64,000 nt of DNA, taken from the NCBI GenBank assembly GCA_965248695.1, contig CBDFKD010000002.1, positions 2,560,001 to 2,624,000 on the forward strand, read 5' to 3'. The stretch comes from Acidobacteriota bacterium. Lineage in GTDB: Bacteria; Acidobacteriota; UBA890; WLXD01. The position numbers and the translations under genes were made by a program. Numbering within the stretch: position 1 is the stretch's first letter; each line of letters opens with the position of its first letter. The notes under the pieces are model-generated. The model was given only the letters and a program-made list of their open reading frames with translations. It ran no database searches and was not told where the DNA came from. Shown here piece by piece: positions 1 to 64,000 of this stretch.

Positions 1-2
1 AG

Positions 3-125
3 CCCGGCGTGCTGCTGGAACTGTCGCCGCGCCGGACGTTGGAGGTGTCGGTGCCGATGAGCCTGAGCGGGCAGAACTGGCCCGCCGGGCCGGTCTTCAA
101 CGTCGGGGTCTTCCAGACTTTCTAG
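3..125 (+). CDS. C-terminal fragment of a probable outer-membrane beta-barrel protein (truncated by window edge)
   Basis: Open frame PGVLLELSPRRTLEVSVPMSLSGQNWPAGPVFNVGVFQTF* with alternating hydrophobic residues and a terminal Phe, typical of the last strand of an OM barrel. Confidence 0.45.
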   Translation, partial: PGVLLELSPRRTLEVSVPMSLSGQNWPAGPVFNVGVFQTF

Positions 126-213
126 CAGGCTCGAATCAGGCTGAGTCGACGTGCCAGGCCCACCGGAGGCGTCGAACATCGCTAGGGAGCGCGGGCGATC
201 TCTCGCGCGCTGC

Positions 214-1227
214 CTACATCCAGTCGGGCACCGGCAGATTGTTGTCGCGCAGGAACGCCGGGTTGAAGAGCTTGCTCTGATACCGCTGGCCACCGTCGCC
301 GAGGATCGTCACGATCGTGTGACCGGGTCCAAGCTTCTCGGCCAGGCGCATCGCGCCGGTGACGTTGATCGCGCTCGACCCTCCCAAACACAGGCCGTCG
401 TTCTTCAGCAGCTCGAAGAGCACCGGCAGCGCTTCAGCATCGGAGACGCGGAGGGGCACGTCGATGCGCGCCTCGGCGACGTTACCCGTGATCCGACTTT
501 GCCCGATGCCCTCGGCGATCGAGCTGCCCTCGCTCTCGAGCTGTCCATCGGTGAAGTACCGGTACATCGCGGCACCCATCGGATCGGCAAGCCCGATGGT
601 CAGGTCCGGGCTCACCTCCTTCAGATACTTGCTGATTCCCCCCATCGTGCCGCCGGTGCCAATGGCGCAGATGAAAGCGTCGAGCTTGCCGTCAGTCTGA
701 CACCAGATCTCCGGCCCCGTGGTGCGGTAGTGCGCGCCCCAGTTGGCGGGGTTGTCCCACTGGTTCGCCCACAGCACTCCGCTCGACTCGGTCTCGGCCT
801 TCTCGGCCGCAACCCGCTCCGACACGCGCACGTAGTTGCCCGGCTCCTTGTAGGGCGCCGCCGGCACCTCCATGACCTCTGCACCGCACAACCGGAGCAT
901 GTCCTTCTTCTCCTGACTCTGGTTGTCGGGCATGACGATGAGGGTTCGATAGCCTCGGGCATTGGCCACCAGCGCCAGGCCGATGCCGGTGTTCCCGGCA
1001 GTGCCTTCGACGATCAATCCGCCAGGGCGCAGCGTTCCGTCGATCTCGGCCTGCTGGATCATCGAGAGCCCGGCGCGATCCTTGACCGAGCCTCCCGGGT
1101 TCAGGAATTCGGCCTTGCCGAGGATCTCGCAGCCGGTGGCCTCGGAAGGGCCCGGCAGGCGGATCAGCGGCGTGTTGCCGACCGTGCCGACGAAACCGTC
1201 TCGCATCTGGACATCGCTCGCGCTCAT
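214..1227 (-). CDS. cysK: Cysteine synthase (O-acetylserine sulfhydrylase, PLP-dependent)
   Basis: GNTPL, NPGGSVKDR (PLP Lys), EGTAGNTG and GTGGT motifs; start overlaps the cysE stop. Confidence 0.93.
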   Translation of the reverse strand: MSASDVQMRDGFVGTVGNTPLIRLPGPSEATGCEILGKAEFLNPGGSVKDRAGLSMIQQAEIDGTLRPGGLIVEGTAGNTGIGLALVANARGYRTLIVMPDNQSQEKKDMLRLCGAEVMEVPAAPYKEPGNYVRVSERVAAEKAETESSGVLWANQWDNPANWGAHYRTTGPEIWCQTDGKLDAFICAIGTGGTMGGISKYLKEVSPDLTIGLADPMGAAMYRYFTDGQLESEGSSIAEGIGQSRITGNVAEARIDVPLRVSDAEALPVLFELLKNDGLCLGGSSAINVTGAMRLAEKLGPGHTIVTILGDGGQRYQSKLFNPAFLRDNNLPVPDWM

Positions 1228-1877
1228 TCGTGCTCCAGTTCATCCAGCCGCTTGCGCAGCGTGCTCAGCTCATCGGTGAGGGTGTCGAGTGCCCGGGCAA
1301 CAGGATCCGGAACGTCGGCGCCCGGGGTCCCATAGGCGCGAAAACCCGGCCCCGAGGATCGACCTTGCATCGGGCGAGCGGGCACACCGGCCACGGTCAC
1401 ACCCGACGGGACCTCTTTCAAGACTACGGCGTTGGCGGCTATGCGCGCTCCCGCGCCCACGGTGAACGGGCCCAGCACCTTGGCACCGGCACCGACGATC
1501 ACGCCGTCTTCCAGCGTCGGATGTCGTTTACCGACATCCAGGGTTACGCCTCCGAGCGTCACACCCTGGTACAGGGTGACGTCGTCGCCGATGACGGTGG
1601 TCTCGCCGATCACGCACCCCACTCCATGATCGATGAACAGCCGGCGACCGAGCTCGGCTCCAGGATGGATCTCGATGCTGGTGAGAAAGCGGCCGACATG
1701 CGAGACCATCCGCGCCAGGAAACAGAGGCCGGTACGATGGAGGCGGTTGGCGAGACGATGGATCAAGACAGCGTGGACGCCCGGGTAGGCGAACAGCACG
1801 GTCAGCCGCGAGCAGGCGGCCGGGTCGTGCGCCATGATGGCGTCGACATCTTCTCGGACAGCGCGCCAGAGCTTCAT
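1224..1877 (-). CDS. cysE: Serine O-acetyltransferase
   Basis: DPAA...YPG, IEIHPGA, FIDHG, LYQGVTLGG and KRHPT hexapeptide-repeat motifs; start set at ATG 1877 (MKLWRAVRED) after GGAGA. Confidence 0.95.
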   Translation of the reverse strand: MKLWRAVREDVDAIMAHDPAACSRLTVLFAYPGVHAVLIHRLANRLHRTGLCFLARMVSHVGRFLTSIEIHPGAELGRRLFIDHGVGCVIGETTVIGDDVTLYQGVTLGGVTLDVGKRHPTLEDGVIVGAGAKVLGPFTVGAGARIAANAVVLKEVPSGVTVAGVPARPMQGRSSGPGFRAYGTPGADVPDPVARALDTLTDELSTLRKRLDELEHE

Positions 1878-1932
1878 CTCAGATCTCCAAAGCGGTCGCT
1901 GATGATGGTATCCACCGGCAACGGTTCGGGGA

Positions 1933-4002
1933 TCAGTCGCAGGCGCTGCAGTTGTCGTTGTTGACGCCGCCGAGGCTCTCCAGTAGGCCGACCGTCTCGG
2001 GGTAGGGCTGCACGCGCTGGTGCGGGCTGTTGGCCATATCGACCGTCGTCTGCCCTTTGCGGCTGACGACCATAATATCGGCGCCCTGAGCGACGAGATA
2101 CTCGACGAGCGTGTTGTCGCCGCGTGCCGCCGCGTTGTGCAGGGCCGAGTAGCCGGCGTGATCACGGACGTCGACGTCGACGCCGAGCTCCTCGATCAGA
2201 TACCTCGCCGCCGGAATCCAGCCGTCGGGCACGTAACGATGCTGCTGGCCGACGCGCGACGTTCCGTAGCCCACGCCGGTTGCGGCGTGCAGCGCATGCA
2301 CCGCCGGACCGCCGACGGGAATCGGTGGCAACCCGGACTTGTCCTTGTCTTCCTCTTTTTCTTCCGCCGTTTGCTGCGCACCACGTGGTCCGGCGCCATC
2401 GAAGCGGCGACGACGCTCGGCCGGCTTCTTCGTGCGAATGTCCGGGTCCGCTCCGGCAGCCATCAGCCGGCGCATCGCGGTGACGTCCAGCGAGTACGCG
2501 GCGCGCCAGAAGGGCGTCGCCCCGGCGAAGTCGACGCCCATGCGGCCGGCGTTGTAGGCGGCGTACCAGACATGCGTGTTGACCCGCGCATCGGGGTCGG
2601 CGCCGGCGTCCAGCAGGGTGTCCATGAGCTCGAGATAGGAGATCTGCTGCTGCTTCGACGCCGTCGGCTGCGGGTACCAGGTGCGCAGCGCCCATTCGTT
2701 GTTGATCGTTGCGAAGAGCGGCCCGACGCCGTCCTCGCTGACCAGGTTGGGATCGGCTCCGACCCCCAGCATCATCATAGCCAGATCGAAGTTGCCGTTG
2801 ATGATAGCCACCAGCAGCGGCGTCGAGCCGTCGCCGGCGGTCGTCTGGTTGACGTCGGCACCGGCCTCGAGCAGTAGCGCGGCCACATCGGTGCGGCCGT
2901 CACGCGCCGCGTAGTGCAACGCTGTCATGCCGCCCTGGGCGCCTACGAGATCGTTGTACGAGGGCGGTTCCGGCTCCTCCGGCTTGTCGGGATCTTCAGG
3001 CTCCTCGGCGCCCGGTTGCGGCTCGGCATCCGGTACGGTGGTCGGAGCGTCGGGGTCCTGGTTGGCCGGGTCTGCGCTGTCCGGGTCTGCGCTGTCTGTG
3101 TCTGCGCTGTCCGACTCTGGGCTGTCCAGGTCCGGTCCATCCGGCACTGTCGTTGGCTGGTCGGGCTCCTCCGGGAGCTCGCTCTCGCCGGTCTCGGGAC
3201 CACGAGTCTCCGTGTCAGGATCCTCAGCGTCGGGAGTCTCGGCCGCGGGGACCTCGGTCGGCTTGTCCGGCTCGTCGGGGACCGCGTCCGCTTCCTCGAC
3301 CTCCTCCTCCTCTTCGGGCTCCTTGGCGGCGTCAATGATGCGCTGCCGACGACGTCGCTCCACCGCGTCGGCCTCGGCGCGGGCGCGGTAGTCGATCACC
3401 CGGGTGGCAAGTCCGACGTCAGCGCCGGCGGTAAGCAGCGTTTCGACCGCTGCCGTTCGGCCTTTGGCGGTGGCAAAGATAAGCGGCGTACGTTCAGCTC
3501 GAGCGTCCTGCCCGTCGACGTCGGCTCCGCGTTCCAGCAACGCTCGGAGGGCGTCAGTGCTACCCGACTGCGCCGCCAGGTGGATGGCGCTCACTCCGGT
3601 CGCCGTGAGGGTCTCGGGCCGGCTTCCGGCCGCGAGCAACGCCGCCACCGCTTCAGCGCGGCCGTCGCGGCTGGCCAAGTGAAGCGGCGTGTAGCCGCCC
3701 AGCCGGGTCGTCGGTTCCACCACCGCGCCGGCGTACATCAGCACGCTGATCAGCTCGGCATCGTCGTTCATCGCAGCCCAGTGCAGCGCCGTCATGCCGT
3801 CACCGCGCGGCGCGTTGACGTCGGCACCGTCGCGCAACAGCGACCGCACGGTATCGCCGTCGCCGCGCATGGCCGCGTCGGCGACCGGCGCCTCGACTGC
3901 CGATGCCGACGGCATGGCGGCTGTCACCGGTAACGTGGCTGCTGCGGGCAAGGCCGCCAGAGCGAGAGCAGCGACGAACATAATGAGCCTGCGGTTACGC
4001 AT
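1933..4002 (-). CDS. Secreted ankyrin-repeat protein with a long acidic/Pro-rich linker and C-terminal CxxC
   Basis: Signal peptide; repeats GMTALHWAA, GYTPLHLAS, RTPLIFA, GMTALHYAA, GSTPLLVA, GYSALHNAA; ends NNDNCSACD. Confidence 0.85.
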   Translation of the reverse strand: MRNRRLIMFVAALALAALPAAATLPVTAAMPSASAVEAPVADAAMRGDGDTVRSLLRDGADVNAPRGDGMTALHWAAMNDDAELISVLMYAGAVVEPTTRLGGYTPLHLASRDGRAEAVAALLAAGSRPETLTATGVSAIHLAAQSGSTDALRALLERGADVDGQDARAERTPLIFATAKGRTAAVETLLTAGADVGLATRVIDYRARAEADAVERRRRQRIIDAAKEPEEEEEVEEADAVPDEPDKPTEVPAAETPDAEDPDTETRGPETGESELPEEPDQPTTVPDGPDLDSPESDSADTDSADPDSADPANQDPDAPTTVPDAEPQPGAEEPEDPDKPEEPEPPSYNDLVGAQGGMTALHYAARDGRTDVAALLLEAGADVNQTTAGDGSTPLLVAIINGNFDLAMMMLGVGADPNLVSEDGVGPLFATINNEWALRTWYPQPTASKQQQISYLELMDTLLDAGADPDARVNTHVWYAAYNAGRMGVDFAGATPFWRAAYSLDVTAMRRLMAAGADPDIRTKKPAERRRRFDGAGPRGAQQTAEEKEEDKDKSGLPPIPVGGPAVHALHAATGVGYGTSRVGQQHRYVPDGWIPAARYLIEELGVDVDVRDHAGYSALHNAAARGDNTLVEYLVAQGADIMVVSRKGQTTVDMANSPHQRVQPYPETVGLLESLGGVNNDNCSACD
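3068..3127. repeat. Four-copy 15-bp tandem repeat encoding DSAD(P/T)/DSPES in the ankyrin linker
   Basis: gggtctgcgctgtcc / gggtctgcgctgtct / gtgtctgcgctgtcc / gactctgggctgtcc. Confidence 0.8.
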
Positions 4003-4025
4003 TCGTCACCTCGCGAACATGCCCC

Positions 4026-5441
4026 TCAGGGGCGTCCTGCATCCGGGTCGGAAACGGCGAAGGAGAACTCCCCGGTACTGTCACCAAAGCTATCGAGGTC
4101 GGAGACGCCGAGCTTGTTCAACAGCGTCAGCATCACGTTGGCCATCGGCGTGCCTTCCTCGGCGGCGACGTGTACCCCACCCTCCAGCTGGCCGTTGGCA
4201 CCGCCGAGGAGAATCAGCGGGCAGCGTCGGTGATTGTGCAGATTGCTGTCGGCCATCGGCGACCCATACATGATCAGCGTCTTGTCGAGCAGGTTGCTGT
4301 CGCCGTCGGTTGTCTCCTGCAGCTTTTGCAGGAAGTACGGGAGCATGCCGACGTGGTACTCGTTGATCTTGGCGTAGTTCATGATCTTGTCCTCGCGCCC
4401 ACCGTGGTGCGAGGCCACGTGGAACCCCTGATCAACGCCACTACCCGGATAGACGCGGCCGGATCCATCGCGCCCGAGCTTGAGCGAGAACACCCGCGTG
4501 ATGTCCGATGAAAAGGCCAACACCTGGAGGTCGAACATCAGCTTGACGTGCTCCTCGAACGAATCGGGCACTCCGGCGGGCGCCTCCGGCAGCTCACGCG
4601 GCCGACCGCTGGTGTTGCGCGCCTCGATGCGCTGGATGCGCTGCTCGATCTCGCGGATGCTGTCGACATAGCGGTCGAGCCGGAGCCGGTCGTCCGGACC
4701 GATCTCGCGTCGCAGCCCGGCCATCTCCTCCATCACCCAGTCGAGGATGCTGCGGTCTGCCCGACGGCGAGCAGCACGCTGCTCCGGCGTGCCGCCGGCG
4801 CCGAACATCTGCTCGAATGCGGCGCGCGGATCGCGCACCATCGGCAGCGGTTCCGACGGTGACGCCCACGAGATGGTATCGGTGTACACGCAGGCATAGC
4901 CGTAGGCGCAGCCGCCCGCCTGATCAACGTTCTCGATGCTCAGCTGCATGGACGGGATCGGCGTATCCCGACCGAATCGCTGTACGTACAGCTGATCCAT
5001 CGAGGTGCCGATGTAGACATCCGACCCTTCGGTGAGCTTCGGGTGGGCCTGGGTCAGGAAAACGGCGCTCGAGCGGAAGTGATCGCCTCCGATCTCGTCG
5101 GGATTCAGCGCGTCGGCCATCCTGGCGTCGGTGTTGCTGACGATGGTCAGGTAATCCTGGAACGGAGTGAGCGATTTCAGGCTGCCAGCGCTGAGGTCGA
5201 AGCCACGACCCACTTTCTCGGGCGCCCACAGGTTGAGCGATTCGCCCAGCTCGTTGCAGCCCGCCGCACCGTGCACCTGTTCGATACACACCATCCTGGT
5301 GTGCCCGGAGGCCTTGCCAGCGGCGGTCTCGGCCAGCAACGAGCGCGCCGGGATCATGGCGTCAAGCAACGGCACGCTGATTCCGGCGCCAAGCCCGCGA
5401 AGAACCGTGCGTCGGGAAAGGTGCTTCTTGGTGATGTACAT
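4026..5441 (-). CDS. DUF1552 family protein, Tat-exported
   Basis: Twin-arginine SRRTVLRG signal; GGDH, GCAYGYACVY, HVASHH and SNLHNH motifs; lies directly after a DUF1592 gene. Confidence 0.88.
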   Translation of the reverse strand: MYITKKHLSRRTVLRGLGAGISVPLLDAMIPARSLLAETAAGKASGHTRMVCIEQVHGAAGCNELGESLNLWAPEKVGRGFDLSAGSLKSLTPFQDYLTIVSNTDARMADALNPDEIGGDHFRSSAVFLTQAHPKLTEGSDVYIGTSMDQLYVQRFGRDTPIPSMQLSIENVDQAGGCAYGYACVYTDTISWASPSEPLPMVRDPRAAFEQMFGAGGTPEQRAARRRADRSILDWVMEEMAGLRREIGPDDRLRLDRYVDSIREIEQRIQRIEARNTSGRPRELPEAPAGVPDSFEEHVKLMFDLQVLAFSSDITRVFSLKLGRDGSGRVYPGSGVDQGFHVASHHGGREDKIMNYAKINEYHVGMLPYFLQKLQETTDGDSNLLDKTLIMYGSPMADSNLHNHRRCPLILLGGANGQLEGGVHVAAEEGTPMANVMLTLLNKLGVSDLDSFGDSTGEFSFAVSDPDAGRP

Positions 5442-5449
5442 CGTTGCCT

Positions 5450-7900
5450 CTAGTCGATATCGGCGGCTATCGCGGCCTGGGCTCTGCTCATCCGGAAAGC
5501 ACCACTCTTGGCCACGCCAAGGAGAAACGACGACATCGCGTAGCCGTTCTCTTCTGCGTCTCGCACGATCGCACGGATCGCCGGCATATCGTAATACTCC
5601 ACGCGCCGTCCAAGCGCGTAGGCCATGAGGCTTTCAGTGAAAAAACTCGCGAACACGTCGGAGCGACTCAAGAGCGCTGCTCGCAAATCTCCGGGGCCGT
5701 TGATTGGCGTGCCGTCGTAGAGCTCGCCGGACGCGTCGACGGGTACACCGCGGTCGCGAATCCGCCAGGCGCCGGTAACGTCGAAGTTGTCGAGCGCCAG
5801 CCCGATCGGATCGATGACGTTGTGACACGAGCTGCAGGCAGGGTTGGCGCGATGCTCGGCAAGCTGCTCGCGCACCGACAGGAAGCGATCCCCCTTTACG
5901 CTGGCGGTTTCCTCTAGATCCGGAATGTCCGGTGGTGGCGGCGGCGGCGGACTGCCGAGCAACACCTCCATGATCCATTTGCCGCGCAGCACCGGCGAAG
6001 TGCGGTTGGCGTGCGAGGTGAGCGTGAGAATGCTGCCGTGTCCCAGTAGGCCACGTCGCTGGTCGTTCGAGTACGACACGCGGCGGAACTCGGTGCCGTT
6101 GACCCCAGGTATTCCGTAGTGACGTGCCAGGCGCTCGTTAACGAACGTGTAATCGGCGCTCAACAGCTCCAACGCGCTGCGATCCTCGCGCACGAGGAAC
6201 GAGAACAGCATCTCGGTTTCGCGCTGCATGGCCTCGGCGAGCGTGTGGTCGAAGTACGGGTAGGTCAGCGCGTCGGGGTCGACCTTGCTGAGGTCCTGCA
6301 GGCGGAGCCACTGGGCCGCGAAGCGGGTGGCGAGCGCCTCGGACCGCGGGTCCGACAGCATCCGGCGCACCTGGCGCTCGATCGTTTCCGCGGTTGAAAG
6401 GTCGCCGTGCTTGCTGGCCTCTACGAGCTCCCGATCGGGAGGTGCGCCCCAGAGGAAGAACGAGAGGCGCGAGGCCAGGTCAACATCGCTGATGCGGTAC
6501 ACCTCGCCGGGCTGCAGGGTGGTGGGGGCCGATTCCATCCGAAATACGAAGTGCGGGCTCGCCAGCAGCGCTTGCAACGCCATGCGGACGCCGCCCTCGA
6601 AGCCACCATCCGCCGCGCCCTGCTGGTAGAACCGCATCAGGCCAGCCAGGTCGCCGTCGCGCAACGGCCGTCGGTACGCCTGCGTGGCCAGGCGTGCAAG
6701 GATGCGCTCGGCGCACGGACCAGCCTCGTCGGGAGCGGTCGGACGGCAAACGAAGACGCGCCGCCGGGTGGGGTTGTCGGAGACACCGGTAACCTCGAAG
6801 GGCCCGACGATGGAGAAGTTGCTCAGATGGGGCAGCGTCGTCACCCCGTAGCCGAGCCCGATCTGCTGGTCGGCAAGCGTGTGATCGATCGGCGTTACCA
6901 GGTCGTCTTCCGGCCCGTCGTCGCGACGGATGAACGCCACCGCCACCATCCGCGGCCCGGCCCGCACATCGATCTGGTTGGTGACGATCGTGGCGCCACC
7001 GGCATCCGACTCCGACATCCAGCGGTCGAGCTCGAGCACCGCCGCTCGCTCCCCGTCAATCGAGATATCGATCGTCTCGCCGAGCGAAGTTCGGCCGAAC
7101 AACTCGCCTTCCGCTGCCACATGCGGCATGACGCGGAACTCGTACTTGCCGTCGGCGGGGAAATTGTGCACCACGGCGATGCCGCCGCGCGTCCCGAACG
7201 GCGCCCCGTCGACGCGCTCCTTCTGCGACGCCGTGCGCGGCACCGTGTACATGGAGGAGGCGGAATCAGTGTCAGGATCGCCCAGCGCTGCGCGGCTGAT
7301 GTGGCCGGCGGCGCGGAGGTAGCCCTCCATCAAGGTCGCCGAGGGCATCTGAACGTCGGCGATGTTGTCGAAGCTGGCGCTCTTCGTATCCAAGGGAAGG
7401 AAGAGGCTGACGTCGATGTCGAGCCCCAGCAAATCACGAACCGAGGCGGCGTACTCGGCACGGTTGAGGCGCTGGAACGTGCGGCGGCCGGGTTGCGGAT
7501 CGGCGGCAGCGGCATCGTCGATGCTCGCCTCGAGCGCCACCACCAGCGCCTCCACGACCTCCCGGTCCGGCTGGCGCGCCGTCGGCGGCGGCATCATGCC
7601 GGCGCGCAGCTTGCGGATCATCTTCTCGGCGATCTCGGCGTGCTCGGGGGCGCGTGCGGCGTCGAACGTCTCCAGCGTCAGCCCGCCGGTGCGTGATCCG
7701 TCGTTGTGACAGCGAAGGCAAAACCGTCCGATGGTCTGGTTCTGGTCTTCATACGACATGCGCTCTTCGACCGTCGGCGATGTCACCGCGTTCGGGGACT
7801 CCGCGGACCCTGGCTCCAGGCGGCGGGCAAGGCCGACGTCGACCGTGAGACCAAGCAACAGCAGCGCGCAGATCGGGACTGCGATGACCAGCTTTCTCAT
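5450..7900 (-). CDS. DUF1592/DUF1588/DUF1587/DUF1595/DUF1585 multidomain protein with c-type heme motifs
   Basis: Start at ATG 7900 (MRKLVIAV, signal peptide); CLRCH and CSSCH heme motifs; QRLNRAEY, LASRLSFFLW and RTSPVLRGKW family motifs. Confidence 0.88.
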   Translation of the reverse strand: MRKLVIAVPICALLLLGLTVDVGLARRLEPGSAESPNAVTSPTVEERMSYEDQNQTIGRFCLRCHNDGSRTGGLTLETFDAARAPEHAEIAEKMIRKLRAGMMPPPTARQPDREVVEALVVALEASIDDAAAADPQPGRRTFQRLNRAEYAASVRDLLGLDIDVSLFLPLDTKSASFDNIADVQMPSATLMEGYLRAAGHISRAALGDPDTDSASSMYTVPRTASQKERVDGAPFGTRGGIAVVHNFPADGKYEFRVMPHVAAEGELFGRTSLGETIDISIDGERAAVLELDRWMSESDAGGATIVTNQIDVRAGPRMVAVAFIRRDDGPEDDLVTPIDHTLADQQIGLGYGVTTLPHLSNFSIVGPFEVTGVSDNPTRRRVFVCRPTAPDEAGPCAERILARLATQAYRRPLRDGDLAGLMRFYQQGAADGGFEGGVRMALQALLASPHFVFRMESAPTTLQPGEVYRISDVDLASRLSFFLWGAPPDRELVEASKHGDLSTAETIERQVRRMLSDPRSEALATRFAAQWLRLQDLSKVDPDALTYPYFDHTLAEAMQRETEMLFSFLVREDRSALELLSADYTFVNERLARHYGIPGVNGTEFRRVSYSNDQRRGLLGHGSILTLTSHANRTSPVLRGKWIMEVLLGSPPPPPPPDIPDLEETASVKGDRFLSVREQLAEHRANPACSSCHNVIDPIGLALDNFDVTGAWRIRDRGVPVDASGELYDGTPINGPGDLRAALLSRSDVFASFFTESLMAYALGRRVEYYDMPAIRAIVRDAEENGYAMSSFLLGVAKSGAFRMSRAQAAIAADID

Positions 7901-8030
7901 GCCACCTTCATATCTAGGCAGGAGCGTCACCCAGAGGCGGGAGCGGAACATCGGAGCAGCAAAGCGTCCGGCACTCCGGAGGCTCGCTGCCGACCTCGAA
8001 ACATAACACCAGAACCGAATTCTACCGGGT

Positions 8031-8195
8031 ATGTGGCCAATCTCCAGGAGATCGAGCTCAACTCTGGAATTCAGCTTCGCTGGTCTCACCGCCGCCGAAA
8101 CTGCCGAGGCACTGGGCGTGTCACTGAGCACGGTCGAGAGAAGCTGGCGTGCCGTGCGCACATACCTTGGTCGGGAGCTGGCGGGGGCTCCCTGA
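8031..8195 (+). pseudogene. Isolated region-4 (HTH) remnant of an ECF sigma factor
   Basis: 54-codon ORF ending ...LEFSFAGLTAAETAEALGVSLSTVERSWRAVRTYLGRELAGAP*, resembling the C-terminus of TIGR02999-type ECF sigmas; no region 2 upstream. Confidence 0.65.
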
Positions 8196-8231
8196 TCTCA
8201 TGTTTCCTCGGCCCTGAGCGCGCAAGCGGAT

Positions 8232-8257
8232 GAAACCGTTTCGCGCCCGTGGCCGTC
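8232..8257 (+). promoter_or_regulatory. Putative ECF-sigma-dependent promoter of the ADOP permease gene
   Basis: GAAAC-N17-CGTC about 50 nt before ATG 8308; same spacing as the motif at 19608-19638. Confidence 0.5.
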
Positions 8258-8307
8258 CTGCATAGCAGGACTGCACGCGTTCGCTACGGCCAAACTCGGG
8301 AACGACT

Positions 8308-10863
8308 ATGGACAGCCTCTGGCAGGACTTTCGCTACGCGGTACGCGTGCTGGGCAAGAACCCCGGCTTCACCGTCGTGGCGGTGCTGGTGCTGGCGCTC
8401 GGCATCGGCGCCAACACGTCGATGTTCACGCTCACCAACGCTCTCCTGCTGCGACCGATCGAGGCCGAGGCTCCGCACGAGCTGGTGGCGCTCTACGGCA
8501 AGAACGTCGCACGCCCGGACTCGTATCGTGCGTTCTCCTACCCGAACTTCGAGGACGTGCGGGAGCTGAGCAACACCTTCACCAGCCTGATGGCGCACGA
8601 CATCACAGCGGTGGGGCTGACCGAGGGCGACGTGACGCGGCGCATCTTCGCCGAGTTCGCCTCGCACGACTATCTGGACACCTTCGGTGTGGTGCCGTTC
8701 CGCGGCCGCTTCTTCACGGCTGCGGAGGAAGCGCCGGAGTCGGGAGTTCCTGTCGCCGTCGTGAGCTACGAATACTGGAGAAGGACGGGGCGCGATCCCG
8801 AGCTCGTTGGCAACGCGGTGGAAGTCAACGGTCAAACGTTGACCATCGTCGGCATCGCACCGCGCAATTTCACCGGCCGTACCGCGCTCCTGTCGCCTAG
8901 CCTGTACATCCCACTGGGGATGTACCACCTGCTGGTGAACGAGACGTTCGGCGGCGACAGCGGTCAGTCGCTGTCGGATCGTGACAATCACGACCTTTTC
9001 CTCGTCGGACGCCTGCGCTCCGGACTGACCATCGACGAGGCGAATGTCGAGCTGGAGGTGCTAGCGGCGCAGCTTGAGGACGCGCACGCGGCGATCAACC
9101 AGGATCAGACGATCATCGTCGACGCGCTGTCGCGCCTCGGCGTGAGCACGAGCCCCAACAGCGACGACGGCATCGGGCTGGTGGTGGCGCTGCTGATGGG
9201 GATGACGAGCATCGTCCTGCTGATCGCCTGCATCAACCTCGCCAACATGATGCTGGCCCGCGGCGCTGTTCGCCGTAAGGAGTTTGCCATCCGCGCCGCG
9301 ATCGGCGGCGGGCGAGTGCGCATCGTGCGACAGCTGCTTACCGAGGGGCTGCTGCTGTCGGTTCTGGGTGGACTCGCGGGGCTGGCAATCTCCTATTGGG
9401 TGAACACGCTGATGGCGGCCTCGATGAACCAACTGCTGGCAATGAACAGCCTGGCCATGGACATCGTCCTGCACGCTGCCCCCGACACTCGCGTGCTACT
9501 CGCGACCGCCGCGTTCTGTCTGATCGGCACGCTGTTGTTCGGCTTCGGACCCGCGTGGCGGCAGTCGCGCCCCGACGTCATGCAGGATCTAAAGGACCAG
9601 ATCGGAAACGCCACCGGTGGACGCCACGGTCGCCGCCCAGGGCGGCGCAACCTGCTCGTGGTTAGCCAGATCGCGCTGTCGCTGGTACTGCTGACGTCGG
9701 CGGGGCTGTTCATCCGCGGCGCCTTGAAGGCGGCGAACGTCGATCCCGGGTTCGACATCGACAACGGCTTGCTAGTAGAGATCGATCCGAGCCTCGCCGG
9801 CTACGACGATCTGCAGAGCAAGGATCTCTATCGCCGGCTCATCGATCGGCTCCGTAGCATTCCCGAGATCGAGGCGGCGAGCGTAGCCGCCACGGTAGCG
9901 TTCGGAACCGTCTCGAACGGAAGTAGCGTGCGCCGCGCCGAGGACCTACCAGTGGCGTCCGGGGACGGCACCGAGGAGATCGAGACCGTCTCGGCAACCT
10001 CCAACGTTGTCGGCGACGACTACTTCGAGGCCCTCGGAACGGGTGTGGCTCGAGGCCGCGGCTTCACCCTCGCCGAGTCTGAAACCGACAGCGGGCCTCG
10101 CGTCGCCATCATCGATGAGCTGTTGGCGGCCGAGCTGTGGCCGGGGCCGGATCCGCTCGGACGCTCCATCGGATTCGGACGCGATCCGAGCACTCGAGGT
10201 AGCAACGACAGGGAGGTTGTCGGCGTCGTCAAGACGGTCCGCGACGACTTGTTTCCGGCCGAGCCCCGCCCGCATGTGTACATGCCGTTCGGCCAGAGCT
10301 TCCAGGCGGGGATGAACATTCACCTGCGCGCCGCGCCGATGGGTGACGACGCCCGCGCTGCGTTGCTGCGAACCGTGCGACGTGAAATGCGGGCGGTCGA
10401 CGATCGGCTGCCGATACTGAGCCTCAAGACGCTACAGGGTCATATCAGCGAGAGCGCCAGCCTGTGGGTGGTCGGCCTCGGTGCCACCATCTTCACCGCC
10501 TTCGGGGCGCTGGCGCTATTCCTGGCGGTGGTCGGTGTTTACGGGGTCAAGGCGTACACCGTTGCCCAGCGCACGCGCGAGATCGGCATTCGCAAGTCGC
10601 TGGGCGCTTCCGCCAGCGACACGCTATGGCTGATCCTCCGAGAAGGCCTGATGCTGACGCTCGCCGGCCTGGGGATCGGCCTCGTGCTGTCGGCTAGTGT
10701 GGCGCGACTGCTATCCAGCCTGCTCTACGAGGTCAGCGCCCTCGATCCGCTCGCCTTCATCGCCGCACCGTTGATCTTGGCCGCCGCGTCGCTGCTTGCT
10801 ACCTACCTGCCGGCACGGCGGGCAGCGAACATCGCCCCGATCACTGCCTTGCGCCATCAGTAG
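8308..10863 (+). CDS. ADOP-type duplicated MacB/FtsX-like permease
   Basis: QDFRYAVRVL...[18 protein letters not shown] and RTREIGIRKSLGA; two periplasmic-core plus FtsX halves; no ATPase nearby. Confidence 0.92.
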   Translation: MDSLWQDFRYAVRVLGKNPGFTVVAVLVLALGIGANTSMFTLTNALLLRPIEAEAPHELVALYGKNVARPDSYRAFSYPNFEDVRELSNTFTSLMAHDITAVGLTEGDVTRRIFAEFASHDYLDTFGVVPFRGRFFTAAEEAPESGVPVAVVSYEYWRRTGRDPELVGNAVEVNGQTLTIVGIAPRNFTGRTALLSPSLYIPLGMYHLLVNETFGGDSGQSLSDRDNHDLFLVGRLRSGLTIDEANVELEVLAAQLEDAHAAINQDQTIIVDALSRLGVSTSPNSDDGIGLVVALLMGMTSIVLLIACINLANMMLARGAVRRKEFAIRAAIGGGRVRIVRQLLTEGLLLSVLGGLAGLAISYWVNTLMAASMNQLLAMNSLAMDIVLHAAPDTRVLLATAAFCLIGTLLFGFGPAWRQSRPDVMQDLKDQIGNATGGRHGRRPGRRNLLVVSQIALSLVLLTSAGLFIRGALKAANVDPGFDIDNGLLVEIDPSLAGYDDLQSKDLYRRLIDRLRSIPEIEAASVAATVAFGTVSNGSSVRRAEDLPVASGDGTEEIETVSATSNVVGDDYFEALGTGVARGRGFTLAESETDSGPRVAIIDELLAAELWPGPDPLGRSIGFGRDPSTRGSNDREVVGVVKTVRDDLFPAEPRPHVYMPFGQSFQAGMNIHLRAAPMGDDARAALLRTVRREMRAVDDRLPILSLKTLQGHISESASLWVVGLGATIFTAFGALALFLAVVGVYGVKAYTVAQRTREIGIRKSLGASASDTLWLILREGLMLTLAGLGIGLVLSASVARLLSSLLYEVSALDPLAFIAAPLILAAASLLATYLPARRAANIAPITALRHQ

Positions 10864-12460
10864 TCGGAAACACCGCCTCCGGCGGCTGTTCGGGAAGCGG
10901 CTCGACGAATCGGTACTCGCCGTCGAACACGCTGCGGTTGCCGTCGGGTGCCCACCGACCCCAGATCGCCTGCACCATGTCGTCGGTCAGGTTCACCATG
11001 CGATGCATGGTATTCGGCGCGATGTACACGATCTCGCCGCGCTCGGCGATAAACGTATCGTCGCCAAGCGTCCACTCGGTCTGCCCGCTCAGAACGACGT
11101 AGAACTCCGGTACCGGATGCACGTGACCAGCGTAGATCGCCCGCGGCGCGAGCTCCCACAACCCGACCTGCAGGTCGTCGTCCGGGATCGAGTCGCCACC
11201 GATGACGGTGTTCCAGCGCTGAATACCGAAGGTGGTCTCCCATCCGAGCGCCGCGGCGTTGACATGTGCCGGCACCGGAGGCTCCGGGTCGGAGACGCGT
11301 ATCACGGCCGACAGCGACATCTGGTCCGCCAGGTAGAGGTCGGCTACTTCCAGACCAAGGTTCTCGGGAACGATGTCGTTCATGTTGCACATCACGAAGG
11401 TGGAGAACTGCTGATCTGGAAAGCGCACGTAGTACGCCTTGAAGCCCATGAACGAGCCGGTGTGCCCGAGCGTTCGCAGGCCGCGATGCTCCCCCTCGCG
11501 GATCGCGAACGCGTAGTCCAGCACCTCGCCACTGTTGAGCACGCCCTTGGTATGCATCACGTCCATGAAGTCGGGCCCACCGAGCCGGTTGTCGAGGAAG
11601 TTGCGGTCCCAACGGATGAAGTCCTCGACTGTGGTGTAGAGCCCGCCGGCGCCGGGCAGGGCGAAGTTTCCCTGATAGCTCTGGATGTAGCGGTCGGAGC
11701 CCTTCCCGCCGGTGGCCGGCGACGGCATGTAGCTCATGGCGCGGCGGGCGACAATGTGCACCGGGTCGTCGTGGAAGTGCGTGTTGCTCATGCCGAGAGG
11801 CTCGAAGATCCGCTCGGTGGTGTATTCACGAAGGCTCATGCCGCTGGCCCGCTGCACCACCATCGACAGCAGCAGATAGCCGCCGTTGGAGTACTGGTAC
11901 TTGTCCCCCGGCGGGAAATCGAGCTCCTGGCGCGCTAGCAACGCCAGGGCCTCATCGCGACTGAACTGGTTCCACGTGGTGAGCCCGTTCTCGCGCATCA
12001 CCCGGTACATGTCGGGCACACCACTGGTGTGGTGTACCAGGTGCCGAACCGTGACCGGCGGGTCGCGGTCGGGCATCTCCGGCAGGTACTCGCGGACGTC
12101 GTCATCGAGAGCAAGCTTGCCGTCGTGCGCCAGGAAGGCAATGGCGGCGGCGGTGAACTGCTTGGAGACGGAGCCGACGTAGATGACGGTCGTCGGGCTC
12201 ATCGGGATGTCCCAGTCGAGGTTGGCGTGCCCGTATCCGTTCTTGTAGATCAGCTTTCCTTGGTCAGCCACGCCCAGGGAGCATCCGACGGATCCCGGCT
12301 CATCAAACTGCGCGAACACTGCGTCTATTTCGCCCGGGTCCGGGATCTGCAACGCGACCGGCCCGGCCTCCTGCGCTTCTCCGACGCCAGGAACCCCCGA
12401 CAGCAAAGCCGCCAAAGCGACGGTCACCGACACAAAGGGAACGCGCAGCAGCCTCATCAT
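10841..12460 (-). CDS. Secreted beta-lactamase-family serine hydrolase fused to a C-terminal cupin domain
   Basis: Signal peptide; SVSK (SxxK), YSN (YxN) and HTG motifs; cupin HVHPVPEFY...GEIVYIAPNTMH; start after AAGGAGG. Confidence 0.85.
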   Translation of the reverse strand: MMRLLRVPFVSVTVALAALLSGVPGVGEAQEAGPVALQIPDPGEIDAVFAQFDEPGSVGCSLGVADQGKLIYKNGYGHANLDWDIPMSPTTVIYVGSVSKQFTAAAIAFLAHDGKLALDDDVREYLPEMPDRDPPVTVRHLVHHTSGVPDMYRVMRENGLTTWNQFSRDEALALLARQELDFPPGDKYQYSNGGYLLLSMVVQRASGMSLREYTTERIFEPLGMSNTHFHDDPVHIVARRAMSYMPSPATGGKGSDRYIQSYQGNFALPGAGGLYTTVEDFIRWDRNFLDNRLGGPDFMDVMHTKGVLNSGEVLDYAFAIREGEHRGLRTLGHTGSFMGFKAYYVRFPDQQFSTFVMCNMNDIVPENLGLEVADLYLADQMSLSAVIRVSDPEPPVPAHVNAAALGWETTFGIQRWNTVIGGDSIPDDDLQVGLWELAPRAIYAGHVHPVPEFYVVLSGQTEWTLGDDTFIAERGEIVYIAPNTMHRMVNLTDDMVQAIWGRWAPDGNRSVFDGEYRFVEPLPEQPPEAVFPTTDGARQ

Positions 12461-12477
12461 GCCCTCCTTGGGTTGCG

Positions 12478-14550
12478 TCAACCGCCGTAGCGCTCGAACC
12501 ACTCGATCATACGGCGCAGCCGCTCGACCAGATTCACCGGGGTGCCGTTGCGCGACAGGCCGTGGTTCTCGCCACGGAACACCAGCAACTCGGTGTCGAC
12601 AGCGTTGTTCTTCAGCGCGTAGAACCACTCCTCAGCTTGACCAAGGGGGCAGATCATATCCTGATCGCTGTGGATGATCAGGGTCGGCGTGGTTACGTTG
12701 TCGGCGTGCTTCAGGGGCGAGCGATCCCAGTACAGATCCCAGTTGTCCCAAAGGTTGCCGCCAAACTCGTCGCGCATGGCGCGCGGGGTGTACTGCTGGG
12801 TACCGGCCTCCGAGACCCAGCTGGACACGCTGCGCTGGGTGACGGCGGCTCGGAACCTGCCGGTCTGGGTGGTGATCCAGTTGGTGAGGAAGCCGCCGTG
12901 GCTGCCGCCAGTGACAAACAGTCGTTCCGGGTCGATCCAGTCGTAACGCGCCAGCAGCTCGTCGACCAGCTGCATGTTGTCGCGATAGTCGACGCCGCCG
13001 TAGTCGAGGCGCACGGCGCTCTGATGCGCGTCGCCGTAGCCTGTAGAACCACGATAGTTCACGAAGGTCACGGCCCAGCCCCTACCGGCGAGCATCTGGT
13101 TCTCGTGGAACCACTGATAGCCCCACATGCCACCGGGACCGCCCTTGATGTTCAGCACCAGTGGGATCTTGCCCTCGGTCGGAACAACCGGACGCAGCAG
13201 AAACGCCTGCACCTCGGTGCCGTCATCGTTGGTAAACCGAATCTCCTCGAGCTCGCCACGCGCCAGCGGCGCTAGCAAATCCTCGTTGAGCCGGGTGAGC
13301 TGACGCATCGAGCCGCCGTCGGCGCTGGCGACGAACACCTCGGGCAACGATTGCTCGTCGTCGAGGGTGAAGGCGATTCGGTCCGCACCCGTGGCGACGG
13401 ACAGGTTTCGCACCGACCAGTCGGGCTCCAGTAAACGCGTCGCCGCGGCGGTCGTGACATCGAGGCGGAACAGCCCGCGGCTGCCCTGATCGTCGGCAAC
13501 GAGAAAGATCGCCGAGCTGTCGCGCGACCAACTCAACGAGCCCGGATTGCGATCGAGGCTCGAGGTGACGTTGCGCGGCGGATCCGATCCGTCGAGCGCT
13601 CGCACGAAGACGTCGGGCTGGTCGTACGGAGCGTCGGTGCGGACGTAGGCGACCCTCGTCCCGTCGGGAGAGATCCGCGCGCCGGAGTCCCGGTGTGCTT
13701 GCGTGGTGAGCTGCACCGGTACGATCGACTCGGGGCTCGACAGGTCGCCGGCAAGATCGATGCGCCAGATATCGGAGTTGGAGCCGCCGTCGTACTCGAG
13801 CCCGGTGCGGTCCGACGAGAAGACCAGGGTGGCGCTGTCGTTCGATAGGTGCGGAGAGCTGTCGTTCCAGGCAGTGCCGTGGGTCAGCTGCACGCTCGTG
13901 CCGGTCTCGATGTCGAACAGAAAGAGATGCCGACGACGCTGGTCGAGGTAGCCGCGACCGTTGGCCTTGTACAGCGCGTCCTTGACGACGTCGAGGTCCG
14001 GCCTGGGCTCCGTGGCCGAGGCATCCTCATCTGACGTTTTGGGCCCTTCCAGCGTCAGCAACAGCCGGTCGCCGCTGGGCAGCCACTGCAACTCGCCAAC
14101 GCCGCCCTCGATTCTGCTCCGCTGTCGCGCCTCACCGCCGTCGCGAGGCATGAGGAAGACTTGCGACGACTCCGGGATCGCGGCGCTAGTCGAATCTGTC
14201 CCCGTGGTCTCGGCACCGGTTCGCAGGAAGGCGATCGCCGTGCCATCGGGCGACCATCGAGGAGAACCATCGGTCGTGCCGGCGGTGAGCGGTCGCGGAC
14301 GGGCGGAGCCGTCCGCTGCGACCATCCAGATGGTGCGATCACGGCCGCGACGATCGTCGCTAACGTCAGCGACGACGAACAGCACCTCCTCGCCGTTTGG
14401 CGATATCTGCACGTCGCTGATCTGTCGGAACGCGTAGTAGTCCTCCGGAACCATGGGCCGCGCGGCCAGGCCGGTGGCTTCCTGAGCCGACCAGGCGGGA
14501 ACGGCGAGACACAACCCGAGTATGCTGCCGGCGGCGTAGAGCGTTCGCAT
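12478..14550 (-). CDS. S9 family peptidase with PD40/beta-propeller N-terminus
   Basis: Signal peptide from ATG 14550; SPDG repeats; catalytic motifs GGSHGG, HSDQD and GENH. Confidence 0.9.
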   Translation of the reverse strand: MRTLYAAGSILGLCLAVPAWSAQEATGLAARPMVPEDYYAFRQISDVQISPNGEEVLFVVADVSDDRRGRDRTIWMVAADGSARPRPLTAGTTDGSPRWSPDGTAIAFLRTGAETTGTDSTSAAIPESSQVFLMPRDGGEARQRSRIEGGVGELQWLPSGDRLLLTLEGPKTSDEDASATEPRPDLDVVKDALYKANGRGYLDQRRRHLFLFDIETGTSVQLTHGTAWNDSSPHLSNDSATLVFSSDRTGLEYDGGSNSDIWRIDLAGDLSSPESIVPVQLTTQAHRDSGARISPDGTRVAYVRTDAPYDQPDVFVRALDGSDPPRNVTSSLDRNPGSLSWSRDSSAIFLVADDQGSRGLFRLDVTTAAATRLLEPDWSVRNLSVATGADRIAFTLDDEQSLPEVFVASADGGSMRQLTRLNEDLLAPLARGELEEIRFTNDDGTEVQAFLLRPVVPTEGKIPLVLNIKGGPGGMWGYQWFHENQMLAGRGWAVTFVNYRGSTGYGDAHQSAVRLDYGGVDYRDNMQLVDELLARYDWIDPERLFVTGGSHGGFLTNWITTQTGRFRAAVTQRSVSSWVSEAGTQQYTPRAMRDEFGGNLWDNWDLYWDRSPLKHADNVTTPTLIIHSDQDMICPLGQAEEWFYALKNNAVDTELLVFRGENHGLSRNGTPVNLVERLRRMIEWFERYGG

Positions 14551-14620
14551 TTGGCTTCCTTTCGGCTGATTCGCCGACCGTGGGAAATGCTCACGATTTC
14601 CCCGGGTACGGCAAACTCTG

Positions 14621-14809
14621 CTAGTGGCTTGTAACAGATGATCGTCGCCACTGTTCTCTTGATGGGCCTGCGGACAGATGGGCAGTTGCGGGCGATCTCG
14701 GCGTTGCGGCTCCTGGACGATGTCCAAGCATCGACTTCGTCGCCGCGCCTTGATCTCACCCGCAAATCCCATCTGCGATAGGCAACGTTCATCTGTTACA
14801 GGCCACTAG
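14621..14809. mobile_element. 189-bp MITE-like palindromic element bounded by CTAG
   Basis: 21-bp terminal inverted repeats ctagtggc(t/c)tgtaacagatga with 1 mismatch; nested internal inverted repeats; no transposase; a homologous copy starts at 61866. Confidence 0.8.
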
Positions 14810-15912
14810 TCGAGCTCGCTGATGTGACGATCGGCTGAGGCGAGCCAATCGGGGTTCACTTCGACACCCCATCCTGCGCCCTCGGGAATTTGCACCTTTC
14901 CGTCGATCGCTTCCAGGGCCGGCGTGTAGAGCCCCTCCTGCCAGGGGTAGTAGTCGGTCGGCTCGATGGAGAACTCGACGTACGGGCCGGCGTTGTCGAT
15001 GGCGCCCATCATGTGCAGGGTGAAGACGGTCACCATCGACAGGTTGGCGGAGTGCGGCACACACGGCAGCCCGATCTCCGCGGCCATCGCAGCGACCCGG
15101 AGCGCGCGGCTCAGACCGCCGATGTAGCACACGTCGGGCTGCACGATGTCGAAGGCGCGCGCCTGCAGCATGCGGCGCCAGTGCGTCACGGAACAGTCCT
15201 GCTCCCCGCCAGCGACCGGCACCTCGGAGGCGCGCGTCACCTCCGCGGTCGATTCAAACTCCCAGTACGGGCACGGCTCCTCGTAGTGGCACACGCCGTG
15301 GTCGGCGAGCATGCGACCGACCTCGATCGCCTTCGCCGGGGTGTACGCACAGTTGGCATCGACCAGCAGCGCGACATCGTCGCCGAGGGCGCGTCGCACC
15401 TGCGAGACCACTGCCTCGGTTCGACCCGGCCATTGGTCGTCGTCGTGGCCGCATTCCTTGCCGATGCGGATCTTGAACGCCTCGAAGCCGTGCGCGTCGC
15501 GCAGACGGACGAGACGATCGGCCTCGTCCTCGGGGGTTATATCGCGCCGCATGCTGGCGCCGTACACCGGAAGCGGTCGCGGCGTTCCGCCGAGCAGCTC
15601 GCAAACGCTCTTGCCCGCGCGCTTGCCGCGCAGGTCCCACAGCGCGGTATCAAGACCGGTCAGCGCCCGGCGCACGTATGAGCCCGGGAACTTGAACTCG
15701 ATCTCGAGGATGCGATCGAGCAACGAATCGATGACGGTTGCGTCCTCGCCGAGGGCGTACGGAGCAACCTGACGGTGCATCACGCGGGCGGCGATGTCTG
15801 CGTGGTAAGGCGACAATTGGCCCCAACCCTCGGCGCCGTCGTCGGTACGCAGTCGCACCATGCTGACGAACTCGTTGCTGAAGGTCTCGATGCTCTGGAT
15901 ACGGGCGGTCAA
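14806..15912 (-). CDS. Mandelate racemase/muconate lactonizing enzyme family protein (enolase superfamily)
   Basis: [22 protein letters not shown] and QPD motifs. Confidence 0.9.
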
Positions 15913-15914
15913 CG

Positions 15915-16994
15915 TCAGAACACGATGACGTTGCGCAGCGCATCACCCCGATTCACCGCGGCGATCGCCTCGTTGATCTCGTCGAGCGGGTACCGGGAGG
16001 TGACCAGCTCGTCGAGCTTGAGCGCGCCCCGCTCATAGAGGCGCACCAGCTTCGGTATGTCGACGCGAATCTGCACCGACCCCATCTTGCTGCCGACGAT
16101 GGTCTGGCCGGCATCGGCCACGTTACCGAGCTCGATGTCGGTGAACTCTCCGGTGGCAGGCATGCCGACAATCACCAGTGTGCCGCCCCGTCGCAGCAGA
16201 CCGAGCCCCTGCTCGAACGCCGGCGCGCTACCCACGGTGACGAAGACGTAGTCGGCTCCCCGCCCATCGGTCAGGGAGCGGATGACCGCCGCCGGGTCGT
16301 CCTCACGTGCATTGACGCGATGGGTAGCGCCAAATGACAGCGCCGCATCCAGCTTCGTATCCACCAGATCGATCGCGATGATCGGGTCCGCATCGGCCAG
16401 CCTGGCGCCTTGAACGCTGTTGAGTCCGACGCCACCAGCGCCGATCACCACCACGCTGCTACCCGCAGGGACCTTTGCCGTATTCACCACCGCTCCCAGA
16501 CCCGTGATGACTCCACAGGCGAGTAGCGATGCGCTGGCGGATGACATGTCATCCGGGACCGCGACCAGCTGGGGCTGGTCCACGACCACCTGCTCGGCAA
16601 ACGCAGCGGTACGGAAACCCTGGAAAAGCGAGACCCCATCCGCTTGGGTGAGGGGGCTGTTCTCGTGCAGCGGAAAGGTCGTCTCGCACTGGGCAGGCAG
16701 GCCCTGCGAGCAGAAGAAACAGTGGCCACAGGAGCGCAGCAGGGTCACCACCACATGTTGGCCAACCTCGACCAGGGTCACGCCGGGACCCACTTCCTCC
16801 ACTACACCGGCGGCCTCATGCCCATAGACAACCGGCAGCGGCCCGCCCCAGGCTCCCTCGATGGCGTGGATGTCGCTGCGACAGATGGCACAAGCAGCGA
16901 GCTTGACCTTGACCTCTCCGGCCTGCGGGGCAGCGAGGTCGATCTCCTCGACGACCAGCGGCTCACCGAACTCGCGACAGACAGCAGCTCTCAT
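15915..16994 (-). CDS. Zinc-dependent alcohol dehydrogenase (MDR family)
   Basis: ICRSD, GHEAAG, CGHCFFC..C structural zinc site and GAGGVG; start at ATG 16994. Confidence 0.9.
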
Positions 16995-17005
16995 GCAGCT
17001 GCATT

Positions 17006-19510
17006 TTACTCGTAGCGAAGCGCCCTCATCGGATCGATGCGCGACGCCCGCAACGCCGGGACGTAGCCGGCCACCAGCGCCACCAGTCCGAGCAGGATGA
17101 TCGACGTCACGACCACCAACGGGTCGTTGCCCTGAAGCTCGAACAGCAACGATTCGGCGGCACGACCGAGCGCCAGCGCCACCGCCAGGCCGACGCCGCA
17201 CCCGATGAGCGCCATGCGGCCGAGTTGGCGGAGAACCATGGAACGGACGCGACCACCATCGGCACCCAGCGCCATGCGGATGCCGAACTCCCGCGTGCGC
17301 TGCGCGACGGTGTAGGCAAGCACGCCATACAGGCCGACCGACGCCAGCAGCGTGGCCAGCAGCGCAAAGGCGCTCGACAGCGTGCCCAGGAAGCGGTCCA
17401 GGAAGACACTGTCGGCGGCCTGCTGCTCGAGCGTGATCATGTGCTCGACCGGCAGGTTGGGGTCGAGCCGCTCGACAACGGCGGGGATGGCCCGCAGCGT
17501 CTGCTCCGGGGAGCCCGAGGACCGAACGTAGAACGTCAGCTCGCCGATGCTCTCGTCCTGTCGATACGGGGTGAAGAACAACGGTGGCACAACCTGCTTC
17601 ACCTCGGAGTACTTGGCGTTCTGGACAACTCCGACGATCTCTAGGTCGAGCTCGGTGTCCGGGCCGCTACCTACCGCCATGCGCTTGCCGACAGCGCGCG
17701 CCCCTTCGAGTCCGAATTTCTCTACGAAGGCCTCGTTCACCAGCGCCACGCCTGGCGCTTCCAGCGCGTCATCAGCGGTGAACTCTCGACCGGCCATCAA
17801 CGGGATGCCGAGCGTGCTGAAGTAAGCGGGGCCAATGCGATTCATACGCGCGTTGTTGTCGACGTCGGGACCCCACTCGAATCCCTCGACGGATACGTCG
17901 TTGCCCCAGTTGTTGCCGCTGAGGATGGCCCCCATGGCGCCCGTCACACCGGTCACGCCCGGCATTGCCGCCAGTTCCTGTTCGACGCGCTGGAACAGGG
18001 CCTTCGACTCCTCGGGCTCGTAGCCGTTGAGCTCCGGAGAGATCCCGAAGGCGACAATGTTGTCCGCCCGTAACCCCAGGTCGACCTGGCTGACATTGAG
18101 CAAGCTCTTGATGAACAGCCCGGCAACCATGAGGAGCGCTGTGGAAAGGGCGAGTTGTGCAATGACCAGCGAGCTTCGGAAGCGCGACGCGTCGCCCGCT
18201 CCGGCGGGCTGCCCGGCATTGGATCGCAGCACCGTCGCCAGATCGGTCCGGGTGCTGTGCAACGCCGGGTACAGACCGAAGATGAGGCCAGTGCCCAGCG
18301 CCAGCACGGCGGTAAAGGCCAGCATCGCCGGGCGTAGCGTCAGCGTCAGGCTGTCGAGCCCCCCGTCGGGCACGACAGCGCCGATCGCCGCCAAGGTCCA
18401 CTGCGCTACGAGGAGGCTGGCCACGCCACCGAGCGCCGCTAGCAGGGACGACTCCAGTAGCAGCTGGCGCAGGAGCTGCCAGCGACTGGCGCCGATGGAG
18501 CCGCGGATGGCGATCTCCTGGTCGCGCTTGGCTCCTCGCGCCAGCAGCAGGTTGGCGATGTTGGCGCAGGCGATCAGCAGCACCGTTCCGGTGATGCCGA
18601 GAAGCAACATCAAGGGTGTCTGCGCCTCGTCGTGGAAGTTGCTCTGCCCTCGGTAGCCGGGCTCGAATACCAGCTCCTTGGCACGGAACTGCTCCATGGT
18701 CGCGTCGCTCATGCCTTGCTGTACATCGGCTTCCACGTCGTTGACGATGGCCGAGTAGACATTGTTGATCTCCGCCGAGGCACGCTCGATCGAGACGCCG
18801 GGCTCCAGTCGGCCGAACAGGTAAGCCCAGTAGCCTCGACGCTCTTCGAAGCCCCACCAGGTAGGGAACATCGCGTCGCGCATCGTCAACGGCAGGAACA
18901 CATCGGGCTGAGCGCCGAACGTGGTGCCGCGGAAGCCCTCCGCCGCGACGCCGACGATTGTCATCGACTTGCCGTTGACAATGATCGTCCCGTTGAGCAC
19001 GCCCGGGTCGCTTCCGAGCCGGTTGCGCCAGTAGTCGTGGCTCAGGACTGCGACGAAATGCTCGCCGATGTTCTGATCGTCGGCGGTCGTAAGGAGGCGG
19101 CCGAGCGCCGGGCGCACACCGAGCACGCCGAAGTAGGAGCCCGACACGAGCATGCCGGCTCCATGCACCGTCTCACCGTCTTGCGCCAGGTTGGCTCCGA
19201 AAGCCACGTGTGCCGCGATGCCCGAGAAGCCGCTTTCGGCCGCTTCCAGATCCTTGAACATCGGGTAGCTGAACACCTCATCACAACCACCGGCGCCGCC
19301 GCACGACTGGGATCCGGGCTTCGGACCGGGGTTGAGGAAGTTCACCAGGCCACCGGGATCCCGCACTGGCAAGGACTGCATCAGCAGCTGGTCGAAAAGC
19401 GAGAAGATCGCCGCGTTGGCGCCGATGCCGAGTGCCAGGGAGAGGATCGCCACCGCAGTGACAAACGGCGTCTTGGTTAGCGTTCGGAGGGCGACTTTAA
19501 GTGCAGTCAT
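17006..19510 (-). CDS. ADOP-type duplicated MacB/FtsX-like permease
   Basis: [28 protein letters not shown] and [13 protein letters not shown]; start at ATG 19510. Confidence 0.92.
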   Translation of the reverse strand: MTALKVALRTLTKTPFVTAVAILSLALGIGANAAIFSLFDQLLMQSLPVRDPGGLVNFLNPGPKPGSQSCGGAGGCDEVFSYPMFKDLEAAESGFSGIAAHVAFGANLAQDGETVHGAGMLVSGSYFGVLGVRPALGRLLTTADDQNIGEHFVAVLSHDYWRNRLGSDPGVLNGTIIVNGKSMTIVGVAAEGFRGTTFGAQPDVFLPLTMRDAMFPTWWGFEERRGYWAYLFGRLEPGVSIERASAEINNVYSAIVNDVEADVQQGMSDATMEQFRAKELVFEPGYRGQSNFHDEAQTPLMLLLGITGTVLLIACANIANLLLARGAKRDQEIAIRGSIGASRWQLLRQLLLESSLLAALGGVASLLVAQWTLAAIGAVVPDGGLDSLTLTLRPAMLAFTAVLALGTGLIFGLYPALHSTRTDLATVLRSNAGQPAGAGDASRFRSSLVIAQLALSTALLMVAGLFIKSLLNVSQVDLGLRADNIVAFGISPELNGYEPEESKALFQRVEQELAAMPGVTGVTGAMGAILSGNNWGNDVSVEGFEWGPDVDNNARMNRIGPAYFSTLGIPLMAGREFTADDALEAPGVALVNEAFVEKFGLEGARAVGKRMAVGSGPDTELDLEIVGVVQNAKYSEVKQVVPPLFFTPYRQDESIGELTFYVRSSGSPEQTLRAIPAVVERLDPNLPVEHMITLEQQAADSVFLDRFLGTLSSAFALLATLLASVGLYGVLAYTVAQRTREFGIRMALGADGGRVRSMVLRQLGRMALIGCGVGLAVALALGRAAESLLFELQGNDPLVVVTSIILLGLVALVAGYVPALRASRIDPMRALRYE

Positions 19511-19607
19511 CGAGAGGCTCCCAAGAGGCCGCAACCGGGTTCAGTCGGCACGGGATTCGCAACCGGGCAGGCTGCGAGCATGCAGGGCAGTTCAGGACAG
19601 TCGGTCT

Positions 19608-19638
19608 TTAGACGTTCTGAAGCCGGGGAGCGTTTGCA
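19608..19638 (-). promoter_or_regulatory. Putative ECF-sigma-dependent promoter of the ADOP/ADH/racemase operon
   Basis: Minus strand reads TGCAAAC-N17-CGTCTAA, about 100 nt upstream of ATG 19510. Confidence 0.55.
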
Positions 19639-19648
19639 TCAGCCTACC

Positions 19649-22600
19649 TCACTGCAACTCCGTGATCCCGGCGTCCTGTGGCTCGGCGTCCCACCACCAG
19701 AAAGGCGGCAGCTCCTTTTCTACCGGCCACACCTGGTTCATCGTGTCACCGTCGTACAGCTCGCCGTTCTTCATCACCCAGCGCACGGTGTTGGTGTTGT
19801 GGATGTCCGCGAGCGGGTCGGCGTCGAGCACCACCAGGTCGGCCAGCTTGCCGGCCTCGAGGCTGCCGAGATCCTGCTCCACGCCGATGATGCGGGCACC
19901 GTCGATGGTTGCCGCCTGCAGCACCTCGCGCGGCGTCATGCCGCCCATGCCCAGCGCCCACATCTCCCAGTGGTATCCGAGCCCCTGCAGCTGACCGTGG
20001 CCACCGACACCGACCAGGCCACCTGCACGCTGAATCTTGGCGGCGTCGGCGGCCGCCTCATCGAAGCTGAACTCGTCGTCGCGAATCCACCGGCCGCGAC
20101 GACGCGACATCTCGTCGAGACGGTTGTGCGGGTAGAAGCGGTTGAGCTTGGCATCGTCGTGCACCTCGGTGCGGGAGTAGAAGTACTCCTCGGCGATCGT
20201 CCCGCCGTACTGCACCAGAAGCGTCGGCGTATACGCGGTCTGCGTGCGTGCAAAGAGCTCGACGACATCCTTGAACAACGGGGTTACCGGCAGCGTGTGC
20301 TCGTTGCCGTGCATGCCGTCGATGGCGTGGGTCATGTCGAGCGCCAGATCGCGGCCACCCTCGGTGGTGGGAATAAGCCCGAGCTCCTTGGACGCCTTCA
20401 CCACCCACTGGCGCTGCTGCCGGTTGCCCACTATGTAGGACTTGATGTTGCGTGTTCGGTAGTGGCGTGCGTAGCGTCGTAAGAAGTCGAGCGTCGCCTC
20501 GTAGCTCTGGAAATCATTGGTGGAGAACACGCCGGGTCCGGTCATCAAGGCGCGCTGGCCGATGGACTGGCCGGTCTCGACGAGATCCTGGTAGGCCAGG
20601 TAGTCGTTGGTCGTCGTTTGTACGTCCAGCCCGGTGGTCACGCCGTAGGCGAGGTTGGCGATCAGGCTCCAGTTCTGCGGCTCGAGCACGTCGTGAGTGC
20701 GGAACTCCCAGTGGGCGTGCGTGTCGATCATGCCAGGGATCACGTAGCTGCCCGCGATGTCGATCTGGCGCGCGCCGTCGGGAAGCTCGACCTGGCCGCG
20801 CGGCCCCAACGCTACGATGCGATTGTCCGTCACCACGATGTCGGCGGCCTCGATGACCGAGTCGCCCTGCATGGTGATCGCGGTACCACCACGCAAGACG
20901 ATGGTGCCCCTCGGCACGGCACGCGGGAACTCCAGAACGATCTCGATCGATTCGACCTCGTCGGCGTCGTCGCGCGGACTGTGGGGCGCATCCTCACCAT
21001 CGTCGTCCTGCGCGGCGTCGGCGCTCGCATCGTCGGAGTCGCCGACGGCGTCGGCGGACTCATCAGCGGCTTCTGCGCTGCCGGCGGCACCGTCCGCGCT
21101 CGTCTCCGAGCCCTCATCCGCGGCGTCGTCATTCGCCGTCGGTGTCCAGTCAATCGTGTCGAGCGACCGCCGATAGAACGTCGAACCGATCGCCCACGTG
21201 ATCGTGTTGCCACTGTCGGCCCAGGCGAAATAGTCCGCACCGATATCGGTGATCTGCCGGACCGGCACGGTGGCGTCGCGAATCGACACCGTCGGCTCAC
21301 CGGCAATCCGAGGCACCGCGACGACCCAGAGCTGGTTGTTGACCGCCGCCAGTGCCCAGTCGCCATCGGGATGCAGCAAGACGCGGCTCGCCGGTCCGGG
21401 GCGCGGGCCACGTCCTGGACCTGTCACCTTCAAGTGCACCCGGCGATCGGTGCCGTCGTGGCGCAACGATATGAGCCCATCGGGCGAATAGACGAAGATG
21501 CGCTCCGGATCGCTGGCGAAGTGCGGGGCGCCCAGTCCTCGCGCTGGCACGATCAGCTCAACGTCACCGCCGGCGGCCGGAAGCGAAATCAGATCCAGCG
21601 GTATCCGCAGGCCGCCGAACTCGCTGAACGTCTGATGACGCGTGTATTCGTTGCCGCGCAGTCCGACAATCCGCGTACCGTCGGGTGAGTAGGCGATATC
21701 GGTGTAGAACGCCGGGTGCTCGCTGAGCTGCTCGGGCGAACCGCTGCTATCGGCGCGCATGCGCCAGATCTGCCCGCCGTCACTCATCGACCACGTCACG
21801 TAGGCGATCCACTCGCCGTCAGGCGACCAGGCGGGCTTGAATTCCCAGGCATCCCCGGTCGTCAGGCGTCGCGGCGAGCCATCGGCCGAATCCAGCACGT
21901 AGATCTTGGTGAGCACCGACATCGCGACGCGTTCCCCGTCGGGCGACTGCTGCGGGTCTTGGATGAGTCGAGCGCGCACCGGCCCCTGGTCGATCCGGTA
22001 GGGAAACTCCAGCTCCGGACCGATATCCAGCCCGACGTCAGCGGTGAACGGAATGGGAGACGGAGATCCGTCAGCGACAGCGACGCGCCACAGCTTTCCG
22101 CCGGCGGTCACGACGACCGACTCGCCGTCAGGTGTAAAGGCGTAGGTCGGGAACGTGTCACGACTCGGAGCGCCGCCGCTCTCGATCTCGTCGCGCTGCA
22201 CGGGCCAGACAAGCCATCGGTCGGCACCCGACTCGAGGTCTCGAATTCGCAGTCCGGTGCGGGTCTCGTGGCGCGTGGCGTAGACGAGCAGCTTTCCGTC
22301 TGGCGACAGCGCCGGCCGCACAGCACCGTACTCCGCTTGGGTCAACATATCGACGTCGCCGCTTCGCATGTCCATGCGTCCGATCTGCCATCCCGGGAAG
22401 TTCGCCGCGTTGCGGTTGCCGGACTGCGAGAAGTACAGGTGGCGCCCGTCCGGTGACATCACCGCGCCCAGCCGCGTCGGACCCGAAGGTCCGCCACCGG
22501 GCCCCGGCGGACCGTCGCCGCGCGCCGGCGACGGTGCCGGACCAACGGTCAACCCCGAGCCACCCCTGATGTGGTGCAGACGCAGCTCTGACCGCGCATC

Positions 22601-23092
22601 GCGGCGAGTCACCATCACGTACTGGCCGTCCGGCGTCCACGCCGGCGAGATCATCGCCGCGCGGCGCTCCGAGGAGAGCTTGCGAGGCTCGGTGCCGTCG
22701 GCGCGCGCGATCCACAAATTGTTGCTGCCGCTGCGATCGCTGATGAACGCGATCCACTCCCCGTCCGGCGACACACGCGGCTGAGCATCGAAGCCCATGC
22801 CCTCTGTAATCCGCGTCGCCGTGCCGCCGCCGATCGGCAACGTATAGAGGTCGCCGACCAGATCGAACACCAGCCGCTCGCCGTCGGGAAACACGTCGAC
22901 CGATAACCAGGTTCCCTCGTCGGTGGTGAACTCGAGCTTGCCGGCGGGCTCCAGCGGCAATCCATCGTCGCCGGCCCCGGCGCCTCGCTGCGCGCTGGCC
23001 ATCGATGCGGCGGCGAGCGTTGCAACCAGCGTCGCGACGACGGTACGAAAGCGGCGGTCAGCAGAGCGTGACGGCACACAGCGCAGCGTCAT
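19649..23092 (-). CDS. Secreted amidohydrolase-family protein with N-terminal TolB-like PD40 propellers
   Basis: Signal peptide; many SPDG repeats; PGMIDTHAH metal motif; GSLEAGKLADLVVL; acidic linker. Confidence 0.9.
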   Translation of the reverse strand: MTLRCVPSRSADRRFRTVVATLVATLAAASMASAQRGAGAGDDGLPLEPAGKLEFTTDEGTWLSVDVFPDGERLVFDLVGDLYTLPIGGGTATRITEGMGFDAQPRVSPDGEWIAFISDRSGSNNLWIARADGTEPRKLSSERRAAMISPAWTPDGQYVMVTRRDARSELRLHHIRGGSGLTVGPAPSPARGDGPPGPGGGPSGPTRLGAVMSPDGRHLYFSQSGNRNAANFPGWQIGRMDMRSGDVDMLTQAEYGAVRPALSPDGKLLVYATRHETRTGLRIRDLESGADRWLVWPVQRDEIESGGAPSRDTFPTYAFTPDGESVVVTAGGKLWRVAVADGSPSPIPFTADVGLDIGPELEFPYRIDQGPVRARLIQDPQQSPDGERVAMSVLTKIYVLDSADGSPRRLTTGDAWEFKPAWSPDGEWIAYVTWSMSDGGQIWRMRADSSGSPEQLSEHPAFYTDIAYSPDGTRIVGLRGNEYTRHQTFSEFGGLRIPLDLISLPAAGGDVELIVPARGLGAPHFASDPERIFVYSPDGLISLRHDGTDRRVHLKVTGPGRGPRPGPASRVLLHPDGDWALAAVNNQLWVVAVPRIAGEPTVSIRDATVPVRQITDIGADYFAWADSGNTITWAIGSTFYRRSLDTIDWTPTANDDAADEGSETSADGAAGSAEAADESADAVGDSDDASADAAQDDDGEDAPHSPRDDADEVESIEIVLEFPRAVPRGTIVLRGGTAITMQGDSVIEAADIVVTDNRIVALGPRGQVELPDGARQIDIAGSYVIPGMIDTHAHWEFRTHDVLEPQNWSLIANLAYGVTTGLDVQTTTNDYLAYQDLVETGQSIGQRALMTGPGVFSTNDFQSYEATLDFLRRYARHYRTRNIKSYIVGNRQQRQWVVKASKELGLIPTTEGGRDLALDMTHAIDGMHGNEHTLPVTPLFKDVVELFARTQTAYTPTLLVQYGGTIAEEYFYSRTEVHDDAKLNRFYPHNRLDEMSRRRGRWIRDDEFSFDEAAADAAKIQRAGGLVGVGGHGQLQGLGYHWEMWALGMGGMTPREVLQAATIDGARIIGVEQDLGSLEAGKLADLVVLDADPLADIHNTNTVRWVMKNGELYDGDTMNQVWPVEKELPPFWWWDAEPQDAGITELQ

Positions 23093-23133
23093 GAGAGGCC
23101 TCGGGTGTGTACGGAGGAAAGGAGGATGCGCAC

Positions 23134-25056
23134 CTACGACTTGCTTCGCGGCTGAGCCTCAGCTGGCGGGTACCCGATCCGTCCGAGGTCGGCAGCGATC
23201 TCATCCAGGATCTCCGGCTCGTCGATCGTCGCCGGCATCTTGAACTCTTCCCCGGCTGCGATCTTGCGCATCGTTCCGCGCAGGATCTTCCCGGAGCGTG
23301 TCTTGGGTAGACGGCGGACGATTGCGGCGACCTTGAACGAGGCTACCGGCCCGATCCGCGACCGGATCATTTGCACCGCCTCAGCGACGATCTCGTCTTC
23401 AGTGCGCTCGACGTTGGCTTTGAGCACGATCAGCCCCAACGGGATCTCGCCCTTGAGCGCGTCGGGCACTCCGAACACGGCGCACTCGGCGACGTCCTCG
23501 TGCGAGGACAGCACCTCCTCCATACCACCGGTCGATAGCCGATGGCCGGCCACGTTGATGATGTCGTCGGTGCGGCTCATGATCCACAGGTAGCCGTCGT
23601 CGTCCTTGAAGCCGGCGTCGGCGGTCGTGTAGTAGCCCGGAAACGCACGCAGGTAGGTGTCGACGAAGCCGTCGTCGTTGTTCCACAGCGTCGGCAGGCA
23701 ACCGGGCGGCATTGGCAACTTGATGGCAATCGTGCCCGTATCGCCGGCGGCCACCTCGATGGCGGAGTCATCGAGCACCCGTACGTCGAAACCCGGCACC
23801 GCGAGACCACAGGAGCCGGGCTTGACCGGCAGATCACCGAGGCCGGCGCAGTTGGCCCCGATCGCCCAGCTCGTCTCAGTCTGCCACCAGTGATCGACAA
23901 CCGGCACGCGGAGCTCCTGCTGGGCCCACGCGAGGGTGTCCGGATCGCAGCGTTCGCCGGCTAGAAACAGTGCCCGGAAGCTGCTGAGGTCGTAGCGCCG
24001 CATGAAATCGCCGGCGGGATCCTCGCGCTTTATGGCGCGAAACGCGGTCGGCGCCGTGAACAGGACGTTCACCTTGTGGTCAGCGATGACGCGCCAGAAT
24101 GCACCCGGGTCCGGCGTGCCGACCGGCTTACCTTCGTACAGCACCGTGGTGCATCCGTGAAACAGCGGCGCATAGACGATGTAAGAGTGGCCAACGATCC
24201 AGCCGACGTCGGAAGCGGCCCAGTACACGTCGCCCGGCTCGACGTCATAGACGTGCTTCATTGTCCATTTCAGGGCAACGAGGTGACCGCCATGATCGCG
24301 CACCACGCCCTTCGGTATGCCTGTGGTACCGGATGTGTAGAGAATGTAGAGGGGGTCGGTCGCCGCCACCGGCAGACAGCCAACCGGCGCCGCGGCATCG
24401 ATCTCGGTCACCCAGTCCACATCTCGACCGTCCACCATCGTCGCCTCCGCCTGCGGACGCTGGAGGACGACACAGGTCTGGGGCTTGAACGACGCCATCT
24501 CGATCGCCTGATCGAGCAACGGCTTGTACACGATCACCCGTTCGCCCTCGATGCCGCACGAGGCCGACACGATCACCTTGGGCTTGGCATCGTCGATACG
24601 GGTGGCAAGCTCATTGGACGCGAAGCCGCCGAACACCACCGAGTGGATCGCCCCGATTCGCGCGCAGGCGAGCATGGTGATCACCGCTTCCGGGACGGCC
24701 GGCATGTAGATGATCACCCGATCGCCCTTCTCGACCCCGCGGGCCGCCAGCACGCCGGCGAAGCGGGATACCTGGTCCTGAAGCTCGGCGTACGTCAGGC
24801 GTGTGACCGTGCCAGTGACCGGGCTATCGTGCACCAGCGCCAGCTGCTCGGCGCGGCCCGATTCCACGTGCCGATCGACGGCGTTGTAGCAGGTGTTGAC
24901 GACGCCGCCGGCGAACCACCGATAGAAAGGTGGATTCGAATCGTCGAGCACCCGATCCCACCGCCGGTACCAGTGGATGTCCTCGGCAGCGGCGGCCCAG
25001 AAGCTGTTTGGGTCATCCAGAGACTGCCTGTGAAGATCCGCCTGGTGACTCGTCAC
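23134..25056 (-). CDS. prpE: Propionyl-CoA synthetase
   Basis: LYILYTSGTTGIPKG AMP-binding motif; DHWWQTET, SRTDDIINVAGHRLSTG and LPKTRSGKILR. Confidence 0.85.
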   Translation of the reverse strand: MTSHQADLHRQSLDDPNSFWAAAAEDIHWYRRWDRVLDDSNPPFYRWFAGGVVNTCYNAVDRHVESGRAEQLALVHDSPVTGTVTRLTYAELQDQVSRFAGVLAARGVEKGDRVIIYMPAVPEAVITMLACARIGAIHSVVFGGFASNELATRIDDAKPKVIVSASCGIEGERVIVYKPLLDQAIEMASFKPQTCVVLQRPQAEATMVDGRDVDWVTEIDAAAPVGCLPVAATDPLYILYTSGTTGIPKGVVRDHGGHLVALKWTMKHVYDVEPGDVYWAASDVGWIVGHSYIVYAPLFHGCTTVLYEGKPVGTPDPGAFWRVIADHKVNVLFTAPTAFRAIKREDPAGDFMRRYDLSSFRALFLAGERCDPDTLAWAQQELRVPVVDHWWQTETSWAIGANCAGLGDLPVKPGSCGLAVPGFDVRVLDDSAIEVAAGDTGTIAIKLPMPPGCLPTLWNNDDGFVDTYLRAFPGYYTTADAGFKDDDGYLWIMSRTDDIINVAGHRLSTGGMEEVLSSHEDVAECAVFGVPDALKGEIPLGLIVLKANVERTEDEIVAEAVQMIRSRIGPVASFKVAAIVRRLPKTRSGKILRGTMRKIAAGEEFKMPATIDEPEILDEIAADLGRIGYPPAEAQPRSKS

Positions 25057-25062
25057 TGAGTC

Positions 25063-27030
25063 CTACTCGACGTGGAAGACGGTGCGGGTTTCGCGATCAA
25101 ACTGACTGCCGGAATCCGGCCAGAAGACGAAGAACTCAAGCGAGTACCGACCCCTCTCGGCCGCGGAGAAAGTGTAGCTGCCGCTGAAAGTGCTGTCGGA
25201 ACCGAGGTCGTCGCGGATCTCGATGTCGTCGGCCTTTCGTAGCAACGCCGGACCCTCGGCCCGCGCCGCAAGCCTGTCGGTACCGGCAGGATCGTGCTTG
25301 CGCAAGCGTATGAGCATCCGATTGAAGTCGCTGCGATCCGTGGCGATCACTCGTCCAGAGAAGTTGATCGCCTTGCCGGCTTTGATCTTGGTCGGGACCC
25401 TGGCGGCGAACTCGACCGCGCGCCAGTCATCGCGCTGGTAGTCCGGATACGCGACCTTGAGCCTTCCCTTGGCTTTCGGGCCTCCCTTCGGGTCGACCAC
25501 ATTGACGAGCTTGATCTTCCGCTCCGATGTCTGGAACAGCGAACCGAAGCCGCGGAAGGTCATCGTACCGTTGTCCTTCTTGGCATAGGTATGGCGCTGC
25601 GCCACCCAGGTCCAGTAATCGAACTCCGCCTGGCTCATGACCTCCTCGCGCGACACGACTACCACGGCGCGCTTGAGCTTCTTGGGCGCCTTGGGGCCGG
25701 TGCGCTCGCCGAGCGCCTCGGTGATGTCGTCGATGCTGACCTGCACGGTGCCACCTTCTACCGCGGTGCTGACATCGGGAGAGGTCGCTGAGTCAGGATC
25801 GAACTGACCCTGTTCCTTGAAGACCGTGAGCGTCGGGACCTTCGACCGGGATAGTAATCCCATGGAGTACTTCACCCACGGGTGATACACGAACGGCGGT
25901 TCGGTGAATCCGATCGTGAAGGCGCGAGCCGACCTCGGGAGGCGGGCAGTACCCGTAACTTCGCGGTCGGCTTGCAGCACGGAGCCGATCAGGGTGTCGC
26001 CGCCGGTGGCGAGCGGCAGATGGGCGCTAGGCTGGTGGCCGGCGCGGTCGATGCCAGCGATCGCGTCCCAGTCGAAGTGGTGCCCCCACTGGTGCGTGAG
26101 CTCGTGAATCCATGTCGAAGCCCTTCCGAACCGCACGCCACGGAAGAACTCGACACCGAGCAGCGTCTTCGGGTTGCCGTACTCGTCGTTTCGGTCTCTG
26201 ATCGTCGTTCCTATGCCGGTGATCGTCTGCTTCGTTCGTCGATGGAAGGCGCTGAACTCCGACGACAGGTTCGTCCATCGCGGGATCATCGCGATGACGT
26301 GGGCGGTGTCCTTGAAGCTGTCGTAGAACGCCTGCGCCAGCTCGCGGTCCTGGATCGAAAAGCCGTCCTGCGCTCGATCGTTTCCGAATCCGGGCAGAAC
26401 GATGTTGATCACATCGCTGCTGTAGGAAACCTGTGAGTCGAGCCGCTTGACGCTGACCTTCTTCATGCTCGTCGGCGCAACGCGGAGATTGATGTTGAAC
26501 CGTGTCACCACGGAGCCCGATCGCCCTCGTAGATCGGGCTCGAGCGCTCCGATGAACAGGTCGGGTTGGTCGAACCCGGTACGCTTGCCGGCGAAGAAGA
26601 GATCGATCTCCTCGGCCGCGAACGTCCGTGCGAAGAGGCTGACCTTGACGCCGTCGAGCGTATCGGTGCCGGTGCGAATCCAGGTCTCGTCGGGATGGCT
26701 CTGGTTCGCGTCGGAGATCGACGGATCGAAGTTGATCTTCGACACGTTCCCCACGACCGTCACGTCCCGGAGGGTCACCTCGCCCCGATAATCGTAGTTG
26801 ATGACCGGCGGGTCCTGGAAGAAGAAGAGCGGTGTTCCGTCGGCTTCATCGCGCAGCGAGTCGCCTTCGCGTAGCTCGTCGAGGCCGGTGCCACACAGCA
26901 GGCGCTCGTCGTCTGCGAGCTCGAGCCTCAGCTCCCGTTCCAGGCGGCCAACGTCAATCGACTGAGAAGCGGCGGTGGCCGCCAGCGATAGCGTGCCGAG
27001 CACGACGGCCGAAACCAGTGCGCGGGTCAT
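25063..27030 (-). CDS. Secreted hypothetical protein with a zincin HExxH motif
   Basis: Signal peptide from ATG 27030; WIHELTHQWGH motif; beta-rich C-terminal domain. Confidence 0.65.
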   Translation of the reverse strand: MTRALVSAVVLGTLSLAATAASQSIDVGRLERELRLELADDERLLCGTGLDELREGDSLRDEADGTPLFFFQDPPVINYDYRGEVTLRDVTVVGNVSKINFDPSISDANQSHPDETWIRTGTDTLDGVKVSLFARTFAAEEIDLFFAGKRTGFDQPDLFIGALEPDLRGRSGSVVTRFNINLRVAPTSMKKVSVKRLDSQVSYSSDVINIVLPGFGNDRAQDGFSIQDRELAQAFYDSFKDTAHVIAMIPRWTNLSSEFSAFHRRTKQTITGIGTTIRDRNDEYGNPKTLLGVEFFRGVRFGRASTWIHELTHQWGHHFDWDAIAGIDRAGHQPSAHLPLATGGDTLIGSVLQADREVTGTARLPRSARAFTIGFTEPPFVYHPWVKYSMGLLSRSKVPTLTVFKEQGQFDPDSATSPDVSTAVEGGTVQVSIDDITEALGERTGPKAPKKLKRAVVVVSREEVMSQAEFDYWTWVAQRHTYAKKDNGTMTFRGFGSLFQTSERKIKLVNVVDPKGGPKAKGRLKVAYPDYQRDDWRAVEFAARVPTKIKAGKAINFSGRVIATDRSDFNRMLIRLRKHDPAGTDRLAARAEGPALLRKADDIEIRDDLGSDSTFSGSYTFSAAERGRYSLEFFVFWPDSGSQFDRETRTVFHVE

Positions 27031-27159
27031 CAAAGTCCTCGGTGCACCAAGGGTACTCTGAGCAATCTGTCGGAAAGCTGCGAGAGCATAGCATCGCATC
27101 AGGGGCCCGATCAGAGACCTGGCCAAGAACGTCGCCGGCTAGTGGCAACCGGCGTTGGC

Positions 27160-28242
27160 CTAGCTTCCGGGGCGTTCTCCGATCTCGAAGGGCAGCGTCA
27201 CGGGCTGCATCTCCGGGACACCGATTCGATCGGCATCCAGAGGCTCATCGAATAGTCGTGACAGGCTGTTGCCGGCCAGATCTTCGAGCGACGGCGCCAC
27301 GCGAACGACATAGCCGCCGGGCGGCCACGGAGTGGCGGGCGCGAAGCTCCAGCGTCGATCGCCGTCGAAAACCAGGGAGCTGCCCTCGATCCGCTCGCCA
27401 TCGGATGACTCGACGGTGATCAGCCGCTCCAGCAGCGCGTGATCGAGCGGCTCCTCGAGTCGGAGATCCACCGGCGCATCTGGGGTCACTGGGGCAGTCA
27501 GGAGCCACCCCTCGGGATTCGGGCGGGCGCGATCGGCTGGCCCCACACGCCAGGTCTTGTCGAGGCGCGCGGCAAGCGGCGCCCCCTCACCGTCGGGCCA
27601 TTCGGCTGATACTCGCAAGGTGATCGTCTGACCGGCGCGCAACGGTGAACCCAGCTCGAGATTGGGGCCGACATCTTGCTTGAGGCGACCGGGGTCGAAG
27701 AACACGGTCAGGCGATCGGAGGCTGGACTCCAAAGCTCATGCTCCGGAACGACGAACGCGCCGCTGATGGGGTTGCCAGCGTCGTCAACCAATTCGAGGA
27801 ACTCGCGCGCACGCCCGCGACTCATCGGCGCCGAGAACTGCACGTAGAGTCGGAGCAAATTCTCGGGTACGACCTCGGTGACCGGATACACCGCGGACAC
27901 CACGGTGGTCGCCGCCAGATCTTTCGCTGGCGTAGTGAACGCCCGTACGACCTGGTCGCCATCGGCGGGTGACCACACGGCGGTGTACGTCTGACCGTGG
28001 CCGAGCTGATAACGGGGCTGCCAGCGAACCAGCCCAGCCTCCAGTGTGAGCTGGCCGAGCACCGGAGATCGATCGGTGTCCAGCTGATCCGCGGCTCCGG
28101 TATAGACCACCAGATCGACCGCGTTACCGGAAACTCCGGTCAGTTCGACTTGCCAGCCGTCTGTCGCGCTGCCGACGAAGCGCAGCTCGGGCTCACCCTC
28201 GCTATCGGCGCCGCAGCCGGCGAGGGCCGCGGCCGCGATCAA
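27160..28242 (-). CDS. Hypothetical lipoprotein with Ig-like domains
   Basis: Lipobox ALAGC; VPENLLRLYVQFSAPM and SLEDLAGN Ig-like motifs; true start may be slightly upstream. Confidence 0.7.
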   Translation of the reverse strand: MIAAAALAGCGADSEGEPELRFVGSATDGWQVELTGVSGNAVDLVVYTGAADQLDTDRSPVLGQLTLEAGLVRWQPRYQLGHGQTYTAVWSPADGDQVVRAFTTPAKDLAATTVVSAVYPVTEVVPENLLRLYVQFSAPMSRGRAREFLELVDDAGNPISGAFVVPEHELWSPASDRLTVFFDPGRLKQDVGPNLELGSPLRAGQTITLRVSAEWPDGEGAPLAARLDKTWRVGPADRARPNPEGWLLTAPVTPDAPVDLRLEEPLDHALLERLITVESSDGERIEGSSLVFDGDRRWSFAPATPWPPGGYVVRVAPSLEDLAGNSLSRLFDEPLDADRIGVPEMQPVTLPFEIGERPGS

Positions 28243-28279
28243 GCTCGCGGCCGCAGCCAGCCGAATTGTGTTCAGCGCC

Positions 28280-29380
28280 TCAGATCCACTGCGCCGGACG
28301 CAGCGACAGCCTCAGGGCGCCGTTCTCGGGCAACCGCTCGAGAATCAGCAACGCATCGTTGCGCAGCTTGTCGACCTGCACCACCAAACCCAGCGGCGCG
28401 CCCTCGTAGTCGACGCCAGTGCGCGGACCGACCTCTTCCTCGATGCTAGGCATCTGCTGCGCCGCGAGGATGTCGGCCATCGGGATCTTCATCGTGCCGC
28501 GGCGTGAGTTCGTCAACAGGACGTACTCCTCGCCATCCTGCTCGAACGACACCATGTCGATCGGCACGTTGCCGAAGCCGAGCTCAGCGATGGTCTTGCC
28601 GCGCATGCGATCGGCGTCGCGCATCTCGTCGAGGGCAAAGGTCACCAGCGGCGTGCAGAGATAGCCGGCCAGAACGTGCTTCTTGCCCTGGAGCTCGACC
28701 GGCAGGAAGGTGTAGATCGGCGCGTGCGTCTCGTACTGTCCGTGCGCACCGTGGTAGATCTCGAGCCCGGTCGCATCGTCGGCCGACGCGAAGGGGAACG
28801 GAACGCGACGCATGACCGAGGCGAACTCCTCGTTCGAGAGGCCGGCTACGAAGAGCTCGTCACCCATCAGCTCGATATCGGTAATCGTCATCGAGCGCGG
28901 GTTCCGGCGCGCGCCGGGATCGTCGTCGGGAGCGTTGGTGAAGTCGTGCCGCGTGTAGGCCACCTCCGCCAGATCCACGTGATGCAGCTGCCCGTCGGGT
29001 GTGACCTTCATCACCACGGGCTCCGCGTGACTTCCGCTTCCGCGCATGATCGACAGGTAGGCGGCCCCGGAGTTGCTGTCGACCGCCATGTCCTTGACGA
29101 AGACGTCCGACGACGTCGTGCCCAGCATCTCGGCGATCTTGGAATCGAGATCGCTGACCGCCTCGAACTCCTCCGGCGCCGCGGCGCCACTGCCGACCTC
29201 GAGCGCATAGAGCGAGCCGCCAACCGAGTCGCCGGCGAAGAGCACCCCGTCGGAGAACTCGAGGGCACCGATCGATCGCATGGGTGGATCGACGAGCGTC
29301 GCCTCGCCGTCGGTGTAGATCCAGCCAACCGATGCGGCGATCGCAACGGCCGCGCAGAAGATAAGAGCGCGCTTGTTCAT
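28280..29380 (-). CDS. Secreted hypothetical protein, probably a beta-propeller
   Basis: AAGGAG RBS and signal peptide; motifs ITDI..LFVAGLSNEEF, IYHGAHGQYET and YLCTPLV. Confidence 0.7.
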   Translation of the reverse strand: MNKRALIFCAAVAIAASVGWIYTDGEATLVDPPMRSIGALEFSDGVLFAGDSVGGSLYALEVGSGAAAPEEFEAVSDLDSKIAEMLGTTSSDVFVKDMAVDSNSGAAYLSIMRGSGSHAEPVVMKVTPDGQLHHVDLAEVAYTRHDFTNAPDDDPGARRNPRSMTITDIELMGDELFVAGLSNEEFASVMRRVPFPFASADDATGLEIYHGAHGQYETHAPIYTFLPVELQGKKHVLAGYLCTPLVTFALDEMRDADRMRGKTIAELGFGNVPIDMVSFEQDGEEYVLLTNSRRGTMKIPMADILAAQQMPSIEEEVGPRTGVDYEGAPLGLVVQVDKLRNDALLILERLPENGALRLSLRPAQWI

Positions 29381-29583
29381 CACGGTACTCCTTGGGGAGC
29401 TGAAGAACGACGTCGACGACGCGCTCTTCCCGAGGCGATGGCGCGATCGTCACGCGAGGAGTCTCGCCCCCCGCAGTCTCGCGAGCATTCTATCGGCAGG
29501 CGCCACGTCGACGCCACGACGGCAGGTCAGCGACGCCCAACCTCTCCGGAGGCGCAGCCCACCAGCGGCGCCCAGCAAGCCGG

Positions 29584-30405
29584 CTAGCGCGGAAACAGCA
29601 CCGGGAACAACGGGTGCTCCAGGGGGCTGCCGGCAGGCAACTCGCCGCTGAGCCCGGGAAAGGGCGGCGATGTCTTCCATCGGCGCGGCGCGTGCACAAC
29701 GTCATCGCCGAGCACGCGCACCGAGAATACCCGCCGGCGCTGGGTTCCCTGTACGCCGGCCGCACCGTGCAGCGTCAGCATGTGGAAAGCGACCGCATCG
29801 CCGGGCTCGACCGCCCAGCTGAGGATCCGATGGGCATCGCGATCCGCCTCGATGTCCGGAACCTCCTGCAGCGTGCCGTCGGGGAACCACCGCGCCTCCG
29901 CAGTCAGGAACGTCCGCGGCATGAGCCACGGACCCAGGTGGGAGCCGGCCACGAACTCCAGCGTCCACTCTTTCGGCACCGGGTCGACCGGAATCCAGAA
30001 GCTGACGTTCTGGCGCCCGTCGATGTTGTAGAACGGCTGATCCTGGTGCCATGCAGTGCGTTGCGCCGTGCCGGGTTCCTTCACCAGCATATGGTCGTGG
30101 AACAGTCGCACCCGCCGCGATTGCATCAGTCGCGCAGCAGCGGCGCCCAGCTCCGTCTCCTGGATGAAGCGCCGGTACGCGGTGTTCTCCTGCCAGTTAC
30201 AGAAGTCCTCCATGAACCACCCCGGATCGTCCGGCTGGCTCGCGACGATCGAGCGCGGGCTCGGCGAAGCGATATTGGCGTCGATGCCTTCGCGCAGCAG
30301 GTCGATCTCGTCGTCGGTAAACAACCCGCGCACGACCACCGCGCCATCGCGCGCGTAGTCGTCCACTAGCGAAGCGAGTACTCGTCGCTGGGCTCTATCG
30401 TTCAT
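29584..30405 (-). CDS. Phytanoyl-CoA dioxygenase family Fe(II)/2-oxoglutarate oxygenase
   Basis: WHQD (HxD), GSH, FHMLTLH distal His and RR motifs. Confidence 0.88.
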   Translation of the reverse strand: MNDRAQRRVLASLVDDYARDGAVVVRGLFTDDEIDLLREGIDANIASPSPRSIVASQPDDPGWFMEDFCNWQENTAYRRFIQETELGAAAARLMQSRRVRLFHDHMLVKEPGTAQRTAWHQDQPFYNIDGRQNVSFWIPVDPVPKEWTLEFVAGSHLGPWLMPRTFLTAEARWFPDGTLQEVPDIEADRDAHRILSWAVEPGDAVAFHMLTLHGAAGVQGTQRRRVFSVRVLGDDVVHAPRRWKTSPPFPGLSGELPAGSPLEHPLFPVLFPR

Positions 30406-30450
30406 GGCGCTGACACTACCGCGGATGACCCAGAAGGTAGGCCGAACGTA

Positions 30451-31603
30451 TCAACGCCGACTGAAGAAGACCTCGAGGAGCTCCTGCTCGAAGGTCTTGC
30501 TGCGATCGAGCGCGGCGCGGAACTGATCGCGACCGAGATGGAGCACCTCCGTATGTCGCGAAGCGGTGACGGTGGCGTTGCGCGGCTCGCCGGTTATCAG
30601 CGCGGCCTCGCCGAAGAAGTCGCCGGCGCCGAGCTCGGCGACCGGCTCCTCGCCGTCGTCAACCGTGATTGACACGACACCCTCGCGAATCAAGTAGAAC
30701 TTGTCGCCGGCCTCGCCTTGGCGAACGATCGCCTCGACAGGCTCGAACCACGCCGGCTGCATGTATTGCGCCACCTCGGCAAGCTCTCCCGGCGTCTGAT
30801 CTTTGAAGACCGGACAGCGTTTGAGGAAATCGCAAATCTGCACCGACCCGGCCACGTGCACGGTTGATGATGCGATCGGCGATATCGAGGATACGGTCGT
30901 CGTGGGTGACCAGTAGCACGCAGGCGCCGTCCTCGTCCGCGCGACGTCGCAACAGGTCAACAACGGTGCGACTGGTCCCGGCATCGAGCGCCGCAGTCGG
31001 CTCGTCGGCAAGAATCAACCGCGGCGAGTTGGCCAGAGCGCGGGCTATCGCGACCCGTTGGCGCTGACCTCCCGAGAGCTTCTCGGGCTTGTAGTCGATC
31101 CGGTCGGCAAGCCCGAGCTCGCCTAGCAGGTCGATGGCAACCTTGGCCCGCTCTTCCCGGCTCGCGTCGCCGAGCTCGAGTGCCATGCCGACGTTCTGCT
31201 GCGCCGTAAGCGACTCGAACAGGTTGTGCGCCTGGAAGATGAAGCCAATCTGGCGACGCACCGCGACCAGCTCGTCCGCTGTCAACGTTGCGAGCTCCTG
31301 TCCGAGGACCCTCACCGATCCCTCCTGCACCGAGCGCAGGCCGCCGACGAGGGTGAGCAGCGTGGTCTTGCCGGAGCCAGAAGGCCCGGTAAGAATCGCT
31401 ACCTCACCGGGCTTGACGCCGAGCATGCAATCGTCGAGGGCGCGCTTGCTTGCCTCGCCATCGCCGAAGTGGTGCGTAACCGCCTGGACATCGACCGCCG
31501 GGACCACAGTGTCGCGTGGCTGGGCTGACGGCTCGGGCGAGCTCGTCGAGCCAGCATCGCCTGCGGCGGTAGGCGCCGCGGCTGCGTCGTCGATTATCGT
31601 CAA
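30451..31603 (-). pseudogene. DevA-like ABC ATPase with C-terminal cyclic-nucleotide-binding domain, split across two frames
   Basis: GPSGSGKT, LSGGQ, ILADE and VTHD lie in one frame; the cNMP domain (IVRQGE, GDFFGEAAL, PRNATV) lies in another; switch near 30835-30862; TTG start overlaps the devC stop. Confidence 0.7.
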
Positions 31604-32772
31604 AACAGCTCGGCGGGGTCGGCGGCCATCGCCCGTCGCGCCGCCAGCGTGCCGGCGCCCAGGCACATGGTTACCGTCATCGCCAGCACGAGACCACCCC
31701 GGAACAACGTCAGGCGCATGAGGATGCCGGTCTGCGCTTGGAGGAAACTGTAGACACCGAGGGCACCGATGGTGCCGGCGATGAATCCTGCCAGCGATAG
31801 ATATAGAGCCTGGGCGACCACCACCTGGAGCAGAAAACGATCTCGGTAGCCCACCGCTTTCAGCGTCGCGAACTGCGGCAGCAGGTCGCTCACGTCGGTG
31901 AACAGGATCTGATAGCAGATCACCACGCCGATGATGAAACCAACGGCCATGCCGATACCGAACACCGAGCCGATCGGTTGCTCGCGCTGCCAGTACTGCT
32001 GAACGGTCGCGACCATGCCGGCCTTGGTAAGCACTTTGACGTCCGGCGGCAGGCGGCGGCCGATACGGGCCGCCGCCGCGTCGGGATCATGACCGGGATG
32101 CAGCCTCACGAGGCCGAACTCGACGCGCTCGAGCGACGGCCGCCCTTCAGCGTCTAGCGGAAACGTCTGCGCGAAGCTCGTCGAGCTGACGACAACATGA
32201 CCGTCGGCGCGAAAATTGGGCCCGAGCTCGAAGGTGCCAACGATACGGAACCGCCGGTCGTTGATCTCCGCCACAACGCCCTCCTGGAGCGGACCAAAGT
32301 AATCCCGGGCCAAGGAGTCGACCGCGACGGTGTGTGGCTGCTTTAGCGAATCGAGCAACGGTTCGAGCTCGGGGATCGCCAGCGCCGGGGCGGCTGGATC
32401 GATGCCGAGCACCACGATCGGATGCTCGGAGCGCGACGAAGAACTCTCCCAACGACCACCGTACTCCTGCAAGTAGACAGGGTGGACGGACGCGACGGCG
32501 GTGTCACCGAGCGCAGCGTACAGGCGCGAGCGGTCGAACGGCTGGCCAATGTATGCCGATTCCTTGAACCGATCCACTACCACCAGGTCCGCATCGAAGC
32601 GCTCGACTAGCTGGATCTGGCTATCGAACACGCAGGTGAGGAACCCCATCTCGACCAGCATGAGGAAAACGGCGAAGCCTACGCCACCGGCCGCGATAAC
32701 AAAGCGTGCGGGACGGTGCCCGAGGTTGGCCCGCGCCAATGCGGCGGCGTTGGACGGCTGGCGATCGGTCAT
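31600..32772 (-). CDS. DevC-family ABC exporter permease
   Basis: GFAVFLMLVEMGF and YQILFTDV..FATLKAVGY motifs; ends DPAELF. Confidence 0.85.
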   Translation of the reverse strand: MTDRQPSNAAALARANLGHRPARFVIAAGGVGFAVFLMLVEMGFLTCVFDSQIQLVERFDADLVVVDRFKESAYIGQPFDRSRLYAALGDTAVASVHPVYLQEYGGRWESSSSRSEHPIVVLGIDPAAPALAIPELEPLLDSLKQPHTVAVDSLARDYFGPLQEGVVAEINDRRFRIVGTFELGPNFRADGHVVVSSTSFAQTFPLDAEGRPSLERVEFGLVRLHPGHDPDAAAARIGRRLPPDVKVLTKAGMVATVQQYWQREQPIGSVFGIGMAVGFIIGVVICYQILFTDVSDLLPQFATLKAVGYRDRFLLQVVVAQALYLSLAGFIAGTIGALGVYSFLQAQTGILMRLTLFRGGLVLAMTVTMCLGAGTLAARRAMAADPAELF

Positions 32773-32773
32773 G

Positions 32774-33910
32774 TCAGAACAGATCCGCCGGGTCTGCAGC
32801 GCCGAGCTTGCGGGCCGCCAGCAGCGCGGCGCCGACGCACATGATCATCGTGAGCGTCAGGATCCTGAAGCTGGTGCCTACCGTCATCATCGCTGGCAGG
32901 TTCGCCTGCTGGCGCACCGCGAAATAGACGATCTGCGCGATCAGCCACGCCGGTACGTAGCCCAGCGCGGCGAGCAGGATCCCCTCCTCCACGACGACGC
33001 CGTACAACGCCCGCCGCGAGTAGCCGACGGCCTTCAAGGTAGCGAGCTCATCGAGGTGGCGGGCGACCTCCGCGGACAGGATCTGATAGAGAATCGCGGC
33101 ACCGACGATGAAGCCGATCGCCAGACCGGTGGTGAAGATGAAACCGGTGGGACGAACTCGTAGGTAGAAACGCCTTTCCTGTCGTTCTAGCCGGGCCCGG
33201 GACCACACCTCGACATCTCCGCCCGTGAGCGTCGACTGCAGATCTTGGAGCACCGCTCGGTCGGCTCTGGAACCATCGAAGCGGACAAGCCCGACGTTGA
33301 TGCGATCGAGCGAGACGCCACGAAGCAGACGCGCATATGTCGCGTCGCTGGCTGCCACAATCGCTCCGGCAACGACCCCGGCGGAGCCCGGAACGGTGCC
33401 CACGGCCACCACGCGCCGACCATTCGCCTCGCCAACGGTGCCGACGCCGTGCATGCCGAACCACTCCTTGGTGGTTTCCGACACCAGCACCGTGTCGAGC
33501 CGGCTCAGCAATCGGACCCGGGCGTTCAGGTCGGCCGAGTGGAAAATATCCGCCCCGGGCCGCAATCCCAACAAGAGCGACTCGGAGGGCTTGCGGGTCT
33601 CCGGTGGTCGCCACGTGGCGAGTGCCACGTAGAGCGGCTCAACGTCGGCTACACCCGCCACGGCGCCGGCGCGATAGGCGTGCGCACGGGAGAATGCCGG
33701 AGCGTTGCGAAGGAAGAGGTACTGCGGCGAGACGAGCACGGCATCGAAGGGCATGCTGTCGTACAGCTGCATCGCGGAACGCTCCACGCCCTCGTAGAAC
33801 CCGAGCTGCATGAACATGAGCTCGATCGCCAGGACGACTCCGGCAAGAGCAGCCGCCGTCCGGCGCTTGTTGTGGGTGAGGTTCGCCCATGCGAGCGAGA
33901 TCCTGTTCAC
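32774..33910 (-). CDS. DevC-family ABC exporter permease
   Basis: LAWANL, LMFMQLGF and YQIL..LATLKAVGY motifs; ends DPADLF. Confidence 0.85.
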   Translation of the reverse strand: MNRISLAWANLTHNKRRTAAALAGVVLAIELMFMQLGFYEGVERSAMQLYDSMPFDAVLVSPQYLFLRNAPAFSRAHAYRAGAVAGVADVEPLYVALATWRPPETRKPSESLLLGLRPGADIFHSADLNARVRLLSRLDTVLVSETTKEWFGMHGVGTVGEANGRRVVAVGTVPGSAGVVAGAIVAASDATYARLLRGVSLDRINVGLVRFDGSRADRAVLQDLQSTLTGGDVEVWSRARLERQERRFYLRVRPTGFIFTTGLAIGFIVGAAILYQILSAEVARHLDELATLKAVGYSRRALYGVVVEEGILLAALGYVPAWLIAQIVYFAVRQQANLPAMMTVGTSFRILTLTMIMCVGAALLAARKLGAADPADLF

Positions 33911-35043
33911 GACCCGCCGGCGGGCGTTCGATCGACCGGCCCGGTGTCGATGCGCACGGCAACCTGTAGGTGCACGAAGCGGCGCGCCGTGTCGCCGTCA
34001 TCCAGCCGCGCCCGCACCTCGACAACGCGGCTATCGGCCGGGCTGGTGGGGTCGATATCGAGCACGTCGTTCTTGAAGATCATCGAACCGACGCGCTCGA
34101 CCACTCCGAAGAGCTCGCCTGGTAGCGCCGAGCTAGAGATCGTGACCCGCTGCCCCTCACGAACCCATCGCACATCGGTCTCGTAGACCTCCGCGGTAAC
34201 GTACATGACCTGCGTGGCTCCCAGATACATCACCGGGCGACGACCGGTTTCCTCTCCGGGCCAGGTCTCGATCTCGAGCACTTCGCCGTCGATCGGCGCC
34301 TCGAGGGTCGACTGTTCGACGCGAGCCTGCGCAGCGGCAACCTGCTGCTCGAGCGCGTCGATTGCAACCGATTGCATGGCTCGCTCCCGGTTGGCCCGCG
34401 CCGCCGTGACGCGAAGATCGGCCGTCTCGATCGAGCGCTCATGATCCTGGGTCATCTCGTCGAGCAACTTGGCGGCCGCAAGGAGCTCCTCACTGAGGCG
34501 CGTCGCCAGCAGCACTTGATGGTCATATGCCTGCTCCGAACAAGCCGCCGATCCCTCGATTCTCCGGGTATCGAGCCGGGCCGCCTCCGTCTGCGCCTCC
34601 AGGCTCCGAACACGTGCTTCCTGGGCAGCGATCTTCAGCGGTCCCGAGGAGCGAATCTGTTTCGCAGACAGCTCTGCCTCTGCGATCGTCGCGTCGCCGT
34701 AATCGCGTTCGGCGATGTAGCGGCGTCGCTCGGAGTCGAGCAGATTACTCAGGCGCTGGTGCTCGGCGGCGCGCTCCTCATGGCTATCTAGATAGCCGAG
34801 GATGTCACCGGCGGCGACTCGCTCGCCCTCGACAACGAGGAGGCTGGCGACACGATCTCCCAGTCGTGCCCCGAGGTCGACGACGCCGTCCCCGGGCTCG
34901 AGTCGCCCTAGCGCCGCCACGGCCGGTGGAGCGACAAGTCCCACAGGGTCACCCGTGGACGCACTTCCACAGGCGCTCAACGCCACGGCGCCGACCAGGG
35001 CGAGGACCACGGGTCGGCAAGGGAGCCGGGCTTGATTGGACAT
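33907..35043 (-). CDS. DevB-family membrane fusion protein (HlyD-like), probable lipoprotein
   Basis: LSAC lipobox; VAALGRLEP, coiled coil, APIDGEVL, AEVYETD and DSRVVEV motifs; start uncertain. Confidence 0.82.
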   Translation of the reverse strand: MSNQARLPCRPVVLALVGAVALSACGSASTGDPVGLVAPPAVAALGRLEPGDGVVDLGARLGDRVASLLVVEGERVAAGDILGYLDSHEERAAEHQRLSNLLDSERRRYIAERDYGDATIAEAELSAKQIRSSGPLKIAAQEARVRSLEAQTEAARLDTRRIEGSAACSEQAYDHQVLLATRLSEELLAAAKLLDEMTQDHERSIETADLRVTAARANRERAMQSVAIDALEQQVAAAQARVEQSTLEAPIDGEVLEIETWPGEETGRRPVMYLGATQVMYVTAEVYETDVRWVREGQRVTISSSALPGELFGVVERVGSMIFKNDVLDIDPTSPADSRVVEVRARLDDGDTARRFVHLQVAVRIDTGPVDRTPAGGS

Positions 35044-35342
35044 CGTCACTACCACGGCATCATTCAGCACTGCAGCATCATATGGGCCCGTCTGCCATGC
35101 CTCCAGCGGCAGCTCGTAGCTGCTCGCACCGTGTCTCCGCCGGCGCCCCTCGTCCGAGGCTCCGGTATCGTGCTGCGTAGTGCGCTCCGACGCTCGAGGC
35201 GACCGCCACACTGGCCTCTCGACGTGTGTTTCGGGCTCGCGGAGCATTCGGATGGGGTACATGGCAGAGTAAGCCGTCGTGGCAGTCGATCGGCGTACTG
35301 GCCGCCGCACCGAGCTTGATCCTCACCTACAGAAAGGCGGTC

Positions 35343-36581
35343 ATGCCCCCTCGCGCCCCGGGAAAACTGGCTCTCGCCTTCGTGCTGATGACCGTTCTAC
35401 TCGATACGGTCGGGCTCGGGATCATCATTCCGGTCACCCCGGAGCTCATCATGGAGCTCACCGGGGAAGGGCTGAGCCGGGCAGCGATATTTGGCGGCTG
35501 GCTGGCGTTCGCCTACGCGATGATGCAGTTCGTGTGCGCCCCGATCCTCGGCAACCTCAGCGATCGGTTCGGTCGCCGCCCCGTACTGCTGTACTCGGTC
35601 GCTTCCCTGGGTATCGACTACCTGGTGATGGCGATGGCGCCGACGATCGTCTGGCTGTTCATCGGGCGCGCGCTGGCAGGGATCGCGGGAGCCTCGTTCA
35701 CCACCGCCTACGCCTACATCGCCGACATCAGCCCACCGGAGAAGCGGGCACAGAACTTCGGGCTGATCGGCGCCGCGTTCGGTGCCGGGTTCATTCTGGG
35801 TCCGGCGATCGGCGGACTGCTGGGTGGCTACGGGCCGCGCACTCCGTTCTTCGTCGCAGCCGGCCTGAGCCTGGCGAACTTCGTCTACGGCTTCTTCGTA
35901 CTGCCTGAGACCCTCGCAGACGACAAACGTCGCGACTTCGACTGGCGGCGCGCTAACCCGGTGGGAAGCCTCTTGCATATCCGACGCCACCCGGCGGTGC
36001 TCGGTATGCTCGCAGCGCTCTTTCTGTGGCAGGTCGCCCATCAGGTAATGCCGAGCATCTGGACCTACTACACGATGCTCAAGTTCGGCTGGTCGGAGGT
36101 CATGGTCGGCGTCTCGCTGGCATCGTTCGGGACGCTCATGGTGCTAGGCCAAAGCACCTTGCCACGGGTCATTGTTCCGAGGTTAGGGGAGCATCCCACC
36201 GCGTCGCTGGGGCTGATCGTCGGCGGCGCCGGTTTCGTCGGCTACGCGTTCGCGACGCACGGTTGGATGATGATCGCGCTGCAGTTCACCTGGCTGCTGG
36301 GCGCCCTGGTGATGCCATCGACCCAAGCACTCATGTCACAGCGCGTTCCTCCCGATGCGCAGGGTGAGCTTCAGGGGGCGGCGGCGAGCCTGTTCAGCGT
36401 CGCGGCGATCATCGGGCCTCCCCTAATGACACAGTTGTTCCGCCGTTTCACCGCAGCGGATGCAGCGGTCAACTTTCCGGGGGTCTCGTTCCTCCTCGCC
36501 GCCATGCTCGCCGTCGGTGCTTTCGTCATCCTGCGGGCAAGCGGCGGCGCACCCGCCGATCGTCCTCAAGAAACCGCCTGA
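35343..36581 (+). CDS. TCR/Tet-family MFS efflux transporter
   Basis: [13 protein letters not shown] (motif A) and [10 protein letters not shown] (motif C); about 12 TM segments. Confidence 0.9.
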
Positions 36582-36627
36582 AGCCAGTGGCCAACGCGAT
36601 CGATTGGCGCCATCAGGCGACCGTAAC

Positions 36628-38121
36628 GTGGTAGCTGACATCGGGCACGTGCACGACGTCGTCATCGTCGGCGGCGGACCGGCGGGATCGGCGGCGGGGC
36701 GATTGCTGGCGCTCTGGGGCTACGACGTCGTGCTCCTGACCCGCGGCCAGGACCCCGAGCGGAGCCTCGCGGTCTCGGTACCACCGAGTGCACGCAAGCT
36801 GCTGCGAGAGATCGGCGTGCTCGACGCGGTCGACGTCGCCGGATTCGTGCGCTCGACCGGCAACACGGTCTGGTGGGGTGGCGGTGAGCCGCGGTCCGAG
36901 CGTTTCGCCGGCGGCGAGACCGGCTACCAGGTGCGGCACGCCGAATTCGACCGCCTGCTCTTGGCCGCCGCCGAGACCGCAGGAACGACCGTTGTGCGCG
37001 ACGCGACGGTGGTCGACGTCGCCGTGGAACTCGAGCCTGCTTGCGCTCGCTATAGCACCGACACCGGCGAGCAAGAGGTCAGGGCCCGCTACGTGATCGA
37101 CGCGTCCGGGCGCCAGGGGGTCGTCGCACGAGCCCTGGAATGGCACGCAGAAACGGCCCCCTCGCGTACCGTGGCGCTCATCGGAACCTGGAGCCGCGAG
37201 ACACCGTGGGATCTCGCTGACGACACCCACACGCTGGTGGAGTCCTTCGCCGAAGGGTGGGCATGGTCGGTTCCCGTCGGCGCCGGACGACGCTATTTCA
37301 CCTGCATGCTCGATCCGGAGGTTTCGGAGCTGTCACGTGGCTCGATGCGCCAGCGCTATCTCGACGCACTGGGACGCACGACCGCCTTCAACCAACTGCT
37401 CGATGGCGCCGATCTCGAGGGGGAGCCCTGGGGTTGCGACGCCTCGTGGTACCGCGCCGAGCGCGTATGCGGCGATCGGTTCTTGCTGGTCGGTGACGCA
37501 GCGTCGTGCATCGATCCGCTGTCCTCGTTCGGGGTGAAGAAAGCCCTGGCGTCGGGCTGGCTGGCGGCGGTGGTGATCAACACCTGGGCGCAGGAGCCGA
37601 CGCTGCGAGAAGCGGCCTCGGCGCTGTTTGCCGATCGCGAGCGGCAGATGTACGACACCTTCCGTTCCCAGGCAGCGCGTTTCTTCGAGACGGTGGCGGA
37701 CGATCACCAGCATCCGTTCTGGACTGGTCGTGCTGGCGGCGCGGATCAGGAAACTCCGGAGGACGACATCGATACCCTCCGCCACGATGAGGCAGTGCTG
37801 AAGGCCTTCGAAGAGCTCCGAAACAGCCCGTCGATACAGCTGACTGCCGAAGCGGACGTACATGTAGTCAACCGACCCGCGATCGGCGATCGGCGCGTGG
37901 TGCTGGAGAAGCGTCTCGCAACACCGGCGCTTCCCGGTGGGCTGCGATTCTTGCGCGGCGTCGACGTGCCGCGCCTGATGGCGCTGGCTCCGGACAACCA
38001 GCAGGTACCGGACCTCTTCGCGGCCTACAACGAGCGCTGCGCACCGGTCCCCCTGCCTGACTTCATCGGTGCGGTATCGGTGCTTTTGGCCAAGGGCTTC
38101 CTTAGAAACGACGCAACGTGA
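36628..38121 (+). CDS. qhpG: QhpG-like FAD-dependent monooxygenase (CTQ biogenesis)
   Basis: GGGPAG, DASGR, GWAW and VGDAASCIDPLSSFGV motifs; stop overlaps the start of the qhpA frame; GTG start approximate. Confidence 0.78.
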   Translation: MVADIGHVHDVVIVGGGPAGSAAGRLLALWGYDVVLLTRGQDPERSLAVSVPPSARKLLREIGVLDAVDVAGFVRSTGNTVWWGGGEPRSERFAGGETGYQVRHAEFDRLLLAAAETAGTTVVRDATVVDVAVELEPACARYSTDTGEQEVRARYVIDASGRQGVVARALEWHAETAPSRTVALIGTWSRETPWDLADDTHTLVESFAEGWAWSVPVGAGRRYFTCMLDPEVSELSRGSMRQRYLDALGRTTAFNQLLDGADLEGEPWGCDASWYRAERVCGDRFLLVGDAASCIDPLSSFGVKKALASGWLAAVVINTWAQEPTLREAASALFADRERQMYDTFRSQAARFFETVADDHQHPFWTGRAGGADQETPEDDIDTLRHDEAVLKAFEELRNSPSIQLTAEADVHVVNRPAIGDRRVVLEKRLATPALPGGLRFLRGVDVPRLMALAPDNQQVPDLFAAYNERCAPVPLPDFIGAVSVLLAKGFLRNDAT

Positions 38122-38177
38122 TAGAACCCCACGGGCAGCCGCTCCCGCCCGGCATCCGCCGCTTGACTGAGGATTCG

Positions 38178-39923
38178 ATGATCAGAGGGACCGCTCTTCC
38201 GTCGGCTCGAATCCCGCTCCTGATCGCCTTTGTCGCCATCATCGGAGTCGGGATACCCGCGTTACCTGTCTCGACGTCCGCAGCACCGCTGCAATCGGAG
38301 AGCTCCGCGGACAGTGGAGACGACGACGACGCGGCCGGATTCCCGGTGACCGACAGCGCTACGGTGACCAACTGTGGCTCCTGCCACGCGGTGGACGAGG
38401 CGGGACGCATGACGCGAATCTCGTACATCCGCAAGTCACCGGAGGGGTGGCAGCAGACGCTCCGCCGCATGGTGATGCTCAACGGGGTCGAGCTCGACCC
38501 CGCCATGGCTCGCGACATCGTGCGCTATCTGTCCAACGACCATGGGCTCGCACCGGAAGAGGCCAAGCCCGGCGCCTTCGAGGCGGAACGGCGACTGATC
38601 GACCACGACTACACCGCCGACAAGGACACAGAGACGACCTGCATTCAGTGTCACTCCATGGGAAGGGTGATCACCGAGCGACGCACCGAGGAGGAGTGGG
38701 GGCTCCTCATGTCCATGCACCGTGGCTACTTCCCGTACGTCGATTTTCAGTCGTTCCGCAACACGGCGCGCTCTGGCCCAACCGACAGCAACCCCGACGC
38801 CCGGCATCCGATGGACAGGGCAATCGCGCATCTTTCCGAGGCTTTTCCGCTCGAGACCCCCGAATGGTCGGCGTGGTCGGCGAACCGACGCCCGGCGCGC
38901 CTCGCCGGTAGCTGGGCGGTGGCAGGACATTCTCCAGGGCGTGGCCCGGTGTACGGCACGGTCGAGGTGACCACCGTCAACGACAGCGACGACGAGTTCC
39001 GTACGCACGCCAACCTGATCAACCCACGCAGCGGCAACGAGACGCGGCGCAACGGGCGGGCGATCGTCTATACGGGATTTCAGTGGCGCGGCAGCTCGAG
39101 CGCTGAAGGCAGCACGGTAGGGGCGTTGCGCGAAGTCATGTTCGTCGAGCGCGACTGGCGCACGATCGAAGGCCGCTGGTTCACCGGCGCCTATGACGAG
39201 ATCGGCATCGACGTGACCCTGCACCGGGCCGATATCCCGCTGATCGCCGGGGTGTATCCGCAGGCGCTGCGCAACGATGCCGCCGCCCGCGAGGTGACGA
39301 TCTTCGGCGCCAACCTCCCATCCGGCCTGACCGCGGCGGATGTCGACCTCGGCCCCGGCGTCGAGGTCGACCGGTTGCTCGAGGCGAGTGACACCGTGAT
39401 TCGCGTTCTGGCCACTGCCGCCGCCGATGCCGCGATCGGCATTCGCGATGTGTTCGTCGGCGATATCGGGCGGACGGACGGCTTGGTCGTCTTCGACACC
39501 GTCGACTCGATCCGTGTGTCGCCGGACTGGAGCATGGCGCGCCTCGGAGGCGGGGTTGCACCGAAGGGGCTGGCCCAGTTCGAGGCATTCGGCACGTCCA
39601 ACGGCCCCGATGGCGAATCCGGGACGGACGACGACATCGACCTGGGGTTGGTGGAGGTCAACTGGAGCCTCGAGGAGTATTCGGCAACGTTCAACGACGA
39701 CGACCTGGCCTACGTCGGTAGCCTCGACGACAACGGCCTGTTCACGCCAGCGCTCGACGGGCCGAACCCCGAGCGCACTGGCGACCGTAACAACGTTGGT
39801 GACGTATGGGTGGTCGCGACTTATGGCGAGACGGACGGTGATCGACCACAACGCGGTCGGTCACACCTCGTTGTAACCGTGCCGCTTTACCTGAACTGGA
39901 GAGGATGGGAGCCCGGACAATGA
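38178..39923 (+). CDS. qhpA: Quinohemoprotein amine dehydrogenase alpha subunit (diheme)
   Basis: Signal peptide; CGSCH and CIQCH heme motifs; RISYIRKSPEGW, GPNPER and LVVTVP motifs. Confidence 0.93.
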   Translation: MIRGTALPSARIPLLIAFVAIIGVGIPALPVSTSAAPLQSESSADSGDDDDAAGFPVTDSATVTNCGSCHAVDEAGRMTRISYIRKSPEGWQQTLRRMVMLNGVELDPAMARDIVRYLSNDHGLAPEEAKPGAFEAERRLIDHDYTADKDTETTCIQCHSMGRVITERRTEEEWGLLMSMHRGYFPYVDFQSFRNTARSGPTDSNPDARHPMDRAIAHLSEAFPLETPEWSAWSANRRPARLAGSWAVAGHSPGRGPVYGTVEVTTVNDSDDEFRTHANLINPRSGNETRRNGRAIVYTGFQWRGSSSAEGSTVGALREVMFVERDWRTIEGRWFTGAYDEIGIDVTLHRADIPLIAGVYPQALRNDAAAREVTIFGANLPSGLTAADVDLGPGVEVDRLLEASDTVIRVLATAAADAAIGIRDVFVGDIGRTDGLVVFDTVDSIRVSPDWSMARLGGGVAPKGLAQFEAFGTSNGPDGESGTDDDIDLGLVEVNWSLEEYSATFNDDDLAYVGSLDDNGLFTPALDGPNPERTGDRNNVGDVWVVATYGETDGDRPQRGRSHLVVTVPLYLNWRGWEPGQ

Positions 39924-41371
39924 GCGTACGCAGTGAAGTCGCGTTGTCGATAGGTGAGTACCACTCTTTCGAAGCCGCCGGCCGCCAGTTCCTGTATATG
40001 GTTCCCAGCGCCGCGGTATTCGGCCTCGACGAGACTGCAGCCGCAGTGCTGGCGCGTCTTGACGAGCAACCCATGGCGGCTTCCCAGCTGGTAGAAGACC
40101 TCGCCGACCGCTTCGCCCCGGAAGCCGTCTACCACAGCGTCAACGAGCTCATGCAGGTGCGCGCGGTGGGCGAGTCGGACGCGGTCCCGCAGCCGTTGCC
40201 GCGGCAGATGCCACCGACGCCGTTCCCGCTGACCACGCTGGTGCTCAACGTTACCAACCAGTGCAACCTCAGCTGTGGCTACTGCTACGAGTACAGCGAC
40301 GACAAGATCGTCGACACCGAGAACGGCCGCCAGCCCAAGTTCATGAGCGAGGAGACGGCGCGCCAGAGCGTCGACTTCATGCTCGAGGAGTCGGCCGGGA
40401 TCGAGACCGTCCACCTGACGTTCTTCGGCGGAGAGACGCTGATGAACTTCCCGGTCCTCGCGGAGACGGTCGGGTACGCGCGCCAGCGTGCCGACGAGCT
40501 CGGCAAGGGCATCGAGTTCAGCCTGACGACCAACGCCACCTTGCTGCGCCCGGACATCATCGAGTGGCTCGCCGAAAACGAGATCGGCGTCACCGTGTCG
40601 ATCGACGGTCCCAAGGAGATGCAGGACCAACTTCGCGTCTTCAAGGGCACCGGCGGCGGCACGTACGACATCGTGGTTCCGAAGGTGCGTGAGCTACTGA
40701 AGCGTCACACCACCCGACCAATCGGCGCTCGGGTCACGCTGACCAAGAACGTCCTCGACGTGAAGCGCATCTACCAGCACCTGCGCGAGGAGATCGGCTT
40801 CTGGGAGGTCGGGTTCGCCCCGGTCACCACTTCCTGGGGCCGCGACTGGGCCATAGGCGACGACGGCTTCGACCTGATGCTCTCGGGTTTCAACGAGCTC
40901 GCCGAGGAGTTTCTCGAGGCAGCGCTACAGAACCGTCACCATGGCTTCTCCAACGTCAAGGACACGATCGAGGAGATCCACAAGGGTGTGAGCAAAGCCT
41001 ATCCCTGTGGCGCTGGCCTCGGGCTGCTCGGCGTCGCCACCGGTGGCGACGTGGCGCTGTGCCATCGTTTCGCCGGCTCCGACGAACACAAGCTCGGCAC
41101 GGTGAGCGACGGCATCGATCGCAGCGGCCAGCTGCACTTCCTCCAGACCCATCACGTCGACGACAAGACCGACTGCCAGAAGTGCTGGGCGCGGCCCCTC
41201 TGTGCTGGGGGCTGCTACCACGAGGCCCACACTCGCTACGGCACCACCCGCGGACCGAACCTGCACTATTGCGAGTGGATTCGCGCCTGGACCGACACCT
41301 GTTTGCGCGTCTATGGTGAAATAGCCGAGCACAATCCCGGCTACCTCGCCATCTTCGAAGGTAGGGACTAA
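39920..41371 (+). CDS. qhpD: Radical SAM/SPASM thioether-forming maturase
   Basis: CNLSCGYC; FFGGE; SPASM Cys cluster CGAG..CH..CQKC..C..GC..C; ATGA overlap with qhpA. Confidence 0.95.
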   Translation: MSVRSEVALSIGEYHSFEAAGRQFLYMVPSAAVFGLDETAAAVLARLDEQPMAASQLVEDLADRFAPEAVYHSVNELMQVRAVGESDAVPQPLPRQMPPTPFPLTTLVLNVTNQCNLSCGYCYEYSDDKIVDTENGRQPKFMSEETARQSVDFMLEESAGIETVHLTFFGGETLMNFPVLAETVGYARQRADELGKGIEFSLTTNATLLRPDIIEWLAENEIGVTVSIDGPKEMQDQLRVFKGTGGGTYDIVVPKVRELLKRHTTRPIGARVTLTKNVLDVKRIYQHLREEIGFWEVGFAPVTTSWGRDWAIGDDGFDLMLSGFNELAEEFLEAALQNRHHGFSNVKDTIEEIHKGVSKAYPCGAGLGLLGVATGGDVALCHRFAGSDEHKLGTVSDGIDRSGQLHFLQTHHVDDKTDCQKCWARPLCAGGCYHEAHTRYGTTRGPNLHYCEWIRAWTDTCLRVYGEIAEHNPGYLAIFEGRD

Positions 41372-41721
41372 TGAAGCATCTGAAACCAGTCAACCAGAAG
41401 GCGGGACGGATCGAGCACCATCTGGCGCGCGACGTGGTGGCGCTGAGTGATCCGCAGGAGGGTCAGGGGGTTCCGCAGCAGCCCGACGAGCCACATATCC
41501 CGCTCGGATGCTCGCTGGTGTTCCAGCCCGGATGGGAGGTTGACCGCAGCGGCGGTACCGCCGGCCTGTGCGCACCGGTGGAGCGTGACCTGTTCGATTG
41601 CTACCTGGGCTGCTTCTGGCCGGCGCAGGTTCCCGATCAGCTCAACTACACGCCCGACTGGACAAAGACCTGCGCCGCAGCCCAGAAGGACTGGCGCAAG
41701 ATCGACCTGATCTTCCCGTGA
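41371..41721 (+). CDS. qhpC: Quinohemoprotein amine dehydrogenase gamma subunit precursor (CTQ-bearing)
   Basis: Leader MKHLKPVNQKA...DVVAL; PGWEVD, CFWPAQVPD and DWRK motifs; C47-E56, C67-D73, C77-W83 and C81-D89 match the canonical spacing. Confidence 0.96.
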   Translation: MKHLKPVNQKAGRIEHHLARDVVALSDPQEGQGVPQQPDEPHIPLGCSLVFQPGWEVDRSGGTAGLCAPVERDLFDCYLGCFWPAQVPDQLNYTPDWTKTCAAAQKDWRKIDLIFP

Positions 41722-42854
41722 GCTCGGTCAGGGATCGTATCGCCGGCGTGGGTCGGTCAGGCTTGATGGTGTCGTGCACCGTGGCGCTGGTAGTACTGCT
41801 CGGCGGTGCGGCCGCGCCGCAGCAACCGAGCGGCGGCGACGCCACGATGTACGTCGGCACCTATGACCATGCGATCACGATCATCGACGAGTCCACGATG
41901 TCGGTGACCGGCAAGATCGCGGCCACGGCCGGGATCCCGCGCAACATGCAGCTGACACGCGACAACGAGCGGCTCTACTCCACCAGTGCGGATTTCGAGT
42001 ACATCGAGATCTTCGACGTCGCCAGCGGCGAATCGATCGACGTCCACCACCTGAGCCACGACACCTCGAAGGTGCGGATCTGGCAGGTCGCCATCCACCC
42101 CAGCGAGGAGTACCTGATTCTCCATACCAGCACCGACACCAAGCTCATCGACCGCTTCGAGATCGGACCGCCGGTGCTGCAGCAATACAACCTCGAAACT
42201 CGCGAGGTGGTGCGCGACATCCCATGGCCGGACGGCGAGGAGCGCGAGTTCAGCCAGATGATGTTCTCGCCCGATGGCGACCTGCTCTACGTCATGGGCG
42301 AGGAAGTGATGATCCTCGAGACGGAGAACTTCGAGCAGGTCGATACCTGGGACATGTCGCGTCCTATGGAAACCGGCATGGGGCTGCTGAACTTCGGCAT
42401 CAGCCGCAACATCTATGACGATCCCGGGTTCTTCACCGGGCTTTTCCGCACCACCGACCCGATCAATGGCCGCCGCATGATGGGCGTGGCGCGGGTCAAC
42501 CTGCCCGAGAAGAGCGTCGACTTCTACACCCTGGGTCCCTCGATGGGCGTGAGCTTCTCACTGGCGCCGGGAGCGAAGAAGGCATATGGCCTCCTTCAGG
42601 ACATCGGCCACTACGAGTTCTGGACCTTCGACCTGGAAGGACGGCAGGTAGAGAACCGCCAGACTTTCGATGGGCGACCGCGAATGCGCGTGAAGCCAAG
42701 CTCCAACGGCGAGCTGCTTTACGTCTTCAATGCCGGCAACACCGTCGACGTCTACACCGCCGCCGATTACACCTTCCTGTACACGCTGGCCCTGGACGGC
42801 GACACGACGACTGATCTGATCGTCATTCCGTCCGCCGGCGCCGGGCGCCCCTGA
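41718..42854 (+). CDS. qhpB: Quinohemoprotein amine dehydrogenase beta subunit (beta-propeller)
   Basis: GTGA overlap with the qhpC stop; signal peptide; propeller repeats (FSPDGDLLY, PSSNGELLY); operon position. Confidence 0.8.
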   Translation: MSSVRDRIAGVGRSGLMVSCTVALVVLLGGAAAPQQPSGGDATMYVGTYDHAITIIDESTMSVTGKIAATAGIPRNMQLTRDNERLYSTSADFEYIEIFDVASGESIDVHHLSHDTSKVRIWQVAIHPSEEYLILHTSTDTKLIDRFEIGPPVLQQYNLETREVVRDIPWPDGEEREFSQMMFSPDGDLLYVMGEEVMILETENFEQVDTWDMSRPMETGMGLLNFGISRNIYDDPGFFTGLFRTTDPINGRRMMGVARVNLPEKSVDFYTLGPSMGVSFSLAPGAKKAYGLLQDIGHYEFWTFDLEGRQVENRQTFDGRPRMRVKPSSNGELLYVFNAGNTVDVYTAADYTFLYTLALDGDTTTDLIVIPSAGAGRP

Positions 42855-42870
42855 GCCCAGCGTCCTCGAC

Positions 42871-44667
42871 ATGAGCGCCCGGGCAGCGCGCGGCGGTGAC
42901 CTGCGCTGGGCGCTGGCCTACGTGCTGCCCTACTGGCACCGCCTGGCGCTGGTCATCGGGCTGAGCTTCGTCAGCACCCTGCTGTCGCTTTACCTACCGT
43001 ACCTGTCCAAGGAGCTGGTCGACGACGCCCTCCTGGGACAGAACATGGGCGCGTTGGTGCGCATCATCGGCCTGTTCACCGTCGTCACGCTGCTGAGCTT
43101 CGCGATCAACGTCACCAGCGGGCTGCGCTACACGCGCGTGTCGGCCGAGATCCTCTTCGACATGCGGCTCGACATCTACCGCCACCTGCAGCGGTTGTCG
43201 CCGCGCTACTACGCCCACGCACGGCTCGGCGACATCGTGTCGCGCATCAACAACGACATCGGTGAGATCCAGCGTATCGCCGCCGAGACGGCGCTCGCGT
43301 GGGTCGGCAACGTGCTTTTCCTGGTCGGCACGGTGGGGGTGATGATCTGGCTGGACGCCCGGCTGTTCGCGGTCAGCGTGGCGCTGATGCCGATCAGCAT
43401 GGTGGCGCTGGTGTACTACCGGCGGCGACTCGAGACGAGAGTGCAGACGATGCGCGAGCGCAGCGCCGACATCGGCAGCTTTCTGATCGAGACGCTGCAG
43501 GGCATGAAGCTCATCGTCTCGTCCAACGCACAGTCACGCGAGGAGGGCCGTTTCCGTGGCAAGAACGATGCCTTCATCGAAGCGCTCATGGGCATGCGGC
43601 GGCTCAGCTACCTGGCCGGAGGCCTGCCGGGTCTGATCCTCTCGGCGGGCACCGCGGTCGTCTTCCTGTACGGCGGCAGCAGGGTCATCTCCGGGGCCAT
43701 CACGATGGGCGATCTGGTCGCCTTCATGGCGTATCAGATGCTCCTTCTGTCGCCGGTACAGGGCTTGATGGGGCTGTACACGAACCTCGCCACGGCGCGC
43801 GTATCGCTGGGTCGCGTTCACGAGATCCTCGACACTCCGATAGAGGTGACCGAGCGCGACGACGCCGTCGCCCTTGAGGAAGCACGCGGCGAGGTGGACC
43901 TCGACGCCGTGAGCTTCACTTTCGACCGCGGCGCCGCGGTTCTCGACGACGTTACCCTGGCGGTGCGCCCAGGCGAGGTGGTGGCAATCGTCGGACCCAG
44001 TGGTGGGGGCAAATCGACCGTCGTCGATCTGCTGCTCCGTCATCTCGATCCGAACGACGGAGAAGTTCGTCTCGACGGGCACCGTCTCCCCGACCTGCGA
44101 CTCGACGACGTACGGCGCCATGTCGTGGCCGTCGAGCAGGAGCCGTTCGTGTTCAACACCACCATCGCCGAGAACATCCGCTACGCGCGGCCGGGCGCCA
44201 GCGATGATCAGGTGCATGCGGCAGCCTCGTCGGCGGGCATTGCCGGCTTCATCGAGGGCCTGCCCGACGGCTATCAAACTGTCGTCGGCGAGCGCGGCAT
44301 GGCCGTCTCGGCGGGCGAGCGCCAGCGCATCGCCATCGCGCGCGCGTTCCTCGCTGATCCCGCCGTGCTGGTGCTTGACGAGGCCACCGCGTCGCTCGAC
44401 CCGGTCTCCGAGCGTCATGTCATCGACAGCTACGAGGCCATCATGCGCGGACGAACGACGTTGCTGATCTCGCATCGTTACGAGATGGCACGACGCGCCG
44501 ACCGCGTGGTGGTGATCGATGGTGCGCGCATCGTCGAGCAAGGCACCCCCGAGGCGCTCGCGACCGCATCGGGACCCTTCGCGGCGCTGTTTGCCAGCGA
44601 CGTGGCCCGCGCGGCGTCCGGCAGCGGCGACGATCTTGCCCAGGCAGACGGCCGGACGCGGGCGTGA
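42871..44667 (+). CDS. qhpF: ABC exporter (fused TMD-NBD), QhpF-like
   Basis: TM domain plus GPSGGGKS, VSAGERQR and VLDE motifs; located inside the qhp operon. Confidence 0.8.
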   Translation: MSARAARGGDLRWALAYVLPYWHRLALVIGLSFVSTLLSLYLPYLSKELVDDALLGQNMGALVRIIGLFTVVTLLSFAINVTSGLRYTRVSAEILFDMRLDIYRHLQRLSPRYYAHARLGDIVSRINNDIGEIQRIAAETALAWVGNVLFLVGTVGVMIWLDARLFAVSVALMPISMVALVYYRRRLETRVQTMRERSADIGSFLIETLQGMKLIVSSNAQSREEGRFRGKNDAFIEALMGMRRLSYLAGGLPGLILSAGTAVVFLYGGSRVISGAITMGDLVAFMAYQMLLLSPVQGLMGLYTNLATARVSLGRVHEILDTPIEVTERDDAVALEEARGEVDLDAVSFTFDRGAAVLDDVTLAVRPGEVVAIVGPSGGGKSTVVDLLLRHLDPNDGEVRLDGHRLPDLRLDDVRRHVVAVEQEPFVFNTTIAENIRYARPGASDDQVHAAASSAGIAGFIEGLPDGYQTVVGERGMAVSAGERQRIAIARAFLADPAVLVLDEATASLDPVSERHVIDSYEAIMRGRTTLLISHRYEMARRADRVVVIDGARIVEQGTPEALATASGPFAALFASDVARAASGSGDDLAQADGRTRA

Positions 44668-45362
44668 GGCTCCGACTCGACGAGGCGCCGTTCGACGGCG
44701 ACGGAAGCGGCGTAGACGTAGCGATCATCGACAGTGGCATCAACACGGACAATCCTCACATCACCGCCTACGCCACCGGCGTGGCGATCGATCGCAACGG
44801 CGGCGAGCACGACGACGTCCTCGACCGCCTTGGTCATGGAACCGCGGTCACCGCGGCGATCCACGAGAAGGCGCCCGGCGCACAGCTTCATGTCGTGCGC
44901 GTGTTCGAGACATCGCTGACGACCAGCGCCGCCAACCTGGCGCGAGGAATCGACTGGGCGGCCGGGCGGAGGCTGCAGCTGGCCAACCTCAGCCTCGGCA
45001 CGCCCCGGCGCGAGCACGCCGAGCTGCTGCGCGACGCCGTGCTACGCGCCCGCACGGCCGGGGTGCTGGTGGTCTCGGCCCGCAGCCATCGCGCCATGCG
45101 CTGGTGGCCGGGGACGCTGACCGAAGTTGTCGGCGTCGTGGCTGACGATACGTGCGACCGTGACGAGATCATCGTCGACCGTCCCACGTCTGGTGGCGGG
45201 CTGACGCTGCGCGCGTCGCCGTTGCCGCGCCCGATTCCCGGCGTTGCGCCGGAGCGGAACGTGCGGGGCATCAGCTTCGCGGTGGCCAACGCAACGGGGT
45301 TCCTTGCCCGCGCGCTAGCGTCGCCAACCGGCAAGGAGTGGGTGCTCGAAGCGTTCGACTAA
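44664..45362 (+). CDS. qhpE: Short subtilisin-like leader peptidase, QhpE-like
   Basis: VAIIDSG (Asp), HGT (His) and GISFA (Ser); 232 aa with no signal or propeptide; GTGA overlap. Confidence 0.85.
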   Translation: MRLRLDEAPFDGDGSGVDVAIIDSGINTDNPHITAYATGVAIDRNGGEHDDVLDRLGHGTAVTAAIHEKAPGAQLHVVRVFETSLTTSAANLARGIDWAAGRRLQLANLSLGTPRREHAELLRDAVLRARTAGVLVVSARSHRAMRWWPGTLTEVVGVVADDTCDRDEIIVDRPTSGGGLTLRASPLPRPIPGVAPERNVRGISFAVANATGFLARALASPTGKEWVLEAFD

Positions 45363-45429
45363 GCGAGCAATCCATCGCCTGCCGACTGCGCCGCTGCGGC
45401 GAACGGACGCCGAAGCGCCTACTGCCGGG

Positions 45430-46716
45430 CTAGTCGAACGACCAACGCGTCAGCGTATCTCCGGCCCTGACCAAGAGGTCGCCATCGTGGATAAGCGGAT
45501 ACGCCCAGACGGCAGCGTCGGCGATCGTATAGTCGGCAATGAGCTCGAGCCCGGGCCGCGTTCGGCGCGCCACGTGAAGATCCCCTTCGTTCATGACGAA
45601 GAACACGTAGTCGCCCGCCGCCAGCACCGCACCGTTCTCTCCCGAGCGCCCATCGGTGATCCAGTGGGTCGCGCCGGTGACCGGGTCGAGAGCGAACAGC
45701 TGGCCCTTGCGCTGGCCGGAGATGCCGAACAACTCGGCGCCCTCGAGCACGAAGTTGCTCCAAAATGGTTTGATCTCGTCATTGGTCCAGACCGTGTCGA
45801 CCGTCCAGCCATCGCCGGCTCGCATCGGAGCGATGGCCACCGTCCCCGGCCGGATCCCGGCGATGATGACCACCTGTCCGGCAACGATCGGAGAGGGGAT
45901 GTTGGTCGAGCAGGAACCCGGGACGCCCGGCAGCGGGTGCTCCCAGAGAAACGTGCCGCTGTCCGCCTCGAGCGCCACCACCGCCTCGTCGGTCATGGTC
46001 AGAATCTGGCGAACGCCCTCGATTGTCGCCAGCACCGGCGACGCGTTCCCGGCCGCCGGCCCGGTCCAGGTCCACGCCGTGTCACCGGTCGCCAGGGTCA
46101 ACGCAAACACCTCACCCGAATCATCGTCGCCGATTTGCAAGACGACGCGGTCGTCGACGATCAACGGCGACGATGAGGCACCACAGCTGCGCTGGACCTC
46201 GACGATGCGATCGCCGAAATCACGACGCCAGCGCAGCTCACCCGACTCGGCGTCGTACGCCGAAGCGATCCCGTGCACGCCAAACGCGTAAAGGGTGCCC
46301 GCGTGCAGGACCGGGGTCGCATAGGGTCCCTCTCCCTCGCTTTCGGCGAATTCGGGGGCCTTGGTGGTCGGAGCCGCGTAGTCGTCGCTCCAGACCGGGT
46401 CGCCGGTGGCGAAATCGAGCGCCGACACATGCTCGCGCTGGTCGCCGCGGCTGTGGACGTAGACCCTAGCGCCGTCGGTTACCGGCGACGCGTAGCCGGC
46501 CCCGATGTTCCGGTCCCAGACTGCTGACGGGGCGTCCGGCCACTCTTCCGGGCCAGTGAACTGCAGCGCGACTCCGTCGCGATTGGGGCCGCGGAACTGC
46601 TCCCATGCGGCCGCCGCCTGTGGGACGTCGGCCTCACCGCATCCCACCATCAGCGCCGACGCCGACAGCAGAATGCCGACCGATGGGACACGCCCGTCTG
46701 GATACCGCCTGTTCAT
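45430..46716 (-). CDS. PQQ-like beta-propeller repeat lipoprotein
   Basis: Lipobox MVGC; WEQFRGPNRDG; repeated ALD..TG..W blades. Confidence 0.85.
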   Translation of the reverse strand: MNRRYPDGRVPSVGILLSASALMVGCGEADVPQAAAAWEQFRGPNRDGVALQFTGPEEWPDAPSAVWDRNIGAGYASPVTDGARVYVHSRGDQREHVSALDFATGDPVWSDDYAAPTTKAPEFAESEGEGPYATPVLHAGTLYAFGVHGIASAYDAESGELRWRRDFGDRIVEVQRSCGASSSPLIVDDRVVLQIGDDDSGEVFALTLATGDTAWTWTGPAAGNASPVLATIEGVRQILTMTDEAVVALEADSGTFLWEHPLPGVPGSCSTNIPSPIVAGQVVIIAGIRPGTVAIAPMRAGDGWTVDTVWTNDEIKPFWSNFVLEGAELFGISGQRKGQLFALDPVTGATHWITDGRSGENGAVLAAGDYVFFVMNEGDLHVARRTRPGLELIADYTIADAAVWAYPLIHDGDLLVRAGDTLTRWSFD

Positions 46717-46748
46717 GATCGGCGTAGCTTACACCTCGCGGCGAGCGC

Positions 46749-49460
46749 CTACTCCGATCGCAGCGACCGAACCGGATCGAGCGCAATTGCCCGTCGCGCC
46801 GGCAACAGGCTGGCAACGAGGGCCACGGCTACGAGTACCGCGGCCGCGCCAACGTAGGTCAGCGGATCGGTCGACCGCACGCCGAATAGAAGCGACGACA
46901 CCAAGCGGCTGAGCCCCATCGCCACCACCAAGCCAATCACGGTGCCCAGCCCGACCCATGCCATCCCCTGCCCCACGACCCATCGGGCGACGTCTCGACC
47001 GCGCGCTCCGAGCGCCATCCGGATGCCGATCTCGCGAGCGCGCTGCGCCACGGCATTGGAGACCACGCCGTACACGCCGATGCCGGCGAGCAGTAGCGCC
47101 AGGCCGGCGAACAAGCCAACGAGCAGCGCCGAGAAACGTGGTTGCGACACCGACCGTCCCACCAGTCCGTCGAGCGTGGCGACCGCCACGATCGTCTGAT
47201 CCGGATTGACCTCCCAGATCGCCGCGTGGATGTTCGACAACAACGCCACCGGATCGCCCTCGGTGCGCACGACAAGCGTCATGCCGACTCGCGTCACCTG
47301 ACGCAGGGAGGTGTAGACGACGTTGCGGATCTCCTCATCGAGGCTCGCCTGGCGTACGTCGCCGACGACGCCGATAATCTCCAGCTCGGTGGGACCCGCG
47401 GCAATCCTCTGCCCGATCGGATCCGCATCCGGCCAGAAGCGCTCCGCCATGCTCTCGTTGATGATGCCGACCAGCCGATCGAGCGAGCCGTCGTCGGCCG
47501 CTGTGAAGTCGCGGCCGGCGATCCGCGGCATCCCCATCGCCTCGAAGATCCCGTCGGAGGCGAAACGCATTGCAGCCGACGGTTCCTGTCCCTCAGCTGG
47601 TTGGGGCTGTCCGACCACGGTGAATCGAAAATCCTCCCCCTGAAAAGTGTCGCGGGCCAGCGGCATGGGGCGTACGAGACCAGCTGCGACAACGCCGGGT
47701 ACCTGGCGAACACCATCGAGTACGTCGGTGAAGAACTGCTGCATGTCCTCGGTGGTCACGTACTTGTAGCCCGGTGCGGTGACCTGCATCGATACAGCGC
47801 GCTCGGCCTGGAATCCGGGATCGACGCGAAGCAGGTTGTCCAGGCTTCGCAGCAAGAGACCGGCTCCGATGGCCAGCACCACTACCAGCGCCGCCTCGGC
47901 GGCGATGAGCACGCCGCGCATTCGGTTGCGGCCTTGCGCCTCGGCAGTGCTACCGCCAGCTAGCCGGAGCTCCGCTTGAAGATCTCCGCGCCAGGCACGC
48001 CAGGCGGGAGCAAGCCCGAACAGCGATCCGGTGACCAGGGACGCCAACGCCGCGAAGATCAACGTGGTGGGATCCAGCCCCACCTCGTCGAGTCGCGGAA
48101 CCGTTACCGGCGCCATGGCTATCAATCCGCGCAGCGCCACGGCGCCAGTTGCCAGGCCGGCGGTGCCACCCACCGCGGCGAGCAAGACAGCCTCGGTCAG
48201 CAGCTGCCGCGCCAGGCGGGCGCGACTCGCGCCCAGCGCCGAACGCACAGCAAACTCGCGGGTCCGCGCCTGCGACCGCACCAGCATGAGGTTGGCCACA
48301 TTGGCACAGCAGATCAGCAGCACCGTGCCGACCGCGCCCAGGAGGATCAACAACGCCGCGCGAACACCCCCTGTGAGCTGCTCGTGCAGCGGCAGGAGAC
48401 GAACCTCGGTCAGTTGCTCGTTGGACTCCGGATACTCGGCCGCAAGCCGACCCGCCACCGTCGTCAGGTCGGCCTGTGCCGCCTCGAGACTCACGCCGGG
48501 CTTCATGCGCGCGATCCCGGCGAGGAAGCGTACAAAGCGCTTGCGAGGAATGCCGCTTTCGGGGATGAGCGACAGCGGCACCCAGATCTCGGCGTCCGTC
48601 GACGGGTAGTCGAAGCCGGGTGGCATGACGCCAACTACGGTGAACGGGCTGTCGCTTAGTGTGATTGTGCGGCCGATGGCGTTCGGATCGCCGTGAAAGC
48701 GCCCTTGCCAGGCGCGATACGACAGGACGGCGACGGCGTCATCGCCTTCGACGTGGTCGTCGACCTGCAACGTGCGACCGAGCATTGGAGGCGTACCGAG
48801 CGTCTCGAAGAACATCTCCTCGACGAAGTGCGCCTGCAACGCCTCGGGCCGGTCTCCGCCGGTCAGTACGAAGCCGCTGAGCGACAGGGAGGGGAAAGCG
48901 GAGATCTGCTCGAACGAGGAACTCTGGTCGCGCCAGTCACGAAGATCGTCGGGTGAGATGGTCCCACGCCACACATCGCGCTCCGGGAAGGCCGAGTAGA
49001 TGCGCACCAGCCGATCTGGCTGCGGGTACGGGAGCGGCCGCAATAGCACGGCGTTGACGATACTGAAGATGGCCGTGTTGGCGCCGATCCCCAGTGCCAG
49101 AGTCAGCACCGCGGCGATGGCGAAGGCGGGGCTCTTGGCCAGGGCGCGCAGTCCGTACTTGAGATCCTGCAGAATCGATACGGTCATTTCGAGGAAACCC
49201 AACCGATGCGGGGATCGAGGTTCGAATAGATGTGGACGACGTAGAGCTCGCAACCGACGTGAGAACACCAGACTTGATGCCTGAGCCCCATACCAGAGCG
49301 CCGCCATGAGCCACGAGCGCCGTGCCCGTATCTCGACGTATTCCTCGCGAAGATCGCCGACGATGAACCGACCCGCCGGGGATGCCGACAGGCGGCGTTG
49401 AAGCCAGGCCTCGGCGCGCCGGGGCGGTGCGGGAGCGGCGGGCCCTTCCGTCGAGCTCAC
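46749..49460 (-). CDS. ADOP-type duplicated MacB/FtsX-like permease with N-terminal prefix domain
   Basis: PPRRAEAWL...IVGDLREEY prefix; [22 protein letters not shown] and [13 protein letters not shown]; overlaps the PadR stop. Confidence 0.92.
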
Positions 49461-49786
49461 TGTTCGAGTGCGCTCTCGAGACCTTCCGAGAGCCTGTTGA
49501 TCGCCCGCTGCGACGTCCGCAGCGCCGCGACCCCGTCATCCGTGACAGTGAACCGCCGGCGCGGAATCCCTCCGCGAGCGGGCGAAGAATCTTCGACTTG
49601 CCAGCCCAAGAACCCTTTGTCCTCGAGCCTGGCCAGGGTCCCGTACAGCGCCCCACGCGCCACCGATCGGCCGGCGCGCTCCTCAATGCGCCGTCGCACG
49701 CCGATCGCGTGCGCCGCATCGCCGAGCTGCATCACCGCCAGCAGAACCAGATGCTCGAACTCGCCCAGGAACCCCGTACCGCCCAT
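49457..49786 (-). CDS. PadR-family transcriptional regulator (short type)
   Basis: [26 protein letters not shown] and RRRFTVT motifs; coupled to the ADOP gene. Confidence 0.9.
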
Positions 49787-49800
49787 GCTCGCCCTCTCGG

Positions 49801-49853
49801 TGTCTATTTAACAGACATCGACTACTTTAGCGACATCGAACAGGCACACGCAA
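49801..49853 (-). promoter_or_regulatory. Putative sigma70 promoter and operator of the padR-ADOP pair
   Basis: Minus strand TTGCGT-N18-TAAAGT, followed by inverted repeat TGTCT-N7-AGACA (49801-49817). Confidence 0.4.
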
Positions 49854-49898
49854 GTCCGCCGAGGAGTGGCAGGGCGCGGGGGACGGACCGGCTCTAGG

Positions 49899-50270
49899 TC
49901 AGGCGCGCAGACGGCCGCCGTACAGAGTCGCCGGGACGATGAGCCCCAGGAAGATCAGGTGGTACCAGATAGGCATGAGCTCCCAGCTGGACGCCTGGGC
50001 GAACACCCCGATCGCGAGCTGCACGATTGCCAGTGCCCAGACCGCCTTCATGCGATCGACGCTAGCGACCGCCGCGGTCACGTAGCCCGCCAGCAGCGAG
50101 AGGACGACGCTCCACACGATGAGGCCGAGCAGCACACCGGTGTGATCGCTGATCGCCGCCAGATCCTGCGCCACATCCGGTAGGCGCGAGAGGAGAATCT
50201 GATTGCCGACGACCCAGAGCACTCCCCAGACCAGCGCAACAGCAACCACCGCAACGATCCGTCGTCCCAT
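49899..50270 (-). CDS. Small integral membrane protein (4 TM)
   Basis: Four hydrophobic segments; PIWYH motif; GGGAGAG RBS. Confidence 0.7.
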   Translation of the reverse strand: MGRRIVAVVAVALVWGVLWVVGNQILLSRLPDVAQDLAAISDHTGVLLGLIVWSVVLSLLAGYVTAAVASVDRMKAVWALAIVQLAIGVFAQASSWELMPIWYHLIFLGLIVPATLYGGRLRA

Positions 50271-50453
50271 AAGTGCTCTCCCTCGGTAATGGCCGTCGAG
50301 CGCTCACAGGAGATCGAGCCCCGGCCGAGATCCGGTGCGCTGTATACAATGTGTTCGAAGTCAGCCCCATCGAATCACGGTACCGTGCCAGGGTCTGGCA
50401 ACGTGCCCTCGGGCATGGCACGACGAGCTCGCGCTCATAGGGTGCAGGGATCT

Positions 50454-51440
50454 GTGGAAGCGCGCATCGGACTACTCGGGTTGGGTGCCTATACGCCCGA
50501 CCATTGCAAGACCAACGACGACTGGGCACGCTTCGTCGACACCACCGACGAGTGGATCACGGCGCGTACCGGGATCAAACGTCGCCGCATCGCCGCCGAC
50601 GACCAGAGCACCGTCGATCTGGCGGCCGCCGCGGCGCAAGCGGCGATCGACGACGCCGACCTGCAGGCGTCGGATATCGACGAGATCATCGTCGCCACCG
50701 ACACGCCCGAGGCGTACTGCCCAGACAGTGCCGCGTTTCTGCAGGAGCGGCTCGGGGCGCGGCAAGTGCCGGCTTTCGATCTCGGCGGCTCCGGATGTGC
50801 CGGCTTCGTTCTGGCCCTCGACGTAGCCCGCGCCCGCGCCTTGCAGCAGGACCGCCGCATTCTCGTCGTCGGCGTGGAGGTGCTCAGCCGGCTCGTGAGC
50901 TGGAAGGACCGCGAGACCTGCGTGCTCTTCGGCGACGCTGCCGGAGCCGTGGTTCTGGGTCGGGGCCCGGACGCGGTCGAGATCGTCGCCGCTTCGGCGG
51001 GCACCGACGGCTCGCAGGCCGAGATCCTGTGGCTGGAAACCGGCGGTACCCGGGCGCCCTTCAACCGTGAGCGCGCTGAAGCCGGCCTGCATCGCAATCT
51101 GGTGATGAACGGCCGCGAGGTCTTCCGACAGGCGGTACATCACATGAGCAAGGTGTCAGCCGACGTCCTGGAGCAGGCGGGAGTGTCGATCGACCAGGTA
51201 GCTCTGGTGGTACCGCATCAGGCCAACCTGCGTATCATCAACGCTGTCGGCAAAGCGCTGCGGGTCGATCCCGCTCGCGTGTTCACCAACGTGCAAGAGT
51301 ACGGCAATACCGGCTCGGCGTCGGTCCCGCTGGCGCTGTGGGAGGCGCGCGAGACCGGCCGAATCGCTGCCGGTGATCTGGTGTTGCTCACCGCGTTCGG
51401 CGCCGGATTTCATTGGTCTGCGGTGCTGTTGCGCTTCTGA
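50454..51440 (+). CDS. fabH: Beta-ketoacyl-ACP synthase III
   Basis: WITARTGI, catalytic CAGF, LFGDAAGA, HQAN and GNTGSAS motifs; start uncertain (50415 or 50454). Confidence 0.88.
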   Translation: MEARIGLLGLGAYTPDHCKTNDDWARFVDTTDEWITARTGIKRRRIAADDQSTVDLAAAAAQAAIDDADLQASDIDEIIVATDTPEAYCPDSAAFLQERLGARQVPAFDLGGSGCAGFVLALDVARARALQQDRRILVVGVEVLSRLVSWKDRETCVLFGDAAGAVVLGRGPDAVEIVAASAGTDGSQAEILWLETGGTRAPFNRERAEAGLHRNLVMNGREVFRQAVHHMSKVSADVLEQAGVSIDQVALVVPHQANLRIINAVGKALRVDPARVFTNVQEYGNTGSASVPLALWEARETGRIAAGDLVLLTAFGAGFHWSAVLLRF

Positions 51441-51500
51441 TGGGCGCTCAATCGCTGATGTTTCGTCTTCACAATTCGGTCTTGTTCCCTCGGAGGTTCC

Positions 51501-52265
51501 GTGCGCCACGCCACAAAGCTGATGTCGACGATCCTGCTAGCCGTTCCGTTCATCTTATCGGCCGGTATCGCCGAGGCTCAGGGCCCACGCGACCTGCCGC
51601 TCGGAGAGATGACGGCGGCGCAGGTGATTAGCGGCGACGGCGCCACGTTCCGTTTTGTAGCGGAAACCAGCGGGCTGCTCACAGTCATCATCCATGGCGA
51701 GGACATCGATCTGTTCATCGAGGTCAGCGACGCCGTCGGCCAGCTGGTGGAGGACGGCCGCGTCGATTTCGACCTGTTCGGCAACACCGGCACGGAGCAT
51801 TTCTCGCGTGCTCTGCGTCGACCGGGCGAGTACCAGGTCCGCGTCGGCAGCTTCATGTCGGAGCTTGGCGAGTTCACTATCGGCGCCAGCTGGCTGCCGG
51901 TAGCCGTGATCGAGGTGCCGCCCGACGCTGACGGCACTCCCGACACCGCGACGGCGCTATTGCCGGGAACGCCGATCGAGGACAGGCTCGACCCCTCGAC
52001 CGGCGACGGCTCCGACTGGTATTTCGTCGAGGCGGCCACGGACGTCGTGCTGACAGTGATCACCGAGGGCGAGGATGACGTTTTCCTCGAGGTCTACAAC
52101 GCCGACGACTTCAGCAGCTACATGGACCGCTCGGATCAGGACCTGCAGGGCAGCGGCGGCAACGAGTCGGTCACCGTCCGCCTGAGAGCCGGCGAGAGAG
52201 CGTACTTCAAGGTCGTGCCGTTCTCGGGATCGGTTAGCTACAGCATCCGCGCAGGAGTGATGTAA
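51501..52265 (+). CDS. Secreted protein with two PPC-like beta-sandwich domains
   Basis: GGAGG RBS and signal peptide; repeated G.DIDL.../G.DDVFL and DWY motifs. Confidence 0.6.
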   Translation: MRHATKLMSTILLAVPFILSAGIAEAQGPRDLPLGEMTAAQVISGDGATFRFVAETSGLLTVIIHGEDIDLFIEVSDAVGQLVEDGRVDFDLFGNTGTEHFSRALRRPGEYQVRVGSFMSELGEFTIGASWLPVAVIEVPPDADGTPDTATALLPGTPIEDRLDPSTGDGSDWYFVEAATDVVLTVITEGEDDVFLEVYNADDFSSYMDRSDQDLQGSGGNESVTVRLRAGERAYFKVVPFSGSVSYSIRAGVM

Positions 52266-52300
52266 CCGCCTGGCGGCTAGCAGGCCGTCGTGAGCGTGTG

Positions 52301-52582
52301 CTAGCTGTCGTCGGCGAGTGTAGAGAGAACTGCAGCGGCCTCGTCGTCGCTGAGCACCGGTGTGATCGTGTGGTCGACGACGTCGCTCCATTCGGCAGCG
52401 AACTGGTAAATAGCCGTCGGTTCCTCGGTCTCGATCAGAATAAAGCCGTGCCGGCCGGCGGCCGCATGCCAGCGATCAACGATCGTCATTCCCTCTGACG
52501 CCGTGCCGCCGGTGTCGAGAAAACGCTCGACGGCGGTCTCCCAGGCATCTGAAGGAACCGAGTAGGTCATCATGAAGCGCAC
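52301..52582 (-). CDS. DUF3303-like small protein
   Basis: GTG start after GGAGG; (V)RFMMTY, RWHA, W..ITPVL.D pattern. Confidence 0.7.
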   Translation of the reverse strand: MRFMMTYSVPSDAWETAVERFLDTGGTASEGMTIVDRWHAAAGRHGFILIETEEPTAIYQFAAEWSDVVDHTITPVLSDDEAAAVLSTLADDS

Positions 52583-52754
52583 GGCGCGCCTCCAGGCACA
52601 CATCAACGGAAATCGATCGCTCGCCGAGACTCTAGCGCCGCGCGCGCACTTGCACAACGGCGCTGCCGTGGAGCTGACTATCGAGTTCCCTTGCTGTCCG
52701 AGCCGCGAAGCGCATCGCACCGGCGGCGCTGCCGCCGACTCAGCTGCGGTCCAG

Positions 52755-55661
52755 CTATCGTCGTAGCTGATCCCGGACCACCTCGACCCAGTGCTGCGCT
52801 GCGCGACCGGTGAAGTGCTCGATCTGGTGACGGCAGCTGAAGCCGCAGGCGATCAGCGACGCATCCTCGTCGAGCTCCCGAACTGCCGGGAACAGCCGAT
52901 CCTCGCCGATCTGGCGTGAGATCCCGTAGTGCTCCTTCTCGTAGCCGAACGAGCCCGCCATGCCGCAACACCCGGAATCCACCTCGTCCACCACCAGCCC
53001 GGGCACAAGGCTCAGCACCCGCTTCATGGCGGCAGTACCGTAGAGGGCCTTCTGGTGACAGTGGCCGTGGATCAGCACGCGGTCGGTGGTGGTCGCGAAA
53101 GACGGCTCGAGCCGGCCGGCAGCAATCTCGGCGTCGAGGAAGACGTCGATCATCATGACGCCGCCGGCGACACGGTCGGCGAGCGCCTGGTCCGCTACCA
53201 GATCGGGGAGATCATCGGTCAGCGCGGAAGCACAGCTGGGCTCGCAGACGAGCACCGGTACTCCGCGCTGAGCGTACGCATCGAGCTGTCGAAGGGTCGC
53301 CTCGCCGTCGCGCCGGGCCAGGCGCAGGAATCCGTGTGAGATGCGCGGGCGCTGGCAGCAACCGCCCGAGACCAGCTCGACGCGGTAGCCGAACGACGTC
53401 AGCAACTCGATAGCAGCTCTGCCGATATCGGGCTCGTGGCAGTCCAGGTAGGTGTCGGCGAACAGGGCGACCTCGCGCCCCGTACCCGTCGCTGCCTCCC
53501 CGTCCGACCAGCCGTGCAGCGGCTCCCGGTCCATCCAGCCACGCAATGGCTCGGCGGCCACAGCAGGCAACGTGCGGCGGCGATCAAACCCCACCAGCGC
53601 TTCGAGCAGGTAACGAAATACCGAGCTCCGCTGGGCCGCGTTGACCAGCGGCGCCCACCCACCAGCCAGCCGCCGCGCCATCATCGCCGAATCACGAATC
53701 AGACGATCGCGTAGCGACGCGCCGTTACGGTCATAGACCTTCTGCAGCACCTCGCTCTTGAGCGTCGCCATGTCGACATTGGACGGGCACTCCGTCTTAC
53801 AGGCCTTGCAAGACAGGCAGAGATCGAGCGCACCGCGTACAGGTGCGCTCGTGAGTCCGTCGGCGCCGAGCTGCCCCGACATCGCCAGACGCAGCGCGTT
53901 ACCGCGACCGCGCGTCGAGTGCTCCTCGTCGCGCGTCGCCATGTAGCTGGGACACATCGTGCCGCCGAGCGTCTTGCGACAAGCTCCAACGCCGCTGCAC
54001 ATCTCGACCGCGGCCGCGAAGCTCCCGTCGGCACGATACTGGAACACCGAGTCGCCGATATCAGCGCCGTAGGCGGCACCGTAGCGGAGGTTCTGGTCCA
54101 TCGGCGCGGCATCGACGATCTTGCCAGGGTTCATCAGATTGTCGGGATCGAACAGCGCCTTGATCTGACCGAACGCGGCGTAGATCTGCGGGCCGAAGTA
54201 GCGCTCGTTGAAGGGGCTCCTGACCAGGCCGTCACCATGCTCACCCGACCAGGCGCCGCCGTACTGGACCACGAGCTCGAACGTGCGCTCGGCGATCTGC
54301 TGCATCTTCTCGATGTCCTCGCCACGCCGCAGATCGAGAATCGGGCGCACGTGGATCACACCGACGCTGGCATGCGCGTACATCGCGGCCTCGACGTCGA
54401 GCTCGCGGCAGATGCCGAGCACCTTGGCGATGTACTCCGGAAGCAGCGGCACTGGAATCGCCGCGTCCTCGATGAACGGCAACGGTTTGCGATCGCCCTT
54501 CATTCCCAGCATCAGGCCGAGGCCGTTCTTGCGAACCTCCCAGACACGCGCCTGCGCGTCGACATCAAGCAACACCGGGAAGGCGTACCCGAGACCACGG
54601 GCCGGCAGATCGGCGGCCACCTGCCGGGCGCGCTCGGCGACGTCCGCCGCCGTATCGCCGTAGAACTCGACGATGAGCACCGCCTCTGGATCTTGCTGCA
54701 GGAAATCGCAGCTCTGCGCCGCCTGGCGGTTGTCGCGAGCCAGACGCAGGACGGTTCGATCGAGAATCTCTACCGCCGAGGGACCGTACGGCAGGATGTG
54801 CTCGACGGCGGTGATCGACTCGAGCAGGTCAGCGAAATGTGCCACGCAGATCGCCGTGTGACGCGGCAGCGGCTCGAGCCGAAGCGTGGCCTCAAGGGTG
54901 ACCGCCAGCGTGCCCTCGCTACCGACGAGGATCTTGGCCGGGTTCCAGTCGACGTCGGAAACCAGCTCATCGAGCGCGTAGCCGCCGACCCGGCGCATGA
55001 CCTCCGGGTAACGGGCGGCGATTTCGGAACGATTGTCGTCGACGATCTGCCGCAGCTGACGATAGATGCCGGCCTCACGGCCGTCTCCCTCTGTACAGCG
55101 TGCGATCTCGCCGGGCGAGAGACGCCGCAACTCCATCTCGGTGCCATCGGCCAGCAGCGTCTTGAGCGCCTCGACGTGGTCGATCGTCTTGCCGAAGAGG
55201 ATGCTCTTGGTTCCCGAGGAGTTGTTGCCGACCATGCCACCGATGTTGGCGCGATTGGCGGTCGCCGGGTCCGGTGCGAAGTGCAGTCCATGCCCGGCCA
55301 CCGCCGCGTTGAGCTCGTCACGCACCAGACCGGGCTCGACGCGTACGGTGCGCGCCTCGACGTCGAGCTCGAGGATCCGATTCATGTGCTTGGAGAAGTC
55401 GAGCACCATCGCCGCGCCGACGGTCTGCCCGGCGAGGCTGGTGCCGCCGCCGCGCGGCAAGATGGGAAGCCGATGACGAACGGCGATCGCCACCGCGTTG
55501 CGGACGTCGTCGGTGTCGTGCGGTAGCACCACCACAACGGGCAGGATCTGGTAGTTGCTCGCGTCGGTGGCGTAGATGCCCAGCGAGAGCTCGTCGGTAA
55601 GCACCTCGCCACGGATCTGCTCACGCAGCTCGCCAAGGGCGCCGGAGACGTCGGCGATCAT
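52755..55661 (-). CDS. FAD-binding / 4Fe-4S / CCG-domain oxidoreductase (D-2-hydroxyacid dehydrogenase-like)
   Basis: PRGGGTSLAGQ, SGEHGDG, CSGVGAC, CLSCKACKTECP, HGHCH and CCGMAG motifs. Confidence 0.88.
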   Translation of the reverse strand: MIADVSGALGELREQIRGEVLTDELSLGIYATDASNYQILPVVVVLPHDTDDVRNAVAIAVRHRLPILPRGGGTSLAGQTVGAAMVLDFSKHMNRILELDVEARTVRVEPGLVRDELNAAVAGHGLHFAPDPATANRANIGGMVGNNSSGTKSILFGKTIDHVEALKTLLADGTEMELRRLSPGEIARCTEGDGREAGIYRQLRQIVDDNRSEIAARYPEVMRRVGGYALDELVSDVDWNPAKILVGSEGTLAVTLEATLRLEPLPRHTAICVAHFADLLESITAVEHILPYGPSAVEILDRTVLRLARDNRQAAQSCDFLQQDPEAVLIVEFYGDTAADVAERARQVAADLPARGLGYAFPVLLDVDAQARVWEVRKNGLGLMLGMKGDRKPLPFIEDAAIPVPLLPEYIAKVLGICRELDVEAAMYAHASVGVIHVRPILDLRRGEDIEKMQQIAERTFELVVQYGGAWSGEHGDGLVRSPFNERYFGPQIYAAFGQIKALFDPDNLMNPGKIVDAAPMDQNLRYGAAYGADIGDSVFQYRADGSFAAAVEMCSGVGACRKTLGGTMCPSYMATRDEEHSTRGRGNALRLAMSGQLGADGLTSAPVRGALDLCLSCKACKTECPSNVDMATLKSEVLQKVYDRNGASLRDRLIRDSAMMARRLAGGWAPLVNAAQRSSVFRYLLEALVGFDRRRTLPAVAAEPLRGWMDREPLHGWSDGEAATGTGREVALFADTYLDCHEPDIGRAAIELLTSFGYRVELVSGGCCQRPRISHGFLRLARRDGEATLRQLDAYAQRGVPVLVCEPSCASALTDDLPDLVADQALADRVAGGVMMIDVFLDAEIAAGRLEPSFATTTDRVLIHGHCHQKALYGTAAMKRVLSLVPGLVVDEVDSGCCGMAGSFGYEKEHYGISRQIGEDRLFPAVRELDEDASLIACGFSCRHQIEHFTGRAAQHWVEVVRDQLRR

Positions 55662-55671
55662 CAGCGCCCCG

Positions 55672-57876
55672 TCACCGCTCGCCGAGCTGCCACCAGACGA
55701 AGGCCAGCTCGGCAGCCGTGTCGTCGATCGAGCGCTGTACCGTGCGACCGCCGGCGTGGCCACGCCGCGGGTCGTACCGCAGGATCACCGGCCGGTCCGA
55801 TGACGTCGCCGCCTGCAGGCGAGCCGTCATCTTGCGCCCCTGCAGTGGCGACACGCGCGTATCGAGGTCGCCGGTGCTGATCAGCACCGCCGGATAGGGC
55901 GTGCGATCACGCACTGCCTGGTAGGGCGAGTAGCGCCGCAGGAAGGCGAACTGCTCCGGCAGCGCCGCGTTGCCGTATTCCAGCAGCGCCGGCTCGTTGT
56001 TGGTCTGCTCGAAGGTGAAGAACCTGACCATGTCGAGGTCGGGCACGCCGCACAGAACCGCGGCGAACAGATCCGGCCGTTGCGTCAGCGCGCTACCGAC
56101 CAGGAGACCGCCGTTGGAGCCACCGCGGATGGCCAAGTGCTCGGGGGAAGTGAAGCCGATGGCGATGAGATCCTCGCCGATGGCGATGAAATCATCGAAG
56201 ACGTTCTGCTTGTTCTCCAATCGACCATCGCGATGCCACTCCTCCCCGAGCTCGGTGCCACCCCGCAGGATCCCGTGAGCCCAGACCCCGCCGGCCTCGA
56301 CCCAGGCGACCGCCGCAGGGCTGAATCGCGGTGTCAGCGCGGCGCGGAATCCGCCGTAGCCGTTCAAGAGAGTGCGATTGGATCCGTCCAGGTCCACCCC
56401 GGGCAGGTGCACTACGAAGTAGGGCACCCGCGTGCCGTCGCGCGAGGTGGCCCAGCGCTGGCTCACGTCGTAGGCAGCGCCATCGAGCTCGACCCCGGGC
56501 AGCTCATGGACGACGAGCTCGCCGCTGTCGAGATCGAGCTCGTACTCCGTGCTCGGCATGACAAACGACGTCGCCCTGACGCGCACCGGAGCGTCGCCGC
56601 CACCGGATAGCGTCGCCGTTGATAGCGGCTGCACAGCAACCTCGCGGACGTGCCGTCCGTCGGCATCAAGCAGGTTCACGCGCGACGTCGCATCTTCGAA
56701 CGTCGATGTCGCCCAGCCATCGCCGGCGGGCAGCACCTGCCGCAGCACCTGAGAGCCCTCAGCGATCACCTCACGCCACTGCTGTGGCCCGCTAGCCGCA
56801 GTATCCACGGCCATCCAGCGGCCCAGCGGCGCCTCGTAGTCGGTCAGCACGTAGAGGGTGTCGTCAATGAATCGCGGCTCGAAATGGGCGTTGACACCCT
56901 CCGCCAGCGGCCGTACCGACCCCGCCAACGTCAGTCGATCGTCAGTCAGCGGCGCGATGTACAGGTCATGGCGCTGCCAGCCGTGGTTCACGTGGAAAAG
57001 CAGCTGCGAATCGTCGGCGATGCGCGAGGCTGATATGAACTGTTGCGGGCCGATGCCCGACCCGAACACCTCGACGTCGGCGGACGGATCGGTGCCGAGC
57101 CGATGCACTCGGGCACGCGGTCCGACGTCGCGCGAACGGTGAACGTAGAGAAACGAATCGGCCTCGACGTTCCACAGAAAGCTGCCGCCATAGAGCGCCG
57201 TCGGCAGGCGATCGGGTAGCTCAGCATCGGCATGCAGATCGAAGGCACGAATCTCGATCTCGTCGGGTCCACCGTCACGGACCGAGTACAGCATGACGCG
57301 ATCGTCCGGAGAGATGCTCAGGATGCGCACGGAGACCGTGCCGTCGTCGCGCATGGCCAGAGGATCGACGAGAACCTCGTACTCCAGTGTCGGATCGGGA
57401 GCTGCGTCGCCCGGCGATGCGTCGGGTAGCGCTCCGTCGGCAGCCGACCCTGACGCCACACCGTCACCTACCGCCGGACGCCGAACGATCCGGGCCACGG
57501 GCTCGCCGACGCGCCGCAACGTGAAGACCTGATGCGTCCCCGCCTGGCGCGGCTCGCCTACATCAGCGATGTCGATCAGCGTCGTGAGCCGCTCGCGGAA
57601 CGCACCCCGGTAGGCCTCGGCGGGTTCCAGGACGAGATCGGCGAACGCATTCTGGCGCTCGATCCAGTCTCGTGTCGCGGCGCTCTCCTGGTCCTCGAGC
57701 CAGCGATAGTCGTCGACGATCTCCTCTCCGTGCAGCACATCCACTACCGGGTCGCGGCGCGAGTCCGGCGGCGACCATGAGGACGACGCGGGCCCGCACC
57801 CGGACTCCAGGAGCGCCAGCATCACCACCCCGGTGAGCGCGGTGCTCCGGCGCCTCAATCGAGACCGGATGCGCAT
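55672..57876 (-). CDS. Prolyl oligopeptidase (S9A), probable lipoprotein
   Basis: DDYRWLED, GYGGF, GGSNGG, DTRV and GH motifs; ATG 57876 after GGAGG. Confidence 0.9.
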   Translation of the reverse strand: MRIRSRLRRRSTALTGVVMLALLESGCGPASSSWSPPDSRRDPVVDVLHGEEIVDDYRWLEDQESAATRDWIERQNAFADLVLEPAEAYRGAFRERLTTLIDIADVGEPRQAGTHQVFTLRRVGEPVARIVRRPAVGDGVASGSAADGALPDASPGDAAPDPTLEYEVLVDPLAMRDDGTVSVRILSISPDDRVMLYSVRDGGPDEIEIRAFDLHADAELPDRLPTALYGGSFLWNVEADSFLYVHRSRDVGPRARVHRLGTDPSADVEVFGSGIGPQQFISASRIADDSQLLFHVNHGWQRHDLYIAPLTDDRLTLAGSVRPLAEGVNAHFEPRFIDDTLYVLTDYEAPLGRWMAVDTAASGPQQWREVIAEGSQVLRQVLPAGDGWATSTFEDATSRVNLLDADGRHVREVAVQPLSTATLSGGGDAPVRVRATSFVMPSTEYELDLDSGELVVHELPGVELDGAAYDVSQRWATSRDGTRVPYFVVHLPGVDLDGSNRTLLNGYGGFRAALTPRFSPAAVAWVEAGGVWAHGILRGGTELGEEWHRDGRLENKQNVFDDFIAIGEDLIAIGFTSPEHLAIRGGSNGGLLVGSALTQRPDLFAAVLCGVPDLDMVRFFTFEQTNNEPALLEYGNAALPEQFAFLRRYSPYQAVRDRTPYPAVLISTGDLDTRVSPLQGRKMTARLQAATSSDRPVILRYDPRRGHAGGRTVQRSIDDTAAELAFVWWQLGER

Positions 57877-58025
57877 GACACCTCCGTTGCGGGATCGGGT
57901 TGGGCCGGGCCGACAGCTCTGGCACCGAACGACGCACGCTAGTGTAGGTCGATCTACGGTCACAGGGGGACGCCGGCGGCGGCCGTGGTGCTCGACGGAG
58001 GCCCCGGGAACCCGCGACCTGTGCA

Positions 58026-58078
58026 GCACCCGGGGCACTCGGAGCACCCGGAGCGCCCGGTGCCCCGGAGCGCCCGGC
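58026..58078. repeat. Degenerate 9-bp tandem repeat (about 6 units) in a divergent intergenic region
   Basis: gcacccggg gcactcgga gcacccgga gcgcccggt gccccgga gcgcccggc. Confidence 0.65.
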
Positions 58079-58151
58079 GGCGCGATACGATGCCCCCCTT
58101 CGGGGCTTCCCCGTCGGCCGACGACCTTCAACCGCAACACCGAGGACCCCC

Positions 58152-59051
58152 GTGCGGGCGCATAACCGCGGCTTCCTGGTCGTGTTCCTGGCCAACGCCT
58201 GCCTCAGCACGCTGCCTACGGCGGTCAAGATCGGCCTGACTGCGGGTGCCGCCACGCCGCTGCAGCTGCTCGCGCCGCGGATGATGCTTCGCAGCGGCTT
58301 GATCGGCCTGTACCTGTGGTTCGCACGGTCCGGGGTGATCCTGATCCGGCGTCGGGGACGGCTCGACTGCGCCCTCGCCGGCGCGCTGAACATCCTGAGC
58401 CTGCTGTTCTTCTACTGGGCGTTGCAGCGCATCGACGCCGCCATCGGCATGCTGGTGTTCGCCAGCTATCCCGCCTTGCTTCTGGGGATCCTGGCGTTGC
58501 GGGGCGAGACCATCACCCGCCTCGACTGGACGCGCCTGGCAATGGCGCTGATGGGTATCTCGCTGGTCTCCGACCTGACCGGCGACGTCGACCTGCTCGG
58601 AATCCTGCTCGCTGTCGTCTGCGCCATCCTCTACGCGCTCTACATGCTGGTCATCCACGCGCGGCTGGTGGCATATCCAGCCACGACTACGGCGTTCTGG
58701 GTCACCGGCTCGATGGGGCTGATCGGGTACGTATTGCTGCCGTTCGAGGCGCCGGGTGATCCGCTCACGTCAGTGGGCTGGGCGGTGGTGCTCTGGTCGG
58801 CAATCATCGGCACCGCCATCGCACGGGTCGCAACGATCCAGGGGGTTCGCCTGCTGGGTGGCGGACAGACGGCGTTGATGATGCCCATCGAAGCTGTAAT
58901 GAGCCTCGCCCTCGCCTGGGTGATTCTTGGCGAGCGGCTTGCGGCGGTGCAGTGGCTGGGTGCTGGTTTGATCATCGGCGCCGTGATGCTCGCACCCGCC
59001 CGCCGAATGCAGCTGCAACGCCGCCACAAACGACGCGCGAGCGGCGCCTGA
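58152..59051 (+). CDS. DMT/EamA-family transporter
   Basis: About 10 TM segments in two repeats; ILGERL..QWLGAGLI motif. Confidence 0.85.
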   Translation: MRAHNRGFLVVFLANACLSTLPTAVKIGLTAGAATPLQLLAPRMMLRSGLIGLYLWFARSGVILIRRRGRLDCALAGALNILSLLFFYWALQRIDAAIGMLVFASYPALLLGILALRGETITRLDWTRLAMALMGISLVSDLTGDVDLLGILLAVVCAILYALYMLVIHARLVAYPATTTAFWVTGSMGLIGYVLLPFEAPGDPLTSVGWAVVLWSAIIGTAIARVATIQGVRLLGGGQTALMMPIEAVMSLALAWVILGERLAAVQWLGAGLIIGAVMLAPARRMQLQRRHKRRASGA

Positions 59052-59117
59052 ATCCGGATTCTGCGCGGCCGAGCCTGGATGCTGTCTGCGCGGCGGTGTG
59101 GCCGCGCCGGTACCGCC

Positions 59118-60467
59118 CTACAGGATTCCGGCGCCGGTCAACAGTACGAAGGCTACCGCGAGCGGAATGAGAAACAGCATCAATGGCTTCCACGCGGCGG
59201 TGACCCGCACCCTGCCGGCGCCGGTGTTGGTGTCGTCGCGGAAACGATCGAACCCCCATACGAAGGCGACGTACAACGACAGCATCAGCCCGCCGAGGGG
59301 GAGCAAGTAGCTTCCCGTAGCCGTATCGAAAAGGGCGAACAGATCCATGCCCATCACGCTCAGGTTCGAGCCCGGCGCCAACGACAGAATCACGAGTGTC
59401 GACAATAGCCCGAACAGGCCGGCCAGTAGCCAGGTGGCCTGCGATCGGCGCAGCTTGGTCAGGTCGGTGAGGGAGGTGGTCAACACCTCGAACAGGGCGG
59501 CGGCAGAAGTGACGGCGGCCAGGATGAGCAGGAAGAAGAAGCCCCCACCGAAGACGCTGCCACCGGGCATACGCGCGAACATGTTCGTCATCGTGACGAA
59601 CAGGAGCCCTGGGCCGGTTTCCGGCTGGAGCCCGAAGGCGAACAGCGCCGGAAAGATCACCAGCCCGGCGAGAAAGGCGATGAACGTATCGCAGGCAACC
59701 ACCAGGGCAGCGTTGCCGGGGACGTCGCTGTCATCGGGGTGCAAATAGCTGCCGAGCCCGAAGGAAGCGGCCATTCCGATGCCGATTGAATAGAACGCTT
59801 GACCCTGAGCCGCCAGCAGGCTGCTGCTGTTGATCGCCGAGAAGTCGGGGGTCAGGTACCAGACGAGCCCGGCCCACGCACCGGGGTAGGTCACCGAGCG
59901 GATCGCCAGCAGCACCATCAGGACGAACAGCACCGGCATCGCGTACACGCCGACGCGCTCGAGACCGCGACGCAAACCGCGCCCGGCAATCAGCGCCAGC
60001 ACGACGATCACCAGCAACGTGTAGGCGATCACCGGTCCCGGAGTGCCGATAAACGTCTCGTAGGTTGCGGCCAGCTGCTCCGGAGGCATGCTCGTGAGCT
60101 GTCCGCTGACGATCATGCGGAAGTAGCCGAGGATCCAGCCGATCAGCATCACGTAGTACGACTGCATGAGCACTGCGGCCCCCACACCCACCCAGGCAAT
60201 CAGATTCCAGGGGCTCGTTGGCGAGCCCGTGAGGCTGATCATCCCGGCGACCGGCGTAAGCTGTGCCTTGCGGCCGAGGCTGATCTCGGCGCTCATCAAC
60301 GGAATGCCGATGAGGATGGCGAACAGCACGTACATGAGCAGAAACGCGCCGCCGCCGTTGGTGCCGGTGAGGTAGGGGAACCGCCAGATATTCCCCAGGC
60401 CGATGGCAAACCCCGCCGTCGCCATGATGAACCCGAAACGACTGGCCCAGGCTTCGCGCAATGTCAC
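59118..60467 (-). CDS. Sodium-dependent transporter (NSS/SNF family)
   Basis: REAWASRFGF..AIGLGNIWRFPY, NGGGAF, QAFYS and GPGLLF motifs. Confidence 0.93.
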   Translation of the reverse strand: MTLREAWASRFGFIMATAGFAIGLGNIWRFPYLTGTNGGGAFLLMYVLFAILIGIPLMSAEISLGRKAQLTPVAGMISLTGSPTSPWNLIAWVGVGAAVLMQSYYVMLIGWILGYFRMIVSGQLTSMPPEQLAATYETFIGTPGPVIAYTLLVIVVLALIAGRGLRRGLERVGVYAMPVLFVLMVLLAIRSVTYPGAWAGLVWYLTPDFSAINSSSLLAAQGQAFYSIGIGMAASFGLGSYLHPDDSDVPGNAALVVACDTFIAFLAGLVIFPALFAFGLQPETGPGLLFVTMTNMFARMPGGSVFGGGFFFLLILAAVTSAAALFEVLTTSLTDLTKLRRSQATWLLAGLFGLLSTLVILSLAPGSNLSVMGMDLFALFDTATGSYLLPLGGLMLSLYVAFVWGFDRFRDDTNTGAGRVRVTAAWKPLMLFLIPLAVAFVLLTGAGIL

Positions 60468-60546
60468 TGCTCCGCGGAAGAACCCACGCCCAGTGTACGC
60501 GATCTCGGCTACCGATCAGCGGGCGCGCACCACCGGAGCCCACGCC

Positions 60547-60786
60547 CTAGTCGGTCGTCGCGGTCTCCTGGGTCTCTTCGGACTCCTCGGACTCTTTGGT
60601 CTCCTCGGGCTCGCTGAGAATCCCGAGACCGACGAGATCGTCGCGCGATGCCATCTGCGTGCCCGGCTGCTTGCCGTGACGGCGCTCGCGCTTCAGGGCC
60701 TGCTTTTCGGCCTTCCGCCGCTCGCGCTGCCGCTTGGCTGCCTCCCGCTGTCGCTTCAGTACTGATGTTCTACTTCGTCTGGCCAT
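60547..60786 (-). CDS. Small protein with basic N-terminus and acidic tail
   Basis: MARRSRTSVLKRQRE..RRKAEK..EETKESEESEET; AGGGG RBS; downstream of the cold-shock gene. Confidence 0.6.
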   Translation of the reverse strand: MARRSRTSVLKRQREAAKRQRERRKAEKQALKRERRHGKQPGTQMASRDDLVGLGILSEPEETKESEESEETQETATTD

Positions 60787-60932
60787 AAACCCCTGCAGTC
60801 GTTTTCTGGAATCGAAGGCTTCGTCGGTACGGCGCGGCGCCAATGACGATCGCGCCACCCGTGGTTCTTCACGGGCAGCGCGACGGTAACGTCATGACTG
60901 GATACGATACCGACAGGAGTCCCGCGGTCAGG

Positions 60933-61133
60933 CTAGAGGGGGCGTACGTTCGCCGCCGCCGGCCCCTTGGGCCCCTGAGTTACATCGAACTCGACCTTCT
61001 GGTCTTCCAGCAGCGTGCGGTGACCCTCAGCCACGATCGCGGTCTGGTGCACGAACACGTCCGGGCCCTCTTCCTGGGCAATAAAGCCGAAGCCCTTCGT
61101 GTCGTTGAACCACTTCACAGTGCCGATAGCCAC
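60933..61133 (-). CDS. Cold-shock protein (CspA family)
   Basis: GTG start after GGGAGG; GTVKWFN, KGFGFI (RNP1), VFVH (RNP2) and GPKGP motifs; 66 aa. Confidence 0.96.
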
Positions 61134-61286
61134 GGGTACACCTCCCTCTAAGGAACGTGGTGGGTGTTGCCTTGACGGAGGCAGTGCCGACCATCGGCAC
61201 AGCATTGCTCTGTTTCGAGCGTCGCGAGCGACGAATAAGCTCGGCGCCAATCACAACTTCCACTTCTGTTTGGCCAAAGTCTAACA
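61134..61286 (-). promoter_or_regulatory. Extended -10 promoter and long 5' UTR of the cold-shock gene
   Basis: TGtTAGACT at 61286-61278 implies a leader of about 135-140 nt; long leaders are typical of cspA-type genes. Confidence 0.5.
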
Positions 61287-61421
61287 GGCACGGCTAGCCG
61301 AGGCTCCACTCAGGGCCCGGCCGGGTGCGCCGGTTTGAACGATTGGCTCCCGCCCCGCGGACGCTCTGCCCCTGCAGAGATCGACGAGGTGACCATCTTC
61401 GAGATCTCGATGTGATCATTT

Positions 61422-61461
61422 CGCTACACTGTGGTAATATCTATAATACTACATTGTAGTA
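61422..61461 (+). promoter_or_regulatory. Promoter -10 box flanked by palindromic operator sites upstream of padR
   Basis: TATAAT at 61442-61447; perfect palindrome TACTACA-T-TGTAGTA at 61447-61461; degenerate copy CGCTACA-C-TGTGGTA at 61422-61436. Confidence 0.65.
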
Positions 61462-61533
61462 AAATCGATCTCAGCACCCACCTTTTCGTCGGTTGGTGCA
61501 AGTACCTACAGACGGAGATACAGGCGAACGACC

Positions 61534-61869
61534 ATGGGCTATCTCGGCGAATTCGAACAGCTGATCCTCTTTGCCGTCGTCGAACTCGGCGACGATGCCT
61601 ACGGCGGAGCGATCCGGGAGACCATCGAACGGCGGACCGGCCGCGTGGTCTCCTCGGGGGCGATCTACACGGCGCTGGGCCGGCTCGCCGAACGAAATCT
61701 GGTCACGTCGACGATAGGCGAACCTACGCCGGGGCGCGCCGGCCGACCCCGAAAGTACTACTCGTTGGAGCCGTCGGGGGCTCGTGCGCTGCGAACCACC
61801 TACTCCACCATCCAGGCGATGGCCGGTGGGCTGGCCACCAGGCTCGATGAGCTGGCGGAGGAGCGCTAG
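61534..61869 (+). CDS. PadR-family transcriptional regulator (short type), with no downstream permease
   Basis: LGEFEQLILFAV, GAIYTALGRL and GRPRKYY motifs. Confidence 0.9.
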   Translation: MGYLGEFEQLILFAVVELGDDAYGGAIRETIERRTGRVVSSGAIYTALGRLAERNLVTSTIGEPTPGRAGRPRKYYSLEPSGARALRTTYSTIQAMAGGLATRLDELAEER

Positions 61870-61978
61870 TGGCCTGTAACAGAGGAATCGTTAGTGCCGT
61901 GGTGGCGAAATGGGGTCGGATGCAAGGCGCTCCGACGAGTCGATGTTGGTGCATCTCCGAGGAGGAGCAACAGAGCAG
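61866..61978. mobile_element. Truncated, diverged second copy of the CTAG-bounded MITE-like element
   Basis: First 18 nt (ctagtggcctgtaacaga) are identical to the reverse complement of the 14809 end; shared core caaggcgc..cgacga.gtcgatg..ttgg..catc..tcc..ggag..gcaac; no second terminal repeat. Confidence 0.7.
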
Positions 61979-62000
61979 GCTACGGGTTCAACGTTCCGCG

Positions 62001-63146
62001 TCAGCTCCCTTCAGGCCGGTACGCCCGATCGGGCGTGAGCTGGGCGCCGGTGAGCCCGGCTGGCTCGCTTTCTCCGACCACCGGCATCCGTAGTGTACCG
62101 ATGCCGTCTATGGTGGCCTCGATCACCTCACCAGCCTGGAGAAAACGTTGCTCGCCGCGCACCGAGGTGCCGACGCCGGTGCCGCCCGACGTGCCGTTGT
62201 TGATCACGTCGCCCGGGAACAGCGTGACGATCGAGGAGCCGTACTCGACCAGCTCCCACAGCGTGTGGATCATGTCGCCCGCCGTGGCCTCCTGCATCTG
62301 CTCGTCGCCGACGCTCAGCGTCTGCCGCAGGATCTCCATCGGATTGCCATAGAACTCCTTCGGCACGATCCAGGGACCCTGCGGAGCAAAGGTGTCGTGG
62401 CCCTTGCCGACGAACCAATCCGAGCGCAGCGGGTTGCCGCCCGGCGGCCGGCCGCCGCGATCGGAGATGTCGAGCGTCACCGTGTAGCCGAAGATGTGCG
62501 CCTCAGCGTCGTTGGCGGAAACGTACTTCGCGGTGCGGCCGATGACCGCACCGAGCTCGACCTCCCAGTCGATTCGGTCGCGACCGAACGGGATGACGAC
62601 AGGGTCACCGTTGCCGATCACGGCGCCCCGGCTGGGCTTCATGAACAGGTACGGAACGCCGCGATTCTCGCGCCGCTGACGACGTGCCTCGGTGCGTTCT
62701 TCGTCCGACCCCGACTCGTTGACGTGGCTGTAGAAATTCACCGCCGCGTTGAGGATCTTGCCCGGATACAGAATGGGCGGAAGCGTGCGCACCTGCCCGA
62801 CTTCATAGATGTAGTCCGGACGATTCACCGTGAGCATGTCGTGTCCAACTACGTGATCGACCAGCTCGTACAGGCGAGCCTTCATCCCGTACTCGTATCG
62901 GGAGATGAGCTCCAGCATGTCGGCGGGCAACGGGATCTGCGGATACGCCGAGTCTCGCTCCAGATCGGCGTTGGCGCGATCAAGCACCACGATGTAGTGG
63001 TCGCGCAGCACGACCCCCACCTCGGGCACCCCGTCGATCTCGAATGTCCCGACCTTGAAGGGTTCGGAGATGGAATCGACTTGCGCAGAGACCGGGAACG
63101 GGCTGGCAAGAGTCAGGAGCACAGTGAGAGCTAGGGCGTTTCGCAT
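62001..63146 (-). CDS. Fumarylacetoacetate hydrolase family protein with signal peptide
   Basis: AVNFYSH, LFMK, DWEVELG, LDISDR, GKGHDTF and PGDVI.GT motifs; signal MRNALALTVLL...VSA|Q. Confidence 0.88.
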   Translation of the reverse strand: MRNALALTVLLTLASPFPVSAQVDSISEPFKVGTFEIDGVPEVGVVLRDHYIVVLDRANADLERDSAYPQIPLPADMLELISRYEYGMKARLYELVDHVVGHDMLTVNRPDYIYEVGQVRTLPPILYPGKILNAAVNFYSHVNESGSDEERTEARRQRRENRGVPYLFMKPSRGAVIGNGDPVVIPFGRDRIDWEVELGAVIGRTAKYVSANDAEAHIFGYTVTLDISDRGGRPPGGNPLRSDWFVGKGHDTFAPQGPWIVPKEFYGNPMEILRQTLSVGDEQMQEATAGDMIHTLWELVEYGSSIVTLFPGDVINNGTSGGTGVGTSVRGEQRFLQAGEVIEATIDGIGTLRMPVVGESEPAGLTGAQLTPDRAYRPEGS

Positions 63147-63401
63147 GGGAGCGCCTCATCGAGTTACTGGGTTCGATACCCGTCCGACAGCCACGATTGC
63201 TTGGACGGCAAACGTTTGTAGCACGCGTCCTCGAGAGTGGTCGAGGGAGTGCACCGCCAGTCAGGGCCTGGGCCGGGGCGAGGCTCCCTGGCGTCGGCTC
63301 GCGCTCGCGCCGCGGCCGCGGCCGCGTGTCGGAGAGCTAGGCCAGGGTCGCTACGTGTCCGTTGGAGCGATCCGCTTCAGGCCCACAGCTCACATCAAGG
63401 A

Positions 63402-63911
63402 TCAACTCGACTTGCAAACCACGAGCTTGTTCGGAGCATGGCCTGAATACGAGACGATCCGCCAGCTGTCGTCCGCCTTTCCGAGGATGTAGGTCACCCC
63501 CCCGACGGACATGATGCTGCCGTCGGCGCGAGTGCGGGTGTTCGTGCCGCTGACGATCGCAGTGCCCGCATTCAGAACACAGACGTTCTTGGTGGTGAAG
63601 ATCGACCTGTTCCAGTCGCGCTCCAACAGGCCCGCAATCGCCGCCTCGAAGAACGCCAGGTTCTCTTCCTCGGTCGTATGGACCGAAATTCCGTTTCCGC
63701 CAATGGTCATCCACGGCAAGTGGAACGGATCGGTCGATAGCGCCTGCGGATTCCTCTCGTAGTAGAGGTTGTAGTAGCCCTCGACATGGCGCTGCGCCTC
63801 CGCCTTGATGAGGGCCTCCTCCGCGGCCGTCATCTCCTGGCCGACTGCAGGCAGGCTAGCCAGAACGAGGAAGAGTGCCGCGACGACGATGGTGCGACAG
63901 GAGTGCTTCAT
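63402..63911 (-). CDS. Secreted NTF2/SnoaL-like hypothetical protein
   Basis: GGAGGA RBS and signal peptide; TYILGKADDSWRIV C-terminal strand pattern. Confidence 0.6.
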   Translation of the reverse strand: MKHSCRTIVVAALFLVLASLPAVGQEMTAAEEALIKAEAQRHVEGYYNLYYERNPQALSTDPFHLPWMTIGGNGISVHTTEEENLAFFEAAIAGLLERDWNRSIFTTKNVCVLNAGTAIVSGTNTRTRADGSIMSVGGVTYILGKADDSWRIVSYSGHAPNKLVVCKSS

Positions 63912-64000
63912 GGTGTCCTCCACGAAAATGGTGTTTGGGGAGTGCTACGAGTTGTCACGTTCTTGACTCTGCCTTCCGTCGAGACTGCTTGATCCGAGAG

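What the first reader, a model, noticed from the sequence alone, without database searches (positions are those of the whole stretch)
41371..41721. QhpC gamma subunit has a fifth Cys positioned for a possible fourth radical-SAM thioether crosslink
Seen: C47/E56, C67/D73, C77/W83 and C81/D89 sit at an exact +40 offset from the characterised Paracoccus denitrificans mature numbering (thioethers C7-E16, C27-D33, C41-D49; CTQ C37-W43). An extra Cys101 (codon 41671-41673) lies in C-A-A-A-Q-K-D, the same C-x5-D spacing as the C27-D33 bridge, and uses the Asp of the conserved DWRK motif. As I recall, Paracoccus has Ala at that position. Inference: QhpD works sequentially on Cys/Asp-Glu pairs, so it may install a fourth crosslink and give a new topology.
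Basis: partly seen in the sequence, partly recalled or inferred. Interest (0 to 1): 0.78.

Follow-up and report, generated by a model that had tools for sequence, protein, structure and literature searches.

The report
Fifth cysteine in amine dehydrogenase subunit
The small subunit of this bacterium's amine dehydrogenase has a fifth cysteine that evolves in lockstep with an aspartate six residues on, so it probably forms a fourth internal cross-link that the two studied enzymes lack, but nobody has tested this chemically.

Summary
Window 41371-41721(+) encodes a 116-aa QhpC gamma subunit (Pfam PF08992, NCBIfam NF037958) inside a complete qhpG-A-D-C-B-F-E operon. It aligns to the Paracoccus and Pseudomonas structures at an exact +40 offset. 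Both structures have Ala where this protein has Cys101 (mature Cys61).

Cys61 is not peculiar to this genome. It is in 120/120 nearest homologues. It is also in very divergent QhpC lineages from Acidobacteriota, Gemmatimonadota, Bacillus/Aneurinibacillus and Lindow-/Poribacteria-labelled MAGs. Only the proteobacterial type, which includes both characterised enzymes, lacks it.

The main new result is that Asp67 depends on Cys61:
- Asp67 is kept in 194/194 sequences with Cys61.
- It is replaced by G, N, S, E or Q in 18/169 sequences without Cys61.
- On trees of similar length that is 0 changes against at least 3-16.

In this clade QhpA and QhpB offer no conserved partner cysteine.

A fourth QhpD-made Cys61-Asp67 thioether is the best explanation, at about 50%. 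The bond itself is untested. Both AlphaFold models were unusable and I had no PDB coordinates. I rate it a new variant of a known kind, of moderate to high interest.

The parts
36460..38121 (+). qhpG, the flavin monooxygenase that hydroxylates the CTQ tryptophan. The ORF as listed is probably longer than the gene, because the family match begins at residue 67.
   Evidence: NCBIfam NF049967 QhpG, 243.9 bits against a cut-off of 240. Pfam FAD_binding_3.
38118..39923 (+). qhpA, the dihaem alpha subunit. Its only four Cys are the two CxxCH haem motifs.
   Evidence: TIGR03908, 473.6 bits against a cut-off of 274. Four Qn_am_d / haem-binding Pfam domains. Cys at residues 86, 89, 175 and 178 only.
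39905..41371 (+). qhpD, the radical SAM/SPASM thioether-forming maturase, with an N-terminal PqqD-like leader-recognition domain. Its stop overlaps the qhpC ATG by one base (TAATG).
   Evidence: TIGR03906, 568.6 bits against a cut-off of 453. Pfam Radical_SAM, Fer4_12 and PqqD at residues 34-84. Sequence.
41371..41721 (+). qhpC, the gamma-subunit precursor of 116 aa. It consists of a leader and linker (about residues 1-40) and a core (41-116).
   Evidence: PF08992, E 2.4e-32. NF037958, 124.4 bits against a cut-off of 50. Aligns to 1jju_C and 1jmx_G.
41509..41637 (+). Codons of the known cross-link residues: C47/E56, C67/D73, C81/D89 (thioethers) and C77/W83 (CTQ).
   Evidence: Exact +40 offset to the PDB chains. 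Pairs named in PMC8172795. Conserved in homologues.
41671..41673 (+). TGC codon of Cys101 (mature Cys61), the proposed donor of a fourth thioether.
   Evidence: There are zero changes at this position among 159 Cys61 rows by definition. The site is free to vary (A, K, S, T, N, L, E and others) in rows that lack Cys.
41689..41691 (+). GAC codon of Asp107 (mature Asp67), the proposed acceptor.
   Evidence: Asp in 194/194 Cys61 sequences, against 151/169 sequences without Cys61. That is 0 changes against 16, or 0 against 3 in the unbiased subset.
41766..42854 (+). qhpB, the beta-propeller subunit. It is very divergent from the curated model. The probable start is the ATG at 41766, although the listed ORF starts at the TTG at 41598. 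Its single Cys lies four residues into the presumed signal peptide.
   Evidence: TIGR03907, only 42.5 bits against a cut-off of 223.2. Cys only at ORF residue 60. Sequence.
42871..44667 (+). qhpF, an ABC exporter (permease plus ATPase).
   Evidence: Pfam ABC_membrane and ABC_tran. The role is inferred from operon position and from PMC7876137.
44664..45362 (+). qhpE, the subtilisin-like leader peptidase.
   Evidence: NF049966 QhpE, 158.6 bits, just under the cut-off of 165. Pfam Peptidase_S8.

Best explanation
Cys101 (mature Cys61) and Asp107 (mature Asp67) most likely form a donor/acceptor pair for a fourth sulfur-to-beta-carbon thioether in the QhpC gamma subunit. The bond would be made in the cytoplasm by QhpD, the radical SAM/SPASM enzyme encoded immediately upstream.

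Proposed sequence of events, inferred by homology with the Paracoccus and Pseudomonas systems:
1. The conserved N-terminal leader (MKHLK..N.KA) is held by the PqqD-like domain of QhpD.
2. QhpD closes the known rings C47-E56 (x8), C67-D73 (x5) and C81-D89 (x7), and also a C101-D107 ring (x5).
3. QhpG hydroxylates W83.
4. QhpE removes the leader.
5. QhpF exports the cross-linked peptide.
6. The peptide assembles with QhpA and QhpB, and C77-W83 becomes the CTQ cofactor.

What is shown here: the residues, the operon, the family-wide co-conservation of Cys61 with Asp67, and the lack of a conserved partner cysteine in this clade. What is inferred: the covalent bond, and that QhpD makes it.

On this reading the characterised three-thioether gamma subunit of Proteobacteria is a reduced form, and the four-thioether form is the common one.
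For: 1. Identity and context. QhpC, QhpD, QhpA and QhpG score above the curated cut-offs. qhpD and qhpC overlap by one base. The genome has a single qhpC.

2. Conservation of Cys61:
- It is kept in 120/120 nearest homologues.
- It is kept in 35 of the 42 parsable 50%-identity cluster representatives, out of 150 listed; the other 108 were fragments or frameshifted.
- It is kept in 78/80 loci of a distant metagenomic lineage; the other two could not be parsed.
- Named members include Bacillus badius, Aneurinibacillus spp., and MAGs labelled Ca. Lindowbacteria and Poribacteria, plus Acidobacteriota and Gemmatimonadota.

3. Coupling of Asp67 to Cys61:
- With Cys61, Asp67 is kept in 194/194 sequences. 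Without Cys61 it is kept in 151/169; the rest are G 8, N 5, S 3, E 1 and Q 1, including Pseudomonas chlororaphis and Brachymonas denitrificans records.
- On a tree of 326 distinct cores, position 67 changes 0 times over length 23.7 in Cys61 rows and 16 times over length 21.1 in the other rows.
- In the subset collected before the search seeded with a D67N protein, the figures are 0 changes over 23.1 against 3 over 9.65. The Poisson probability of zero changes at the no-Cys rate is 8e-4.

4. Column-by-column comparison. Among Cys61 rows the only zero-change columns are C37, C41, W43, P48, D49, C61, D67 and W68. Asp67 is therefore as fixed as the CTQ residues and the C41-D49 pair, while the residues between 61 and 67 vary freely.

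5. Where Cys is absent, position 61 takes A, K, S, T, N, L, E, R, V, I, D, Q or Y. PMC7876137 lists residues 66 and 67 among surface acidic residues of the P. putida gamma subunit. Tight packing is therefore an unlikely reason for an invariant Cys.

6. No disulfide partner in this clade. QhpA has only the four haem Cys in 56/66 loci. QhpB has no Cys past the signal region in 61/70 loci. QhpC has exactly five Cys in 78/80 loci.

7. The motif fits the known chemistry. Cys lies upstream of Asp, and the x5 spacing matches Cys27-Asp33. Known rings span x5, x7 and x8. QhpD also matches the PapB ranthipeptide maturase model, though below that model's own cut-off (262.7 bits against 340).
Against: 1. 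There is no chemical or structural evidence for the bond.

2. Both AlphaFold2 runs were unusable, with mean pLDDT 49.9 and 48.8. The second low-confidence model puts a helix at mature 64-70. If real, that would place Asp67 inside a helix and Cys61 three residues before it, a geometry that may not allow an S-to-C-beta bond without local rearrangement. I could not read PDB coordinates to measure the distance between residues 61 and 67 in 1JJU or 1JMX.

3. Asp67 is still Asp in 151/169 sequences without Cys61, so it also has a Cys-independent role.

4. QhpD does not cross-link every Cys. Cys37 is left free (PMC7876137). A Cys followed by a downstream Asp is therefore not sufficient.

5. The whole 58-73 segment is more variable in the proteobacterial type, so part of the relaxation at position 67 could be regional.

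6. The parsimony counts come from poorly resolved trees of about 72 columns. The sequences are related, so the raw 194-against-169 counts are not independent.

7. The spacing is x6 in nine sequences.

8. In the second, distant lineage QhpA and QhpB carry variable extra Cys, so a partner Cys cannot be excluded there. Only 6/47 QhpA have just the four haem Cys and only 6/23 QhpB have none.

9. One acidobacterial-type representative (P0135) has Tyr at position 61.
Confidence: 0.5

Rival explanations
1. Cys61 stays a free thiol and interacts non-covalently with Asp67, for example by a thiol-carboxylate hydrogen bond or by capping the start of the C-terminal helix. This would stabilise the fold or the interface with the alpha or beta subunit. 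There would be no fourth cross-link.
For: The co-conservation requires only functional coupling, not a covalent bond. QhpD leaves Cys37 unmodified, so free Cys survive maturation (PMC7876137). The low-confidence AF2 model places a helix at mature 64-70, directly after Cys61. The residues after Cys61 are often G, S, P or N, which is typical of a helix start.
Against: An invariant free thiol in an exported protein, at a site that elsewhere accepts Lys, Glu, Arg or Leu, is unusual. Ser, Thr or Ala would be expected to substitute at least once over a tree length of about 23, yet the only exception seen is a single Tyr (P0135). Every other non-CTQ Cys of this protein is thioether-linked.
Confidence: 0.25
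2. Cys61 does some other specific chemistry. It could be a metal ligand together with Asp67. It could be a redox-active or persulfide-carrying thiol. It could form a covalent link to another residue, such as a different acidic residue or a tryptophan.
For: The invariance of Cys61 argues for a specific chemical role. Two sequences (P0176, P0273) lack the CTQ cysteine Cys37 but keep Cys61, which hints that Cys61 might lie near the cofactor. W57 and W68 flank the site and are conserved.
Against: Asp67 is the only acidic residue invariant in all Cys61 forms. D18 and E31 are replaced in several divergent Cys61 sequences. No third co-conserved ligand residue was found. W57 and W68 are equally conserved where Cys61 is absent. 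No metal site in the gamma subunit appeared in the passages I read.
Confidence: 0.12
3. Cys61 forms a disulfide, either to QhpA or QhpB, to a second gamma subunit, or to a small thiol.
For: Five is an odd number of Cys. The protein is exported to an oxidising compartment. In a distant Cys61 lineage QhpA and QhpB do carry extra Cys.
Against: In the window, QhpA has only the four haem Cys and QhpB has one Cys, in its signal region. Across the clade this holds for 56/66 QhpA and 61/70 QhpB. Even in the distant lineage 6/23 QhpB have no Cys and 6/47 QhpA have only four, so no partner is conserved. A disulfide would not explain the coupling to Asp67.
Confidence: 0.05
4. Cys61 has no particular function. 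It is inherited with a slowly evolving C-terminal segment, and the coupling with Asp67 is a by-product of clade-wide differences in constraint.
For: The nearest 120 homologues are highly similar throughout the C-terminus. The 58-73 segment as a whole is more variable in the proteobacterial type.
Against: Cys61 and Asp67 persist in lineages only 35-48% identical to the window's protein, while the five or six residues between them are almost fully replaced. Neighbouring columns change 8-42 times in the same rows.
Confidence: 0.03

Closest known systems
[quoted passage not shown]
   Same: Same family (PF08992, NF037958). All four Cys, the E/D acceptors and the CTQ Trp are at an exact +40 offset. 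The D-W-R motif and the leader start are the same. The operon partners QhpA, B, D, E, F and G are the same.
   Different: Both characterised proteins have Ala at position 61, so they can have only three thioethers plus CTQ. The window's protein has 46 residues before Cys7, against 34 in 110/127 proteobacterial-type sequences. It reads C-Y-L-G-C where they read C-x-D-P-C around the CTQ Cys. Its beta subunit is far more divergent (42.5 bits against a cut-off of 223).
The Cys27-Asp33 thioether ring of QhpC, made by QhpD
   Same: Cys lies upstream of Asp, five residues intervene, the acceptor is followed by a hydrophobic residue, and both are in the same polypeptide next to the same enzyme gene.
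   Different: The Cys27-Asp33 bond is established experimentally, according to passages of PMC8172795 and PMC13692751. The Cys61-Asp67 bond is inferred from co-conservation only.
[quoted passage not shown]
   Same: Radical SAM/SPASM enzymes that join a Cys sulfur to the beta or gamma carbon of a downstream Asp or Glu, at several sites in one substrate. QhpD matches the PapB model at 262.7 bits. The homology is stated in PMC13692751 and PMC8172795.
   Different: The PapB match is below that model's own cut-off of 340, whereas QhpD passes its own equivalog model. The substrate here is an enzyme subunit and not a secreted peptide, and the ring sizes differ.

Membership tests
QhpC (QH-AmDH gamma subunit; PF08992 / NF037958) | Profile match above the curated cut-off | tested here: met
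   PF08992: 111.2 bits against 25. NF037958: 124.4 bits against 50, over the full model length.
QhpC (QH-AmDH gamma subunit; PF08992 / NF037958) | Cys7/Glu16, Cys27/Asp33 and Cys41/Asp49 thioether residues, and Cys37/Trp43 of CTQ, at homologous positions | tested here: met
   C47/E56, C67/D73, C81/D89 and C77/W83 align at +40 to 1jju_C and 1jmx_G.
QhpC (QH-AmDH gamma subunit; PF08992 / NF037958) | Encoded in a qhp operon with the alpha and beta subunits and the maturation genes qhpD, E, F and G | tested here: met
   QhpA, QhpD and QhpG are above their cut-offs. QhpE is just below (158.6 against 165). QhpB is weak (42.5 against 223.2) but is the beta-propeller gene at the expected place. An ABC exporter is present.
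QhpC (QH-AmDH gamma subunit; PF08992 / NF037958) | N-terminal leader recognised by QhpD | tested here: inconclusive
   The leader start MKHLK..N.KA is shared with proteobacterial, Bacillus-type and other forms. QhpD has a PqqD-like domain. Binding was not tested.
QhpD thioether site (Cys donor, downstream Asp/Glu acceptor) | Cys lies N-terminal to an Asp or Glu at a spacing within the known range (x5 to x8) | tested here: met
   C101-x5-D107. The spacing is x5 in 185 sequences and x6 in 9.
QhpD thioether site (Cys donor, downstream Asp/Glu acceptor) | Donor and acceptor are conserved together | tested here: met
   Asp67 is kept in 194/194 sequences with Cys61 and 151/169 without. That is 0 changes against 16 and 0 against 3 in the unbiased subset, with P about 8e-4.
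QhpD thioether site (Cys donor, downstream Asp/Glu acceptor) | A covalent S-to-C-beta bond (minus 2 Da, thiol not alkylatable, ring resistant to MS/MS) | not testable with these tools
   This needs mass spectrometry or a structure.
QhpD thioether site (Cys donor, downstream Asp/Glu acceptor) | Side chains within bonding distance in the folded subunit | tested here: inconclusive
   The AF2 models had mean pLDDT 49.9 and 48.8.

The most novel reading that the evidence does not exclude
The textbook gamma subunit, with three thioethers plus CTQ, is a derived and reduced form confined to the proteobacterial type. Most QhpC lineages across at least four phylum-level groups, including cultured Bacillus and Aneurinibacillus species, would then carry a fourth QhpD-installed Cys61-Asp67 ring of x5 or x6. 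That would give five internal cross-links in about 76 residues and a new knot topology around the C-terminal segment.
Probability: 0.5. Interest if true: 0.72.

Novelty: new variant of a known kind. Interest (0 to 1): 0.62.

Why it matters
QhpC is the standard example of radical-SAM thioether cross-linking in a protein rather than a peptide, and everything known about it comes from two proteobacterial enzymes. If the Cys61-Asp67 pair is cross-linked, several things follow:
- The common natural form of the subunit has one more ring than described.
- QhpD handles four sites, not three.
- The proteobacterial enzymes become natural 'knock-outs' of the fourth ring, which helps in asking what each ring contributes.

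The hypothesis is cheap to test. Cultured Cys61-type organisms exist, and the published QhpC/QhpD co-expression and MS assay applies directly. The co-variation rule found here, where the acceptor is fixed only when the donor is present, could also be used to predict cross-links in other rSAM substrates.

Tried and rejected
Structure prediction. I ran two AlphaFold2 jobs. One used the full precursor with 56 aligned sequences and the other used the mature domain with 103. Mean pLDDT was 49.9 and 48.8, so I drew no geometric conclusion and ran no fold search. The gamma subunit probably cannot be modelled without its cross-links and partner subunits.

Literature. Datta 2001 (PMC64671) and Nakai 2015 (PMC4409272) are not held. 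I also saw neither Nakai 2014 (Biochemistry 53:895, the survey of qhp operons) nor Satoh 2002; I know them only from reference lists. Any of these, or the supplementary alignments and figures of PMC7876137 (supplements were closed), could already note a fifth Cys. In the held library:
- 'QhpC' + 'QhpD' + 'thioether' gave 5 papers.
- 'quinohemoprotein amine dehydrogenase' + 'gamma subunit' + 'cysteine' + 'conserved' gave 1 paper, a genome paper that I did not read.
- 'QhpC' alone gave 26 papers, 25 listed. Going by the titles, 7 concern this protein: the 5 plus two with one mention each. The rest use the string for fullerenes or health plans.
- I read passages of four papers (PMC7876137, PMC13692751, PMC8172795, PMC11951088). 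All describe three thioethers and none mentions a fifth Cys.

Inter-subunit disulfide. I rejected this for the window's clade on Cys counts. It is not excluded in the distant metagenomic lineage.

'Buried small residue on the hydrophobic face of a helix'. I considered this because positions 61, 64, 68 and 71 look like a hydrophobic stripe. I gave it little weight for two reasons. The site takes Lys, Glu and Arg where Cys is absent. The Cys also survives a one-residue insertion directly after it.

Cys61 within the proteobacterial type. The two apparent cases (P0363, P0407) switch sequence type exactly at the conserved C-W-W-P-A-Q-V-P-D stretch, and they come from contigs of 1822 and 507 bases. 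I treat them as probable assembly chimeras, or possibly recombinants.

Sampling bias. The third protein search was seeded with a D67N sequence, which enriches for Asp67 variants. I therefore repeated the tree test without those rows.

I did not run an AU test of a single loss of Cys61; one search says only that one origin is not ruled out.
Full report
WHAT IS THERE

Window 41371-41721(+) is a 116-codon ORF. Its product has five cysteines, C47, C67, C77, C81 and C101. Codon 41671-41673 is TGC and codon 41689-41691 is GAC.

The protein matches Pfam PF08992 (E 2.4e-32) and the NCBIfam equivalog NF037958 for the QhpC gamma subunit (124.4 bits against a cut-off of 50).

Against PDB chains, residues 45-116 align without gaps to residues 5-76 of 1jju_C (Paracoccus denitrificans, E 2.6e-20) and of 1jmx_G (Pseudomonas putida, E 9.5e-20). 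The +40 offset is therefore exact. Both solved proteins have Ala opposite Cys101 and D-W-R opposite D107-W108-R109.

The published pairs are Cys7-Glu16, Cys27-Asp33 and Cys41-Asp49 (thioethers) and Cys37-Trp43 (CTQ). I saw these in passages of PMC8172795, PMC7876137, PMC13692751 and PMC11951088.

CONTEXT

The gene sits in a complete, tightly packed operon:
- qhpG, 36460-38121. NF049967, 243.9 bits against 240.
- qhpA, 38118-39923. TIGR03908, 473.6 bits against 274.
- qhpD, 39905-41371. TIGR03906, 568.6 bits against 453, with a PqqD-like domain at residues 34-84.
- qhpC, 41371-41721.
- qhpB, probable start 41766, end 42854. TIGR03907, only 42.5 bits against 223.2.
- qhpF, 42871-44667. An ABC exporter.
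- qhpE, 44664-45362. NF049966, 158.6 bits against 165.

The qhpD stop and the qhpC start share one base (TAATG). The genome (5.89 Mb, two contigs) has one qhpC. A 100% identical locus is titled as an Acidobacteriota MAG.

HOW WIDESPREAD IS THE FIFTH CYSTEINE

The search with the window's protein found 2081 proteins at E <= 0.001, of which the best 120 are listed at 58-100% identity. All 120 have Cys at position 101 and Asp at 107. Of these, 119 have exactly five Cys and one has six.

The 80 best genome loci are mostly labelled Acidobacteriota (Vicinamibacterales, Bryobacterales, Terriglobia, Blastocatellia) or Gemmatimonadota. In 78/80 of them QhpC has five Cys.

The Cys is not limited to this clade. 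Of the 150 listed representatives of 50%-identity clusters, 42 could be parsed through the C-terminal tail. The other 108 were fragments or frameshifted. Of the 42, 35 have Cys61 and 7 do not.

The Cys61 representatives include sequences only 35-48% identical to the window's protein, in which the residues between Cys61 and Asp67 are almost entirely different. Named members of two such clusters are:
- Bacillus badius, several Aneurinibacillus species, and other Bacillaceae.
- MAGs labelled Candidatus Lindowbacteria and Poribacteria.

A scan of metagenome contigs with a member of the second cluster gave 80 loci. Of these, 78 carry C-x5-D-W and two could not be parsed.

The sequences without Cys61 are the C-x-D-P-C-W-W type. 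Every named member I saw is proteobacterial: Azoarcus, Hydrogenophaga, Burkholderia, Brachymonas, Pseudomonas chlororaphis, Thiopseudomonas and others. Both characterised enzymes belong to this type.

On a 103-row tree built without column 61, the Cys/no-Cys label needs only 2 changes. The mean over 500 shuffles is 34, and none is as low. The root is unknown. However, Cys61 lies on both sides of the midpoint and in every deep lineage, so a single loss in the proteobacterial type is the simplest reading. states only that one origin is not ruled out.

There are three apparent exceptions:
- P0363 and P0407 combine a proteobacterial-type N-terminal half with a Cys61-type tail. They switch exactly at the conserved stretch after the CTQ Trp, and they come from contigs of 1822 and 507 bases. 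They are probably chimeras.
- One acidobacterial-type representative (P0135) has Tyr61.

THE KEY RESULT: ASP67 DEPENDS ON CYS61

I took a census of all distinct sequences held. Of 476 proteins, 113 were skipped as unparsable.
- With Cys61: Asp67 in 194/194 sequences. The spacing is x5 in 185 and x6 in 9.
- Without Cys61: Asp67 in 151/169 sequences. The other 18 are Gly 8, Asn 5, Ser 3, Glu 1 and Gln 1.

These raw counts are not independent, so I counted changes on trees built without columns 61 and 67.
- With 326 distinct cores, position 67 changes 0 times among 159 Cys61 rows (subtree length 23.7 substitutions per site). It changes 16 times among 167 rows without Cys61 (subtree length 21.1).
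- My third protein search was seeded with a D67N sequence, which enriches for variants. I therefore repeated the test on the 221 rows collected before it. The result is 0 changes over length 23.1 against 3 over 9.65. The Poisson probability of seeing none at the no-Cys rate is 8e-4.
- Even if the full set is counted as only five events, one per replacing residue, the probability is 0.004.

A column-by-column table shows that among Cys61 rows the only columns with zero changes are C37, C41, W43, P48, D49, C61, D67 and W68. In the same rows, neighbouring columns 59, 60, 62, 63, 65 and 66 change 10-42 times.

Where Cys is absent, position 61 takes A (127), K, S, T, N, L, E, Y, R, V, I, D or Q. 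PMC7876137 lists residues 66 and 67 among surface acidic residues of the P. putida gamma subunit. The paper writes 'Glu66, and Glu67', whereas the chain reads Glu-Asp at those positions. A site that accepts Lys and Glu is not a tight packing site, so the invariance of Cys points to chemistry rather than volume.

IS THERE A DISULFIDE PARTNER?

In the window, QhpA has only four Cys, the two CxxCH haem motifs. The QhpB ORF has one Cys, four residues after the probable start Met, in the presumed signal peptide.

Across the 80 related genome loci:
- 56 of 66 full-length QhpA have exactly these four Cys. Six have 5, two have 6, one has 8 and one match was partial.
- 61 of 70 QhpB have no Cys beyond about query residue 85. 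Seven have one and two have two.

A conserved inter-subunit disulfide is therefore excluded for this clade.

The distant metagenomic lineage is less clean. Only 6 of 47 QhpA have four Cys and only 6 of 23 QhpB have none. The extra Cys there are variable and not universal.

MOST LIKELY MECHANISM

Every non-CTQ cysteine of the characterised gamma subunit is a thioether donor to an Asp or Glu five to eight residues downstream, and the bonds are made by QhpD. Cys101-x5-Asp107 has the same orientation as these sites and the same spacing as Cys27-Asp33. It is co-conserved as a pair, has no alternative partner here, and is encoded one base after the enzyme gene.

I therefore favour a fourth QhpD-installed S-to-C-beta thioether, at about 50%. 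The remaining steps are taken over from the proteobacterial system by homology and were not tested here: leader recognition, QhpG hydroxylation of W83, QhpE cleavage, QhpF export, and CTQ closure in the assembled enzyme.

Points against:
- There is no chemistry and no geometry. Both AlphaFold2 runs had pLDDT of about 49. The second model hints at a helix over mature 64-70, which might hold Asp67 too far from Cys61. PDB coordinates could not be read.
- Asp67 is mostly retained without Cys61, so it has another role as well.
- QhpD leaves Cys37 alone, so the motif alone is not sufficient.
- The trees are short and poorly resolved.

Rivals:
- A free thiol that interacts non-covalently with Asp67 (0.25).
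- Other chemistry, such as a metal site or a different covalent partner (0.12).
- A disulfide (0.05).
- No function (0.03).

COMPARISON WITH WHAT IS KNOWN, AND NOVELTY

The protein is a clear member of the QhpC family. All defining features that could be tested were met. It differs from the two characterised members in four ways:
- It has the Cys61/Asp67 pair.
- It has a longer pre-core segment, with 46 residues before Cys7 against 34 in 110/127 proteobacterial-type sequences.
- It reads C-Y-L-G-C around the CTQ cysteine, where they read C-x-D-P-C.
- It has a very divergent beta subunit.

I found no mention of a fifth Cys or a fourth QhpD thioether in the held library (searches; passages read). 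Four papers could not be read: Nakai 2014, which surveyed qhp operons including Gram-positive ones, Nakai 2015, Datta 2001 and Satoh 2002. Supplements were closed. Priority therefore cannot be claimed.

I rate it a new variant of a known kind, with interest 0.62. The finding is not exotic. It revises the standard picture of a textbook cross-linked subunit, rests on a clean co-variation signal, and can be tested directly with an existing assay in cultured organisms.

Noticed in passing
window 41766-42854 (+): The beta subunit QhpB scores only 42.5 bits against the curated QH_beta model (cut-off 223.2). The alpha, gamma, QhpD and QhpG proteins all pass theirs. The propeller subunit of this clade is therefore very divergent from the characterised ones.
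   Followed up: no
window 41371-41508 (+): The segment before Cys7 is 46 residues here. It ranges from 34 to 73 (median 46) in Cys61-type sequences, and is 34 in 110/127 proteobacterial-type sequences. The extra part is a Pro/Gln-rich linker between the conserved D-V-V-A motif and the core. The QhpE cleavage site may therefore differ.
   Followed up: partly
proteins P0176 and P0273 (NCBI-sourced contigs of 1903 and 2418 bases): These two QhpC homologues lack the CTQ cysteine Cys37 (Thr in its place) but keep Cys7, Cys27, Cys41 and Cys61. Either the cofactor is not Cys-linked there, or another Cys takes over.
   Followed up: no
proteins P0205, P0288, P0265: A deep-branching lineage has seven Cys. 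The two extra ones lie near mature position 19 and near the C-terminus (K/Q-L-C). They could be a disulfide or further cross-links.
   Followed up: no
proteins P0163, P0303-P0308, P0228, P0265: Nine sequences have C-x6-D instead of C-x5-D. The insertion comes directly after the Cys, often as S-G-P. If a ring exists, its size is not fixed.
   Followed up: partly
proteins P0363 and P0407: These have a proteobacterial-type N-terminal half joined to a Cys61-type tail, exactly at the conserved stretch after the CTQ Trp. They come from short contigs (1822 and 507 bases). They are probably assembly chimeras, or possibly recombinants.
   Followed up: partly
window 36460-36657 (+): The qhpG ORF as listed has about 66 residues ahead of the start of the QhpG family match, so the true start is probably further downstream.
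   Followed up: no
window 38118-38121, 39905-39923, 41371, 44664-44667: Successive qhp genes overlap: G/A by 4 bases, A/D by 19 bases, D/C by 1 base and F/E by 4 bases. This suggests translational coupling along the operon.
   Followed up: no
loci L012, L023, L070, L072: Some record titles of loci closely related to the acidobacterial type name unlikely taxa (Bifidobacteriaceae, Thermodesulfobacteriota, cyanobacterium, Bifidobacterium). These are probably mislabelled bins.
   Followed up: no
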